50,476 nt of DNA from Chthoniobacterales bacterium (GCA_038214915.1 JBBQRI010000001.1:1-50476), one strand, 5' to 3'. Shown: positions 1 to 50,476, numbered from the stretch's first letter. Made by a program: numbers and translations. The notes: a model not told the origin generated them from the letters alone.

Positions 1-84
1 GGCGAAACGCAGGAAGAGGTCGACCAGCGAGCCTTCGGAGTTGTCGCTGGATTTGTTGACCAATTCGCCGCGACCGCTGATTAA
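1..84 (+). CDS. 3' end of an upstream CDS running off the window (product unknown)
   Basis: Frame 1 is open from the window edge to TAA at 82-84, which abuts the ATG at 85. Too short to identify. Confidence 0.25.
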   Translation, partial: GETQEEVDQRAFGVVAGFVDQFAATAD

Positions 85-966
85 ATGAAGATGAAGAGGA
101 AACCTACTCCCGTTGCGTTTCGTTCGGGACAGGTCGAGTTCGTTAAAGTTAATACGGACGCGTGGAGATGGCGCGACGTTTATCGCTGGCTGCTGAGTTT
201 GCGTTGGCCACAGTTTGCCGTGTTTGCTGCCACGCTGTACATTACTCTGAATGTTCTGTTTGCCGCGCTTTACAGTTTCCAGCAAAACAGCATAGCCGGC
301 AGCACTGGCGGGCATTGGTTTTTTGATTGCTTCTTTTTCAGCGTACAGACGCTGGCCACGGTGGGCTACGGCCACATGTATCCGCAGACGTTGTACGGCC
401 ACATCGTTACCACCATCGAGATCATGAGCGGCCTCTTCCTACTCGCTGTGATGACGGGACTGATCTTTGTTCGTTTTTCGCGTCCAATTGCGCGCGTCGC
501 CTTTAGCAGGTCGATCGTGATCGCGCCGTTGAATGGGAAGTCGACCTTAATGGTGCGCGTCGGCAACGAAAATCATCACAGTATCGTCGAGGCGGAATTT
601 CGGATCATGTTTTCTCGTGATGAGCCTTTGATCGAAGGCGGCGATTTCAGATACTTTTACAACCTGAAATTGCATTTCGATCGGCTGACTGTTTTCCCGG
701 CAGCTTTGACTCTCCGACACGTGATCGATGAAACAAGTCCGCTCCACCAGGCGACACCCGAATCGCTGGAGACCGAGCGCGCTCTTTTTTTCGTTTCAGT
801 TGTCGGCGTCGATCCCGTCATTGCGGCGGCCGTGCAGACGCAACAGGATTACACTTGGCGCGATGTTCGCTTTGGCGAACGTTTCGTCGAAATCTATACG
901 CAATCAGGGCAAGGACAGCTCACGGTGGATTACGGTCGCCTTCACGAGACCGAACCGGCGGAGTAA
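85..966 (+). CDS. Inward-rectifier-type K+ channel (KirBac family)
   Basis: 293-aa ORF. Two TM helices flank a pore segment with the K+ selectivity filter TVGYG (QTLATVGYGHMYP). A beta-rich cytoplasmic C-terminal domain follows, as in Kir/KirBac. Confidence 0.85.
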   Translation: MKMKRKPTPVAFRSGQVEFVKVNTDAWRWRDVYRWLLSLRWPQFAVFAATLYITLNVLFAALYSFQQNSIAGSTGGHWFFDCFFFSVQTLATVGYGHMYPQTLYGHIVTTIEIMSGLFLLAVMTGLIFVRFSRPIARVAFSRSIVIAPLNGKSTLMVRVGNENHHSIVEAEFRIMFSRDEPLIEGGDFRYFYNLKLHFDRLTVFPAALTLRHVIDETSPLHQATPESLETERALFFVSVVGVDPVIAAAVQTQQDYTWRDVRFGERFVEIYTQSGQGQLTVDYGRLHETEPAE

Positions 967-1061
967 GTTTTGCCCGCGCTCCAGACGTTTGCCGATTTTT
1001 GCGCAGCCAGAGATTCGCATTACTCTTTCAGTCCACAACAACACAAAAGGAGTAACACAAT

Positions 1062-1355
1062 ATGGCTAGTTATGTCTGTCTGATTCAGTTTCGAGACCAG
1101 GGGATTCGCAACATTCAAGACACAGTGAAACGCGGCGACGCTGCCATCGCCGAAGCGAAGAAGATGGGAATGAAGATCGTCGAGGAATACTGGACGATGG
1201 GCGCTTACGATGCAGTCGTCATTGTGGAGGCGCCGGATGATGAGACCATGAGCGCGTTCATGCTTAAGGTGGGTTCACTCGGTAACGTCAAAGGCCAAAC
1301 CTTGCGCGCGTTTCGCCGGAACGAGATGGAAGGGATCCTGGCGAAGATTAAATAG
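1062..1355 (+). CDS. GYD domain protein
   Basis: 97-aa ORF with an AAGGAG RBS ~9 nt upstream. The sequence WTMGAYDAVVIVEAPDDETMSAFMLKVGSLGNVKGQTLRAF fits the GYD family pattern. Confidence 0.8.
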   Translation: MASYVCLIQFRDQGIRNIQDTVKRGDAAIAEAKKMGMKIVEEYWTMGAYDAVVIVEAPDDETMSAFMLKVGSLGNVKGQTLRAFRRNEMEGILAKIK

Positions 1356-1361
1356 CGCTTC

Positions 1362-1756
1362 TCAAAGTCCTAATTTTGCCATCTCCGCGGGCGACAAGGT
1401 GGTTGGCCGGAGATAGACGTGGTCGGAATCCCACAGCGCGGTAAAGATGTAGGTTGCGCCTGGCCGCACGTTTACAGTGATCGAGGTCGGCTGGCTCATG
1501 TCGTTGTTTGGCACGGCTGAAACCGTCAGTACATGTCGCCCGGCTGGGATGCGATGGTCGTACCGGCGACCCTGGACAATGTTCGCAACGGTTTGGCCGT
1601 CGATCTTTAGGTTGGCGGCAAGGTTCCAACCGAGTTCGCCACTCTGATCACAATGAGACGGCCACCTGGCTTAGCCGAGGCGTTGGCTAGCGAGACTGCA
1701 GAGAAGAAGATGAGAATCAGAAGAAATCTGCTGATGTAGCTGGTAAAGGTCCTCAT
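1362..1756 (-). pseudogene. Small secreted DUF2846-like protein, reading frame interrupted by a 1-nt shift
   Basis: A signal peptide plus first strand (MRTFTSYISRFLLILIFFSAVSLANASAKPGGRLIVIRVANSVGTL) runs in one frame and stops at 1607-1609. Protein-like sequence continues in another frame to TGA at 1362-1364 (NLKIDGQTVANIVQGRRYDHRIPAGRHVLTVSAVPNNDMSQPTSITVNVRPGATYIFTALWDSDHVYLRPTT...). The shift lies near 1610-1640. Confidence 0.5.
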
Positions 1757-1795
1757 GAATTCGTTGTAGCACGATTGCTGTCGCGTCTGCACGCC

Positions 1796-2515
1796 TTAAA
1801 TGCGCCAGAGCGAGCGGTGCGTGCCAAACTCGGAGATTTCGCCGGAGGAACTTCTGCTGACGTAAATGGTGATGGAAATGACAGTGATAAACGTGCCAAC
1901 GAAAACCATCGCCACGACCCACGACGGGATGTGCCCGATGCGCAGCGCGTAATAAAACGATAAGACATCGTTGATCGGCGCGGTGGCGTGCAAAAAGATT
2001 TTCGTCAGCCACGCGACCAAGATCAGGATGAAAATGAACATGTAATTCCGTTTCATCCGGCGCCCGATCGCTTCCAATTTCGTGATCTTGAAGCAGGGCA
2101 AAATCAAATCTTCGCAGACGAGCTTTTTCCATTCGCCCTGAAGCAGGTCGCGATTTTCCATGACCATCGGGACAAGAAAGTGCGCTTCAAGCATGCGGAG
2201 GCGCGCGCGAAAGGCGTCGTAAAAACGGTATCTGCGCGCCTCGATCCAGAGCAGCACAGCAACGATGGCCAAGTTAAAAAAGAAAATGATGTGCGGCACC
2301 GCGCGCGTGGAAAAAGCGATTGTGATAATGGCTGTGCTGCTGGTGATGGCCCAGTTGGTCGTAACATCCAGCCGTTGCCGCCACACCATGATCCGCCCCA
2401 GTTCGCCCCGATAAAAATGCGACATCGCATTGACATAGCCCGGGTCGTAAAGGCTCCGCTGCAAGGAAACTGTTCGTTCCTCTTTCGGCCTTACCGCTGT
2501 ATCTTGAGTTGCCAC
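1796..2515 (-). CDS. Integral membrane protein, DUF2270-like
   Basis: 239-aa ORF. The N-terminal HFYRGELGRIMVWRQRLDVTTNWAI motif followed by 4 hydrophobic helices matches my recollection of the DUF2270 family. Confidence 0.6.
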   Translation of the reverse strand: MATQDTAVRPKEERTVSLQRSLYDPGYVNAMSHFYRGELGRIMVWRQRLDVTTNWAITSSTAIITIAFSTRAVPHIIFFFNLAIVAVLLWIEARRYRFYDAFRARLRMLEAHFLVPMVMENRDLLQGEWKKLVCEDLILPCFKITKLEAIGRRMKRNYMFIFILILVAWLTKIFLHATAPINDVLSFYYALRIGHIPSWVVAMVFVGTFITVISITIYVSRSSSGEISEFGTHRSLWRI

Positions 2516-2577
2516 AGCTTGCTATTTAACTGGATAACTGCGTTTGCCGCATAATCCAATAAATCTCTCCACCCTTA

Positions 2578-3045
2578 ATGCCTATCGCGCTCGCAGATCT
2601 GCTAACGGAACAACAGTTGATCCTCCGGTTGCGTTGGCGAAAACCGGCGAATGCGATTCGCGAGATCGTGGACGTGCTCGCGTCCGACATCAGCGCCAGG
2701 AAAATCGCTAAACCTGAAGCTTTTGTTAAAGAAGTGCTCGCGCGTGAGCAGAAGCATCCGAGCGCTGTCGAAAACGGCGTCGCGTTTCCACATGCGCGCA
2801 CGGACTTGGTTAATGAAATTGTGATTGGCGTAGGGCGCAGCCGCGCCGGCGTTCCATTCGGCGAAAATCAACAACGCGCGAATCTCATTTTCGTAATCGG
2901 CGTTCCCGAACGCTTGCTCAGCGATTATCTGGTTTGCGTCGGCACTCTTGCGCGACTGGTGAAGGATGAGACGATCCGATCAAGATTGCTCAACGCCGAG
3001 ACGCCTCGGGAATTCATCGAAGCGTTAGCGGCGGAAACCGTGTAG
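2578..3045 (+). CDS. PTS EIIA type-2 domain protein (PtsN/EIIA-Ntr-like regulator)
   Basis: 155-aa ORF of typical EIIA-2 length and layout. The phosphorylatable His sits in NGVAFPHARTD. No other PTS gene is in the window. Confidence 0.75.
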   Translation: MPIALADLLTEQQLILRLRWRKPANAIREIVDVLASDISARKIAKPEAFVKEVLAREQKHPSAVENGVAFPHARTDLVNEIVIGVGRSRAGVPFGENQQRANLIFVIGVPERLLSDYLVCVGTLARLVKDETIRSRLLNAETPREFIEALAAETV

Positions 3046-3046
3046 C

Positions 3047-3065
3047 CGCGTCTCTGTGAGACGCG
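3047..3065. terminator. Hairpin between convergent genes (8-bp stem CGCGTCTC / GAGACGCG, loop TGT), no U-tract
   Basis: A perfect inverted repeat starts 2 nt after the TAG stop at 3043-3045 and ends 10 nt before the stop of the minus-strand gene at 3075. It belongs to the TAGC-hairpin-TGT family listed in the findings. Confidence 0.4.
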
Positions 3066-3074
3066 CAACATCGC

Positions 3075-4400
3075 TTACGCCAATTCACGAATGGCTCGAA
3101 GCACCGTCTCGACTTCCTGCGGAGTGTTGACGATACTGCACGCCACGCGCGCATACGATATGCGATACGGAGTCGTGGAAGCGACGATGCGCTGAGCGAG
3201 AAGACGCTCTACTACCCCTTCCGGTTTCATCCCTTTCACATCGAAGCAGACCATGCCGGCGGAAAGATTTTCATCGCGCGGTGTGTAGAGCTGGACACGG
3301 GACGTGCGCGCAAGGCCGTCTTTCATTTGGGCGTTCAGCTCGTGTATCCGCGCGGTGATTCGCGCCGAGCCGATGTTCTGGTGAAAACGAATCGCTTGCG
3401 GTAATGCCCAAAAATGTTCGAACGCTTGGAATCCGCCCGGTGAAAACCATGCCGCTCGCGCCGCAGACGCCGGCTCCTGTTCCTCCTCCCACGCTGCGAA
3501 AAGGTCCGGCGAACTAAACGATGGAATCACTGGACGCATCCTCTGCCAAACCGCTGGCTTTGCCCAAACGAAACCGGTGCCCCGCGGACCGAACAACCAT
3601 TTGTGTGTGCCAGCCGCAAACGCGTCGCATCCCAGCGCCGTGATCTTTGGATCTTCCACGCCAAACCCGTGCACGCCGTCAACGATCAGCAGTACACGAT
3701 CCTTTTCGTCGCGGCTGCGGTTTACTTCCGCCAATGTCTCAGCGATCCGGGCGATCGGCAGCCGCACGCCGCTGCTGGAGTGCACCCAGGTGACGCCGAC
3801 GGCTCGCGTCTTTGGTCCGATCGCTTTGCGAATGCGTTCGGCTATTTCATCCGGCGAAATCGAGTCGTAAGAATCGAAGAGCGGAATTTTCCGCCAGGTC
3901 GCTCCGCACCGCCCCGTGGCAAGCCGGATTGATTCGTGATGCACATAGTGATCGTGCGTAGTGGTCAGGATCTCGTCGCCTTCGCGCAACGGCAGCCCAT
4001 GGTAGAGAAGGGCCAAACCCGTCGTCGTGTTTTGCGTCAACGCGATGTCCTGCCCGTCGCCGCCAATGTAGTTGGCGATGGCACGGCAGACTTGCAACGG
4101 GATGTTCTCGTTTGTCTGTTCGAAAATCGCGCCCTCAACGGTAAGCAACGGATTTGCATCTATCTTCGCCCGGTATTGCTCTATCGCCTGACGCACAAGT
4201 TTTGGGTGGGAGGCTAGAAAAAACAATGCGAAATGAATGTAATCGGGGGCCAGTTCAAATTGTCGGCGTACCGATTCCCAGTCTTTGAAATCGGCAGGAG
4301 CGTTTTCCTTGGTTTTAGCTTCGACGAGAACCGACGAAAGCGCTCCCCCAGCCAGCGACAGCGAACCACGGATGAGAAAATTGCGGCGAGTTAATGGCAT
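3075..4400 (-). CDS. Class V PLP-dependent aminotransferase-fold enzyme (cysteine desulfurase / epimerase-like) with a twin-arginine signal
   Basis: 441-aa ORF. The N-terminus MPLTRRNFLIRGSLSLAGGALSS is Tat-like. The PLP lysine sits in AGTHKWLFGPRGTG, and there are DGVHGFG and TTTHDHY motifs. Confidence 0.85.
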   Translation of the reverse strand: MPLTRRNFLIRGSLSLAGGALSSVLVEAKTKENAPADFKDWESVRRQFELAPDYIHFALFFLASHPKLVRQAIEQYRAKIDANPLLTVEGAIFEQTNENIPLQVCRAIANYIGGDGQDIALTQNTTTGLALLYHGLPLREGDEILTTTHDHYVHHESIRLATGRCGATWRKIPLFDSYDSISPDEIAERIRKAIGPKTRAVGVTWVHSSSGVRLPIARIAETLAEVNRSRDEKDRVLLIVDGVHGFGVEDPKITALGCDAFAAGTHKWLFGPRGTGFVWAKPAVWQRMRPVIPSFSSPDLFAAWEEEQEPASAARAAWFSPGGFQAFEHFWALPQAIRFHQNIGSARITARIHELNAQMKDGLARTSRVQLYTPRDENLSAGMVCFDVKGMKPEGVVERLLAQRIVASTTPYRISYARVACSIVNTPQEVETVLRAIRELA

Positions 4401-4477
4401 AAGTTTCTCCTCAGTTTGATACGTCCGTAAGTAAATCGGTTGGGCGCAATAAAGCGATCCAATTATAGAGGCCAGCC

Positions 4478-4507
4478 TATAGCCGCGTATGTGTGAGCCG
4501 CGCGAAC
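4478..4507 (+). repeat. Degenerate copy of the 28-nt TAGCCGCGT..TGTGAG.CGCGC.AAC element seen at 3041-3069
   Basis: TATAGCCGCGTATGTGTGAGCCGCGCGAAC versus TGTAGCCGCGTCTCTGTGAGACGCGCAAC is about 24/28 identical, in the same orientation. Confidence 0.5.
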
Positions 4508-4531
4508 CGGGCTCGTAATACCTATGGCTTC

Positions 4532-4548
4532 GCCTCGCACAGCGAGGC
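4532..4548 (-). terminator. Weak hairpin just downstream of the caspase operon stop (GCCTCGC-ACA-GCGAGGC)
   Basis: 7-bp perfect stem, 9 nt past the stop at 4557-4559 on the minus strand. No U-tract. Confidence 0.3.
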
Positions 4549-4556
4549 AGCTATAG

Positions 4557-6434
4557 TCAGCGCTTCCTGCGGCGAGGAGGTCTCGCACGCCGCGGCGTTT
4601 TCCATGGCACCTCGGCTTTGCGCCAGGCTTTTGGTCCAACCAGTTGCGGTTGCTGGTTGTAGTACGGCGACATCACTTCGGCGACGTTGATCACAAGATC
4701 TTGAAAAGTGAACTTCCGTTTCCTGCGTGTGCCGGCGTGTTCGTGCCCGAGGTCAAAAAGCGTTTTTGTAATGAAATAAGTAAACGCGCCATACGCGGTG
4801 ACGCCGTCGCGATACTCGTACGCGTATTGGTCCTCGCCGCATGCTTCGAAAATGAGCGGGAGATACGGACCTTTATGACCATGCTCCGTCTCGCGCATGT
4901 CGCGGGTCTCTTTGTCCTTCGCCAACGCGCGCAGTGGCACCCCGCGCAGGATGCGATTCGAAGCGCCGCTTTTACCCGTGTACGCGTTAGTGTCTTCCAG
5001 GAACCTGGGAAGTTCACGTTCTTCGGCCAACTTGCGCGGTTCCCACAACTCGCGCTCGCGATTCCATTTCAACATCCGGTGTCGAATATCATCGGGCGGA
5101 TTAAGACCGCGCACCTTTGCGCCACCCGCTCGCGTTAATCCTCCGGAGTGGCAACAATCCAGAAATGCAATGAACGCAGTTTCGTATGGGAGCTGCGCGT
5201 ATAGATCGTTGAAGTTATCGTCAGTCAAGTAAGAGGACCTGTCGTTCCAGTCGAAATCGAACGGCACAAACGTCTCGTCAGTATGATCAATGACTTCGTC
5301 ACTGTTGTAATCTGGAACCTGGGCGCCGTGTCCGGAGTAAAAGAACACACGTTGATCGCCCGGTTGCGGATCTTCCAGTAACCATGTGAAGCGTTCACGG
5401 ATGGCCGCGCCAGTCGCCCGTTCATTAAGAAGAATGCGAATGTCTTCGGCGTCGAACCCAACCTGTTGCAGCGCCGCACTCATTTTGAATACATCGTTGA
5501 CGCAACCCTCAAGACGATCGTCGGGATTCGGGTAATCGTTTATACCGACAAGGAAAGCGCGACGCGGCGTGCGGGTCGCAACCGAGGCGGTGACCTGCTT
5601 TTCCCCTACATCTTCAGTAACAGTAACTCGTTTCGGCTTTGCCTTCGCGTCTGCCGATTGCTGTGCAAGAACACGAGGCCGCGGCAGTCCTGCGATTTCG
5701 CGCCAGACTTTGCTCTGTGCATTACCATGGCGGATGTATTCGACGGCGTCGTGGTCCCCCACGCCCGCGAGTTCGAATGTGGTCTCGATAGTTTGGAAAT
5801 TGTTGGCGTAAATCGTGAACGGAACCACGAGCACATCATCATTTTGGTTGTACAAATTGTACCACTCGCGTGCAGCCACCATTTCCAGGCGGCCACCGAA
5901 CAGACTGCGCAGCGCGGATCGACCTATCTGGCACCCGCACGTGATGAAGTACCGGTCGCGAATGATCCTGTTTTGCGGCGGATGCAGAAACAGATCGTAA
6001 GTCAAAAGTGTCCCGAGACTGTGCGCGAACACCACGTCGGGTTCGACCGCTTTGATCTGTTTAGTTAGAGCTTCGCGCAGGCGCTCCCGCAGCTTTTCGT
6101 CTTCGGCAAACTGCGTCACCATGCCGATCTTCCACTTTGCCCCTTCACCAACTTCCTCGCCAAAAGCGCGCCGCCTTCCAAACAAACCTGAAATCCTGTC
6201 GGCCACCGAATACCTGACCTCATCCCACAACAGCCGGCCGAATCCGCCGAGCGTACCGCCAACAGTCATCGGCGTGTCGCCAAAGAGGTCATCGTATTCT
6301 GCGAAACGGACTTCAACCCCGAGGGATTCGTTCCATTTTTGCAGAACATCCTGCAGCGTCTTTTCCCAGAGCGGCTGCCAGCTTGTCGGGTTCTTCTCCT
6401 GGTGACCGAGTCCGTGAACGACGAGGACTCTCAT
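4557..6434 (-). CDS. Two-domain protein: N-terminal alpha/beta-hydrolase-like (Ser-Asp-His) domain fused to a C-terminal metacaspase-like peptidase C14 domain
   Basis: ATG at 6434 (MRVLVVHGLGH). An alternative TTG at 6443 would overlap the upstream stop by 4 nt. Hydrolase motifs are the nucleophile elbow AHSLG (Ser codon 6018-6020), then NDDVLV and GDHD. Caspase motifs are VGINDYP, FFYSGHG (His 5328-5330) and FLDCCHSGG (Cys 5151-5153). The C-terminal tail is RRARPPRRRKR. Confidence 0.8.
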   Translation of the reverse strand: MRVLVVHGLGHQEKNPTSWQPLWEKTLQDVLQKWNESLGVEVRFAEYDDLFGDTPMTVGGTLGGFGRLLWDEVRYSVADRISGLFGRRRAFGEEVGEGAKWKIGMVTQFAEDEKLRERLREALTKQIKAVEPDVVFAHSLGTLLTYDLFLHPPQNRIIRDRYFITCGCQIGRSALRSLFGGRLEMVAAREWYNLYNQNDDVLVVPFTIYANNFQTIETTFELAGVGDHDAVEYIRHGNAQSKVWREIAGLPRPRVLAQQSADAKAKPKRVTVTEDVGEKQVTASVATRTPRRAFLVGINDYPNPDDRLEGCVNDVFKMSAALQQVGFDAEDIRILLNERATGAAIRERFTWLLEDPQPGDQRVFFYSGHGAQVPDYNSDEVIDHTDETFVPFDFDWNDRSSYLTDDNFNDLYAQLPYETAFIAFLDCCHSGGLTRAGGAKVRGLNPPDDIRHRMLKWNRERELWEPRKLAEERELPRFLEDTNAYTGKSGASNRILRGVPLRALAKDKETRDMRETEHGHKGPYLPLIFEACGEDQYAYEYRDGVTAYGAFTYFITKTLFDLGHEHAGTRRKRKFTFQDLVINVAEVMSPYYNQQPQLVGPKAWRKAEVPWKTPRRARPPRRRKR

Positions 6435-6439
6435 CTCAG

Positions 6440-7252
6440 TCAAACTGTGAACGGTTTCTGGCTCTCGAACTGTTCGTTAGTCCGTCCGATGGTGAAATAA
6501 TGCGGTGATTGCGTTGGCGGCATTAGTTTGACGATCGATTGGTGAAAGCCGGGATAATCGCCGTTGAACTTTCCGTTTTTCCAAACAGCAAGCAGCGTTT
6601 CGGTGAACAACCCGTTGCGGTCGCCGTCTGCGCTTGTTTGGTTATCCTGACAGCCGGAGATCAAAAACGCGGTAGCGTCCATTCTCGTGCGTCGAGTGGC
6701 GCTACGTTGTTGGAGTTTGTCGTAGAACTTTTCGTGGTCCATGTAAACGCGCAGCGCAATATCGCGCGGCATCATACGCGGACGCACCGGCTTTAGACCG
6801 AGCGCGGAGAAGTGCGCTGCACGAAGTACCGTGCCGCTGTGGCAACTGTCCGACAGCACAAAAATCCGCACGCCCCTAACAAATTGCTTTAGCGCAGCAT
6901 AAAGCTCGTCATCAATGAGTTCGCCATCGTACAAACACCATGTTTCATCGTAGCCATCCGGCTCAAAATCGTTCCCCGTGTTCGGCACCTGGCCGCCGTG
7001 CCCCGAATAGGTGAGAAAGAAGATGTCGTTCCGTTTCAGTTTCGCCGCTGCGGCTTTGATGTCGGCCAGGACCCGATTGCGTGTCGCCCTTTTCGTAAGG
7101 CGTTTGGTTACTTTCGTGAAGCCTTGGGTTTTCGCCAAAGCTTGCATGTCGTTTGCGTCGAACTCGCACGCGGTGAGTTGTCCGTCCCAGCCGCTGTAGT
7201 GTTTTGGATCGACAGCGTTGAGACCGATGTGGAGAGATGCTCCAACTGTCAT
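6440..7252 (-). CDS. Caspase family protease (peptidase C14), single domain
   Basis: ATG at 7252 is preceded by a GAAAGGA RBS-like site; the longest ORF extends to 7333. Motifs: LHIGLNAVDPKHYSGWDGQLTACEFDANDM, FFLTYSGHGGQ (His 6998-7000), FVLSDSCHSGT (Cys 6842-6844). Confidence 0.8.
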   Translation of the reverse strand: MTVGASLHIGLNAVDPKHYSGWDGQLTACEFDANDMQALAKTQGFTKVTKRLTKRATRNRVLADIKAAAAKLKRNDIFFLTYSGHGGQVPNTGNDFEPDGYDETWCLYDGELIDDELYAALKQFVRGVRIFVLSDSCHSGTVLRAAHFSALGLKPVRPRMMPRDIALRVYMDHEKFYDKLQQRSATRRTRMDATAFLISGCQDNQTSADGDRNGLFTETLLAVWKNGKFNGDYPGFHQSIVKLMPPTQSPHYFTIGRTNEQFESQKPFTV

Positions 7253-7393
7253 AAGCGGTCCTTTCGTTTTGGAATAGGACGCCGATTCTGACCAGAACGC
7301 ACCGCCTGTGCAAGACGATTGTCGCTTCTGCATCGCCGACAGGATTGTTCCCGCGACAATTCAGTTTGCATAAGCTGAAATCACGCGTCTATC

Positions 7394-8251
7394 TTGAGAC
7401 CCGTGTTCAGCTTGACTATGCTCGGCAGCGGGAGCGCGGGAAACAGCGCGCTGGTCGCGACTGATCATTGCAAGGTTCTCATCGACGGCGGACTAAGCGC
7501 GCGACAATTGGTGTTGCGCCTTGAACTCTGCGGCGTCACGCCGGAGCAACTTGATGGCGTCCTTCTGACACACGAGCACGGCGATCACATCTGCGGACTC
7601 GAAGTTCTCTGCCGAAAATTCAATGTGCCGATTTATTCCAATGCATTAACGGCGGAATCGGTTCGCGGTGACGGAGCATTCGAGGCGCACCGCAACTGGC
7701 GGATCTTTGCGACCGGCGCCGAGTTTTCTATTTGCGATATCACTGTGCAAACGTTCCCCGTCCCGCACGACGCGGTGGACCCGCTGGGGTTCGTGTTTCA
7801 CGCCGGCTCAGGCAGCCTCGGGTTTATTACCGACCTCGGTTACGTGACCAAGTTAATCGTCGAACGCTTGCGAGAAGTGCAAACGCTCGTGATCGAGACT
7901 AATCACGACGAAAAACTTTTGCAGAACGACACGCACCGGCCCTGGCCGGTGAAACAGCGCATCCAGTCGCGGCACGGACATCTGTCCAACACGGCTGCGG
8001 CGGGCGTGATCGAGGACTTGTTACCCGGAAAAATCGACCGCGTCGTGCTGGGGCATCTCAGCCGTGATTGCAACACGCCGGCACTCGCATTAAGCACGGT
8101 GCGGGCGTCGCTCGAGAAGTGCGGCAGGAACGACGTCGAAACTTATTGCGCCACGCAATTCGAAATCAGTTCCCGATTCCGGATCGGCGCGACCAAGTCT
8201 GGTGCGTTTCAACCGACTTTCGAAAACGCGTTCTTTCAAAACGCGCTGTAG
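7394..8251 (+). CDS. MBL-fold metallo-hydrolase (YycJ/PhnP-like)
   Basis: 285-aa ORF with a TTG start. It has the HxHxDH motif LLTHEHGDHICG, an N-terminal LGSGSAGNS, and a C-terminal HGHLSN. Confidence 0.85.
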   Translation: MRPVFSLTMLGSGSAGNSALVATDHCKVLIDGGLSARQLVLRLELCGVTPEQLDGVLLTHEHGDHICGLEVLCRKFNVPIYSNALTAESVRGDGAFEAHRNWRIFATGAEFSICDITVQTFPVPHDAVDPLGFVFHAGSGSLGFITDLGYVTKLIVERLREVQTLVIETNHDEKLLQNDTHRPWPVKQRIQSRHGHLSNTAAAGVIEDLLPGKIDRVVLGHLSRDCNTPALALSTVRASLEKCGRNDVETYCATQFEISSRFRIGATKSGAFQPTFENAFFQNAL

Positions 8252-8361
8252 CAGCTTTCTCCCGTGTCACGCCGTAGCGACGAAGGCCCACGTCTGCCGC
8301 GGCATTTCGGACTGCGCAGTGACATACTTGCGACCCCGTCTGGTTCGTGTGATGACCAAGT

Positions 8362-8748
8362 ATGTATGCGGTTGAGCTCGACCAATCGAAACGCCTACTG
8401 GTGATCAGCGCTGCGCAAAGGGTCACGGCCGAGGAAGCAAACCTAGCCGCGCAACGGATCCGTGAGCTGTTGCAGGACGTCGCGCCCGGGTTTCACGTTC
8501 TGGCGGATTTCCGCTGGCTTGAGTCAATGGATTCCGCAGCGGCGCGGCACATCGCCGAGATAATGGACGCGATCGCCGAGAAAAATGTCGCCTCGGTCAC
8601 GCGAGTGATGCCCGATCCGCACAAGGACATCGGTCTCAATATCCTGTCGCAATTCCATTATGGAGCGAACGTGAAGATCGCGACCTTCGAAACCTTGGCT
8701 GATGCGCTGCAAAATATTGCAGCGGAAGTAGACTCTCCGTCTGCTTAA
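8362..8748 (+). CDS. Hypothetical protein, possibly STAS/SpoIIAA-like fold
   Basis: 128-aa ORF with coding-like composition. The layout (short strand, helix, ADFRWLESMD...) resembles STAS-like domains. The assignment is weak. Confidence 0.45.
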   Translation: MYAVELDQSKRLLVISAAQRVTAEEANLAAQRIRELLQDVAPGFHVLADFRWLESMDSAAARHIAEIMDAIAEKNVASVTRVMPDPHKDIGLNILSQFHYGANVKIATFETLADALQNIAAEVDSPSA

Positions 8749-9440
8749 TACCGCTCGGCTCCAAGCTTGTTTCCAGCCTTAACCGCTTCGGGTTCGGTCA
8801 TGTATTGACCTTTTTTCGTGGTCCCGTAGAAACGCGAGCCTTCCTTGTGATAAACGTGCGTCTCGGTGTTAACCCAAACCTTGCCGTGGCCTCCGCCAGG
8901 CGCGGGCGCTTTCGTCGCTACCTGAGTGCTCGTGTTTTTCGCTGGGGCTGGGCCCGCGGCGGCGGGACTGGCTGCTGCCGTCGAGGTTTTCGGTTTGAAC
9001 AAATCGCTGAGGTTGAATTTAGCTGGTGACGCTGATGCCGAAGGACTTGCCACTGCTGCGGCGCCGGCCTTTGTCTGAGCGTGTTTTCCCTTGGGGGAAG
9101 CTGCCGGTGAGCCGGCTGGACTTGCCACTGCTGCAGCGCCGGTCTTTGTCTGGGCGTGTTTTCCCTTTGGGGAAGCTGCAGGTGACGCGGCTGGACTTGC
9201 TGCTGTTGCAGCGTCGGCTTGTCTGAGAGCGCGCTTCGCTTTGGGCGAAGTTGCGGGTGAGGCAGCCGCTGAAGGCGATGCGGCGGTCTCAGCTGCCGAG
9301 GCTTTCGTCTCGGCTTTCTTATGTGCCCGTTTCGTTGGCTCTTTCGCTGGTGATTCGCCCGGACTGGGTGACTGATCTTGCGCGATACAAACTCCGGCGA
9401 ACCCGATTAGGCAAAGCAGAGCAAAGATTTTTGTGGTCAT
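8745..9440 (-). CDS. Secreted low-complexity Ala/Ser/Pro/Lys repeat protein with a conserved small C-terminal domain
   Basis: The signal peptide is MTTKIFALLCLIGFAGVCIAQ. The body carries 25-aa tandem repeats (ASPKGKHAQTK.GAAAVASP...). The C-terminus is VWVNTETHVYHKEGSRFYGTTKKGQYMTEPEAVKAGNK, a motif I recognise from small secreted bacterial proteins. Confidence 0.7.
   Translation of the reverse strand: MTTKIFALLCLIGFAGVCIAQDQSPSPGESPAKEPTKRAHKKAETKASAAETAASPSAAASPATSPKAKRALRQADAATAASPAASPAASPKGKHAQTKTGAAAVASPAGSPAASPKGKHAQTKAGAAAVASPSASASPAKFNLSDLFKPKTSTAAASPAAAGPAPAKNTSTQVATKAPAPGGGHGKVWVNTETHVYHKEGSRFYGTTKKGQYMTEPEAVKAGNKLGAERY
9043..9270. repeat. 75-bp tandem repeat, about 3 units (third degenerate), inside the CDS
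   Basis: Units start with GGACTTGCC at 9043, 9118 and 9193. Units 1 and 2 differ at only a few positions. Confidence 0.8.
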
Positions 9441-9523
9441 AATGATTATCGTAAACAGACCGCAGAATTTCAGTCAACACATTCCCAAGGGGAATCATTG
9501 GGCTCGAATCGTGGTGGGTTCGG

Positions 9524-9841
9524 ATGAACGAATGTGCTGCACTCGCGTGGCTGGCCCTTCGCCTCCAGGCAAGAGAGATTGCAGCACCGGACTTGAGCGA
9601 GCCGGTCGTCTGCGCTACCCTCTGCCCGGTGGACCTGACTCTGGGATGCCTCAAGTGGGCTGCGGTGGGTTTCGTCGTCGCCTTTGCCCTGCTGAAATTA
9701 TTCGAGGCCAGTCACCTTCACGACGACATTCCCAAACCAGCGTTCAAACTACGGCAGACCAAGCGCGCCACGCTCGTTTTATCGACATTCGCAGCAATGC
9801 TTTCCGCGTTGGTGTGGCTGCTCGTGCAGAAATTGGACTGA
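9524..9841 (+). CDS. Possible small membrane protein (2 TM)
   Basis: The ORF fills an otherwise empty gap. It has two hydrophobic helices (LKWAAVGFVVAFALLKLF, ATLVLSTFAAMLSALVWLLV). The start is uncertain (an internal GTG is possible) and I recognise no family. Confidence 0.3.
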   Translation: MNECAALAWLALRLQAREIAAPDLSEPVVCATLCPVDLTLGCLKWAAVGFVVAFALLKLFEASHLHDDIPKPAFKLRQTKRATLVLSTFAAMLSALVWLLVQKLD

Positions 9842-9878
9842 TCCGCCTTCGCGAAGGCTACCGGGGACAAAGGCTAGA

Positions 9879-10634
9879 TCACCGCAAGTAAAATCCGCCG
9901 TTCACGTTGAGCACGTGTCCGGTAATGTAACTTGCCATTGGCGACGCCAGGAACAAAGCCGCGTCGACAATCTCGTGAGCTTCGCCCAGGCGGCCGAGCG
10001 GAATTTGTTTAATGAAGTTCTGCGTCACTTCCTCGGGCATGCCTTTGCTCATTCCTACATCGATGAATCCAGGCGCAATTGCGTTCACGGTTATGTTCTG
10101 CCGCGCAAACTCGCGTGCTGAAACTTTGGTCAGCGCAATAATTCCGGCTTTGCTCGACGAATAATTCGCCTGGCCAAACAATCCCATCTGTCCGCTCACG
10201 GACGACATGTTGATCACTCGTCCGCCGTTGCGCAGAAGCGCCGCTGCTTTCTGCGTGACTGTGAACGTCCCGATGAGATTGACGCGGATGACGCTCTCGA
10301 ATTCGTCCGGAGACATCTTTTTAATGGTGCGATCGCTGATAATCCCGGAATTATTTACCAGGATATCGAGCCCGCCGCGCTGATCCTGTATCTGCTTCAT
10401 CATCGCTTCGACCTGCTGCGGCTGCGTCACGTCGCACTCGATTACCAGCGGTTCATTCAGTTCCTTCGCTACAGCGAGAGCATCGGCTTTATTTTGTCCC
10501 TGCGCGTCGGCGAGGTAATTCACCACGCATTGTGCGCCGCGTGTCCCGAAACCTCTAATCATCTCCGCGCCAATACCGCGCGAGCTGCCCGTAACCAGAG
10601 TAACTTTCCCGGTGAAATCGAGAGGATCTTTCAT
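9879..10634 (-). CDS. SDR-family oxidoreductase, 3-oxoacyl-ACP reductase (FabG)-like
   Basis: Motifs are TGSSRGIG, NNSGI and the catalytic YSSSKAG. The ATG at 10634 overlaps the upstream stop (ATGA). Confidence 0.85.
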   Translation of the reverse strand: MKDPLDFTGKVTLVTGSSRGIGAEMIRGFGTRGAQCVVNYLADAQGQNKADALAVAKELNEPLVIECDVTQPQQVEAMMKQIQDQRGGLDILVNNSGIISDRTIKKMSPDEFESVIRVNLIGTFTVTQKAAALLRNGGRVINMSSVSGQMGLFGQANYSSSKAGIIALTKVSAREFARQNITVNAIAPGFIDVGMSKGMPEEVTQNFIKQIPLGRLGEAHEIVDAALFLASPMASYITGHVLNVNGGFYLR

Positions 10635-11101
10635 GACGATTGCCGCGTTGGTTGAGAGTACCGGTGCACAATCAATGCGCACGGCAATCCGATCAACGAA
10701 ATATGAATCGCAACGGCGAGCAACTCGTTCCCCATCCGGTGTCGAAACGTTGGAAAGGCCGTTGGCAATACGAACCAGTACATCACAATGTAAACGCCGA
10801 TCCCGTACAACACACCGGACACAACAGGATGAATCGTCAGAAATTCAATCTTCCGGCTGGCCAGGTAAAAAACCGATACAACCACAAACGCAACGAAAAA
10901 ATGGAGCCCCAGACCGAGGCCAGCCGTTACCAATCCGCCATCGAACGAGCTCGCACCCAGCAATCCTACGGCGATTCCCTGCAATCCGCGCTGCGCCCCT
11001 ACGCCGCGTTGCCACCAGATCACGAACGCGGAAGAGATGTCCAAAACACCAACGACCAGACCGGCAGTAAGGATTGCGCGAAACGCTTTGGATTTTTTCA
11101 T
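10631..11101 (-). CDS. Membrane protein of unknown function (4 predicted TM)
   Basis: 156-aa hydrophobic ORF, translationally coupled to the SDR gene by a 4-nt overlap. Confidence 0.6.
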   Translation of the reverse strand: MKKSKAFRAILTAGLVVGVLDISSAFVIWWQRGVGAQRGLQGIAVGLLGASSFDGGLVTAGLGLGLHFFVAFVVVSVFYLASRKIEFLTIHPVVSGVLYGIGVYIVMYWFVLPTAFPTFRHRMGNELLAVAIHISLIGLPCALIVHRYSQPTRQSS

Positions 11102-11248
11102 GTGATTGTGGCGGAGCTTACTCAGGAAAACAGAAAATCAGGAAGCAGAAACAATCGCGGCGACAATGGACCAGTTGATGCAAATCTGTAATCTGCGCTG
11201 CAACGGACGCGAAGCGATGGTCAGGCTCTCAAATCTGTGCACACTAAT

Positions 11249-11300
11249 CAGGAAAACAGGAACGGGAGATAGACATTTCCTCAGTTTTCCTGTTTTCCTG
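11249..11300. promoter_or_regulatory. 14-bp perfect inverted repeat in the divergent intergenic region upstream of the mutase operon (CAGGAAAACAGGAA ... TTCCTGTTTTCCTG, 24-nt spacer)
   Basis: The arms lie at 11249-11262 and 11287-11300. A third partial direct copy, TCAGGAAAACAG, is at 11122-11133. The repeat ends 24 nt before the start at 11324. Confidence 0.35.
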
Positions 11301-11323
11301 GATTCCAGATTTGTTGTTAGCTC

Positions 11324-12553
11324 TTGGAAGAAATGCCTTCGCCCATTCGAATTCTAACCGCAGTCCCGATTTGTGATGGCCACGACAGTGCGATCAACAC
11401 GATCAACCTGGAGTTCATCCGGCACGGGATCGAAGTAATTTATCTCGGCTATCACCGCTCGGTTGCCGACATCGTCCGTGCCGCCATCCAGGAGGACGTG
11501 CGGGCAATTGGCATATCGAGTTACAACGGTGGGCACATCGAATTTTTCGCGGCCGTGGTCGATCTTTTGCGCAAAAAGGGCGCGGACGATATCAAGGTTT
11601 TCGGGGGAGGCGGCGGCACCATCACGCGCGACGACGCGGCAATGATGAGACGCAAAGGCGTAGACGAGATTTTCTTTGCCGGCACGTCACTCGACGACAT
11701 GGTGAAATTTGTGTATCGGCGTTATGCCAAGCCTCGAACGAAACGGCCGCGCCCAAAATCCGTCGATCAGGAGCTGGCACACAAACTAACTCAAATTGAA
11801 GATGCACAGGCCAGGGGAAAACGCACAACGCCCAACACAGTCAAAGGACGCCAAACATCAAACATCGAACATCGATCGTCGAAAGTGATCGGTTTCACCG
11901 GGCCGGGCGGCGCGGGAAAGACGACGTTGATCGACGAGCTCGTCCTGCGGTTTCTGAATCGAAATCCCGAGGGCCGAATCGCGATTTTGTCGCACGACCC
12001 CAGCGTAGTCGGCAAAGGCGCGTTGCTGGGCGACCGCGCGACGATGATCAATTCGCAGGATAATCGCGTGTTCATGCGCAGCATGGCCACGCGCGGACAG
12101 CCGGGCGGACTCTCGCCCGCAACGCACGATTGTCTCGCGTTGCTGGCACAGTCGGATTTCGATTACGTCATTATCGAGACCGTGGGCACCGGCCAGGAGG
12201 CGATGCCGTTCCAAAAAAATGGCATTGTTGATTCAACCGTGCTGGTGATGAATCCCGACTACGGCAGCCGGTTGCAATTGCAAAAGATCGTGATGCTCGA
12301 TCTGGCTGACATCGTGGTGGTGAACAAGAGCGATCTCCAGCGGGCGCGCACTGCGCATTCGGAAATCGAGCAGCGCCTCGATCAAAACCGGCGAGACCAG
12401 CAACTGGTCGATACCGTTGCAAAACGGCACCGCGACTCTGGCGTGGACCGATTGTTTGAGTTAATCTCAAACAGATCTGTAGCGGCGGTTTCCTCGTCAG
12501 GTCGGAGTGGCGCGAAGCCGGATGACCGCCGATCAAAACGGCGACGGCGCTGA
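11324..12553 (+). CDS. B12-binding domain fused to a MeaB/ArgK-type G-protein chaperone (N-terminal two-thirds of an IcmF-like mutase)
   Basis: The B12-binding motif is ICDGHDSAIN in a Rossmann-like segment. A basic linker follows. The GTPase has P-loop GPGGAGKTT, ETVGTGQ and NKSD motifs. Confidence 0.85.
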   Translation: MEEMPSPIRILTAVPICDGHDSAINTINLEFIRHGIEVIYLGYHRSVADIVRAAIQEDVRAIGISSYNGGHIEFFAAVVDLLRKKGADDIKVFGGGGGTITRDDAAMMRRKGVDEIFFAGTSLDDMVKFVYRRYAKPRTKRPRPKSVDQELAHKLTQIEDAQARGKRTTPNTVKGRQTSNIEHRSSKVIGFTGPGGAGKTTLIDELVLRFLNRNPEGRIAILSHDPSVVGKGALLGDRATMINSQDNRVFMRSMATRGQPGGLSPATHDCLALLAQSDFDYVIIETVGTGQEAMPFQKNGIVDSTVLVMNPDYGSRLQLQKIVMLDLADIVVVNKSDLQRARTAHSEIEQRLDQNRRDQQLVDTVAKRHRDSGVDRLFELISNRSVAAVSSSGRSGAKPDDRRSKRRRR

Positions 12554-12584
12554 TAGAGCGCCGCTACAGCAGGAGGAGAACGCT

Positions 12585-14381
12585 ATGAGCAAGCTCGGAC
12601 AAGTCGTCGAATCGGTCGAAAATTATAACAAATTCGTTCTCGATCAGGTGAAGCGGGCGCGCACCGATCAAAAATTCGGGCGCGATCTGCTTGGACGTTG
12701 GAACGATACAAAAGCGAAAATCCCGGTTGCGCGCACGCCGACCGGTTTGTCGCTGCCGCGCCTCGCGTTACCTGAGATCGACGAACCGGGCGAGATTGCG
12801 CGTTTCATTTTCGGTGAAGGATTGCCGGGCGAGTTTCCTTACCTCAACGCCGCGTATCCCGAGATGTATCTCGAGCCGATCCGCGAGATTGAGAGTTTTG
12901 AGAAGAACGGCGAAAAGACGGGCAAGAAGATTCCGCAACTTGAAGAGCCTACGCGTCTGTTCTCCGGATTGATGCTGGCTGAAGACACGAACGAGCGGTT
13001 CCACTATCTAACGCGCCACCAGCGCACCCATCGGCTTAGCACGGCATTCGATGGGCCGACACTTTACGGGCTCGACAGCGATGCCGACGGTGTTTTCGGG
13101 AAGATCGGCGAGGGCGGCGTGGCGATCGACACGGTCGAAGACATGGTGCGGCTTTACGATGGGTTTGATCTCGGATCCCCGAATTTTTCCGCTTCAATGA
13201 CGATAAGCGGCCCGGCGCCCATGGTCATGGCCATGTACATCGCTGCAGCCAAGCGGCGATTTGGTCCTAAGGTCGTTCCGAAATTACGCGGCACGGTTCA
13301 GGCCGACATTTTTAAGGAGGTCCAGGCGCAGAACGAAACCATTTTTCCGATCGAGCCGTCGCTCCGGTTCCTCACCGACATGGTGGAGTTTACTACGCGC
13401 GATATGCCGCGCTGGTATCCAATCTCGATCAGCGGTTATCACATCGGCGAGGCCGGCTCGACACCGGTGCAACAGGCTGCTTACACGCTATCGAACGGCT
13501 TTGCTTACGCGGAAATGTTCGCCGCGCGCGGAATCCCGGTCGATCAATTCGGGCCGCGCCTTTCGTTCTTTCTCGATTGCGGACTCGACGCGGAGTACAT
13601 CGCGCTCGGGCGCGTGTCGCGCCGCATCTGGGCAATCGGGATGCGCGACGTGTTCGGCGCAGGTCCGAGAGCGCAGCTGTGCAAATTGCACACGCAAACC
13701 AGCGGACGCTCGTTAATTGCCGCCGAATTCAAAAACAATCTCACCCGAACCGCCACGGAACTGATTTTGTCCTACATGAACGCCACGAACTCGTGTCATT
13801 CCAACAGCGCGGATGAACCGTTCACAACGCCTAGCGAAGAATGGATACGTCTCGCCGCGCATGGGCAGGCGATCTTGCTCGAGGAGTCCGGCATTTTCAA
13901 ACACACAATGAACATGCTGAGCGGTTCGCCCGGCATGAAAGCGGTCGAGCGCGCAGTGGAAGTGGCGATCCTGGAAGAGTTCCGCGAAATCGAACGGCTC
14001 GGGGGCGTGCTCGCAGCGGTGGAAGAACGGTATCAGCGGAGCCAGATCCAAAACGCAGCGCATAAGTACGAACAGCAAATCTACGACGGGACGCGCCCAA
14101 TCATCGGATTGAACAAGTACCGCGACGGCGACGACGACGCTCCGGAAGTAAAGCTTGCACGTACGCCGCGGGCGAAACAGCAGTTGCAGGTCGATCGGGT
14201 CCGCAAATTCAAAAAGAAAAACGCCGAGAAGGCGAAACGTGCATTGGACGAGCTAGCTGCGGTCGCCGAGCGCGGCAAGAACGTTTTCCCTGCTCTGCTT
14301 GAAGCGGCCGAAGTTTGTTCGTTAGGCCAGATCACCGGCCGTTTGCAGGAAGTCGTCGGCCGTTTTCGACCGATGGTGTGA
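12585..14381 (+). CDS. Acyl-CoA mutase substrate-binding (TIM-barrel) subunit, IcmF-like
   Basis: The ATG at 12585 has an AGGAGGAG RBS. Motifs GLPGEFPY, TRLFSG, RLSTAFDGPTLYG, ISGYHIGEAG and HTQTSGRSL resemble isobutyryl-CoA mutase (IcmF) more than methylmalonyl-CoA mutase. Confidence 0.85.
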   Translation: MSKLGQVVESVENYNKFVLDQVKRARTDQKFGRDLLGRWNDTKAKIPVARTPTGLSLPRLALPEIDEPGEIARFIFGEGLPGEFPYLNAAYPEMYLEPIREIESFEKNGEKTGKKIPQLEEPTRLFSGLMLAEDTNERFHYLTRHQRTHRLSTAFDGPTLYGLDSDADGVFGKIGEGGVAIDTVEDMVRLYDGFDLGSPNFSASMTISGPAPMVMAMYIAAAKRRFGPKVVPKLRGTVQADIFKEVQAQNETIFPIEPSLRFLTDMVEFTTRDMPRWYPISISGYHIGEAGSTPVQQAAYTLSNGFAYAEMFAARGIPVDQFGPRLSFFLDCGLDAEYIALGRVSRRIWAIGMRDVFGAGPRAQLCKLHTQTSGRSLIAAEFKNNLTRTATELILSYMNATNSCHSNSADEPFTTPSEEWIRLAAHGQAILLEESGIFKHTMNMLSGSPGMKAVERAVEVAILEEFREIERLGGVLAAVEERYQRSQIQNAAHKYEQQIYDGTRPIIGLNKYRDGDDDAPEVKLARTPRAKQQLQVDRVRKFKKKNAEKAKRALDELAAVAERGKNVFPALLEAAEVCSLGQITGRLQEVVGRFRPMV

Positions 14382-14399
14382 AACATCAAATGCCGTAGT

Positions 14400-14419
14400 G
14401 TGCGCTGTCCTCAGCGCAC
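14400..14419. terminator. Hairpin between convergent genes (GTGCGCTG-TCCT-CAGCGCAC) with an outer CATCAA/TTGATG extension
   Basis: 8-bp perfect stem, 19 nt after the mutase stop. The outer 6-bp arms are at 14384-14389 and 14420-14425. Confidence 0.4.
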
Positions 14420-14494
14420 TTGATGCCGAAGGCGCGGCGCCGACGAATGCACTCACACTGCTGAAAATGTTGCACTAAGAGTCGATAGTCGCGG

Positions 14495-15306
14495 TTATGT
14501 GGACGGCGTAGCTTTGGAATGCGCTCGCTTCTGGCAATGCGCGCAAAACCATGAAGTGCGACCGCCGATTGTTGCTGATTTCAACGCGCGACCGCAGCGC
14601 GGACAGCTGCCGAGTTTTCCACGATGCGGAAGCAGCCACGATTTCGGTAAACGATTGAAATCGGTTTTCAACGCAATTGCTTTCTCCAGCACATAGCGCG
14701 TTGCACGAAACAACACCCTCAGATCCTTGTCACTCAAACTGGCCGCCGCAATGGCCGGGTGCATGCGTGCGCGGAAAAGAATTTCGTCCGCGTAAAGGTT
14801 GCCGATTCCAGCGATCAGCTGCTGGTTCAACAAGATCGCTTTCACTGCGCCGCGATGCATTCGGAAGATCGTTTTGAACTCGGAGCGACCGACATCGAGC
14901 GCGTCTGGACCGATGCGGCGTCTTGCAGGAACTCATCCACATCCTTGATCAACTCGACCTCGCCAAATTTTCGTTGATCGTCAAACGCGAGCCGGCGGTT
15001 GTTCGCGAAACTAAAAAGGACGCGCGCAGTGGTCGGCGTTTCTTCGTCGCGCTTGAGATACTGAAGCCAGCCGGTCATGCCGAAATGCAACCGTAACCAG
15101 AGCTCATTATCAGCGCGCACAAACAAATGTTTGCCGTGCCGGCGACTGTTTTCGAAGCGGCGCCCTTTCAGTCGCCGTGCCAGCTCACGCGGGGAAACGT
15201 GTTTCAAGACATACGCGTCTCGCACCTCGACACCGATGATCCTCTGATGCAACGAGGTGCTGTCCAGGTATCGTTTGAACGTTTCGACTTCGGGCAGCTC
15301 TGGCAT
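14495..15306 (-). pseudogene. mutM: Formamidopyrimidine-DNA glycosylase (Fpg/MutM), split by a frameshift
   Basis: The N-terminal ORF carries the catalytic MPELPEVET and stops at 14842. The second frame carries GPDAL..., H2TH (LLNQQLIAGIGNLYADEILF) and the zinc finger CPRCG...CAHCQ. The frames switch between about 14912 and 14932. Confidence 0.7.
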
Positions 15307-15335
15307 CGCGCTTACGTTTGCACTTAGTTCAGGTG

Positions 15336-16073
15336 ATGTCCCGCAAGCAGCTGGATAGATTTCTGCGACTGTTAACAGCGCCCCCTTCCGGCGCGGTGTT
15401 CAATCCGTGGTGGCAAATCGACGAGGAAAACGACATCGGCCGAATTGCACCAATCATCCGACGCCAACAATTACGCGCTTACGTGCAAGAACGCCTGGGA
15501 CGCGCGAAGCTCGTCGTCATTGGCGAAGCTCTCGGTTACCGCGGCGGTCATTTCACTGGAATCCCGATGACTTCGGAGCGCATGCTGCTCGGCAAACACA
15601 CCGACATTGTAGCGGCGCTCTGTGAGCGCCGAAATCTCCAGCGCGATTATCCAGGCGACGGCGGTCACAGACCGCCGCTACTGATTCTTGGCATCAAGCC
15701 ACGCCGCACGAGCAAACCGAGTGTTTGTCCAAATGGTTTTTCGGAACCGACCGCGACGATTGGCTGGGGCGCGTTGCTGAAGGTTGGCGTGCCGCCGGAC
15801 GAGTTCGTATTGTGGAATGCGTTCCCCTGGCATTCATTCGATCCGCACCGCGGGCCGTTGAGCAATCGTATGCCTAACAAGTCGGAGCAACTTTCCGGTC
15901 GCCCTGTGCTGAAGGCCTTCCTCGAATTATTTCCTTGCGAGCAAATCGTCGCTCTGGGAAAAATCGCCGGCGCGCAGCTCGAGCAACTCGGTATTAACGC
16001 GCACTGCGTTCGTCACCCAGCATCCGGTGGGGCAAAACTTTTTCGCCAGCAAATCGCCAAGATCGTTCGCTGA
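15336..16073 (+). CDS. Uracil-DNA glycosylase superfamily protein
   Basis: It has a GEALGYRGGHFTGIPMTSE motif (GEAPG-like motif A), then NAFPWH, and a C-terminal HPASGG (motif B-like). It is divergent from mutM across a ~30-nt gap; an alternative TTG start is at 15318. Confidence 0.7.
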   Translation: MSRKQLDRFLRLLTAPPSGAVFNPWWQIDEENDIGRIAPIIRRQQLRAYVQERLGRAKLVVIGEALGYRGGHFTGIPMTSERMLLGKHTDIVAALCERRNLQRDYPGDGGHRPPLLILGIKPRRTSKPSVCPNGFSEPTATIGWGALLKVGVPPDEFVLWNAFPWHSFDPHRGPLSNRMPNKSEQLSGRPVLKAFLELFPCEQIVALGKIAGAQLEQLGINAHCVRHPASGGAKLFRQQIAKIVR

Positions 16074-16085
16074 TCGTGCGGCAAA

Positions 16086-16871
16086 CTACGGCTTTGGTGG
16101 TTCGCTCTTTTTGATCAATGCCGTCAAGAGGTCGATCGGAAGGGGGAAAAACGTCGTGGTATTGTGTTCGCTGGAAATTTCGCGCATCGTTTGCAGGAAG
16201 CGCAGTTGCAGTGCAATCGGCTCCTTGCTCATCATCGCCGCGGCCTGCACCATTTTTTCCGCAGCTTGAAATTCGCCCTCGGCGTTGACGATCTTTGCGC
16301 GGCGCTCGCGCTCAGCTTCGGCTTGCTTAGCCATCGCCCGCTTCATTGTGTCGGGCAGCGCAACGTCCTTGACCTCGACCGCCGTGACTTTGACGCCCCA
16401 CGGTTCGGTTTGCCGGTCGATGATCTCCTGCAACTTCTGGTTGATCGACTCGCGCTGCGAAAGCAGGTCATCCAAGGGGGCCTGGCCGAGGACGCTGCGC
16501 AGCGTCGTCTGCGACATCAGCGAGGTGGCTTTGAGAAAGTTCTCCACTTTCACGACCGCGGCTTGCGGATCGACCACACGGAAATAAACAACCGCGTCGA
16601 CCGTCACCGGCACGTTGTCACGCGTCATCACCTCCTGCTTCTCGACGCTGATGGTGACGACGCGCAAATCCATTCGCACCATCCGATCAACGATGGGAAT
16701 GAGGAAAATCAATCCCGGACCTTTCGCGCCGAGTAATTTTCCAAGACGGAAAATCACGCCTCGCTCGTATTCGCGCAGGATGCGGGTCGCCTGCGGAAGA
16801 ATGATTACGGCAAGAATGATGAGGGGTATGGCCCAACTAATTAGTCGCGGAAACGTTTCGAGTAATTCCAT
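16086..16871 (-). CDS. SPFH/Band 7 (stomatin-like, slipin) membrane protein
   Basis: ATG at 16871 with an AAGGAG RBS 6 nt upstream. After an N-terminal TM helix comes ILREYERGVIFRLGKL..., and the tail is a coiled-coil AKQAEAERERRAKI. Confidence 0.9.
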   Translation of the reverse strand: MELLETFPRLISWAIPLIILAVIILPQATRILREYERGVIFRLGKLLGAKGPGLIFLIPIVDRMVRMDLRVVTISVEKQEVMTRDNVPVTVDAVVYFRVVDPQAAVVKVENFLKATSLMSQTTLRSVLGQAPLDDLLSQRESINQKLQEIIDRQTEPWGVKVTAVEVKDVALPDTMKRAMAKQAEAERERRAKIVNAEGEFQAAEKMVQAAAMMSKEPIALQLRFLQTMREISSEHNTTTFFPLPIDLLTALIKKSEPPKP

Positions 16872-16882
16872 GGCTGTCTCCT

Positions 16883-17974
16883 TTAGTTCAACAGTTCGTA
16901 CCAATTGTTTCGGCGACGCGGTTCGTACCCTGCACCGTGGATGAGCGACTCGATTTGCGCTGCGTCCAGCCGAAAAGTTGTGCCCGCGCTGCTGACGACA
17001 TTTTCTTCCATCATCACCGAGCCGAAATCGTTCGCGCCGTATCTAAGGGCGATCTGGCCAATGTCCGGGCCTTGCGTCACCCAGGAGCTTTGAATGTTAT
17101 CAATATTGTCCAGGAAAATCCGTGCGAGAGCTTGCATTCGTAGATATTCGGAGACGCCAGTCGGCTGCTTCACTTTCAATACCGTATGCTGCGGCTGAAA
17201 GGTCCAGCAAATAAACGCCGTAAACCCGCCGCTGCGATCCTGTTGATCCCGAATCCGCTGCAGATGTTCGACGCGATCTTCGATCGTCTCCACGTGACCG
17301 AACATCATCGTGGCGCTAGATTTCAATCCGAGCTCATGCGCCACCTGCATCACCTCCAACCATTCGTCGCTGTTTATTTTCAAAGGCGAAATCCTCTTCC
17401 GTACGCGGTCCACGAGGATTTCGCCCCCGCCACCCGGGATGGAGCCGAGCCCGGCCGTCTTAAATTCGGAGATCACTTCTCGCAGCGGCATCCGGAATGT
17501 CTCCGCGAAATGTTGAAGCTCCGGCGGACTGAACCCGTGAATATTGATGTGGGGATATTTTTCGCGGATGTGCTGTAAAAGATCGATGTACCATTGGAAC
17601 GACAATTTCGGATGATGCCCGCCCTGCATCAGGATTTGGACTCCGCCGGCGGCAGTGAGTTCGTCCAGCTTTTGGTCAAGTTGCTCGAAGCTCAGCACGT
17701 AATGATCTTCGTCGCGTTCCGTCCGATAAAACGCGCAGAACTTGCAGTAAACGTTGCAAACGTTTGTGTAATTGATGTTGCGGTCGACGATGTAGGTCAC
17801 GATCTCGCGACCGCGTCCGCCGTAACTTTTGGCCTTTGCCAAATCGCGCCGCGCATTTGCAAGCGCAGCCAATTCTTCGAGGGGCGACCGATACAATTCC
17901 AGCGCGTCCTCTGTGGAAATCCGCGCGCCCTCTAGGGTTTTTTCCGTGAGCGCATCTCGGTTTAGTGAAACCAT
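16883..17974 (-). CDS. Radical SAM enzyme of the futalosine menaquinone pathway (MqnC/MqnE family)
   Basis: The CxxxCxxC cluster sits in NINYTNVCNVYCKFCAF. The ~360-aa length and overall pattern fit MqnC/MqnE, but I cannot separate the two by eye. Confidence 0.8.
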   Translation of the reverse strand: MVSLNRDALTEKTLEGARISTEDALELYRSPLEELAALANARRDLAKAKSYGGRGREIVTYIVDRNINYTNVCNVYCKFCAFYRTERDEDHYVLSFEQLDQKLDELTAAGGVQILMQGGHHPKLSFQWYIDLLQHIREKYPHINIHGFSPPELQHFAETFRMPLREVISEFKTAGLGSIPGGGGEILVDRVRKRISPLKINSDEWLEVMQVAHELGLKSSATMMFGHVETIEDRVEHLQRIRDQQDRSGGFTAFICWTFQPQHTVLKVKQPTGVSEYLRMQALARIFLDNIDNIQSSWVTQGPDIGQIALRYGANDFGSVMMEENVVSSAGTTFRLDAAQIESLIHGAGYEPRRRNNWYELLN

Positions 17975-18075
17975 CGCGAAGAAATCTTAGACGCTGCCGC
18001 GGATTTGGCACGCACCAACTGTAAAGCGTGTGACTCATTCGTTGCCGCGAGACTGAACGGCATGAGGACTGCCGG

Positions 18076-18127
18076 CCCTACCGATCGCACAGACGTCATG
18101 GTAGGGCGCATCACCCCTGTGCGCGCC
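18076..18127. repeat. REP-like element: CCCTACC...GGTAGGG hairpin plus GGTAGGGCGCATCACCCCTGTGCGCGCC
   Basis: It lies in an intergenic region. The 28-mer at 18100-18127 is about 85% identical to the reverse complement of 20515-20542. Confidence 0.5.
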
Positions 18128-18209
18128 GTCGCCCTGGCCACTCGCCATGGCGAGGCCACCGCACGCTAGAGAATTTTGCGGACGGCTCGGCGATCCTTAC
18201 CATTTGGGA

Positions 18210-19190
18210 ATGGAGCGGAACATCGCGATTATCGGCGCCGGCGTGTCGGGCTTGACGTGCGGTGTGGTGCTTGCTGAGCACGGTTACCGCACTGCGATAT
18301 TCGCGAAGGACATCGGGCAGCAAACAACCTCCAGCGTGGCTGCAGCGGTTTGGTTTCCCTACCATGTCGAGCCAGCCGAGAGAGTGATCCCATTGGCGCT
18401 CGAAACCTACCAAGTGCTCCTCGATCTTGCTCGGTTTCCCGAGAGCGGTGTCTCGATCATCGAATCGCGGCAGTTTTTGCGCACCGGTGAAATTGAAATT
18501 CCCGAGTGGGCCATTCCGCTGGGCGCGCAGCGCCTTTCATCTGTAGCAACCGGCCTGTGGCCGATTCAGGACTACGCACAGCCCGGTGGCTGCAGCTTTA
18601 CGAGCGGTTTCTCGCTGCGCGTTCCGCTGATGGACACTACGATTTATCTTGATTACCTCGCCGCGCGCTTCCTGAAGGCAGGCGGCGAAATCAACGCAAA
18701 TGTCGATTTCAAGAACCTCGAAGATGTGGATTCAAAATCCGTTCTGGTGATCAACTGCGCAGGAATTGGCGCGCGCGAACTCGTCCAGGATGCGGATCTC
18801 GAGCCGCATCGTGGTCAGGTCGCAATCGTCCCGAGAATCGAGGGTCTTTCCTGCGCGATTGTCTGTGATGACGAGCCGCTCATGTACGCAATCCCGCGTG
18901 CGAAGGATTGCGTCTTCGGCGGAACAAATGATGTCAGCGACAACTTGTCGGCTGATCCCGCAACGACGTCGCGAATTATCGCCGAAGGCAGCCGAGTGTT
19001 GAACATCGACAAACCGCCCGTCTTCGCTGAGCGCGTCGGTCTGCGCCCGTTCCGAAGATCAGGCGTACGCGTCGAACGAGATCGTCTCCGCGATGCCCGC
19101 ACCGTGATTCACAACTACGGCCACGGCGGCGCCGGCTTCACCTTGTCATGGGGCTGCGCGCGAAAAGTTCTCGAACTCACCACGTTGTAG
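18210..19190 (+). CDS. D-amino-acid oxidase (FAD-dependent)
   Basis: It has the dinucleotide fold IAIIGAGVSGLTCG and the C-terminal DAO signature HNYGHGGAGFTLSWG. Confidence 0.85.
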   Translation: MERNIAIIGAGVSGLTCGVVLAEHGYRTAIFAKDIGQQTTSSVAAAVWFPYHVEPAERVIPLALETYQVLLDLARFPESGVSIIESRQFLRTGEIEIPEWAIPLGAQRLSSVATGLWPIQDYAQPGGCSFTSGFSLRVPLMDTTIYLDYLAARFLKAGGEINANVDFKNLEDVDSKSVLVINCAGIGARELVQDADLEPHRGQVAIVPRIEGLSCAIVCDDEPLMYAIPRAKDCVFGGTNDVSDNLSADPATTSRIIAEGSRVLNIDKPPVFAERVGLRPFRRSGVRVERDRLRDARTVIHNYGHGGAGFTLSWGCARKVLELTTL

Positions 19191-19211
19191 CGGCGCTTGT
19201 GTCAAGCGCCG
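19191..19211. terminator. Hairpin directly after the TAG stop (CGGCGCTTG-TGT-CAAGCGCCG), between convergent genes
   Basis: 9-bp perfect stem with a 3-nt TGT loop. Same TAGC-stem-TGT-stem design as 3047-3065. Confidence 0.45.
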
Positions 19212-19271
19212 GGCAAAGCACGAGAGCGTCAACGAGAATGATTGGGAGATGTCTCGTCTACCGGATCACGC

Positions 19272-19670
19272 CTACGTCAGTGCGATGCACTGGAACGAGC
19301 TGACGACGTCGTCGGGGCCTTTTTCGGCAAAGAAGCTTTCGTAGTAACCCGGGCCGAGATCCCAGTGCGGGCCTTTGTAATAATCGTCGCGATAAAATCG
19401 CCAGATGCCGCTCTCCACGATGACGCAGCTCATCCGGTCGTTCCAGTAATCGCCAACGTAGTGGAAACTCAAGTTGGTGCGGGCGTAGGAACCTTTAAAG
19501 CCGATGTGATCGTAAAGCACCAGCTCAGGTAGCCGGGTGATTTCCTTGGTCAGTTCAATGTCGACCTTGCCTAGCGCAGAAGCGCGATAGCTCAACGGGC
19601 CGAGGCTCCATTTCATGTCGATGATGCACCCGTTATCGGGCGACAATTCAATTTTGGATATTCGTGGCAT
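19272..19670 (-). CDS. Beta/gamma-crystallin-like domain protein
   Basis: 132 aa. Two Greek-key-like motifs, LYDHIGFKGS...MSCVIV and FYRDDYYKGP...VSSFQCI, fit Y/FxxxxY/FxG ... S. Confidence 0.55.
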   Translation of the reverse strand: MPRISKIELSPDNGCIIDMKWSLGPLSYRASALGKVDIELTKEITRLPELVLYDHIGFKGSYARTNLSFHYVGDYWNDRMSCVIVESGIWRFYRDDYYKGPHWDLGPGYYESFFAEKGPDDVVSSFQCIALT

Positions 19671-19818
19671 AAGCGTGCAGGGCGATGGTTTCCGATAATT
19701 TGATCAGATGAAATCTGCTCTGTCGAGCATAGAGATTGCGAACGAAAAGGTTCGCGCAAACACCGCTGAATCTTGTCTCGGCATCTTCGAGCCGATTTGC
19801 GCGCTCGGCGCAGTTCCG

Positions 19819-20370
19819 TCACTGCGTTTTTGCCCAGCCGATTACGCCACAGGCGATGCGACCGCCTGCGTCTCCGGATGGTTGAGTCTTCAGATCGTCG
19901 GGTTTTGCGTGAACCACGACCGAGCGGCCGATCGCCGATTTCGCATCGTTCGTGAGGGAAATCTGATGGTCGACGTAATCCAGCTTGGCGTTGCCAGAAG
20001 CGTCTGCTTCCACATTTCCCATATCGCCCTCATGCCGTGCGGCTGCATCGGGCCCGGCATGCGGTTGGTTGATGGGATTGAAATGCGCGCCTGCGGAACT
20101 GGCATCGGCTGCACTGCAATCGCCAAATTCATGGACATGAAACCCGTGCTTACCAGGCGTCAGGCCCGCGATCTCTGCGTGGACCTGCACGCCATCGGTG
20201 ACCGGCGTGAACGTGACGGTGCCGCTGACTTTATTGCCCGCGGTGGGATGCAACACTGAAATGCCTTTTGATGACGCCGCGGATTTCGCCGCGGGTGTTT
20301 GCGCCAGCGCGATTAAGCCTGCGAACGATGCAAGCACCAGCCCGATGAACCAAGCTCGAAACGAATTCAT
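19819..20370 (-). CDS. sodC: Periplasmic Cu/Zn superoxide dismutase
   Basis: It has a signal peptide, GFHVHEFGDCS, and GDAGGRIACGVIG with the copper and zinc His ligands. Confidence 0.9.
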   Translation of the reverse strand: MNSFRAWFIGLVLASFAGLIALAQTPAAKSAASSKGISVLHPTAGNKVSGTVTFTPVTDGVQVHAEIAGLTPGKHGFHVHEFGDCSAADASSAGAHFNPINQPHAGPDAAARHEGDMGNVEADASGNAKLDYVDHQISLTNDAKSAIGRSVVVHAKPDDLKTQPSGDAGGRIACGVIGWAKTQ

Positions 20371-20472
20371 ATCAGCATCTGTATTTCGCAGTGGCCGGTA
20401 AGTCCAGTCGCATCAAATCGATGATCAATTCAAGTGAAATGCCGCAACCAAAAGGTGGAAACGTAAGCCCAA

Positions 20473-20542
20473 GGTAGGGCGGGCAGTCGCTGCACGCCGA
20501 CATGAAGGTAAAACGGCGCGCACAGAGTGACGCGTCCTACCC
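20473..20542. repeat. Pair of inverted REP-like elements (GGTAGGGCGGGCAGTCGCTGCACGCCG ... GGCGCGCACAGAGTGACGCGTCCTACCC)
   Basis: The two diverged copies face each other immediately 3' of the stop of the Cys-rich gene at 20543. They are related to 18100-18127. Confidence 0.5.
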
Positions 20543-20776
20543 TTAGACGCGGTCCTTCAACTGCGTTGTGCCGAACACGCGTGCGCAATGGACACAACAG
20601 AAGATTTTTCCGTCCGTTTCGACGCCGTGTCCGACGATACGGCAGGTGCAGTGGGGGCAAACAGGCGCCAGCGCGTGAATTGCGCACTCGAAGCTATCAA
20701 AGGTGTGACGTTCTCCGCCCATGACGACTTCAAACGCCTTGTCATATTCGTTCTCGCAAACTTCGCATGTAGGCAT
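20543..20776 (-). CDS. Small Cys/His-rich putative metal-binding protein
   Basis: From the ATG at 20776: MPTCEVCENEYDKAFEVV..FDSFECAIHALAPVCPHCTCRIVGHGVE..IFCCVHCA. This is a recurring small bacterial family of unknown function. The longest ORF extends to 20926. Confidence 0.55.
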   Translation of the reverse strand: MPTCEVCENEYDKAFEVVMGGERHTFDSFECAIHALAPVCPHCTCRIVGHGVETDGKIFCCVHCARVFGTTQLKDRV

Positions 20777-20960
20777 ACACAATTCGTTCGCGCGAGAGGA
20801 GGTCAGTGGCGGTGTCGATTTCCTGCCAAGCGAAAATTCCGGCGTGCGTTTTTCGGCCAGCTTCGGGTCAGCGTCCCAGCTCGCGCGGAAATTCTTCTGG
20901 TCTTGAGCGACGCGGAAAGTTATCACTGGTCACCATCACTGCGGGTAGGAGCTGTTATTC

Positions 20961-23480
20961 ATGCAAACGCCAGATGCCACCGGTACCGCACCCACTATCG
21001 CTGGAACACTGGCGAAGCTCGGAGCCGATGATAAGACGGGTTTAACTGACGCCCAAGTCCAGGCGCGCTTGAAGAAGTACGGGCCAAACGCGCTGGTGGA
21101 GAAACAGAAAAACGCGTTCGCCGCGTTGCTCGCTTATTTTTGGGGGCCGATCCCATGGATGATCGAGGCCGCGGCATTGATGGCATTCATCGTAGGTGAT
21201 TGGGGCGATTTTACCATCATCACCTCACTGCTGTTGTTCAACGCGCTGCTAGGGTTCTGGGAGGAACACGAAGCTTCCAACGCGCTGGACGCGTTGAAGA
21301 GTTCGCTTGCTCTAAAAGCCCGCGCGCTGCGCAACGGAAGTTGGCAACAGATCGACGCTCGAACGCTGGTGCCGGGTGACATTGTTCGATTGTATCTCGG
21401 TGACGTTGTTCCCGCTGATTGCACACTCATCGCGGGCGATTACATCAGTATCGACCAATCCGCGCTGACGGGAGAATCGTTGCCGGTCAGCAAGAAATCG
21501 GGCGAAGAGGCATACTCGGGTTCGGTCGTTAAACAGGGAGAAATGACGGCGGTGGTTACTGCCACCGGCGCGAATACCTTCTTTGGAAAAACGGCGAAAC
21601 TGGTCGCGGGCGCCGGAAGTGTTTCGCATTTCCAGCGAGCCGTGATGAGGATCGGCAACTTCCTGATCATTCTTGCGCTGGTGTTGGTGGTGATTTTGGT
21701 GGCCGCTCGTCTTTTCGACATGCGCGGCCATTACGACCGGACTGTCCTGTTAAGGTTGTCCGAAATTGTTCTGATTCTCCTTGTAGCATCAGTGCCTGTA
21801 GCCATGCCGGCGGTGCTCTCGGTAACTATGGCCCTTGGCGCGCGAATGCTCGCAAAGCGCAAGGCAATCGTGTCGCGATTGGAAGCGATCGAGGAACTGG
21901 CAGGCGTCGATGTGCTCTGTTCGGATAAGACCGGCACATTAACCGAGAACAAGCTGACCCTGGGCGAAGCGCAACCGTGGTCCGGCACCGATGCGGACAC
22001 ATTGATTTTGATGGCCTCACTCGCGTCACGCGCAGCCGATAACGATCCGATTGATCTCGCGATATTGGCCGGGCTTAAAGACCAATCGATTCTCAAGCGT
22101 TATCAACAGGAAGCCTACGTTCCCTTCGATCCTGTGCACAAACGCACCGAAGCAACAATCAAGGATACGCCCGGCGCAGTCTTTCGGGCCAGCAAAGGTG
22201 CACCGCAAGTAATCCTGGCGCTGACGAAGCTTGCGGGCGCCGATTTGGTCAAGGCGCAGCAGACGGTGAACAATCTCGCGGGTCACGGTTACCGCACGAT
22301 CGGTGTCGCTGTCTCTCACGGCGACAATGATTGGGTTTTCCTAGGAATTCTGCCGCTGTTCGATCCGCCGCGGCCCGATTCGAAGAGCACCATCGCCCGG
22401 GCGCGCGCTTATGGAGTGAAAGTCAAAATGGTTACCGGCGATAACGTCGCCATCGCACGGCAAATTGCATCGGAGCTGGACATGGGCGCAAATATCCAAC
22501 CGGCAACGGAACTTTTTCCTGGCGACGTGACGAAAGGCCAGATCCCGTTGGATGCAGCGGAGAAGATCAACCAAGCCGATGGGTTTGCTGAGGTTTTTCC
22601 AGAACACAAATATGCGATCGTAAAAATACTCCAGCAGAGCGGTCATATCGTCGGTATGACAGGCGACGGCGTGAACGATGCGCCCGCGCTCAAGCAAGCG
22701 GACGTCGGCATCGCCGTTTCCGGAGCGACCGAAGCAGCGCGCGCAGCAGCGGCATTGGTCCTGACCGCGCCCGGTTTATCCGTGATCATCGACGGGATCG
22801 CGGAGGCCAGGCGCATCTTCGAACGGATGACGAGCTACGTGCTCTATCGAATCGCGATGACCATCGCCATCATGGTGTTCGTGGTGCTCGCGTCGATCTA
22901 CTATCACTTTTTTCCGCTCACCGCGATCATGCTGATCGCTCTCGCTCTGCTGGACGATGTGCCCATTATGACCATCGCCTTCGACAACGCGACCGTGCCG
23001 CCGCAGCCTGTTAGATGGGAATTGGAGAGAGTGCTGGTGATCTCGTCAGTGCTTGGATTGCTCGCTGTCATTCAAAGCTTCGGTTTGCTTTATCTCGGCG
23101 ACACGGTTCATCACCTGCAGCATCCGCAACTACAAACAATGATGTTCCTGCAATTAGTCGCTGGCGGTCATCTCATGTTGTTTGTGATGCGCTCAAGGGG
23201 TCCCTTTTGGAAACCGCCATATCCCAGCTCACGCCTTTTCTTCGCGATCATTGCCACGCAAATCGTGGCGGTGTTCATGTGCGGCCAAGGCTGGCTCGTG
23301 CCGGCACTCCCGTGGGGAATCATTGGCTTTGTGTGGGCTTACAACATCGTGTGGATGCTAGTGCAGGACATCGTGAAACTTGGACTTTATCGCATCCTGG
23401 ATCCTGCTCACTCGTGGAAGCGATGGCTATTCGAACCGCTGCGAGTCCTAGCGGCAGACACGCAAAAGGCTGTGAGGTAA
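20961..23480 (+). CDS. P-type ATPase, plasma-membrane H+-ATPase-like (type IIIA)
   Basis: 839 aa with an AGGAG RBS. Motifs are TGES, the phosphorylation site CSDKTGTLT, and MTGDGVNDAPALK. The overall similarity pattern matches fungal and plant PMA-type pumps. Ion specificity is not provable from sequence alone. Confidence 0.85.
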   Translation: MQTPDATGTAPTIAGTLAKLGADDKTGLTDAQVQARLKKYGPNALVEKQKNAFAALLAYFWGPIPWMIEAAALMAFIVGDWGDFTIITSLLLFNALLGFWEEHEASNALDALKSSLALKARALRNGSWQQIDARTLVPGDIVRLYLGDVVPADCTLIAGDYISIDQSALTGESLPVSKKSGEEAYSGSVVKQGEMTAVVTATGANTFFGKTAKLVAGAGSVSHFQRAVMRIGNFLIILALVLVVILVAARLFDMRGHYDRTVLLRLSEIVLILLVASVPVAMPAVLSVTMALGARMLAKRKAIVSRLEAIEELAGVDVLCSDKTGTLTENKLTLGEAQPWSGTDADTLILMASLASRAADNDPIDLAILAGLKDQSILKRYQQEAYVPFDPVHKRTEATIKDTPGAVFRASKGAPQVILALTKLAGADLVKAQQTVNNLAGHGYRTIGVAVSHGDNDWVFLGILPLFDPPRPDSKSTIARARAYGVKVKMVTGDNVAIARQIASELDMGANIQPATELFPGDVTKGQIPLDAAEKINQADGFAEVFPEHKYAIVKILQQSGHIVGMTGDGVNDAPALKQADVGIAVSGATEAARAAAALVLTAPGLSVIIDGIAEARRIFERMTSYVLYRIAMTIAIMVFVVLASIYYHFFPLTAIMLIALALLDDVPIMTIAFDNATVPPQPVRWELERVLVISSVLGLLAVIQSFGLLYLGDTVHHLQHPQLQTMMFLQLVAGGHLMLFVMRSRGPFWKPPYPSSRLFFAIIATQIVAVFMCGQGWLVPALPWGIIGFVWAYNIVWMLVQDIVKLGLYRILDPAHSWKRWLFEPLRVLAADTQKAVR

Positions 23481-23498
23481 ATCAAAAAAGAAAAGATC

Positions 23499-24362
23499 AT
23501 GCCCAACTATCGAAAAAAAATTGTGGTGAAGCCGGGATCCAGGATTCGATTAAAGCGCTTCGATCCCGGCTACCATGGCAACCATGAATCACGCAAGTCA
23601 GCTTTGCCCGAAATTGAGAAGAACCGGCAGAAAATGGACGAACTGCAATATCTTATGTATGCGGAGCAGAAGGGTTCGCTTCTCGTGGTGTTGCAGGGAC
23701 TCGATGCTGGTGGCAAAGACGGCACAGTCCGTCACGTCTTCACTGGAATGAACCCAGCGGGCTGCATTTCTGTTGGCTTCAAGCAGCCGACGCCGAAAGA
23801 ACTGGCGCACGATTTTCTCTGGCGCGTGCATCCGTATGTGCCTGCCAAAGGTTCGATCGTAATTTTCAATCGCTCCCATTACGAAGATGTGCTGGTGGCG
23901 CGCGTTCACGGCTTAGTACCGGAAAAAATCTGGTCGAAGCGCTACGATGAAATCAACGATTTCGAAAAGCTGATCACCACGCAAAACAACACGACAATCC
24001 TCAAATTTTTTCTGCACATTTCAAAAGAGGAACAGCTTGCCCGGTTTGAGAAACGACTGGATGACCCGGCGCGGCAGTGGAAGATCAGTGAATCCGACTA
24101 CAAGGAACGCGAATATTGGGATGATTACACCAAGGCATTCGAGGATGTGCTTAACAAAACCAGCACCGAACACGCTCCATGGTTCATCATTCCTTCAAAC
24201 CACAAATGGTTTCGGGACTTGGCTATTTCGCAAATCATTGTCCGGCAGATGGAAGATATGGACATGCAATTTCCCAAGCCAACCGTGAACCTCGCGGAGA
24301 TTCGGCGCGAATATCATCAAGCCGTCGATCAGGAGAAAGCGGACAGACGTAACAAACGCTAA
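23499..24362 (+). CDS. Polyphosphate kinase 2 (PPK2) family
   Basis: The Walker A-like motif is VLQGLDAGGKDGT. There are FNRSHYEDV and lid motifs. It starts 18 nt after the ATPase stop. Confidence 0.9.
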   Translation: MPNYRKKIVVKPGSRIRLKRFDPGYHGNHESRKSALPEIEKNRQKMDELQYLMYAEQKGSLLVVLQGLDAGGKDGTVRHVFTGMNPAGCISVGFKQPTPKELAHDFLWRVHPYVPAKGSIVIFNRSHYEDVLVARVHGLVPEKIWSKRYDEINDFEKLITTQNNTTILKFFLHISKEEQLARFEKRLDDPARQWKISESDYKEREYWDDYTKAFEDVLNKTSTEHAPWFIIPSNHKWFRDLAISQIIVRQMEDMDMQFPKPTVNLAEIRREYHQAVDQEKADRRNKR

Positions 24363-24364
24363 CA

Positions 24365-25765
24365 TTGTCCGAAATTGCCCTACCACAACGCCTGACGCTC
24401 CTGCTGGATGAGTCGTCGCTGAACAGGGTTCAGCGATGGCTTTGGGTGCTCTCGACCGGGGGCACGTTGCTCGATGGTTACGTCATTTTTCTTCTTGGCG
24501 TGGCGATGCCCATTATCATCGCTGACTTTCACATTCAACCCGACGTGGTCGGTCTCATTGGAGCAAGCCTGGTGTTTGGTGCTGCCATTGGAGCAGGAGT
24601 TGGCGGGCCGATGGCGGACCATCTTGGCCGTAAGAAGTTGATGCTCGCCGACATGATGATTATTGCCGCCGGCGCCTGTATCAGTGCGCTGGCTAAGGGA
24701 CCGGCAATGCTGTTCATAGGACAACTACTCGTCGGGATGGGAGTAGGTATCGATTTCCCTGTTAGTAGCAGCTATGTCTCCGAAATTTTGCCCAAGCCCA
24801 GTCGTGCGCGAATGATGGTGGCCACGATTGCCTGTCAATCTGTCGGTATGCTGCTCGCGGCAGCGATTGCGCTGGCCTTGCTAAGGACCGGAGGCGCTCA
24901 GGTTTGGCGGCTATTTCTGGCGACAGAAGGCGCAGTTGCCCTATTCTTTTTTGTCTTACGTCTGTCGGCACCAGAAAGTCCGCACTGGTTGATGTCTCGC
25001 GGTAAATTTACAGAGGCGGCCCAAGCTTTCGTTCGGATCATTCTCGAGCAACGACAGGCAGTGTTGCAACTTACCGGTAACGACGAGAAGCTCGCAGCTC
25101 TTGTTCCGCAGGTAAAAGGTGGGCTGCCGACCCTGTTTTCGCGTCGTTATCGGGCGCGCACGGCGCTGGTAACTATCCCCTGGTTTCTGATGGATATTGC
25201 TACGTACGGCGTTGGATTGTTTACCCCGACAATTCTCGGAGCGATCGAAATTTCCGGAAGAACGCGTGGATTGACCGCGCACGACTTTGCTGTCGCAAAG
25301 GGTAGCGCCATTATCGACTTGTTTTTGCTATTCGGCTTCCTGCTTGGCATCTGGATGGTTCCACGGTTCGGGCGCATCCGGATGCAGGCGATCGGTTTTA
25401 CAGGAATGGCTGTGGGGATGTTGGTGTTAGTGGCAGCTGTCGGCCTAACAAACTCGAGTTTGCACATCCCGCTGGTGTTCGTCGGGTTCATTTTGTTCAA
25501 CCTGCTGATGAACGCTGGTCCTAATTCGACCACGTTTACACTCGCCCCAATATTATTCCCGACGCAATTACGCGGGACAGCAGGTGGATTCGCCGCGGGC
25601 GTTGCGAAACTCGGCGCAACGTTGGGCGTCTTCCTTCTGCCAATCTTGAAAGAAACATTCGGGGTTCCGACCGTTCTTGGAATTATGTCGGCTGTAAGTC
25701 TGCTGGGTCTGGTCGTTACCTTAATCCTCGACGCGAGGACACAGAGTAGCAACTCTTCCGAGTAG
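24365..25765 (+). CDS. MFS transporter
   Basis: 466 aa with about 12 TM helices and the motif-A-like DHLGRKKLML. The TTG start lies 2 nt after the PPK2 stop. Confidence 0.8.
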   Translation: MSEIALPQRLTLLLDESSLNRVQRWLWVLSTGGTLLDGYVIFLLGVAMPIIIADFHIQPDVVGLIGASLVFGAAIGAGVGGPMADHLGRKKLMLADMMIIAAGACISALAKGPAMLFIGQLLVGMGVGIDFPVSSSYVSEILPKPSRARMMVATIACQSVGMLLAAAIALALLRTGGAQVWRLFLATEGAVALFFFVLRLSAPESPHWLMSRGKFTEAAQAFVRIILEQRQAVLQLTGNDEKLAALVPQVKGGLPTLFSRRYRARTALVTIPWFLMDIATYGVGLFTPTILGAIEISGRTRGLTAHDFAVAKGSAIIDLFLLFGFLLGIWMVPRFGRIRMQAIGFTGMAVGMLVLVAAVGLTNSSLHIPLVFVGFILFNLLMNAGPNSTTFTLAPILFPTQLRGTAGGFAAGVAKLGATLGVFLLPILKETFGVPTVLGIMSAVSLLGLVVTLILDARTQSSNSSE

Positions 25766-25809
25766 AAGAAATGGCTCGGGAACGTGATACTTTTTTACCG
25801 GAGCTGCCT

Positions 25810-26292
25810 ATGAAAATACCGAAACAACTCATCGATTGTTTAGATCAAAACAAAGTGCAGTACGAAATCCTACACCACGCCGAGGCGGTCACGGCGCAAC
25901 GGATCGCCGCAAGCGGAACACGTCAAAGGCCGGCATCAGGCGAAAGTTGTGATGCTGAAATCTGGCGATCAACATTTGATCGTCGTGTTGCCAGCAGATC
26001 ACCACATCGATCTGGAGAAAATCGAGAAGGCGATCCGAAAATCTGTCTCTCTTGGTAAGGAAAATGACTTCAACTGTTCCCGGACTCCGCGATCGGAGCG
26101 ATGCCGCCGTTTGGGAATCTTTATGGTCTGCCTACTTACGTCGACAAGCATCTGGCCGAACAGGACTACATTGTGTTCGAGGCCGGCACACACACTGATG
26201 CGATAAAAATGAGCCACAGCGATTACGCGAAGATCGTTAAGCCAAAGGTGGAAGACTTGGCGATCAAGTTTCAGCCGATGAAAGGAGCTTGA
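25810..26292 (+). pseudogene. YbaK/aminoacyl-tRNA-editing-domain-like deacylase, broken across three frames
   Basis: Frame A reads MKIPKQLIDCLDQNKVQYEILHHAEAVTAQRIAA. Frame B reads EHVKGRHQAKVVMLKSGDQHLIVVLPADHHIDLEKIEKAIRKSVSLGKENDF. Frame C reads LFPDSAIGAMPPFGNLYGLPTYVDKHLAEQDYIVFEAGTHTD.... The shifts are near 25911-25925 and 26066-26080. Confidence 0.6.
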
Positions 26293-26330
26293 GCTTAAGG
26301 AAGAGCGGCGCAACGATTCGGACGAAGCGA

Positions 26331-27623
26331 ATGAAGATTCTGTTGGTCAGCATCTTTCTTTGCCTGGCCTGCACTGCGACACCGGCAGTGTTCGCCGCGG
26401 AGAAAGTTGGCTTTATCAATGTCGACGGCGCGATCGGGCCCGCGACAGCGAGTTACATTTTCCGAAGCATCGAAGAAGCCAAGGCGCAAAATGTGCAGTG
26501 CCTGGTGATTCAGCTCAACACGCCGGGCGGTCTGCTCGATTCGACTCAGAAAATTGTGCAAAGCTTCCTCGGATCTCCGGTTCCCGTTGTGGTTTACGTC
26601 GCGCCCACGGGGGCGACCGCGACCAGCGCAGGCTGTTTCATTACGCTGGCGGCCAATGTCGCGGCAATGGCGCCGGCCACTACGATCGGTGCGGCGCATC
26701 CGGTTTCCATCGGGGGTTTTCCAAGTAGTGGCGAAGAAAAGCCGGACGAAACCATGAAGCAGAAGCTCGAAAACTTTTCCGTCAGCTACATGGAGACCAT
26801 TGCGGGCAAGCGCCAGCGCAACGTTGAATGGGCCAAGTCCGCCGTAAAAGAGAGCGCTTCGATCACTGCGCAGAAAGCCATGGAATTGAAAGTTATCGAT
26901 TTGATCGCGACCGATATGCCAGATCTGCTGCAAAAATTGAACGGACGCGTAGTGGACGGCAAACGGCTCAACACCGCCGGCGCGCAACTGACCGAAATCA
27001 AGATGTCGCCGGCTGAGCGCGTATTTCAAAAACTGTGGCGACCGGAAGTCATGTTCATCCTGATGTTGATCGCGATCTACGGGATTATCGGCGAACTGAC
27101 TTCACCCGGAGCAATTCTTCCCGGTGTGGTCGGAGCGATTGCGTTGATTCTGGCGCTTTATCTGGCGGCGATTCTGCCAGTCAACGTGGCTGGACTCGTC
27201 CTGATCGCGCTCGCAATGATGCTTTTCATATTTGATCTTTACACGCCCACGCACGGCGTGCTCACAGTCGGCGGAGTCATTGCGTTTCTGATCGGTTCGC
27301 TCATGCTCTTTGATCGCGCCGATCCACTGTTTCGTTTGTCCTTGAGCTTCATCATTCCTGCAACACTCGTCACCGCCGCGTTCTTCATTTTCGTCATCGG
27401 AAAAGGACTGCGCGCGCAACTCTTGCCGGTGAAGGCGGGAAAAGAAACGCTTATCGGAAGGACTGTGACGGCGTTGACTCCAATTGATTCGCGCAACGGC
27501 AGGATCTTCGTCGAAGGCGAATACTGGAACGCGGTCAGCGATGCTCTGATAGAAAAAGGCGAAGAAGCTGAGATCGCAGCCGTGCATGGATTGACCATCA
27601 AATTAACGAGGAAAACTCGTTGA
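26331..27623 (+). CDS. NfeD-family membrane-bound ClpP-class serine protease
   Basis: It has a signal peptide, a ClpP-like domain (INTPGGLLDS, GATATSAGCFI), several TM helices and a C-terminal OB-fold NfeD domain (VEGEYWNAVS). Confidence 0.85.
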   Translation: MKILLVSIFLCLACTATPAVFAAEKVGFINVDGAIGPATASYIFRSIEEAKAQNVQCLVIQLNTPGGLLDSTQKIVQSFLGSPVPVVVYVAPTGATATSAGCFITLAANVAAMAPATTIGAAHPVSIGGFPSSGEEKPDETMKQKLENFSVSYMETIAGKRQRNVEWAKSAVKESASITAQKAMELKVIDLIATDMPDLLQKLNGRVVDGKRLNTAGAQLTEIKMSPAERVFQKLWRPEVMFILMLIAIYGIIGELTSPGAILPGVVGAIALILALYLAAILPVNVAGLVLIALAMMLFIFDLYTPTHGVLTVGGVIAFLIGSLMLFDRADPLFRLSLSFIIPATLVTAAFFIFVIGKGLRAQLLPVKAGKETLIGRTVTALTPIDSRNGRIFVEGEYWNAVSDALIEKGEEAEIAAVHGLTIKLTRKTR

Positions 27624-27772
27624 AAAGACCCGCCCACGCGATAAATCTGGATTGAACGCGAGGGGGGACCCGCGGGATTCAATGAAATCTCGCCTTGACG
27701 ATTGCGGTCTTATTTCCGATATAGGCGCTTGTCCTGCGTGGGTTTGAGTTGCGTGGGGCTGCGCTTCTGACT

Positions 27773-30106
27773 ATGCAACGTTTTTGTGGATGGATGCGCC
27801 CCCTGCCGGTTGCGATTTGGATCGCCTCCCTTTGTGGGCTTTTGACGACCGTAATTGTACGGGCGCAGGCGCCACCATCAGCTCCGGGACCTCCCATGAT
27901 CCGCGCCATCGAGGTGGAGTACACGGGCCCTGCATCGATCAGCAAAGAACGCATTCTGGCACAGATGCGCACAAAAGTGGGCCAGCTGTATTCGAACGAG
28001 ATCGTGCAGGATGACATCAAGGCGCTGTACAAAACCGGTTACATTCGAAACGTTCGAATCTTTGCTCAGCCTCAAGGCGACGGCGTGAAGGTGATCGTTG
28101 CCGTTCAAACCCAGGCGATCGTACGCGAGATCGAAATCACCGGTGCCGAACGGATCAAACCGAAGAGACTGCGCAAAGAGATAAAAGTGAGACTCAATCA
28201 GGCGGTTGACGAGCAGGCACTCGAGGAGGCGCGCCAGAAAATCATCGAAGTTTATCAGGGGCACGGATACAACGACGTGAGCGTTGCATTCCGCGTGGAT
28301 CCAATCGACGAGAAACGCGGCACAGCGCGTGTCGTTTTCACCGTGACCGAGGGCGTCAAAGGCGCGATAAGCCAGGTCCGGTTTGAGGGCAATGCGCATA
28401 TTACCCAAGGGGCATTACGCAAACAGATGAAAACCCGTGGCAGAACGTTCATCTATTTCATGGATAAGACAGGTCGGCTTGATGAAGTTCAGTTGGAACA
28501 GGACTTGGACAAGATCCGGGAGTACTATCAAAACCACGGCTTCATCGACGTGGAAATAAAGGAAGTGCGCAAAGATCGCACTCCGAAGGGCCCGATGATC
28601 ATCACGATCGTGATTGTGGAAGGTCCACAATATCACGTACGCAAACTGACAATTTCCGGTTACCAGCACAGCACCGAAGCAAGAGTTCGCGCCTTCTTAA
28701 AACTGAAAGAAGGCAGCGTCTATTCGCCGAAACAGCTCCGCGACGACGCCAAGGCCGTTGCCGACGCATACGGCAGCGGAGGCTACGTCGATCTCGTGAT
28801 TACACCCGAGGGCACGCCCGCCGGACCCGCGCTCATAGACGTGCACTACACTATCGAAGAGGGCACTCGCTCGTTTGTGAATCGGGTAAATATCGAGGGC
28901 AACACGCGCACCAAGGATAAGGTCATCCGTCGCGAAGTGCTTGTCGCCCCGGGAGATGTTTTCAACACGGTTCGTGTAGACACCACGAAGAAGCGTCTGG
29001 ACAACCTGGGTTACTTTGCAAAGGTCGAGACTTATCCGGAAGAAACAGATATACCGGGGCGGAAAGACCTAACGATTCTCGTCCAGGAAAAACGCACCGG
29101 TTCGCTCAGTTTTGGAGGTGGCTTCAGCACGGTCGATAAATTGGTAGGGTTTGCGGAGCTCACCCAAGGCAATTTCGATCTGTTCAACTGGCCTTCGTTC
29201 ACCGGTGGGGGACAAAAATTCCGGTTACGTCTTCAGTATGGAACCGAGCGAAGGGATTTTGTTCTGACGATCACCGAACCTTACTTCCTCGATCGACGTC
29301 TTTCGCTGACTGGCCAGGCCTTTTACACCGAGGCGAATTACTTGAGCTCCCAATACAATCAGCGCAATTACGGGTTGTTATTCGAGCTGCGCAAGCCAAT
29401 CAACGCGTACATGTACGCCACGCTGGGATATACGTTGCAGGACATCGATATTTTTAACGTGGATCCTAGCGCCTCTGAGTTCATCCAGTCGCAAAAGGGA
29501 TCGTCAGTGGAAAGTAAAGTTTTTACTAGCGTGGTCCTTGATACGCGCGACAACCCCTTGCTTTCCCGCCGCGGACAACGCGTTACTTTGTCCCCTTTTA
29601 TCGCCGGCGGTTTTCTGGGAGGCGATACCCAGATTTACGGGTTCGATCTGGAGGGATCGCAATATTTCCGGTTACCCAAGGATACCATCCTGCTCATCAA
29701 CGGCGAAATCGGGACGGTAAGCCAATGGGGTGCCGGCGACGTGGTGCCAATTTACGAACGACTCTTCCTCGGCGGTTCGAACAATCTCCGAGGCTTTCCG
29801 TTCCGGGAAGTGGGCCCTAAGGATGAAAACGGCGAGCCGACGGGCGGCCAAACGATGGCGCGCGGAACGATTGAGTGGACGTTCCCGATCATTGAAAAAG
29901 CCCGGGGCGCACTTTTTTACGACATGGGTTTTGTGAATAGCGAGGCCTGGTCTTTTGGCTTCAACCATATGGCTTCGGATATCGGTATCGGACTCAGGCT
30001 TGATTTGCCGATCGGTCCACTACGCCTCGATTACGGGTACCCGGTGATGCGTGACGGGTACAACGGCGGCGGCCATTTCAACTTCAACGTGGGCTATCAA
30101 TTTTGA
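27773..30106 (+). CDS. bamA: Outer membrane protein assembly factor BamA
   Basis: It has a signal peptide, five POTRA-like repeats (IRAIEVEY.., VREIEITG.., ISQVRFEGN.., VRKLTISG.., VNRVNIEGN) and an Omp85 barrel ending NFNVGYQF. Confidence 0.9.
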   Translation: MQRFCGWMRPLPVAIWIASLCGLLTTVIVRAQAPPSAPGPPMIRAIEVEYTGPASISKERILAQMRTKVGQLYSNEIVQDDIKALYKTGYIRNVRIFAQPQGDGVKVIVAVQTQAIVREIEITGAERIKPKRLRKEIKVRLNQAVDEQALEEARQKIIEVYQGHGYNDVSVAFRVDPIDEKRGTARVVFTVTEGVKGAISQVRFEGNAHITQGALRKQMKTRGRTFIYFMDKTGRLDEVQLEQDLDKIREYYQNHGFIDVEIKEVRKDRTPKGPMIITIVIVEGPQYHVRKLTISGYQHSTEARVRAFLKLKEGSVYSPKQLRDDAKAVADAYGSGGYVDLVITPEGTPAGPALIDVHYTIEEGTRSFVNRVNIEGNTRTKDKVIRREVLVAPGDVFNTVRVDTTKKRLDNLGYFAKVETYPEETDIPGRKDLTILVQEKRTGSLSFGGGFSTVDKLVGFAELTQGNFDLFNWPSFTGGGQKFRLRLQYGTERRDFVLTITEPYFLDRRLSLTGQAFYTEANYLSSQYNQRNYGLLFELRKPINAYMYATLGYTLQDIDIFNVDPSASEFIQSQKGSSVESKVFTSVVLDTRDNPLLSRRGQRVTLSPFIAGGFLGGDTQIYGFDLEGSQYFRLPKDTILLINGEIGTVSQWGAGDVVPIYERLFLGGSNNLRGFPFREVGPKDENGEPTGGQTMARGTIEWTFPIIEKARGALFYDMGFVNSEAWSFGFNHMASDIGIGLRLDLPIGPLRLDYGYPVMRDGYNGGGHFNFNVGYQF

Positions 30107-30161
30107 ACGAATATATGTGGTTGCAGTCTAACGCGATTCGTCCACCGTATCCTCTGTTTCT

Positions 30162-30806
30162 ATGAAAAAGTCTCTATCAATACTCTCTGCGCTGGCGCTA
30201 GTTGCTCCTATTGCGGCCTTCGCGCAGGGCACTGCCAAAATTGGAACGGTCGATATGCAGCGCGCGTTCAAGGATTACAACAAAACCAAGGACGCCGAGG
30301 TAAAAATCAACGAGGCCAAAAACGCCGCCAAAAAGGAATACGATGACCGGGCGGAAGCTTACAAAAAGGCGCTCGACGAAATCAATAATCTGAACAAGCA
30401 GCTTGAGTCTCCGGCATTGAGCGCCGACAAGAAGACGGGCATGGCCAAGGAGCGCGACGACAAAATCGCCACCATTAAAAGCATGGAGCGAGAGATCAAC
30501 AACTTTCGCCAGACACGGGAGCAGCAGTTGCAGGAGCAATTAATGCGAATGCGCGAGGGAATCGTGAAAGAAATTACCGAAGTCGTCGTTGAGAAAGTCA
30601 AAGCCAAGAGCCTCGATTTTGTGCTGGATAAATCGGGCGTAAGTATCAACGGCGTCCCTGTCGTGCTGTACGCGCCAGACAACGTTGATTTCACAAACGA
30701 GATCGTCGAGACGCTAAACAAACCCGGTCGCGCTACAGCTTCGACCAGGAAGCCTGCGGCAGCCCCGTCCGTCAGCCCGGCGGCAGCAAGAGCAACGAAA
30801 CCCTGA
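30162..30806 (+). CDS. OmpH/Skp-family periplasmic chaperone
   Basis: It has a signal peptide, IGTVDMQRAF, and a long coiled-coil. Its position directly after bamA is canonical. Confidence 0.85.
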   Translation: MKKSLSILSALALVAPIAAFAQGTAKIGTVDMQRAFKDYNKTKDAEVKINEAKNAAKKEYDDRAEAYKKALDEINNLNKQLESPALSADKKTGMAKERDDKIATIKSMEREINNFRQTREQQLQEQLMRMREGIVKEITEVVVEKVKAKSLDFVLDKSGVSINGVPVVLYAPDNVDFTNEIVETLNKPGRATASTRKPAAAPSVSPAAARATKP

Positions 30807-30827
30807 GGTTCGCCTCGAATTTCCACA

Positions 30828-30860
30828 ATACACGCGGGCTAAACTCGCGTGTATTTTTTT
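30828..30860 (+). terminator. Rho-independent terminator (ATACACGCG-loop-CGCGTGTAT followed by T7)
   Basis: 9-bp stem, 9-nt loop and a run of 7 T, located 22 nt after the skp-like stop. Confidence 0.75.
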
Positions 30861-30894
30861 GTACGGATGAAATCGCACACTGGCACGGCGATGG

Positions 30895-31746
30895 TTGGGT
30901 GCAGTTGCGAACCTCCAGAGAATGTTTTTTCGATCCCGATTCCGAGTAAGTAATTGCGCGATTACGATCTTGCTCGCGTCTTGGACCGGTTCGTTCGCTG
31001 CGGATTGGGAGGCAACACTCAGCAAAGAGCCGGCCGGGAATTTTCCTGCGTTGCGCCCTCTGCGTGCGTCTTATCGCTTCGGGTGGTCCGGAGTGACCGC
31101 GGCTACCGGTGAAGTTCACTTCAACAAACCATCGAACGACAGGTTTCAACTTGAAAGTACAGGCCGAACCATTGGTTTTGTCCGGGCCTTGTGGAAACTG
31201 GATGCCACGTATCGTGCCGTCGCGAACTCCCAAACACTGGCTCCGATTGAAACGGAGCAAAGCGAAAGCTACCGATTAAAAAAAATTGTAACCCATCTCA
31301 CTTTCACCAACAGCGGAGTGACTCGGGCACGAACCGAAGGCGAAGGCGCCGCCGCTAAGACAACCAAACGCGACTTTACCTTGCCTAACTTGTTCGATTT
31401 GCACTCCGCGGCACTTTACCTGCGCAGTCAGCCGCTCAAACAAGGGAGCGTTTATCGCCTGGCGGTTTACGCGGCAACAAACGCCTACCTGGCCACTGTG
31501 ACCGTAACCGGGCGGGAAAAAAGCTCCGTGAGCGCCGGCGCTTACAACGCGATCAAGCTTGATCTGCAACTCAAACGCATCGGAAAGCATCTCGATTTGG
31601 AGCCGCACAAGAAATTTCGTCGTGCCACAATCTGGGTGTCAGACGATGCTGAGAGGCTCATCCTTCGCATCGATGCACAGATTTCCGTAGGCACAGTTTT
31701 CGCCGAACTGCAGTCAGTGCGTTTCGACAATCCAAACCAAGGTTAG
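30895..31746 (+). CDS. DUF3108-like secreted protein
   Basis: The pattern is all-beta with a signal-like N-terminus, with ASYRFGWSGVTAATGEVHF and IWVSDDAERLILRIDAQISVGTVFAEL resembling DUF3108. The start is TTG at 30895 or ATG at 30922. Confidence 0.6.
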   Translation: MGAVANLQRMFFRSRFRVSNCAITILLASWTGSFAADWEATLSKEPAGNFPALRPLRASYRFGWSGVTAATGEVHFNKPSNDRFQLESTGRTIGFVRALWKLDATYRAVANSQTLAPIETEQSESYRLKKIVTHLTFTNSGVTRARTEGEGAAAKTTKRDFTLPNLFDLHSAALYLRSQPLKQGSVYRLAVYAATNAYLATVTVTGREKSSVSAGAYNAIKLDLQLKRIGKHLDLEPHKKFRRATIWVSDDAERLILRIDAQISVGTVFAELQSVRFDNPNQG

Positions 31747-32492
31747 TCGGGCTCCCATTGACCACGAATCGGCGGCCCGGGCCGCGGACGCATTCGCTGG
31801 CGGTAGGGATTGTAAAACGGCTGGCGCGGCCCCGGCAACAAGCGCAGCGCCGCGAGCGTTTGCCGATCCAGTCGGCCAGTCACCGGCAGTCTCGTTCGCG
31901 CTTGATAGGCGCGCAGGGATAGTTCCATCGCAGGTCCGTAGATTCCGTCAATTTGTTCGCGATACAGTCCAGACCGCGCGAGGACGATTTGCGCCGAGAC
32001 GATCACATTGCGTTGCACGCCGGGAGGAGCGGCCTGAAATGGCGTGTCGGCAAAAACTGTCCCCGGTGAACTGGCCGGACCCATGGGAGTTGAGGGAAAA
32101 ACCTGCTGGTCTTGTGGCGCGTTACTGAAAGGCTGAACCGGAGGTGTCGCAGGTGGGGTTTCCGTCTCGTCGGGAGGGGGCTCGCTGGGCACAGCACCCG
32201 CCGCAGGAGTCGGTGACGCAGGTTTGATCGTTGGTCGTGATGACCCGGAAGATTTAATCCCGAGCGATCGCAGCGTCTCATCATTGAGCTCGCCGCTAAC
32301 CTGCAGGCCATTGCGAATTTGATAACGGCGAATCGCTGCAGTGAGATTCGCATTCATGTCGCCGTTGACTTCGCCGTAGTAGAAACCCTCGTCCTTCAAA
32401 GCCTGCTGCACGCTTTCAACGAGTTGGTCCGCCCGCATCAGCATCATCGATCCCATGAAGATCACCGCAGCGGTTGTGATTTTCATGGTCAT
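31743..32492 (-). CDS. Secreted protein with two peptidoglycan-binding (PG_binding_1) domains and a Pro-rich linker
   Basis: The two repeats are ALKDEGFYYGEVNGDMNANLTAAIRRYQIRNGLQVSGELNDETL and ARSGLYREQIDGIYGPAMELSLRAYQARTRLPVTGRLDRQTL. Confidence 0.8.
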   Translation of the reverse strand: MTMKITTAAVIFMGSMMLMRADQLVESVQQALKDEGFYYGEVNGDMNANLTAAIRRYQIRNGLQVSGELNDETLRSLGIKSSGSSRPTIKPASPTPAAGAVPSEPPPDETETPPATPPVQPFSNAPQDQQVFPSTPMGPASSPGTVFADTPFQAAPPGVQRNVIVSAQIVLARSGLYREQIDGIYGPAMELSLRAYQARTRLPVTGRLDRQTLAALRLLPGPRQPFYNPYRQRMRPRPGPPIRGQWEPD

Positions 32493-32513
32493 TCGACGAC
32501 GAAGCCCTTTTGC

Positions 32514-33311
32514 CTATTCAGCGCTCTTCTGACCTGTGGCTGCCAATGTTGATTTCCGCTGACTCACCACGTCGCGATACCGCAGAATGCCGTCGGCAAC
32601 TGCTGCCGCTAATTGGTCGCGATAATCCTCACTCGCAAGTTTCGAAAGTTCATCCTTGTTCGTAATAAAGCCGCCCTCAATCAAGACCGCAGGTGAAGTC
32701 ACGTTTGCGATTACAAAAAATTGTTTGGCTTGCGTCCCGCGGTCGATGGAGCGGGTCCGCGCCACCAGCGCTTGCTGAATGAAACCGGCGAGACTTTGGC
32801 TTTCGGGCTTCGGCGAATTAGACGGCGGCCCCGAGAAAAACGGCAGCCACGAAGCGAGAGTCGAGCCCGAAGCGATTTGATGTGCAGCATAGTACGTTTC
32901 CACGCCGCTCGCGACGGGTTTATTGTCTTCGTTGAAATGAATACTGATAAAAATGCTCTCGTTCGCCCGATTCCCGAACGCTGCGCGATCGGCCAGTGAG
33001 ACATAGCTGTCCCCGAGCCGGGTCATCAATGTGGCGACACCTTCCGAGTCCAGGAGCCGATCGACACGGCGCGCAACGTCCAACGTCAGATCTTTTTCCA
33101 TGACGCCGCCACACATCGCGCCGGAGTCCTGACCCCCATGGCCTGGATCAAGAACGACTACTGCGAACGGCTTGGGCGTTCCTGGCTGAGTCGCATTCGG
33201 TTGCGCGTTAACCGCCGGTCGCTTCTCTTGATGGAACGAAATCCAGACAAGCGAGGCGATGATCAACAACAAGCCTGCGACCCCCAGCAAATTCCGGATG
33301 GCTCGTTTCAT
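32514..33311 (-). CDS. N-acetylmuramoyl-L-alanine amidase (Amidase_3, AmiC-type)
   Basis: It has an N-terminal TM/signal segment and the motifs VVLDPGHGGQDSGA, FISIHFN and LIEGGFITN. Confidence 0.9.
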   Translation of the reverse strand: MKRAIRNLLGVAGLLLIIASLVWISFHQEKRPAVNAQPNATQPGTPKPFAVVVLDPGHGGQDSGAMCGGVMEKDLTLDVARRVDRLLDSEGVATLMTRLGDSYVSLADRAAFGNRANESIFISIHFNEDNKPVASGVETYYAAHQIASGSTLASWLPFFSGPPSNSPKPESQSLAGFIQQALVARTRSIDRGTQAKQFFVIANVTSPAVLIEGGFITNKDELSKLASEDYRDQLAAAVADGILRYRDVVSQRKSTLAATGQKSAE

Positions 33312-33349
33312 TTGTGGTCCACGTCAGAAAAACTTTCCTCATAATTTAA

Positions 33350-34129
33350 TCACCGAGAAATGATGGAGCGCAATTCCTTATCTGTTACCGAACGATAACG
33401 AATTGGCCTGCTACTATCGCGCTCCAGCACTGCTGCTTCGATTGCAGCAATGGTGAGTTGTTCCTGGCGATGTTGCGCGATGGCGTCGCGCGCGGGCAGC
33501 TCTTTTGCTTCGCTGGCTTGCAACAACATGTGCCCGACACTCCATGCGTCGAGCGCCGAGTTCATTGCCGTTTCAAAGCTGGCATCCGGTTTGTGCTCGC
33601 TTTTGAGAAATGCTTCCATCAGTTCGACCGATTGGCGCGTGCCGGTGAGCACCGCGAAATCTTGTCGCGCTCGCGCGTAGGTCGCGCCGTTGCTCGCAAT
33701 CTCGCCGTCGTATTCAACTCGCAAAAACATATCGTCCTCGGGGCGTGCGCCCACCTCTGCGAAAAGCATCCGCGCCAGATACGGCGGCCCGTAGACCTGC
33801 TCGAACGCGCTTTTCATGACAGGACTGAGCGAATAATGCGCGAGCCGCCGCAGTGAAACATCCCCAGCCGAGCGAGTGAAGCCCTCGGTGCTGGCCAGTT
33901 CAATCGCGGCCATTCGCAACCGCTCGATGTCGCCAGGATGCCCAATCGCTCCCATTGCGATCCGATCGTAGATCTCGAAAAGTTTCTGGCGCGTCTGACC
34001 AAGCGTGAGAAACAGAATGCCTTCCCGGTAACCCAGCGCCGCTATGGGGCTACCGGGGGCGAGCTGTCCTTCGACGTACTCGCGCCTGTTGGCGATGGCT
34101 TCGACCCAACGATACGGCTCTTCGATCAT
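33350..34129 (-). CDS. prcA: 20S proteasome alpha-type subunit
   Basis: The fold pattern is Ntn-hydrolase without an N-terminal Thr nucleophile (GSPIAALGYREGILFLTL..IYDRIAMGAIG). A 4-nt overlap couples it to the beta subunit gene. Confidence 0.75.
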   Translation of the reverse strand: MIEEPYRWVEAIANRREYVEGQLAPGSPIAALGYREGILFLTLGQTRQKLFEIYDRIAMGAIGHPGDIERLRMAAIELASTEGFTRSAGDVSLRRLAHYSLSPVMKSAFEQVYGPPYLARMLFAEVGARPEDDMFLRVEYDGEIASNGATYARARQDFAVLTGTRQSVELMEAFLKSEHKPDASFETAMNSALDAWSVGHMLLQASEAKELPARDAIAQHRQEQLTIAAIEAAVLERDSSRPIRYRSVTDKELRSIISR

Positions 34130-34950
34130 GCAACCAATTCTTTGAACACGGCGGCGATTTTGCTCTCGGGCAAAGTGGTGATGCCTTCCCGCGACACAAT
34201 CTTGATCACGGGATAAATCTTTCCGCTGCGATCCACGCCCGCTGTCGCCGTGTCGGATTCCGCAGCGGTGTCGAGCGCGCGCAGTGCGAGCGATACTGCT
34301 TCCTGTTCGTTCAACTCGTGTAGCCGCTTCCCGCCCCAGTTGTTTGCATAATAGAGAATACCGCGAACCGCAGGCGAGCCGGACCCCGTCGCCGCGTAAT
34401 CGGCCGCTTCAAATTGCGCGCCCATTGCATCATAGAAATAAAGGCGCGCCTCGGGTTTCGAATTTCCGTCGTAAGTCGCAAAGATCGGGACTACGACGCC
34501 GATGCCTTGCATGACGAATCCGAAATTGTCACGCAACAATTTCGAGAGCGCTCGCACTTTGCCGTCGACACTCATTTCCTGGAGCTGAGTTCTCCGAAAA
34601 TATTGGAGTGAATGCTCGAGCACGCGCGCCATCTCCCACGCGGTCGCAGGCACGCCGGCGATGGCCATTATCGAGTGCTGATCAATCTCCAACACCTTAT
34701 CCGCACGATCATAGACGACGGTGTTACCCGCAGTCGCACGGCGATCTCCTGCGACCAGAACGCCTCCGGAAAATTTGAAGGCAAGGATCGTGGTCGCGTC
34801 GGTCAGTTGCCACGTCTGTTGTTGCGTCGCGGTTTGTGGCATTGGACCGATGGCAGTCGGGCCCAACAAGCCTTTGCGTCGTAGCAGCGAAGGAAAATCG
34901 TCAGCTGCACCAGAGAAGTTCTGGTCAAATCCCAACTGTGAACGGTCCAT
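34126..34950 (-). CDS. prcB: 20S proteasome beta subunit with propeptide
   Basis: A propeptide of about 52 aa precedes TTILAFKFSGGVLVAGDRRAT (catalytic Thr codon 34792-34794). GSGS is in ATGSGSPA. Confidence 0.85.
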   Translation of the reverse strand: MDRSQLGFDQNFSGAADDFPSLLRRKGLLGPTAIGPMPQTATQQQTWQLTDATTILAFKFSGGVLVAGDRRATAGNTVVYDRADKVLEIDQHSIMAIAGVPATAWEMARVLEHSLQYFRRTQLQEMSVDGKVRALSKLLRDNFGFVMQGIGVVVPIFATYDGNSKPEARLYFYDAMGAQFEAADYAATGSGSPAVRGILYYANNWGGKRLHELNEQEAVSLALRALDTAAESDTATAGVDRSGKIYPVIKIVSREGITTLPESKIAAVFKELVA

Positions 34951-35126
34951 TACTGACCCGTGCGCTGGCGATAGCGCTTGGATTGGTTGGGATCGACCTT
35001 GCGCATTTTCTTTAACAGGTCCTTTGTGTCCGGTCGCGAAACGTCCGGCGCACGCGGACTACCGCCATCGCCTTGTTTTGGTCCCCACGGAGCCGGTTCC
35101 ACCGGCTTTTGAATGCGCTCAGGCAT
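34950..35126 (-). CDS. UBact/Pup-like prokaryotic ubiquitin-like modifier
   Basis: The 58-aa product from ATG 35126 is MPERIQKPVEPAPWGPKQGDGGSPRAPDVSRPDTKDLLKKMRKVDPNQSKRYRQRTGQ. It is predicted to be disordered, with the LLKxMRxVDP...RYRQRTG[QE] C-terminus I recall for UBact. Its stop overlaps the prcB ATG (TAATG). Confidence 0.7.
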   Translation of the reverse strand: MPERIQKPVEPAPWGPKQGDGGSPRAPDVSRPDTKDLLKKMRKVDPNQSKRYRQRTGQ

Positions 35127-35278
35127 GAAAAAACGTACGAGCAAAAGTTCGAAACGCAAGCTGCGCGCCGCGCGGAATCATTACACCAATACAGTGGATT
35201 CATTAACACTTGCAAAAACAACGGTTCAGGGCGAACCCGCTTGTGAGACAAATGTCCCGGTGGCAAAATTTCGCTGAG

Positions 35279-35749
35279 ATGAGAGTAATCGGTATTTTCT
35301 GCGCAATAAGTGCTTTCGCGCTTTGGACTACTTCTGCGGAGAGTCCCGAACCGCACGAAGGACAATCAGCCGAGTCCGCGCAACTTGAAGCTTTGGCAAA
35401 AAAGATTGACGAACAAAACGCGAAGATCGACGCGCTTTCTCAGGAGATTCTCAAACTGGAGCAACAACTCTCGCATGCTCGACCAGGTGTAATGATCGGA
35501 GAAGCTTCACCCGCCCCAGCAACCGCTGCCGCTCCCGCAGCATCTCTATCGCATTCCCCCGTCGAAGGTAACACGCACACTGTTGCGCGCGGAGAAACGC
35601 TCACGTCCATCGCGAAAATGTACAAAGTGACCGTGGACGATTTGCAAAAAGCCAACCATATCGAAGACGGCCGTAAATTGCAGGCCGGCCAAACCATCAT
35701 CATTCCGACGACCGCGTCGCCTGCTGCTTCCAGCTCGCCGTCGCCGTAA
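35279..35749 (+). CDS. Secreted coiled-coil protein with a C-terminal LysM domain
   Basis: The signal peptide is MRVIGIFCAISAFALWTTSA. The LysM domain is HTVARGETLTSIAKMYKVTVDDLQKANHIEDGRKLQAGQTIIIP. The longest ORF starts at TTG 35210. Confidence 0.75.
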   Translation: MRVIGIFCAISAFALWTTSAESPEPHEGQSAESAQLEALAKKIDEQNAKIDALSQEILKLEQQLSHARPGVMIGEASPAPATAAAPAASLSHSPVEGNTHTVARGETLTSIAKMYKVTVDDLQKANHIEDGRKLQAGQTIIIPTTASPAASSSPSP

Positions 35750-35763
35750 CGAAGAACCCTCCC

Positions 35764-36312
35764 ATGAATCAAAAGTGGTTTCTTCGCAAACACGAGGATG
35801 GAAGCACCTTCGGCCCCGTGCAGTTCGACCAGATCACGCGTTGGGCTGCTGCGGCGCAGATCGCGCCGCACGACACTCTGTCCAGCGACGGCCAGACGTG
35901 GGTCAAAGCGCCGATGGTCCCGCAGCTGAGCATGGACTGGCTTGTCGAGCTAACAAGTGAGCATTACTATGGACCGACTACGCTCGGTACCTTGCGGGAA
36001 TTTATTCGGCTCGGCGAAATTGATGGCGAAACTGTCGTGATCAACAGCTGTGACGGTACTCGCCGCCAAGTCCGGGAAATGACTGACCTGTGGCAAACCG
36101 CGAAGTCGGAGGCCGACGAAAACCAATTCCAAATTAAACTCGGCGGTCCCGTCGGGCCAGCCGTAGCGAAAATGTCCATTCGTCTTCAGGAACGAATTCG
36201 CGATCTTGAGCAAACGCTCGAGGAAGAACGCGGTGCGCTTGCCGAGAGCCAGCAGCGTTACAACGAGCTGGAGCGAAAATACCAGGACCTTTTGCTGCGC
36301 GATCTCTCCTAA
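35764..36312 (+). CDS. GYF_2 (DUF4339) domain protein with a C-terminal coiled-coil
   Basis: The first copy is WFLRKHEDGSTFGPVQFDQITRWAAAAQIAPHDTLSSDGQTWVKA. A second degenerate copy is YYGPTTLGTLREFIRLGEI. Confidence 0.65.
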   Translation: MNQKWFLRKHEDGSTFGPVQFDQITRWAAAAQIAPHDTLSSDGQTWVKAPMVPQLSMDWLVELTSEHYYGPTTLGTLREFIRLGEIDGETVVINSCDGTRRQVREMTDLWQTAKSEADENQFQIKLGGPVGPAVAKMSIRLQERIRDLEQTLEEERGALAESQQRYNELERKYQDLLLRDLS

Positions 36313-36341
36313 CTCAGGGAATCTTGATTCCAGCCAACTTG

Positions 36342-38177
36342 TTAGACCGGCAATCGCTCCTCTTCCGGTTCCGCAACTTCTGAGGTGACAATTTCCTCCT
36401 GCGGCTCTGCTTGCCGCTGAGGCGACGATTCTAACAGACTCTGCCGGCATAGCTGCGCGTATTTTTGATCCAGCACGAGCAATTCCTCGTGCGTGCCCCG
36501 CTCGACAACGCGGCCGTGATCCAACACCAGGATCTGGTCCGTACCCACGATCGTCGAAAGCCTGTGCGCAATCACAATCGACGTCCGATTCGCCATCAAA
36601 TGTTCAAGAGCCTCCTGGATTAAGCGTTCCGTCGCCGTGTCCACACTGGCAGTTGCTTCATCGAGAATCAAAATCGGCGGATCCTTAAGCAACGCCCGCG
36701 CAATTGAGAGCCGCTGTTTCTCGCCAACGCTCAATTTCACGCCGCGCTCGCCAACCACGCTTTCAAACCCCTGCGGCAAACGTTCGATGAACTGTCGCGC
36801 GTTCGCGGCATCCACCGCGCGCCATAGTTCCGCGTCACTGGCCGTTGGTTTCCCCATCAAAAGATTTTCGCGAATCGATCCGTTGAAAAGGAAGCTTTCC
36901 TGCGTCACCACGCCGATCACTTCGCGCAAAGTGCGCAGGTCGTACTCTCGAACGGGTTTGTCATCGACGTAAATCTGGCCGGAGTCGAACTCGTAAAAGC
37001 GCACAAGCAAATTCACCAGCGTGGATTTTCCCGCGCCAGTCGCGCCGACCAGCGCAGTCGTGGTGCCCGGCAGCGCGTGAAATGAAATGTGCCGAAGCGC
37101 AGATAACCCGTCGACATAACTAAAGCTCACATCTTCGTAGCGAATGTCGCCGATGATGCGTGCACTGTAGCCGCGGTCGATGGTCGCGGTGCCGGAGTCA
37201 CCGGCCCCGGCTACAACCCCTGGCTCGGCGTCTTCATCGAGAATTTCAAAAACACGTTCGCCTGCCGCGCGGCCGGCCTGCACCAATTGATTCAGCTGAT
37301 GCAACCGGCTGATCGGATCATAAAGAAATGCCATGAGCATCAGGATCCCGACCAGATCGCCCAGCTGCAAGCTGCCAGTCAAAACGGCGTGACTACCAAA
37401 TCCCAGCACGAGCAACGCACCGATTGCTTCGAACATCGACATCGACGGCGAGTAAATCGCCCATGTCCTCATCACCACCAGCGTGGCGTGCCGCAGTTGA
37501 TCGCTGGCTCGATTGAACCGCGCGTGTTCCTGGCGTTCGCGCGCGAAGCTTTTGATTTGACGAACCCCGGCAAGATTGTCGTGCAACAGCGCGTTGATAT
37601 TCGATGCAGCGCGCCGCTGTAATCGATATCGCCGGTGCGCCGTTAGCGTATACGCGAGCGCGCCCACAATCAGCAGCGGCAGCGGCACCAGCGCAAGCAA
37701 TGCGAGCTTTGCGTTCCAATAAAACATCACCGCCACCACGATCACGATTTGTAAAACCGCGACGACGCCTTGCTCGATTCCGTCGATCAACACGCGCTCG
37801 ACCGAGTTTACGTCTTCGATCACGCGCGTCATCAGGTCGCCCGTCGCTCGATTATCGAACCAGCGCAACGGGAGCAGTTGAATGTGTGAATACAAATCGC
37901 TGCGCAGATCGAAAATGACTTTCTGCTCGAATGTGTTGTTCAGAATGATCCGGAGCGAATTGAAAAGGTGCTGAACAAGAAAAGCCACTGCGGCGAGCAA
38001 AATCAGCGGCAGCAATTTGTCCGGCTGATTCGCGCGTACCACGTCATCAATGATCCATTTCGTCACGCTCGGAAACACGATGACCATCAACGTGCTCATG
38101 ATCGCGCACGCGAGCGTTCCCACAGCCAACCCGGGATACCGCTTTAGATATGCAAATACGCGCCAGACCGTTTTCAT
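36342..38177 (-). CDS. ABC exporter, fused permease/ATPase (MsbA-like)
   Basis: It has six N-terminal TM helices, Walker A GATGAGKST, the signature LSVGEKQRLSIARA and Walker B ILILDEATS. Confidence 0.9.
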   Translation of the reverse strand: MKTVWRVFAYLKRYPGLAVGTLACAIMSTLMVIVFPSVTKWIIDDVVRANQPDKLLPLILLAAVAFLVQHLFNSLRIILNNTFEQKVIFDLRSDLYSHIQLLPLRWFDNRATGDLMTRVIEDVNSVERVLIDGIEQGVVAVLQIVIVVAVMFYWNAKLALLALVPLPLLIVGALAYTLTAHRRYRLQRRAASNINALLHDNLAGVRQIKSFARERQEHARFNRASDQLRHATLVVMRTWAIYSPSMSMFEAIGALLVLGFGSHAVLTGSLQLGDLVGILMLMAFLYDPISRLHQLNQLVQAGRAAGERVFEILDEDAEPGVVAGAGDSGTATIDRGYSARIIGDIRYEDVSFSYVDGLSALRHISFHALPGTTTALVGATGAGKSTLVNLLVRFYEFDSGQIYVDDKPVREYDLRTLREVIGVVTQESFLFNGSIRENLLMGKPTASDAELWRAVDAANARQFIERLPQGFESVVGERGVKLSVGEKQRLSIARALLKDPPILILDEATASVDTATERLIQEALEHLMANRTSIVIAHRLSTIVGTDQILVLDHGRVVERGTHEELLVLDQKYAQLCRQSLLESSPQRQAEPQEEIVTSEVAEPEEERLPV

Positions 38178-38281
38178 TCATGACAAATTTACCAGAAGCC
38201 TGCGAATGACGCGAATGGCTTCGCCGCGTTGAATCGTTAGACCATGATTGGCCAAAACGGATTCGTGGTTAAGATTCGCGC

Positions 38282-38662
38282 GTGCCGAATCAATCGCACT
38301 TCTTGCCGGACGAAATTCATATCGAGCAGCTTGACGTTTTCACGCGCATCGGAGTTCCAGAAGAAGAACGCGCGAATCCGCAAAGGTTGACGGTGAGCAT
38401 TTCCTTCTGGTCGTATCAGCAGACGAGCAATCTGGCCGACCACATCGAACGAACGGTAAACTATTCAACCGTTGCGGAGGAAACGAAGAATTTTGTGCGC
38501 GATCAGTCCGTTAGTCTGATCGAGACGTTGGCGGAACGGCTGGCAAGTCATTTGCTCAAGAGTTTTCCGATTCAAAAGGTGACGATCGAACTGCGGAAGT
38601 TTGCGCTACAAAACGCAAAATATGTTTCCGTCACCGTCACCCGAACTGCATGCGTCGGTTGA
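38282..38662 (+). CDS. folB: Dihydroneopterin aldolase
   Basis: 126 aa with a GTG start. The pattern IHIEQLDVFTRIGVPEEERANPQRLTVSISF...VNYSTVAEE is the FolB pattern. Confidence 0.8.
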   Translation: MPNQSHFLPDEIHIEQLDVFTRIGVPEEERANPQRLTVSISFWSYQQTSNLADHIERTVNYSTVAEETKNFVRDQSVSLIETLAERLASHLLKSFPIQKVTIELRKFALQNAKYVSVTVTRTACVG

Positions 38663-39398
38663 CCATGAACGGACACGAATACGCGCAGAGGCAGTAGTGT
38701 CCGGAGTCTACAGCGGACCGCTTGGAACATGGATTTTCGCGCGTGAACGCGCTGATCAAACGTCGGCGAGCAAATTTGCCGCTGAAGACAGCGACCACTA
38801 CAATTGCTGGATGAAAGGCGGTAATTGGAAAACGATCTCAAGCGAGCGGCACTTCGCCGATCGGAATCTCGAAGTTGTAACCGATCGTGTGCAAACACCC
38901 GCCCATCCCGACCCGCGGGCTTGGACGATCGTGTATCGCAAACCGGCAGTCGTCGTCGCACCGATGACGCGCGACGGAAAAATCATTCTGATTCATCAGG
39001 AACGAATCCCGATCGGGCAAACAATTTGGGAAATGCCATCAGGTCAGATCGACGATCACAATGCTGACGAGGACAAAATCAAGGACACAGCTTTGCGTGA
39101 ACTTCGCGAAGAAACGGGCTACGAGTTGGCTCCAGACGGCGAGTTGATTTCGTTAGGCTATTATTTTTCTTCACCGGGGTTCACCGATGAGCGCGGTTAT
39201 TTCTTTCTGGCCCGTCCAATTCAACCCTGCGAAGCGGGCCCGGACCGGGATGAAGGCGAATCGATTATCGATTGCCGCGGATTCATCAGCGAAGAGATTC
39301 GTCGCATGATTGCGGACAATGAAATTCGCGACGCCAACACGCTTGGCATTTGCGCCACGCTCGCCGCCCGGGGTCTTCTTTCGCTCGCGCCGCACTGA
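38601..39398 (+). CDS. NUDIX hydrolase (ADP-ribose pyrophosphatase-like)
   Basis: The Nudix box is GQIDDHNADEDKIKDTALRELREETGY. The true start is uncertain: the longest ORF overlaps folB by 62 nt, and an internal ATG at 38811 is possible. Confidence 0.75.
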   Translation: MRYKTQNMFPSPSPELHASVDHERTRIRAEAVVSGVYSGPLGTWIFARERADQTSASKFAAEDSDHYNCWMKGGNWKTISSERHFADRNLEVVTDRVQTPAHPDPRAWTIVYRKPAVVVAPMTRDGKIILIHQERIPIGQTIWEMPSGQIDDHNADEDKIKDTALRELREETGYELAPDGELISLGYYFSSPGFTDERGYFFLARPIQPCEAGPDRDEGESIIDCRGFISEEIRRMIADNEIRDANTLGICATLAARGLLSLAPH

Positions 39399-39411
39399 GG
39401 TTTCGGGTCCG

Positions 39412-40194
39412 ATGGCGTTGCGAGACATTTTCAAATTTCGTGATCCGCCGGAGACCGAAACGTCCAAGCCGTTTCTCGAGCATTTGGAAGACTTGCGCTG
39501 GACCATCGTGAAGATCGCTCTCACGCTCGGTGTCACGATGATTGTTTGTTTCGCGTTTCGGTCGACGCTGGTGCGGATTATCCAAGCGCCGCTTAACCAT
39601 CTTGGGTCACAAGTCGGAACGCTCAAGGCGCTCGGCATCACAGATTCGATCGTGATTTCATTTCATCTGGCGTTTTACGCCGGGATCGTTTTGTCCTTCC
39701 CGCTGCTCCTGTATTTTCTCGCGGAATTCGTTTTGCCGGCGCTCACCATTGTAGAGAAACGGTTTCTACTTCCAGCGATCGCCGTCAGCTTCGCGCTCTT
39801 TCTCCTGGGCGTTCTGGTTTGCTATTTTTGGTTGCTGCCGAAAACGATTCTTTTTTTCTTTCACGACACCGAATCGCTCGGCTGGGCGCCGACATGGACG
39901 GTGCAGCAGTATTACTCGTTCGTGACGCGATTTACTATCGGATTTGGTCTGGCGTTTGAACTGCCGGTCGTCGTGCTGGCGCTGGTCCGATTCGGACTGA
40001 TCACGTACCGCTTCATGGCGCGCACCCGTCCCTATGCCATCGTGCTCATCTTTATTATGGCAACAATCATCACGCCTACGCCTGATATTCTGACGTTGAT
40101 CGCCATGGCGCTGCCGATGTGTCTGCTATACGAAAGCTGCATCTGGATTGCATGGTTGATGGAGCGCCGCGCATCGAAACGGATCGCCAACTAA
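39412..40194 (+). CDS. tatC: Twin-arginine translocase subunit TatC
   Basis: From ATG 39412: FLEHLEDLRWTIVK, six TM helices, and the FGLAFELPVV motif. Confidence 0.9.
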   Translation: MALRDIFKFRDPPETETSKPFLEHLEDLRWTIVKIALTLGVTMIVCFAFRSTLVRIIQAPLNHLGSQVGTLKALGITDSIVISFHLAFYAGIVLSFPLLLYFLAEFVLPALTIVEKRFLLPAIAVSFALFLLGVLVCYFWLLPKTILFFFHDTESLGWAPTWTVQQYYSFVTRFTIGFGLAFELPVVVLALVRFGLITYRFMARTRPYAIVLIFIMATIITPTPDILTLIAMALPMCLLYESCIWIAWLMERRASKRIAN

Positions 40195-40198
40195 TCGC

Positions 40199-41293
40199 GT
40201 GCAGCATTCGACTCAGAATCTTCTCTTCAGCGCGTTTGCCTTCGTGCTCGGCGCGGCGGTCGGCTCGTTTTTGAACGTTTGCATCTACCGCTGGCCGGTC
40301 GATCTCTCCATCAATCGGCCGCGTCGGTCGTTTTGCCCGAAGTGCAACCAGCCGATTCCATGGCATCACAATCTTCCGTTGGTCAGCTGGCTCGCGCTTA
40401 GTGGTCGATGCGCAAATTGCAGCGCAAAAATTTCGTTCCGCTATTTCGCGGTGGAACTCCTAACCGCACTTCTTTTCCTTGCGATCTGGCAAAGTTTTCC
40501 GTGGCAGGTGGCGATTGCGTATTGGATTTTCGTTTCGTTCCTGATCATCGGCACGTTTATCGATTTTGAGCATTTCATTATTCCGGACCGCGTGACAATC
40601 GGCGGAACAATCGTGGGCGTGGCTTGCAGCATTGTTGTTCCAGCTTTGATGCAGACAGATTCGCGCGTGGCTGCCGGTGTTCGCGCCGCGCTGGCCGCTG
40701 CACTCGGCTACGTGATCCTCTGGATCGTGCTCGAAGCGGGAAAGATCGCTTTCGGCAGAAAACGGATCGAGTTCGACGCGCCGACGACGTTTACATGGAT
40801 AAAACGCGGCGACGACGCCGATTTCGTCGTGGGCACCGAAGAAAGTCTTTGGAGCGAATATTTTGCCCGTGAGAAAGATCAGTTGCTGCTCCATTGCGAT
40901 GAAGTTCGGATTGATGATCGCGACTATGGAGAGGTGAGGCTGACGTTTCGCTACGATCGCGTCACCGCCGACGGTCATGTGCTGATGCTCGACGATGTAA
41001 CGCACATCTCCGGTGTTACGCGCGAACTGGTCATCCCGCGCGAGGCAATGGGGCGAGGTGACCTGAAATTTCTTGCCGCGATCGGCGCATTCCTTGGCTG
41101 GCGCGCGGTGTTGTTCAGCTTGTTCGCCGGATCACTTCTCGGTTCAGTGATCGGCTTGGTGACGCTTGTCGTCGGAAAACCTGTTTGGTCAGCCAAACTA
41201 CCGTTTGGACCGTATCTGGCATTCGGCGCACTGGCCTGGATGTTTTTTGGCGCAATCGTTTTGCGTTGGTACGGAACGCTTCTCAGCCCGTGA
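40199..41293 (+). CDS. pilD: Prepilin peptidase (A24 family) with an unusually long loop between the catalytic Asp residues
   Basis: The N-terminal Cys-rich region is CPKCNQPI...GRCANCSAKI. The first Asp is in IDFEHFIIPD and the second in GRGDLKF. They are about 166 aa apart, against roughly 65 in the textbook enzymes I recall. Confidence 0.8.
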   Translation: MQHSTQNLLFSAFAFVLGAAVGSFLNVCIYRWPVDLSINRPRRSFCPKCNQPIPWHHNLPLVSWLALSGRCANCSAKISFRYFAVELLTALLFLAIWQSFPWQVAIAYWIFVSFLIIGTFIDFEHFIIPDRVTIGGTIVGVACSIVVPALMQTDSRVAAGVRAALAAALGYVILWIVLEAGKIAFGRKRIEFDAPTTFTWIKRGDDADFVVGTEESLWSEYFAREKDQLLLHCDEVRIDDRDYGEVRLTFRYDRVTADGHVLMLDDVTHISGVTRELVIPREAMGRGDLKFLAAIGAFLGWRAVLFSLFAGSLLGSVIGLVTLVVGKPVWSAKLPFGPYLAFGALAWMFFGAIVLRWYGTLLSP

Positions 41294-41376
41294 TGCGGTT
41301 CCGTCTCCAGCCGGACGTCGGATGAGCTTGCGGCGCAGAATTGACGAGAGCGAATCTCGGACAAGTACTGTCAGAA

Positions 41377-41751
41377 ATGGATTTCCCGTCAGGGCCGTGG
41401 ACTGGTTTTTACAATTACGGGCGCAGCCCGCGCAAACATCGGATGGATCTCGTGCTGATCTTTGCTGATCACACGGTTTCAGGCGATGGAAGCGACGACA
41501 TCGGCCAATTCGGCCTTACCGGGCGGTTCGATGGCACAAACGGTGAATGTTACTGGGCGAAGACTTACATCGGCGCGCACGAGGTTTACTATCACGGGTT
41601 TCGCGAGGGCAAAGGGATTTGGGGATTATGGGAATTGCCTAACGAGTCAGGCGGCTTTCACGTCTGGCCACTTGGACAGGGCGAAGGCGAACAGAATTAT
41701 GAGAGCGCGGAAGAGCCCGCGCCAGTGGAAGCAGTTGCGGTAGTAACCTGA
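41377..41751 (+). CDS. Hypothetical protein
   Basis: The sequence is protein-like (MDFPSGPWTGFYNY...CYWAKTYIGAHEVYYHGF..GIWGLWE) and I recognise no family. Its 3' end overlaps the convergent gene by 55 nt. The longest ORF starts at 41341. Confidence 0.45.
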   Translation: MDFPSGPWTGFYNYGRSPRKHRMDLVLIFADHTVSGDGSDDIGQFGLTGRFDGTNGECYWAKTYIGAHEVYYHGFREGKGIWGLWELPNESGGFHVWPLGQGEGEQNYESAEEPAPVEAVAVVT

Positions 41752-43280
41752 GTGTGAACTCCCACTGGCCTCTGGTCGGCGCGAATGACAGGTCGCCGCA
41801 GCATCAGCGCGAGATTAATCAGCTCGCACTTCAACCAGCGACGCAGTCCACGTGAAATTTGTTTGCGGAGCCGCCTGTCAGGAACGAATCCGTCGTAGAG
41901 TTCGCGCCAGCCGGCGTTTCGTTTTCCGTAATAGCCGGTCGCCCATCGGCGATTTGCGAGAGCAACAAGCCGGCGATTGTAAAAGTTCATCACATTCCGG
42001 GCGAACCTGCCTCCTTTCCCAGTGAAGGGCAGCGTAAGAAACGCGGATTCCGGATCCCGATAGACTCGTCGAACTAAGCCGGTGTAGTAACTGCTCACAT
42101 CGAGGAGCAGCGCCGCTGACGTTAAGTCTGCGTCGCCCATGTAATAATATTTATCCTTGTACAGACTCTCGAACCACGAACGGTAAGTAACCGGATATTG
42201 TTGGTTGTAATGATGTAATCGCTCGGTGACGTCTTCGCCCTTGAGACTGCGCGCAAGTAAATCCGCCACGTAATAGGAAGTGTAAGAACAAAAATCGAGA
42301 CCCGGACTGTAAAGCGGATCGATGAACCCGGCGGCATCGCCCACCATCGCCCAACCGTCACCGCAAACTTTTTCGCTATGATACGGCAGCATCGAAAGCG
42401 CGTGCACGTCGCCTTCGATCACTTTTGCTGCGCCGAAGATTTCGCGGCCGACGGGGTTGTTCAGAATGTGCGCGTGTAATCGTTGTCCCAGAGTCAGTCC
42501 CTCTGGAAATTTGAAGATGCGACTGTCGTAAACGATACCGGCGCTGACATCGCCGCCCTGCAACGGAATGATCCAAACCCACCAGCCGCGCCCGAAAAGA
42601 TGGTTCGTGGCCCACTCGCGTCCTGTTCGACAAGAGTTCGCGTAATCGGGAAAACGTTCGCGCCATTCGTAGCTGTCCCATTCTTTGACGCCGCTAAAGC
42701 GCGCCCACACCGCGTTGATGGGGTGCTCTGTGTTCGGGCGAAAATATCCGAGCTTTCGCGCGAACATGGCCGCGCGGCCTGTAGCATCGACGATCCAACG
42801 GCAGGCAGCAGTGCGCTCCTCACCGTCGACAACGGCGTTCACCGTTTGTCCATTACCGTCATTTAGTTCAAAACCTGTGACCTTTGCGGGTCGCCATAAA
42901 TCGCAGCCCAATCGGCATGCGAGGTCAAGCATGTGCGAATCGAGCTTCGCGCGGTCCACTTGAAAACCGGGCAGCCGGCTCTGGTAGCGTGTGCCGATCT
43001 CCACGCAATCGTCAAAGGGCTGATCGGACCGGTTTGAAAACCAGAGGCGCAATCCCTGTTTCGGCAACTGATGATGTCCGAGATAATGCGTCAGACCCAA
43101 AATTCGCGTCATGTAGCAACTGCTCACCTCGGTCGTCGATTCGCCCACCTTGCGATCGAACGCAGTTGTCTTTTCGATAATCAGTACCCGTGCTTCGGGG
43201 TGTTTGCGTTTCAGCATGAGAGCGGTTGCCGCGCCGGAAAACGCGCCCCCGATGATCACGACGTCGTAATCGAAATTCAT
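41697..43280 (-). CDS. FAD-dependent oxidoreductase with flavin-dependent halogenase signatures
   Basis: Motifs are GGAFSGAATA (GxGxxG), KVGES, WxWxIP (WWVWIIP) and FxxPxxSxG (FIDPLYSPG). Confidence 0.75.
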   Translation of the reverse strand: MNFDYDVVIIGGAFSGAATALMLKRKHPEARVLIIEKTTAFDRKVGESTTEVSSCYMTRILGLTHYLGHHQLPKQGLRLWFSNRSDQPFDDCVEIGTRYQSRLPGFQVDRAKLDSHMLDLACRLGCDLWRPAKVTGFELNDGNGQTVNAVVDGEERTAACRWIVDATGRAAMFARKLGYFRPNTEHPINAVWARFSGVKEWDSYEWRERFPDYANSCRTGREWATNHLFGRGWWVWIIPLQGGDVSAGIVYDSRIFKFPEGLTLGQRLHAHILNNPVGREIFGAAKVIEGDVHALSMLPYHSEKVCGDGWAMVGDAAGFIDPLYSPGLDFCSYTSYYVADLLARSLKGEDVTERLHHYNQQYPVTYRSWFESLYKDKYYYMGDADLTSAALLLDVSSYYTGLVRRVYRDPESAFLTLPFTGKGGRFARNVMNFYNRRLVALANRRWATGYYGKRNAGWRELYDGFVPDRRLRKQISRGLRRWLKCELINLALMLRRPVIRADQRPVGVHTQVTTATASTGAGSSALS

Positions 43281-43426
43281 CGCTCGAAGAGGATGGCCTT
43301 TATACCGCTTCAGAGCAAGAGCGTGAGTGACGCAGACAACCCTGTCTCCGAGCTATTGCCACGACCGCAGCGACTATTTCGATTGAGCCCCCATCACAGT
43401 GCAGGCAGGATTGCTTGCATCACGAG

Positions 43427-44602
43427 ATGATCTTCACGAACGCACTTTTGATTTTTCCCGATGGAATTCGCGACGGGCTTGAAGTTGTCGTGGAACAGGG
43501 AAAAATCGCCGCGATCCGTCCGCCTATGCCGAGGCTACGGCAGACAGGCGAGCGGGTACACGGAAAAGACGTCATTGATCTAAATGGAAATTATCTTGCG
43601 CCCGGTTTTATCGATCTTCATGTACACGGCGCGCTTGGCCGCGACACGATGGAAGCCTCGGCTGAAGCGTTTCGCTCTATTTGCGATTTCCACGCGAGTG
43701 GCGGCACGACATCACTTCTGCTCACGACAGCGACAGCGCCTCTCGACGAGATCGTTAAGGTGTTGCAAGCGGTTCGCGACTATCGATCAGCGATCAGTCC
43801 GATTGTCGGTGTTCATGTCGAAGGGCCATTTATTTCGAAAGCGAAAGCCGGAGCGCAACGCGTCGAGTTCATTCAGGACCCCTCACCGGTTGCTGTGCAG
43901 CAGTTGCTCGAACACGCGAACGTACTGAAGCGTGTAACGATCGCGCCCGAACTGCCCGGAGCACTTGAAGCGATCGAAATCTTCCATGCGCGTGGGATCA
44001 GCGTGAGCGGCGGACATAGCGATGCTTGGGATGAAGACGCCCGGGCGGCATTCGATCGTGGTATGCGCAGCGTGACGCACACGTTTAATTGCATGTCCAG
44101 CTCGCGCGGTCGCGGCGTTTATCGGGTAGCCGGTTTGCTCGAATTTGCATTGAGCGAACCAGACATGAGTTGTGAACTAATCGCCGACTGTCATCACGTT
44201 TCAACCACGCTGATGAAAATGTTATATCGCGCAAAAGGCCCACACCGAATCTGCCTGGTGACCGACGCAACCGCTGGTGCCGGATTGCCGGAAGGATCGC
44301 AGTTCGCGCTCTTCGGTAAGGATTGCATCGTGGAAAACGGAGTCTGTCTCCTGGCTGATCATTCAGCGCTCGCGGGCAGCGCCGCGCGCATGATCGACCT
44401 CGTGCGCAAGATGGTGCGCGAGGTGAACGTTCCGTTGCATGAAGCCATCGCGATGGCGACGGAAAATCCCGCGCGCGCTATCGGTCTCGAAACGAAAGGT
44501 CGCCTTATCGTCGGAGCGGACGCTGATTTGCTTGTGCTTTCGCCGCAGTTGGATGTAGTGCGAACGTTCCGCTGCGGTGAGGTAGTGTCGTCTCCGTCAT
44601 AG
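43427..44602 (+). CDS. nagA: N-acetylglucosamine-6-phosphate deacetylase
   Basis: Motifs are GFIDLHVHGALG, HVEGPFIS and THTFN. The longest ORF starts at TTG 43415. Confidence 0.85.
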   Translation: MIFTNALLIFPDGIRDGLEVVVEQGKIAAIRPPMPRLRQTGERVHGKDVIDLNGNYLAPGFIDLHVHGALGRDTMEASAEAFRSICDFHASGGTTSLLLTTATAPLDEIVKVLQAVRDYRSAISPIVGVHVEGPFISKAKAGAQRVEFIQDPSPVAVQQLLEHANVLKRVTIAPELPGALEAIEIFHARGISVSGGHSDAWDEDARAAFDRGMRSVTHTFNCMSSSRGRGVYRVAGLLEFALSEPDMSCELIADCHHVSTTLMKMLYRAKGPHRICLVTDATAGAGLPEGSQFALFGKDCIVENGVCLLADHSALAGSAARMIDLVRKMVREVNVPLHEAIAMATENPARAIGLETKGRLIVGADADLLVLSPQLDVVRTFRCGEVVSSPS

Positions 44603-45685
44603 CGACATCAGAAATTCCGCGATATCGAGCGCTGCGCGTGGGCGGCTGAGTTTGCTGATGTTGCCGTTCCATTCTCGCCATTGCTTTGCGCCGTCATCGA
44701 AAGCGCGCCGCACCTGTGCGACAACTTCTCCTGGCGACCGGGCAATCACGCCTGAATTTGTTTCGACGATCAACCGGGCATTGCCTTCCTCCTGACCGGC
44801 GACCACGTGGTTGATGATCATAGGACATTTTGCCGCAATCGTTTCCTGCACCGTCGCGCCACCGGCTTTGCCGATGAGCAAATGGTTCTCGTGCATCATG
44901 CGGGGGAGTTCGTTCGTCCAGCCAATTATCTTTATTGGGTGACCATCTGCGGCCGCGTCAATATCGGGCCGGAGTTCATCAGCGCGGCCGATCGTCACGG
45001 TAAGATCGAGGTCAAGTTTCGCGAGTAGACGCACCAGTTCCGGCGCGCCACGTTTGGCTGCATGAATCATGTACAAAACCCGCCGGCTGGAATTGGTGGA
45101 AGGCAATGGCCGATCTGCGGTGAGATCTGCAAATTTTGGACTGACGGGAAAACCAAATATCCTGATTTTTTCTGGCGCCACTCCGCCATTCCGCAGCACG
45201 CTTGCGCTTTGTTCGTTTGCAACGAGGAAATAATCTGCCGGGCTTCGGTACCAGGATGCGTTGATAGTGATCGAGTCCGTGACAATCACCACACATTTGC
45301 AGACTCTGTCGGCTCCCAAAATCTCCTGAAGCACATTGGCGTAGGCGGGAAAAGAGCAGACGACGATGTCCGGCTTAAAACGGTCGATCACGGGAGCAAA
45401 CTGCGCCTTTAGCCGAATCAATCGCCGAAATTCCGTGTTGTAATCTGTCTTACGATCGAGCCACCGATAAACGAATCCCCACGCACGTGGCGCAGAATTC
45501 ACCAGCGCCAGATAGCTTCGGCGCACCAATTCGTTGACCGGCCCGTAGGCTTCGGCAAACAGATCTCGCAATTCCACTGTAGTCCGATCCAGAGCGACAC
45601 GAGCCAGCCCGTCGCGGACTCCTCTTGCGGCGCTATTGTGCCCCTCTCCGAAACCGGCGGTCAGGATCAATATTCGCTTTTTCAA
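44597..45685 (-). CDS. Glycosyltransferase family 28 (MGDG synthase / UgtP-like diacylglycerol glycosyltransferase)
   Basis: The N-terminus ILILTAGFGEGHNSAARGV and the C-terminal GKAGGATVQE are typical of the family. Confidence 0.75.
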   Translation of the reverse strand: MKKRILILTAGFGEGHNSAARGVRDGLARVALDRTTVELRDLFAEAYGPVNELVRRSYLALVNSAPRAWGFVYRWLDRKTDYNTEFRRLIRLKAQFAPVIDRFKPDIVVCSFPAYANVLQEILGADRVCKCVVIVTDSITINASWYRSPADYFLVANEQSASVLRNGGVAPEKIRIFGFPVSPKFADLTADRPLPSTNSSRRVLYMIHAAKRGAPELVRLLAKLDLDLTVTIGRADELRPDIDAAADGHPIKIIGWTNELPRMMHENHLLIGKAGGATVQETIAAKCPMIINHVVAGQEEGNARLIVETNSGVIARSPGEVVAQVRRAFDDGAKQWREWNGNISKLSRPRAALDIAEFLMSL

Positions 45686-45798
45686 TGGTCGTCAGGTGAC
45701 ACGAACTACAAGGGGAAACACACGCGGAGGTTACTCACTCGCGAAAGCATTCGGACTTTAATGGATATTTGTGCCCGGCAAAGTAAACTCCTGCGGAG

Positions 45799-46692
45799 AT
45801 GAAATATCTCAAATTGATTTGGCGCGTTGCGCGCCGGCTGGTTTGGGAAACAGCGATGGACAACACCACTGGCCTGGCTGCGCAGATGGCGTATCTGCTT
45901 CTTTTCGCGCTCGCTCCCGGCACACTGTTTTTCTGGCACCTGCTGGGCCTGTTCGGCACTGATCCCGCCAAGTTGCATCGGATGTATCTTCTTTTGCGGA
46001 GTTTCATGCCGCCGGATCCAAAAGTGCAGGACATTCTGGACTCTGCCATAGCGAGCGTTGTGGTGACAGGCACGAGCGGACTGCTCGCAAACGCTGGGAT
46101 CATCCTTGGAATTTATTTCGGGACCATTTTCATCGCCACGGTTTCACGCGCACTCAGCCAGATGCACGGAGTCCAGGAAGATCGCCATTGGTGGTCCAAA
46201 TACATCATCTCATTTTTCATGCTTTTCTGGTTTGGGATTGTGATCGTGTTTAGCTTCAACGCCGTGGTTTTTGGCGAAAAACTGGCCGGCATTGCAGAGG
46301 TAAATTGGCAACTTTCATTTCCGCTCCAGGCGTGGATCGCCGGGTTGAACCTGCCGTTGACCGGCGTGGCGCTGGTCGGGCTCGCGCTTGCGCTTTATCT
46401 TCTCACGCCGGAAAACCATTTGACCGTTCGTCAGGCGCTGCCGGGCGCAATTTTCTTTGCGGTCGGCTGGATCATCGCGACGAAACTTTTCCAGCTTTAC
46501 GTGGCACGATACGATCGTTATAACCCGACTTATCTCGCGCTGGCGTCGATCATCGTGCTGCTCACGTGGATGTATCTGACTTGTCTGCTGCTGTTGCTGG
46601 GAGGCAAATTGAACGCCATCATCGGGCGCGAACGTCAGAAGATGCACGTCGCTGAGCCTCTCGCGCCCGCGCCCGCAGCGCCACTCGCCTGA
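45799..46692 (+). CDS. YihY/BrkB family membrane protein
   Basis: It has a GGAG RBS, the motif TGLAAQMAYLLLFALAP, and six TM helices. Confidence 0.85.
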   Translation: MKYLKLIWRVARRLVWETAMDNTTGLAAQMAYLLLFALAPGTLFFWHLLGLFGTDPAKLHRMYLLLRSFMPPDPKVQDILDSAIASVVVTGTSGLLANAGIILGIYFGTIFIATVSRALSQMHGVQEDRHWWSKYIISFFMLFWFGIVIVFSFNAVVFGEKLAGIAEVNWQLSFPLQAWIAGLNLPLTGVALVGLALALYLLTPENHLTVRQALPGAIFFAVGWIIATKLFQLYVARYDRYNPTYLALASIIVLLTWMYLTCLLLLLGGKLNAIIGRERQKMHVAEPLAPAPAAPLA

Positions 46693-46785
46693 TCGACGAA
46701 TACGTAAAAGTTAACCGATCCCAATGGTGAAAAGGCGCAGCTCTTTGTGTTTTGTAACTTTTTTGAGAAATCAGTGCTGTAAGCG

Positions 46786-47871
46786 TTGATCGCATCGCGC
46801 GCTCTGTTACGCTCCGTCGCAGTGGTGCGTTTTCGCATTTGGCTCGCAACTGCGCTCGCATTTGGCGCATTGGTCTCGGGTCTCCTTCGCGCGCAGGTCA
46901 ATGAAGAAAAACGGCGCGATCAATCCGAGGAAACCGAGACGCGCGCCGCGTCCACTCCGGAACCAAAGAAATCTCCAACGCCGAAAACGAAGCGACGCCA
47001 CACCCCAACACCGAAACCAAAAACCGCGAAGAAGAAATCCGGCGCGAAAAAAACGTCCGACAAAGCGAAGAAAAGTGCGGAATCGAAGTCGGCACGAAAA
47101 GAGGAAACTCCTAAGCCACGAAAAACGCCGGCGCCGCAAGTAGAAGAAACGCGCGCCGGGTCCGAAACCGCAGCGCCGCAGCCACGGGCGATTGCCGTGC
47201 CTACACCAGCGCCTTCGCCACAGCCTAAGCCTGCGCGCGCCGTTTCAGGAAGCGCGGAGGCTCAGGTTGTGATCGAAAAATCAGGCATCGAGGAGGACCA
47301 GGGCTTCGAGCCTCCACCGTCGCCGCCGCCGCGCCGATACGGTTTCTGGCCGTGGAGTCGCCCAGTCAGCTACCGTTACCTAACAAGTTCGGTCGTTGAA
47401 GCGATCCGGCGCGCGCCGGTGAAACGGCGTCGCTGGCAGTTCATTGTCGTGCACAACAGTGGCACCCGGCAGGGCAATGCGCGTGTCTTCGATTATTACC
47501 ACAAGCATGTTCGCCGGATGCAGAACGGTCTCGCCTATCACTTCGTTATCGGGAACGGCACATCAACCGGCAACGGCCAAGTCGAAGTCGGCGATCGATG
47601 GCGGCGCCAGATAAACGGCGGTCATGTGCACAGCGATTATCTAAACAACATCTCGCTCGGCATTTGCCTCGTAGGCGATTTCAATCGAGACCAGCCGACG
47701 CGCGCACAGCTCGACGCATGTGAGGAACTCATTCGCTATCTGCGAGACCGCTGCGGGAAAACCGAGAGAGGTACGATACCGGTGAAGCCACACCGCGAAA
47801 TCAACCCACCGCGCTGGCCCACGGATTGCCCGGGCGACGATTTTCCCTACTCGTGGTTTCGAAGATTTTAA
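46786..47871 (+). CDS. N-acetylmuramoyl-L-alanine amidase (Amidase_2/PGRP fold) with a long Lys/Pro-rich N-terminal region
   Basis: After a signal/TM segment there are ~150 aa of basic low complexity (KKSPTPKTKRRHTPTPKPKTAKKK...). The amidase domain follows (FIVVHNSGT..., AYHFVIGNG, HREI...CPGD). Confidence 0.8.
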   Translation: MIASRALLRSVAVVRFRIWLATALAFGALVSGLLRAQVNEEKRRDQSEETETRAASTPEPKKSPTPKTKRRHTPTPKPKTAKKKSGAKKTSDKAKKSAESKSARKEETPKPRKTPAPQVEETRAGSETAAPQPRAIAVPTPAPSPQPKPARAVSGSAEAQVVIEKSGIEEDQGFEPPPSPPPRRYGFWPWSRPVSYRYLTSSVVEAIRRAPVKRRRWQFIVVHNSGTRQGNARVFDYYHKHVRRMQNGLAYHFVIGNGTSTGNGQVEVGDRWRRQINGGHVHSDYLNNISLGICLVGDFNRDQPTRAQLDACEELIRYLRDRCGKTERGTIPVKPHREINPPRWPTDCPGDDFPYSWFRRF

Positions 47872-47888
47872 CGAGACGAATTCAGACC

Positions 47889-48662
47889 TTAGAAATGGAT
47901 CCGCAGACCTGCGCCTAGCAAATGCTGCGCTAGATCGCGGTCCTCTCGAGTGGCGATCTGGCTGCTCGTGTAATGGAGATAACGGTATTCGATGAAGGTG
48001 CTGAGCTTCGGATTCCAATAGTAATCACTGCCCGCGAGCACCTGCCAGGCGAGATCCGCGTGACTTTCTCCATTCGCCGTAAATGTATGGAAAGGCGTTT
48101 TGACTTCGACGTCGGTAGATTCCGCGTAGTAAGCGCCGACTCCAGCCCCGGCGTAAGGCTGGAATCTTCCCAAGGCCAACCTGAGGATGAAGTTTCCCAT
48201 AAACGCGCCAGTGTTAATCCAGGTGCTTACGCTGCCGCTGCGAGTTGTAAGGAAGATAGGCGCTAAGCATCCAGGAACTCCGGCACACGGATCGAACACT
48301 TCACGCAATTTGAAATCGGCGTCGCCATTGAAGCCGTTGTAGAAGAAATCTCCTTCAACCGTCGGGCGAAGTATTCCCGTGCCAAAAATGTAACCAAGTT
48401 TGATGCCTCCGAAAAAACCGTCGTCATTATCAGGGTGGATCTTGACAGTGTCGGTGGTGAAACGGTCGAACTGGCCGGTAAAAGTTGTGGTGCCGACACG
48501 GTCTTGAAAGAGATTGGCGCCGAGATCGATCGCTCCATAAAAACCGGTTCCGTAAAGTTCCGGTGACGGTGGTGCGACTTGCTTGTATGCGACGGGTTCT
48601 CCAGCTTGTAGCGAACCGGTGAATCCAAGAATTGCCATTAAGAACAGAGGTAATTTTTTCAT
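47889..48662 (-). CDS. Outer-membrane beta-barrel protein (OmpA-barrel/OmpW-like)
   Basis: The signal peptide is MKKLPLFLMAILGFTGSLQA. Amphipathic strands alternate, and the C-terminus is GAGLRIHF. Confidence 0.7.
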   Translation of the reverse strand: MKKLPLFLMAILGFTGSLQAGEPVAYKQVAPPSPELYGTGFYGAIDLGANLFQDRVGTTTFTGQFDRFTTDTVKIHPDNDDGFFGGIKLGYIFGTGILRPTVEGDFFYNGFNGDADFKLREVFDPCAGVPGCLAPIFLTTRSGSVSTWINTGAFMGNFILRLALGRFQPYAGAGVGAYYAESTDVEVKTPFHTFTANGESHADLAWQVLAGSDYYWNPKLSTFIEYRYLHYTSSQIATREDRDLAQHLLGAGLRIHF

Positions 48663-48786
48663 ACTTGCGAAGGCGACGCAGCCACTAAGCAAACCTATTT
48701 AAACGAGGCGAGTCGCGGAAAGATTTTACCAAGCCTTCGAAAAAGATTCTTACTATAAGGCAACAAGTTGCACGTGACATCCGCTG

Positions 48787-49914
48787 TCACTTGCGCTCCG
48801 CGACGATCAAGTTTGCTTCCTTGTGGTTCCAGCGATAACCGAATCCGAAATCGAGCGGCGGCGGATTGCTTTGTTGGAAGAGTTCCTGCAGCCGGGGCTG
48901 GTAATGTTGCTTGAAGAGCTCAATCGGTCCGAGGTAAATACCGAACAGGCGCAGGTGCCATTTGTTTGGGTCGAAGTACGCCACGGGAATCCCGGCATCG
49001 TCCTGCACGACTATCTTGCTGTGCTCGAGAATGAAATTGCGAATCGTAGCGAAACTAGTCTCAAACATCAGATACGAGGACGATTTGAGACAGGTCGAGC
49101 CGACGCCCAATCGCTGGCAAAATTTTAAGAAACCGGGAGTCGCTTTGATGCCGCCGTCAGAAATATCGGTGGTGAAATAATACAGCGTCTGTGCACTGCC
49201 TGATTGGTTGTCGGTGTAACGAATACGGACTCCGGGAGTACTACCGTCTTTTCTGCCCGGCGCGGCTTCTTCAAATACGCCGCCGCTGTTGAGCGATCCG
49301 ACCGAGACGTTTGTGATCGATTTGTCCGCGCGCGCGATGCAAGTGTAAAGAATCGGCAGGACGCCGTTCAGATTCTGCTCGTGCAGATCTACCTTCATAT
49401 CTTTCGTGATGAAGTACGTCGTGTTGAGCGACGACTTCATCGCGTTTTCCAGATTTCCCAGTGCGCCGGACAGGTTCGCGATGCGCAAGGGGTCCGGCGG
49501 CGGGCCGAGAGCTTCTTTTCCGCAGAGCACGTACACCGCCGCGCTTGGGAAGAATTGATCCACGTACAAAAAATCGGGCCCGCTGAACATGTAAAACACC
49601 ACGGGAAATGGTTGAAGTGATTCTGGAAACGATGTCTGTTGCCACGCGTGCAATTTCTGGAGCTGTCGAAGATGAAGTTTTGAGAACTGCTCTTCGAAAA
49701 ACGCAGTATGCGCCTGCCACGCTGGATCGCGCATCAGCGGCGCGAGCGGCGAATTCTCCGCCACAGGCATTCCAGCGAGAAAGCGGGCAACGTCATTTGG
49801 ACCGGTGTTCACCGAAATTGCGCGCGGCGCAACTTCCGGATTTTTCTGCGCGCAAACCGTCAGTGCACTAACAAGGCCGAGAGCTATCGATAGAGCGGAG
49901 TAATTTGCTTTCAT
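48787..49914 (-). CDS. Secreted hypothetical protein
   Basis: From ATG 49914: signal peptide MKANYSALSIALGLVSALTVCAQ. The composition is coding-like and I recognise no family. The start overlaps the upstream stop (ATGA). Confidence 0.6.
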   Translation of the reverse strand: MKANYSALSIALGLVSALTVCAQKNPEVAPRAISVNTGPNDVARFLAGMPVAENSPLAPLMRDPAWQAHTAFFEEQFSKLHLRQLQKLHAWQQTSFPESLQPFPVVFYMFSGPDFLYVDQFFPSAAVYVLCGKEALGPPPDPLRIANLSGALGNLENAMKSSLNTTYFITKDMKVDLHEQNLNGVLPILYTCIARADKSITNVSVGSLNSGGVFEEAAPGRKDGSTPGVRIRYTDNQSGSAQTLYYFTTDISDGGIKATPGFLKFCQRLGVGSTCLKSSSYLMFETSFATIRNFILEHSKIVVQDDAGIPVAYFDPNKWHLRLFGIYLGPIELFKQHYQPRLQELFQQSNPPPLDFGFGYRWNHKEANLIVAERK

Positions 49915-50476
49915 GGCGAGCGATCGCGCCGTTTTTGCGCGCAGAAATAGAGCACCAGACCCGACAGCGCCGTTGCTAAACCGGCCAGCGATTCCGCAGT
50001 GTGCGTGCGCAATAGATAAAACATCATCCAAATCGTGATTATCGAAAAAACAACAGGAGGAATGGGGTAAAGCCAAACCCGGTATGGTCGCGTAATTTCG
50101 GGCCGCGTGAAACGAAGCACGATCACGCCCAGCACAGCAAGCAACGAGCAAAGCAGCAAACTGAATTGCGTGTAGCGGACCACGTCCTGGAAGCTTTGAG
50201 TCAGCAAAAATAGATTCACGAAGAGCAGTTGCAGGAAAATGGCATTTGTGGGAATACCATGCTTATTCTTGCCGCCGAGCCATCGCAGAAACCAATGATC
50301 TTCACCCATCGACATGGTCACGCGTGGCCCAATCCACGTCATCGAACTGATGGCGGCAACCAGACCGAGACAAATGATAGCGCCGGCAAATCGCCCGCCG
50401 TTTTCGCCAAAAATATGTTTACCTGCGACTAATGCGACTTCGAGCTGGCCTTTCAATTCCTCAGCAGGCGTGGTCG
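49911..50476 (-). CDS. APC-family amino acid permease, C-terminal part (5' end outside the window)
   Basis: The sequence shows hydrophobic TM helices and the pattern HGIPTNAIFLQ. The frame stays open to the window edge. Confidence 0.7.
   Translation of the reverse strand, partial: TTPAEELKGQLEVALVAGKHIFGENGGRFAGAIICLGLVAAISSMTWIGPRVTMSMGEDHWFLRWLGGKNKHGIPTNAIFLQLLFVNLFLLTQSFQDVVRYTQFSLLLCSLLAVLGVIVLRFTRPEITRPYRVWLYPIPPVVFSIITIWMMFYLLRTHTAESLAGLATALSGLVLYFCAQKRRDRSP

Follow-up and report, generated by a model that had tools for sequence, protein, structure and literature searches.

The gene pair and its surroundings

The window, a 50,476-nucleotide stretch of DNA from a Chthoniobacterales bacterium (GCA_038214915.1, JBBQRI010000001.1:1-50476), encodes on its minus strand two co-directional genes, denoted here A and B, each with an intact Peptidase_C14 His/Cys dyad (Table 1). 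This arrangement had been proposed in a sequence-only reading of the same DNA, and both open reading frames, all four catalytic codons and the stop and start codons at the A/B junction were verified. The longest open reading frame of A (6440..7333) begins at an alternative upstream ATG at 7333 and would yield a 297-aa protein, but the homologues are mostly 270 aa long and support the start at the ATG at 7252, which was therefore adopted. For B, the longest frame (4557..6443) starts at a TTG, and the frame starting at the ATG is 4557..6434. The spacing at the junction, where the genes were rightly described as nearly fused, suggests translational coupling, and the genes are comparably close in relatives, with spacers of 6 nt (L085), about 0-3 nt (L001) and 10 nt (L037).

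Table 1. Coordinates of the genes, domains and motifs of the A/B locus, numbered from the first letter of the window
Feature	Coordinates	Strand	Description
Gene A	6440..7252	(-)	270 aa; GSU0716-type bacterial type-I metacaspase without prodomain; stop 6440-6442
A SGHG motif	6995..7006	(-)	catalytic His85, CAC 6998-7000
A DSCHSG motif	6833..6850	(-)	catalytic Cys137, TGC 6842-6844
A/B junction	6432..6443	(-)	TGA 6440-6442, 5-nt spacer, B ATG 6432-6434; in-frame TTG 6441-6443 overlaps the stop
Gene B	4557..6434	(-)	625 aa; alpha/beta-hydrolase and metacaspase fusion
B minimal alpha/beta-hydrolase domain	5649..6434	(-)	residues 1-262 (modelled)
B HG oxyanion motif	6411-6416	(-)	H7-G8
B RRRAF (family consensus RRR|GF)	6162..6176	(-)	residues 87-91; candidate protease-cleavage site in disordered loop 74-95
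B AHSLG nucleophile elbow	6012-6026	(-)	Ser139, 6018-6020
B triad Asp199	5838-5840	(-)
B triad His228	5751-5753	(-)
B interdomain linker	5565..5648	(-)	residues 263-290; low-complexity, low-confidence
B metacaspase domain, type-II-like	4599..5564	(-)	residues 291-612; Pfam, PDB profile, Foldseek
B YSGHG motif	5325-5339	(-)	catalytic His369, CAC 5328-5330
B DCCHSG motif	5142-5159	(-)	catalytic Cys428, TGC 5151-5153
B p20-like/p10-like insert	4860-5117	(-)	~85 aa, residues 440-525, after the catalytic Cys
B R442-G443	5106..5111	(-)	candidate site of autoprocessing where the p20-p10 linker begins, just past the catalytic Cys
B basic C-terminal tail	4560..4619	(-)	residues 606-625, KTPRRARPPRRRKR; strongly basic

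The flanking genes encode a generic MBL-fold hydrolase, a PvdN-like class-V aminotransferase and a FabG-like SDR, that is, ordinary metabolic enzymes, in agreement with the housekeeping context noted from the sequence. The hairpins reported in the 156-bp spacer 3' of B are the weak point of that reading: folding of this spacer is no better than that of shuffled sequence (z = -0.76), and terminator-like and promoter-like matches occur there only at chance level. No sensor domain was detected in A, B or the flanking genes.

Domain architecture of A and B

Both proteins score well above the gathering threshold of the Pfam Peptidase_C14 profile (PF00656, 21.4 bits), with 78.8 bits (E 6.7e-22) for A and 98.7 bits (E 5.3e-28) for B, which bears out their assignment to this family. 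The DSCHSG motif present in A is the canonical metacaspase signature, and it is from this signature that cleavage after Arg/Lys can be predicted for A and B. The best solved relative of A is GSU0716 from Geobacter sulfurreducens (PDB 3bij; E 7e-92, end-to-end over residues 3-270), and the full-length alignment to this structure gives A the caspase/hemoglobinase fold with its p20 and p10 parts. GSU0716 is of the same length as A, contains the same SGHG and DSCHSG motifs, and has been classified among the bacterial type-I metacaspases that lack a prodomain (Choi and Berges 2013, PMC3734836); it differs in being a target of structural genomics to which no function has been assigned, and we found no report of a partner gene for it in the literature cited here.

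The protease domain of B is most similar, in both sequence and fold, to the plant type-II metacaspases AtMC4 and AtMC9. PDB profile searches matched AtMC9, MCA2 and AtMC4 (E 1e-33 to 1e-28), and the best Foldseek matches were AtMC9 and AtMC4 (E ~1e-16, target-normalised TM 0.55-0.66). The type-II features of B are the long p20-p10 insert and an N-terminal part that is a hydrolase, with no zinc-finger/proline-rich prodomain; the long insert and a basic residue just past the catalytic Cys region are shared with AtMC4 and AtMC9, although identity is only about 22-25% and the plant enzymes lack the hydrolase fusion. In the plant enzymes, autoprocessing occurs at the basic residue past the catalytic Cys region, and AtMC4 and AtMC9 are Arg/Lys-specific and need no separate sensor for their activation by Ca2+ or pH. 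The catalytic residues of YSGHG and DCCHSG are invariant in 58 homologues of B. Basic tails similar to that of B occur in many homologues. The linker joining the two domains of B varies across the homologue alignment, and its model confidence is low (pLDDT 53-72 in 10-residue blocks over 261-290, below 50 only at 281-285).

The p20 regions of A and B share 29.6% identity (E 5e-13), and the closest relatives of the two proteins differ (GSU0716/3bij for A, AtMC9 and AtMC4 for B). The caspase domains are of different sequence types and are not recent tandem duplicates, as had been argued; judging by their sequences, A and B are anciently diverged metacaspases.

Only B carries an additional enzymatic domain, again as anticipated. 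Alignments A1, A3 and A4 show no variation at the HG motif, S139 within AHSLG, D199 or H228, and two AF2 models of the domain (pLDDT 79.6 and 82.5) place S139 between strand 134-138 and helix 140-149, in a strand-Ser-helix nucleophile elbow, D199 after strand 190-195, and H228 after strand 213-217. In these models, residues 1-262 are a Ser-Asp-His alpha/beta-hydrolase with the triad in canonical order. Matches to solved or curated alpha/beta-hydrolases are weak: the Pfam Ser_hydrolase match (E 0.02) falls below the cut-off, a PDB profile search with this domain returned no match, and Foldseek found no alpha/beta-hydrolase at E <= 1e-3, the best ones, all at E > 1e-3, being XCC1541 (prob 0.98), esterase 5cml and LipA 1t4m (TM 0.53). 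AHSLG corresponds to the A-x-S-x-G pentapeptide known from minimal Bacillus lipases. The fusion architecture is conserved in at least 1909 database proteins and at least 311 species genomes, and larger relatives of B contain an added PLC-type Phosphoesterase domain or PLD-like domain; all these extra domains are enzymes, and no sensor domains were found among them.

Conserved Arg|Gly motifs lie in two flexible regions of B. The first is in the hydrolase domain, where R87 is conserved in 50, R89 in 57, G/A90 in 56 and F/L91 in 54 of the 58 aligned sequences, and pLDDT is below 50 at residues 76-95 in one AF2 model and 74-94 in the other. The copy of B in the window reads RRR-A where the family has a near-invariant RRR-G. 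The second motif is near-invariant as well (R442 in 57 and G443 in 56 of the 58 sequences) and adjoins segment 430-439, also with pLDDT below 50. Type-II metacaspases autoprocess within the p20-p10 linker, where this second motif lies (see also PMC3734836).

Relation to a described hydrolase-caspase module

The sequence-only reading could match the pair to no named system; this no longer stands. Kaur et al. 2020 (PMC7159879) reported an "alpha/beta-hydrolase-caspase pairing" and also systems in which a single hydrolase accompanies two caspase domains. One hydrolase-caspase pair, LcCaspase/LcHydrolase of Lysobacter capsici, was dissected by Evans et al. 2025 (PMC12642450), who showed that LcHydrolase is a zymogen that becomes active on being cut at R|G sites (R73 and R117; the catalytic Cys of LcCaspase is Cys129) and that the cleaved hydrolase is toxic, that is, a protease-activated death effector. 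In tblastn searches, the hydrolase domain of B retrieved stand-alone proteins of ~290 aa from Hymenobacter, Ensifer, Agrobacterium pTi, Bradyrhizobium, Sinorhizobium, Rhizobium and Streptomyces plasmids, whose genes directly adjoin, or overlap with, genes carrying a caspase family, CHAT or NACHT-WD annotation; one of these protease genes was adjacent in every case found. The homology is strong in profile-profile comparison (hhalign of the B domain against 9 stand-alone hydrolases: 99.7% probability, E 9e-27, 244 columns). The stand-alone hydrolases have (K/R)|G near residues 71 and 111, and the catalytic Cys of their proteases is at about 125-126, in agreement with R73, R117 and Cys129. By context, size and motif positions, rather than by sequence, they most likely represent the LcHydrolase family.

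B shares with this module the homologous hydrolase family, the obligate tie to a caspase-superfamily protease, in this case by fusion, and the conserved Arg|Gly motif in a flexible insert before the nucleophile elbow. The differences are substantial. Hydrolase and protease are combined in one polypeptide in B, with no separate ~290-aa hydrolase; the protease is a canonical metacaspase with DCCHSG, not a DACRS-type caspase as in the Evans pair, and BLAST of the B protease against module caspases gave only E >= 0.001. The insert of B is ~35 residues shorter and its hydrolase domain has one strong R|G, whereas the module hydrolases have two (R/K)|G sites 40-44 residues apart that flank an inhibitory fragment. 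Finally, the A/B locus lacks the STAND, WD40 or vWA-MoxR/VMAP sensor and is chromosomal, in a housekeeping context, whereas the stand-alone hydrolases occur in plasmid, mobile or defence-like surroundings that include DEAD/DEAH helicases, NACHT-WD, CHAT and toxin-antitoxin genes. B is a single-protein version of the described caspase and alpha/beta-hydrolase cell-death module and therefore does not represent an undescribed system.

Against PADLOC-DB v2, A and B matched only the generic 'caspase' model PDLC02987 and no specific defence system, and the hydrolase domain of B had no match; scores against the NCBIfam model of the EACC1-associated caspase (NF047832) were 28.4 bits for A and 32.7 bits for B, where the curated cut-off is 140.

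By analogy with LcCaspase/LcHydrolase, the N-terminal domain of B would be a latent, lipase-like hydrolase, of a family usually encoded as a separate ~290-aa zymogen beside a caspase-type protease, held inactive by the disordered insert at ~52-100, and a metacaspase cut after RRR (R89|G/A90) would switch it on. The C-terminal domain, predicted to be an Arg/Lys-specific, type-II-like metacaspase, is likely to process itself at R442|G443 as well. Once freed, the hydrolase would attack an ester substrate, most likely a membrane lipid, given that larger relatives of B add PLC-type or PLD-like domains, that AHSLG is a lipase pentapeptide, and that LipA is among the best folds; the outcome might be growth arrest or death. 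The metacaspase itself could provide the trigger by sensing Ca2+ or damage. The explanation that we favour, with confidence and doubt in about equal measure, is that B is a self-contained protease and effector, and A a facultative partner that helps to activate B or is itself activated by B.

Association of A with B and alternative readings

We surveyed 80 B loci, with 1.1 Mb of flanks. An A-type gene neighbours B at 6 of these loci, and all 6 A-type genes in the flanks are located within 320 bp of B; the pairs occur with either gene first and are spread across phyla, in no fewer than 4 separate clades of B. Hence adjacency of A and B recurs far more often than expected by chance and is real but not obligate, so that of the coupled pair originally envisaged, the recurrent neighbourhood stands and the strict pairing does not, A being absent from 74 of the 80 loci. 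In L085, the pair is retained amid different flanks. Among 5 sampled distant A-type genes, 3 are solitary among housekeeping genes and 2 lie beside other caspase-fold proteases, namely, a CHAT protein (L099) and a C14-FGE-sulfatase.

These observations bear directly on the somewhat unlikely alternative that A and B are functionally independent metacaspases, co-located through shared regulation (for example, a stress regulon) or clustering of protease genes, with B gating its own hydrolase and A acting on separate substrates. The loci without A and the solitary A-type genes are compatible with independence, and B, which has its own intact protease domain, needs no A. Moreover, operons with more than one metacaspase are common, with no demonstrated cascade: Asplund-Samuelsson et al. 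2012 (PMC3501461) catalogued 20 among 217 metacaspase operons. Like the A/B locus, these comprise two co-directional metacaspase genes in one predicted operon; the survey, however, listed them only in Alphaproteobacteria, Bacteroidetes, Cyanobacteria and Deltaproteobacteria and includes neither a hydrolase-metacaspase fusion nor an exchangeable partner slot. What independence explains less readily is that the adjacency arose or persisted in several clades and in both orders, with every A-type gene in the flanks directly adjoining B, that the pair appears translationally coupled and moves as a unit into different flanks, and that other A-type genes adjoin further caspase-fold proteases. A precedent for activation of one bacterial caspase-fold protease by another is the type III-B CRISPR "cascade of proteolytic cleavages", in which SAVED-CHAT is reported to activate PCaspase (Steens et al. 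2024); that cascade runs on cyclic-oligoadenylate signalling from CRISPR, and the window contains no CRISPR, SAVED or CHAT component.

At other B loci, the position of A is taken by astacin, C11, C70 or amidase genes, which track the B phylogeny; most loci have none, and two thirds of the loci lack a partner hydrolase. A C11-hydrolase fusion protein (P0309) exists, so partner-type proteases can be physically tied to a B-type hydrolase, which also argues against independence. Returning to the favoured reading of B as a self-contained unit with an optional partner, A would be a translationally coupled, lineage-specific facultative partner encoded upstream, in an exchangeable 'second hydrolase' slot, and most likely would feed into the activation of B, or be activated by B, through trans-cleavage after Arg/Lys. 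Such a metacaspase cascade is plausible. The slot is filled by a GSU0716-type metacaspase here and by astacin, clostripain-type C11 or AvrRpt2-type C70 proteases elsewhere. The broader proposal that B-type fusions and the protease in this slot form a widespread sensor-less two-protease death module, with the slot protease as an initiator that licenses B as a metacaspase-lipase executioner, we consider unlikely.

A further reading, which we regard as improbable, is that the locus is a housekeeping or stress-physiology system for regulated lipid/ester turnover, membrane remodelling or protein quality control, with non-lethal tuning of the lipase. The locus indeed lies amid genes of core metabolism; no mobile or defence genes were found nearby, a sensor domain is lacking, and the gene order around it is conserved in relatives (L087, L097). 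No defence-island context was seen: no known defence genes were found among the neighbours of B in the 80 loci, and a search of viral contigs found no relatives. Roles of metacaspases other than death are documented as well (PMC3734836), and a function of this kind is reported for yeast Yca1. Nevertheless, the homologous stand-alone hydrolase is toxic after cleavage (Evans et al. 2025, PMC12642450), the stand-alone hydrolases occupy mobile or defence-like plasmid contexts, and the relatives of B gather destructive enzymes, including PLC-type and PLD-like domains, astacin, clostripain and a cell-wall amidase without a signal peptide. That B and its partner hydrolases are toxins exported against other cells, delivered by contractile injection or type VI-like systems, is highly improbable, since the eCIS_core or Amidase_2-SH3 cell-wall hydrolase neighbours of some B genes, the absence of a Sec signal peptide in partners from normally extracellular families and the basic tail of B are offset by the lack of injection or secretion genes near the window locus or among recurrent neighbours of B, the restriction of eCIS_core to 2 of the 80 loci, all in Bacteroidota, and the absence of an evident immunity-gene candidate.

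To our knowledge, the actual roles of bacterial metacaspases are still largely unknown. The A/B locus covalently joins a canonical metacaspase to an effector family recently shown to be a protease-activated toxin, and B offers a concrete candidate substrate and read-out for a bacterial metacaspase, namely, RRR|G cleavage followed by hydrolase activation. The lack of a sensor domain together with the housekeeping context raises the question of the trigger, the candidates being the neighbouring protease and the metacaspase itself, through sensing of Ca2+ or damage. If the partner proteases leave B untouched, the locus simply adds another case to the protease-effector theme. If they act on B, it would be a simple natural system for the study of bacterial protease cascades and, possibly, of the evolutionary roots of metacaspase signalling; should the two-protease reading prove true, bacteria would have an equivalent of the initiator/executioner caspase cascades, built from true metacaspases and residing in the core genome, not in defence islands.

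The two metacaspase genes and their surroundings

Gene A, a GSU0716-type metacaspase gene, and gene B, an alpha/beta-hydrolase-metacaspase fusion gene, were both called on the minus strand, in agreement with the sequence-only reading, which had described two co-directional ORFs. Its codon-level details also proved accurate: the catalytic His and Cys codons lie at 6998-7000 and 6842-6844 in A and at 5328-5330 and 5151-5153 in B, and a 5-nt spacer separates the TGA of A (6440-6442) from the ATG of B (6432-6434), with an overlapping TTG at 6441-6443. Each product widely exceeded the gathering score of Pfam Peptidase_C14. Recent tandem duplication, already discounted from the sequence, was rejected because the p20 regions of the two proteins share only 29.6% identity and the proteins belong to different subfamilies. 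The hairpins reported in the 156-bp spacer after B did not stand up, this region showing no excess of folding over shuffled sequence (z = -0.76). Motifs resembling promoters or terminators are no more frequent in the cassette than in shuffled controls.

Features of the window discussed in the text
Feature	Position	Strand	Description
Gene A	6440..7252	minus	ORF, 270 aa
Gene B	4557..6434	minus	ORF, 625 aa
Minimal alpha/beta-hydrolase domain of B	N-terminal 262 residues		Invariant H7-G8, S139, D199 and H228
Metacaspase domain of B	residues 291-612		Canonical YSGHG and DCCHSG motifs
C-terminal tail of B	4560-4619	minus	Short, strongly basic: KTPRRARPPRRRKR
MBL gene	7394-8251		Generic MBL-fold hydrolase, divergent
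Aminotransferase gene, downstream of B	3075-4400	minus	Class V, resembling PvdN (E 2e-121, below curated cut-off); N-terminal twin-arginine-like signal, MPLTRRNFLIRG...
Ala/Pro/Ser-rich protein gene	8745-9440	minus	231 aa; lipoprotein-like N-terminus, repeated 'ASPAASPKGKHAQTK(T/A)GAAAVASP' units, conserved C-terminal module
B12-binding domain-MeaB-like GTPase fusion gene	11324-12553	plus	Resembles N-terminal third of fused isobutyryl-CoA mutase IcmF (E 4e-91, far below equivalog cut-off)

Over its full length, the A protein matches GSU0716 of Geobacter sulfurreducens (PDB 3bij; E 7e-92), which has been placed among the bacterial type-I metacaspases and consists of a p20 and a p10 part, lacking a prodomain (Choi and Berges 2013, PMC3734836). 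An alternative ATG at 7333 would yield 297 aa, but most homologues are of 270 aa. The A family is very large, with more than 7,700 matches among the candidates scored. We sampled the genomic context of five distant members (57-59% identity), of which three (loci L081, L084 and L098) are solitary amid housekeeping genes, one (L082, 6001-9490 region) is convergent to a gene for an 841-aa C14-FGE-sulfatase fusion, and one (L099, 5001-7609) has a gene for a 579-aa CHAT protease 33 nt downstream. Given these contexts, A-type genes do not depend on a partner of the B type, although there is some tendency for them to adjoin other caspase-fold proteases. A CHAT-STAND-WD40 giant protein is also encoded near the A-type gene in L082 (6001-9490).

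Annotation of the flanking genes bore out the description of the surroundings as housekeeping, the neighbors being ordinary metabolic genes. The MBL gene was rejected as a protease-associated MBL effector, having generic or weak N-terminal motif matches only and being absent beside A in L081, L082, L084 and L085. The aminotransferase downstream of B resembles PvdN, a periplasmic pyoverdine-tailoring enzyme.

Architecture of B and its relation to the caspase-associated hydrolase module

The metacaspase domain of B is closest, in both sequence and fold, to the plant type-II metacaspases AtMC9 and AtMC4, with an insert of about 85 residues separating the p20-like from the p10-like part. In the hydrolase domain, all 58 aligned homologues share H7-G8, S139 (within AHSLG), D199 and H228. 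Two AlphaFold models (pLDDT 79.6 and 82.5) agree in giving Ser139 a strand-Ser-helix elbow and in placing the other two triad residues, Asp and His, after the expected strands. A sequence profile search of the PDB detected no relative of this domain, and Foldseek returned no alpha/beta-hydrolase match at E <= 1e-3. The best alpha/beta-hydrolase fold matches, XCC1541, an esterase, and the minimal lipase LipA, were weak, as were the Foldseek matches in general, many of them to unrelated Rossmann-like folds.

Two candidate cleavage sites are conserved in B. The first, R87-R88-R89|G/A90-F/L91, is near-invariant (R89 in 57 and G/A90 in 56 of the 58 sequences), lies within the lowest-confidence loop of the model (residues 74-95, pLDDT <50) and reads RRR-A in the B protein of the window. 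The second near-invariant R|G, R442|G443, follows the catalytic Cys; it is in the region after this residue that type-II metacaspases autoprocess. B has thus retained the signature on which a zymogen model depends. The basic C-terminal tail of B recurs in many of the aligned homologues.

A tblastn search of plasmids with the hydrolase domain of B retrieved stand-alone proteins, annotated as hypothetical and about 290 aa long, whose genes abut or overlap protease genes. The neighboring gene is annotated "caspase family protein" in Hymenobacter, Ensifer, Agrobacterium pTi, Bradyrhizobium, Sinorhizobium and Rhizobium; S. fredii has a CHAT gene in this place, and Streptomyces has genes for NACHT-WD or giant ATPases, the N-termini of which are caspase domains. 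In a profile-profile comparison, the B hydrolase domain matched nine of the stand-alone proteins with 99.7% probability (E 9e-27, 244 columns). The (K/R)|G motifs of the stand-alone hydrolases, at about residues 71 and 111, match R73|G and R117|G, the sites at which the zymogen LcHydrolase of Lysobacter capsici is cut into toxic fragments, and the catalytic Cys of the adjacent proteases, at about 125-126, matches Cys129 of LcCaspase (Evans et al. 2025, PMC12642450). In context, size and motif positions, the stand-alone family fits the LcCaspase-LcHydrolase type and the "alpha/beta-hydrolase-CASPASE peptidase pairing" of Kaur et al. 2020 (PMC7159879). The claim that the cassette matches nothing known therefore has to be given up, since hydrolase-caspase pairing is already known from these two studies and multi-metacaspase operons have been described by Asplund-Samuelsson 2012 (PMC3501461). 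Searches of PADLOC and NCBIfam pointed to no specific system; the only matches were to the generic model for caspases and, below threshold, to the EACC1-type caspase.

B differs from the published module in several respects. The hydrolase and the protease form one chain in B but are products of two genes in the module; the protease of B is a true metacaspase, whereas that of the two-gene modules is a DACRS-type caspase; the insert preceding the nucleophile is about 35 residues shorter in B than in the published-module family; and, unlike in the module, there is no sensor domain in A, B or the flanking genes of the window. Because the protease subtypes differ, the idea that B arose simply by joining the two module genes was rejected.

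Distribution of the fusion and the exchangeable protease slot

The hydrolase-metacaspase fusion is widespread, with at least 1,909 proteins detected in a word-indexed search and, in a motif-based scan, at least 311 GTDB species of Verrucomicrobiota, Planctomycetota, Pseudomonadota, Nitrospirota, Bacteroidota, Desulfobacterota and other phyla. When the hydrolase profile was run exhaustively with HMMER, 1,674 clusters matched at E <= 1e-3, of which 241 reached E <= 1e-30, the close relatives being mostly fusions of 580-630 aa; the viral contigs searched contained no relative of B. In five larger proteins (P0298, P0351, P0278, P0263 and P0367; 1050-1353 aa), the hydrolase-metacaspase core is extended by a PLC-type Phosphoesterase, PLD-like or ALO domain, and this addition of further enzymes supports a lipid-directed effector role. 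In another protein, P0309 (699 aa), a clostripain-type C11 protease is fused directly to the hydrolase, without a C14 domain. No recognizable sensor domain was found in any of these six proteins.

Among the 80 B-bearing loci of reference genomes, an A-type gene adjoins B in six, upstream in L001, L037, L046 and L058 and downstream in the Bradyrhizobium loci L044 and L052. These paired loci fall into at least four separate clades of the B tree, and every A-type gene found in 1.1 Mb of flanking sequence is located no more than 320 bp from B. Within the clade of the window, the pair is retained in L001, in L087 and L097, both syntenic with the window, and in L085, which has different flanks; the B gene of L086 (56% identical) lacks A. 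On this pattern of occurrence, the association of A and B is real but facultative. The neighbors of B in other genomes are not known defense genes. In L097, from a close relative, extra Peptidase_C14 gene fragments (222-1969) upstream of the A homologue could be what assembly frameshifts have left of a third metacaspase gene.

In other loci, the slot next to B is filled by other co-directional hydrolase genes. Overall, 28 of the 80 loci have a partner, and among the 61 loci whose flanks are complete the number is 21. The partner is an astacin-like metzincin (9 loci), an A-type C14 protease (6), a clostripain-type C11 protease (6), an AvrRpt2-type C70 protease (3), an Amidase_2-SH3 protein (3) or an eCIS_core protein (2). 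Partner type tracks the B phylogeny, being specific to each clade of the B tree, and no signal peptide was found in any partner. Astacin-like, C11 and C70 genes are frequent within 400 bp of B, on either side of it (L004, L011, L019, L020, L022, L029, L031, L032, L034, L041-L043, L054, L062, L064, L070, L074 and L078), and the astacin-like metzincins carry a PPC domain. In the Bacteroidota loci L061, L066 and L069, B is flanked by a cytoplasmic-looking Amidase_2-SH3 cell-wall hydrolase and a 500-aa eCIS_core (DUF4157) protein, a hint that in this lineage there may be a connection with contractile-injection cargo.

A possible mode of action

On balance, B is best read as a self-contained effector that is lipase-like and gated by a protease. 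A cut after the RRR motif, made by the metacaspase domain of B itself or by a partner protease (A, for example), would free the hydrolase from inhibition, and the hydrolase would then damage an ester substrate, probably a membrane lipid. As for the trigger, type-II metacaspases react to Ca2+ or pH and require no separate sensor, so a reasonable guess would be that the protease of B senses damage itself. The genomic pattern, together with the C11-hydrolase fusion, makes it plausible that A may serve as an initiator or amplifier. One rival to this role is that A and B share regulation but function independently, and here the facultative nature of the pairing has to be set beside its recurrence in separate clades. 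Another rival, a physiological, non-lethal role of the cassette, is to be weighed with its metabolic surroundings on one side and the lipid-directed enzymes of the larger relatives on the other. Least likely, B and its partners would be exported toxins. Three features are not described in the literature surveyed: the single-chain form of the hydrolase-metacaspase pair, its sensor-less, core-genome setting, and the exchangeable slot for a neighboring protease.
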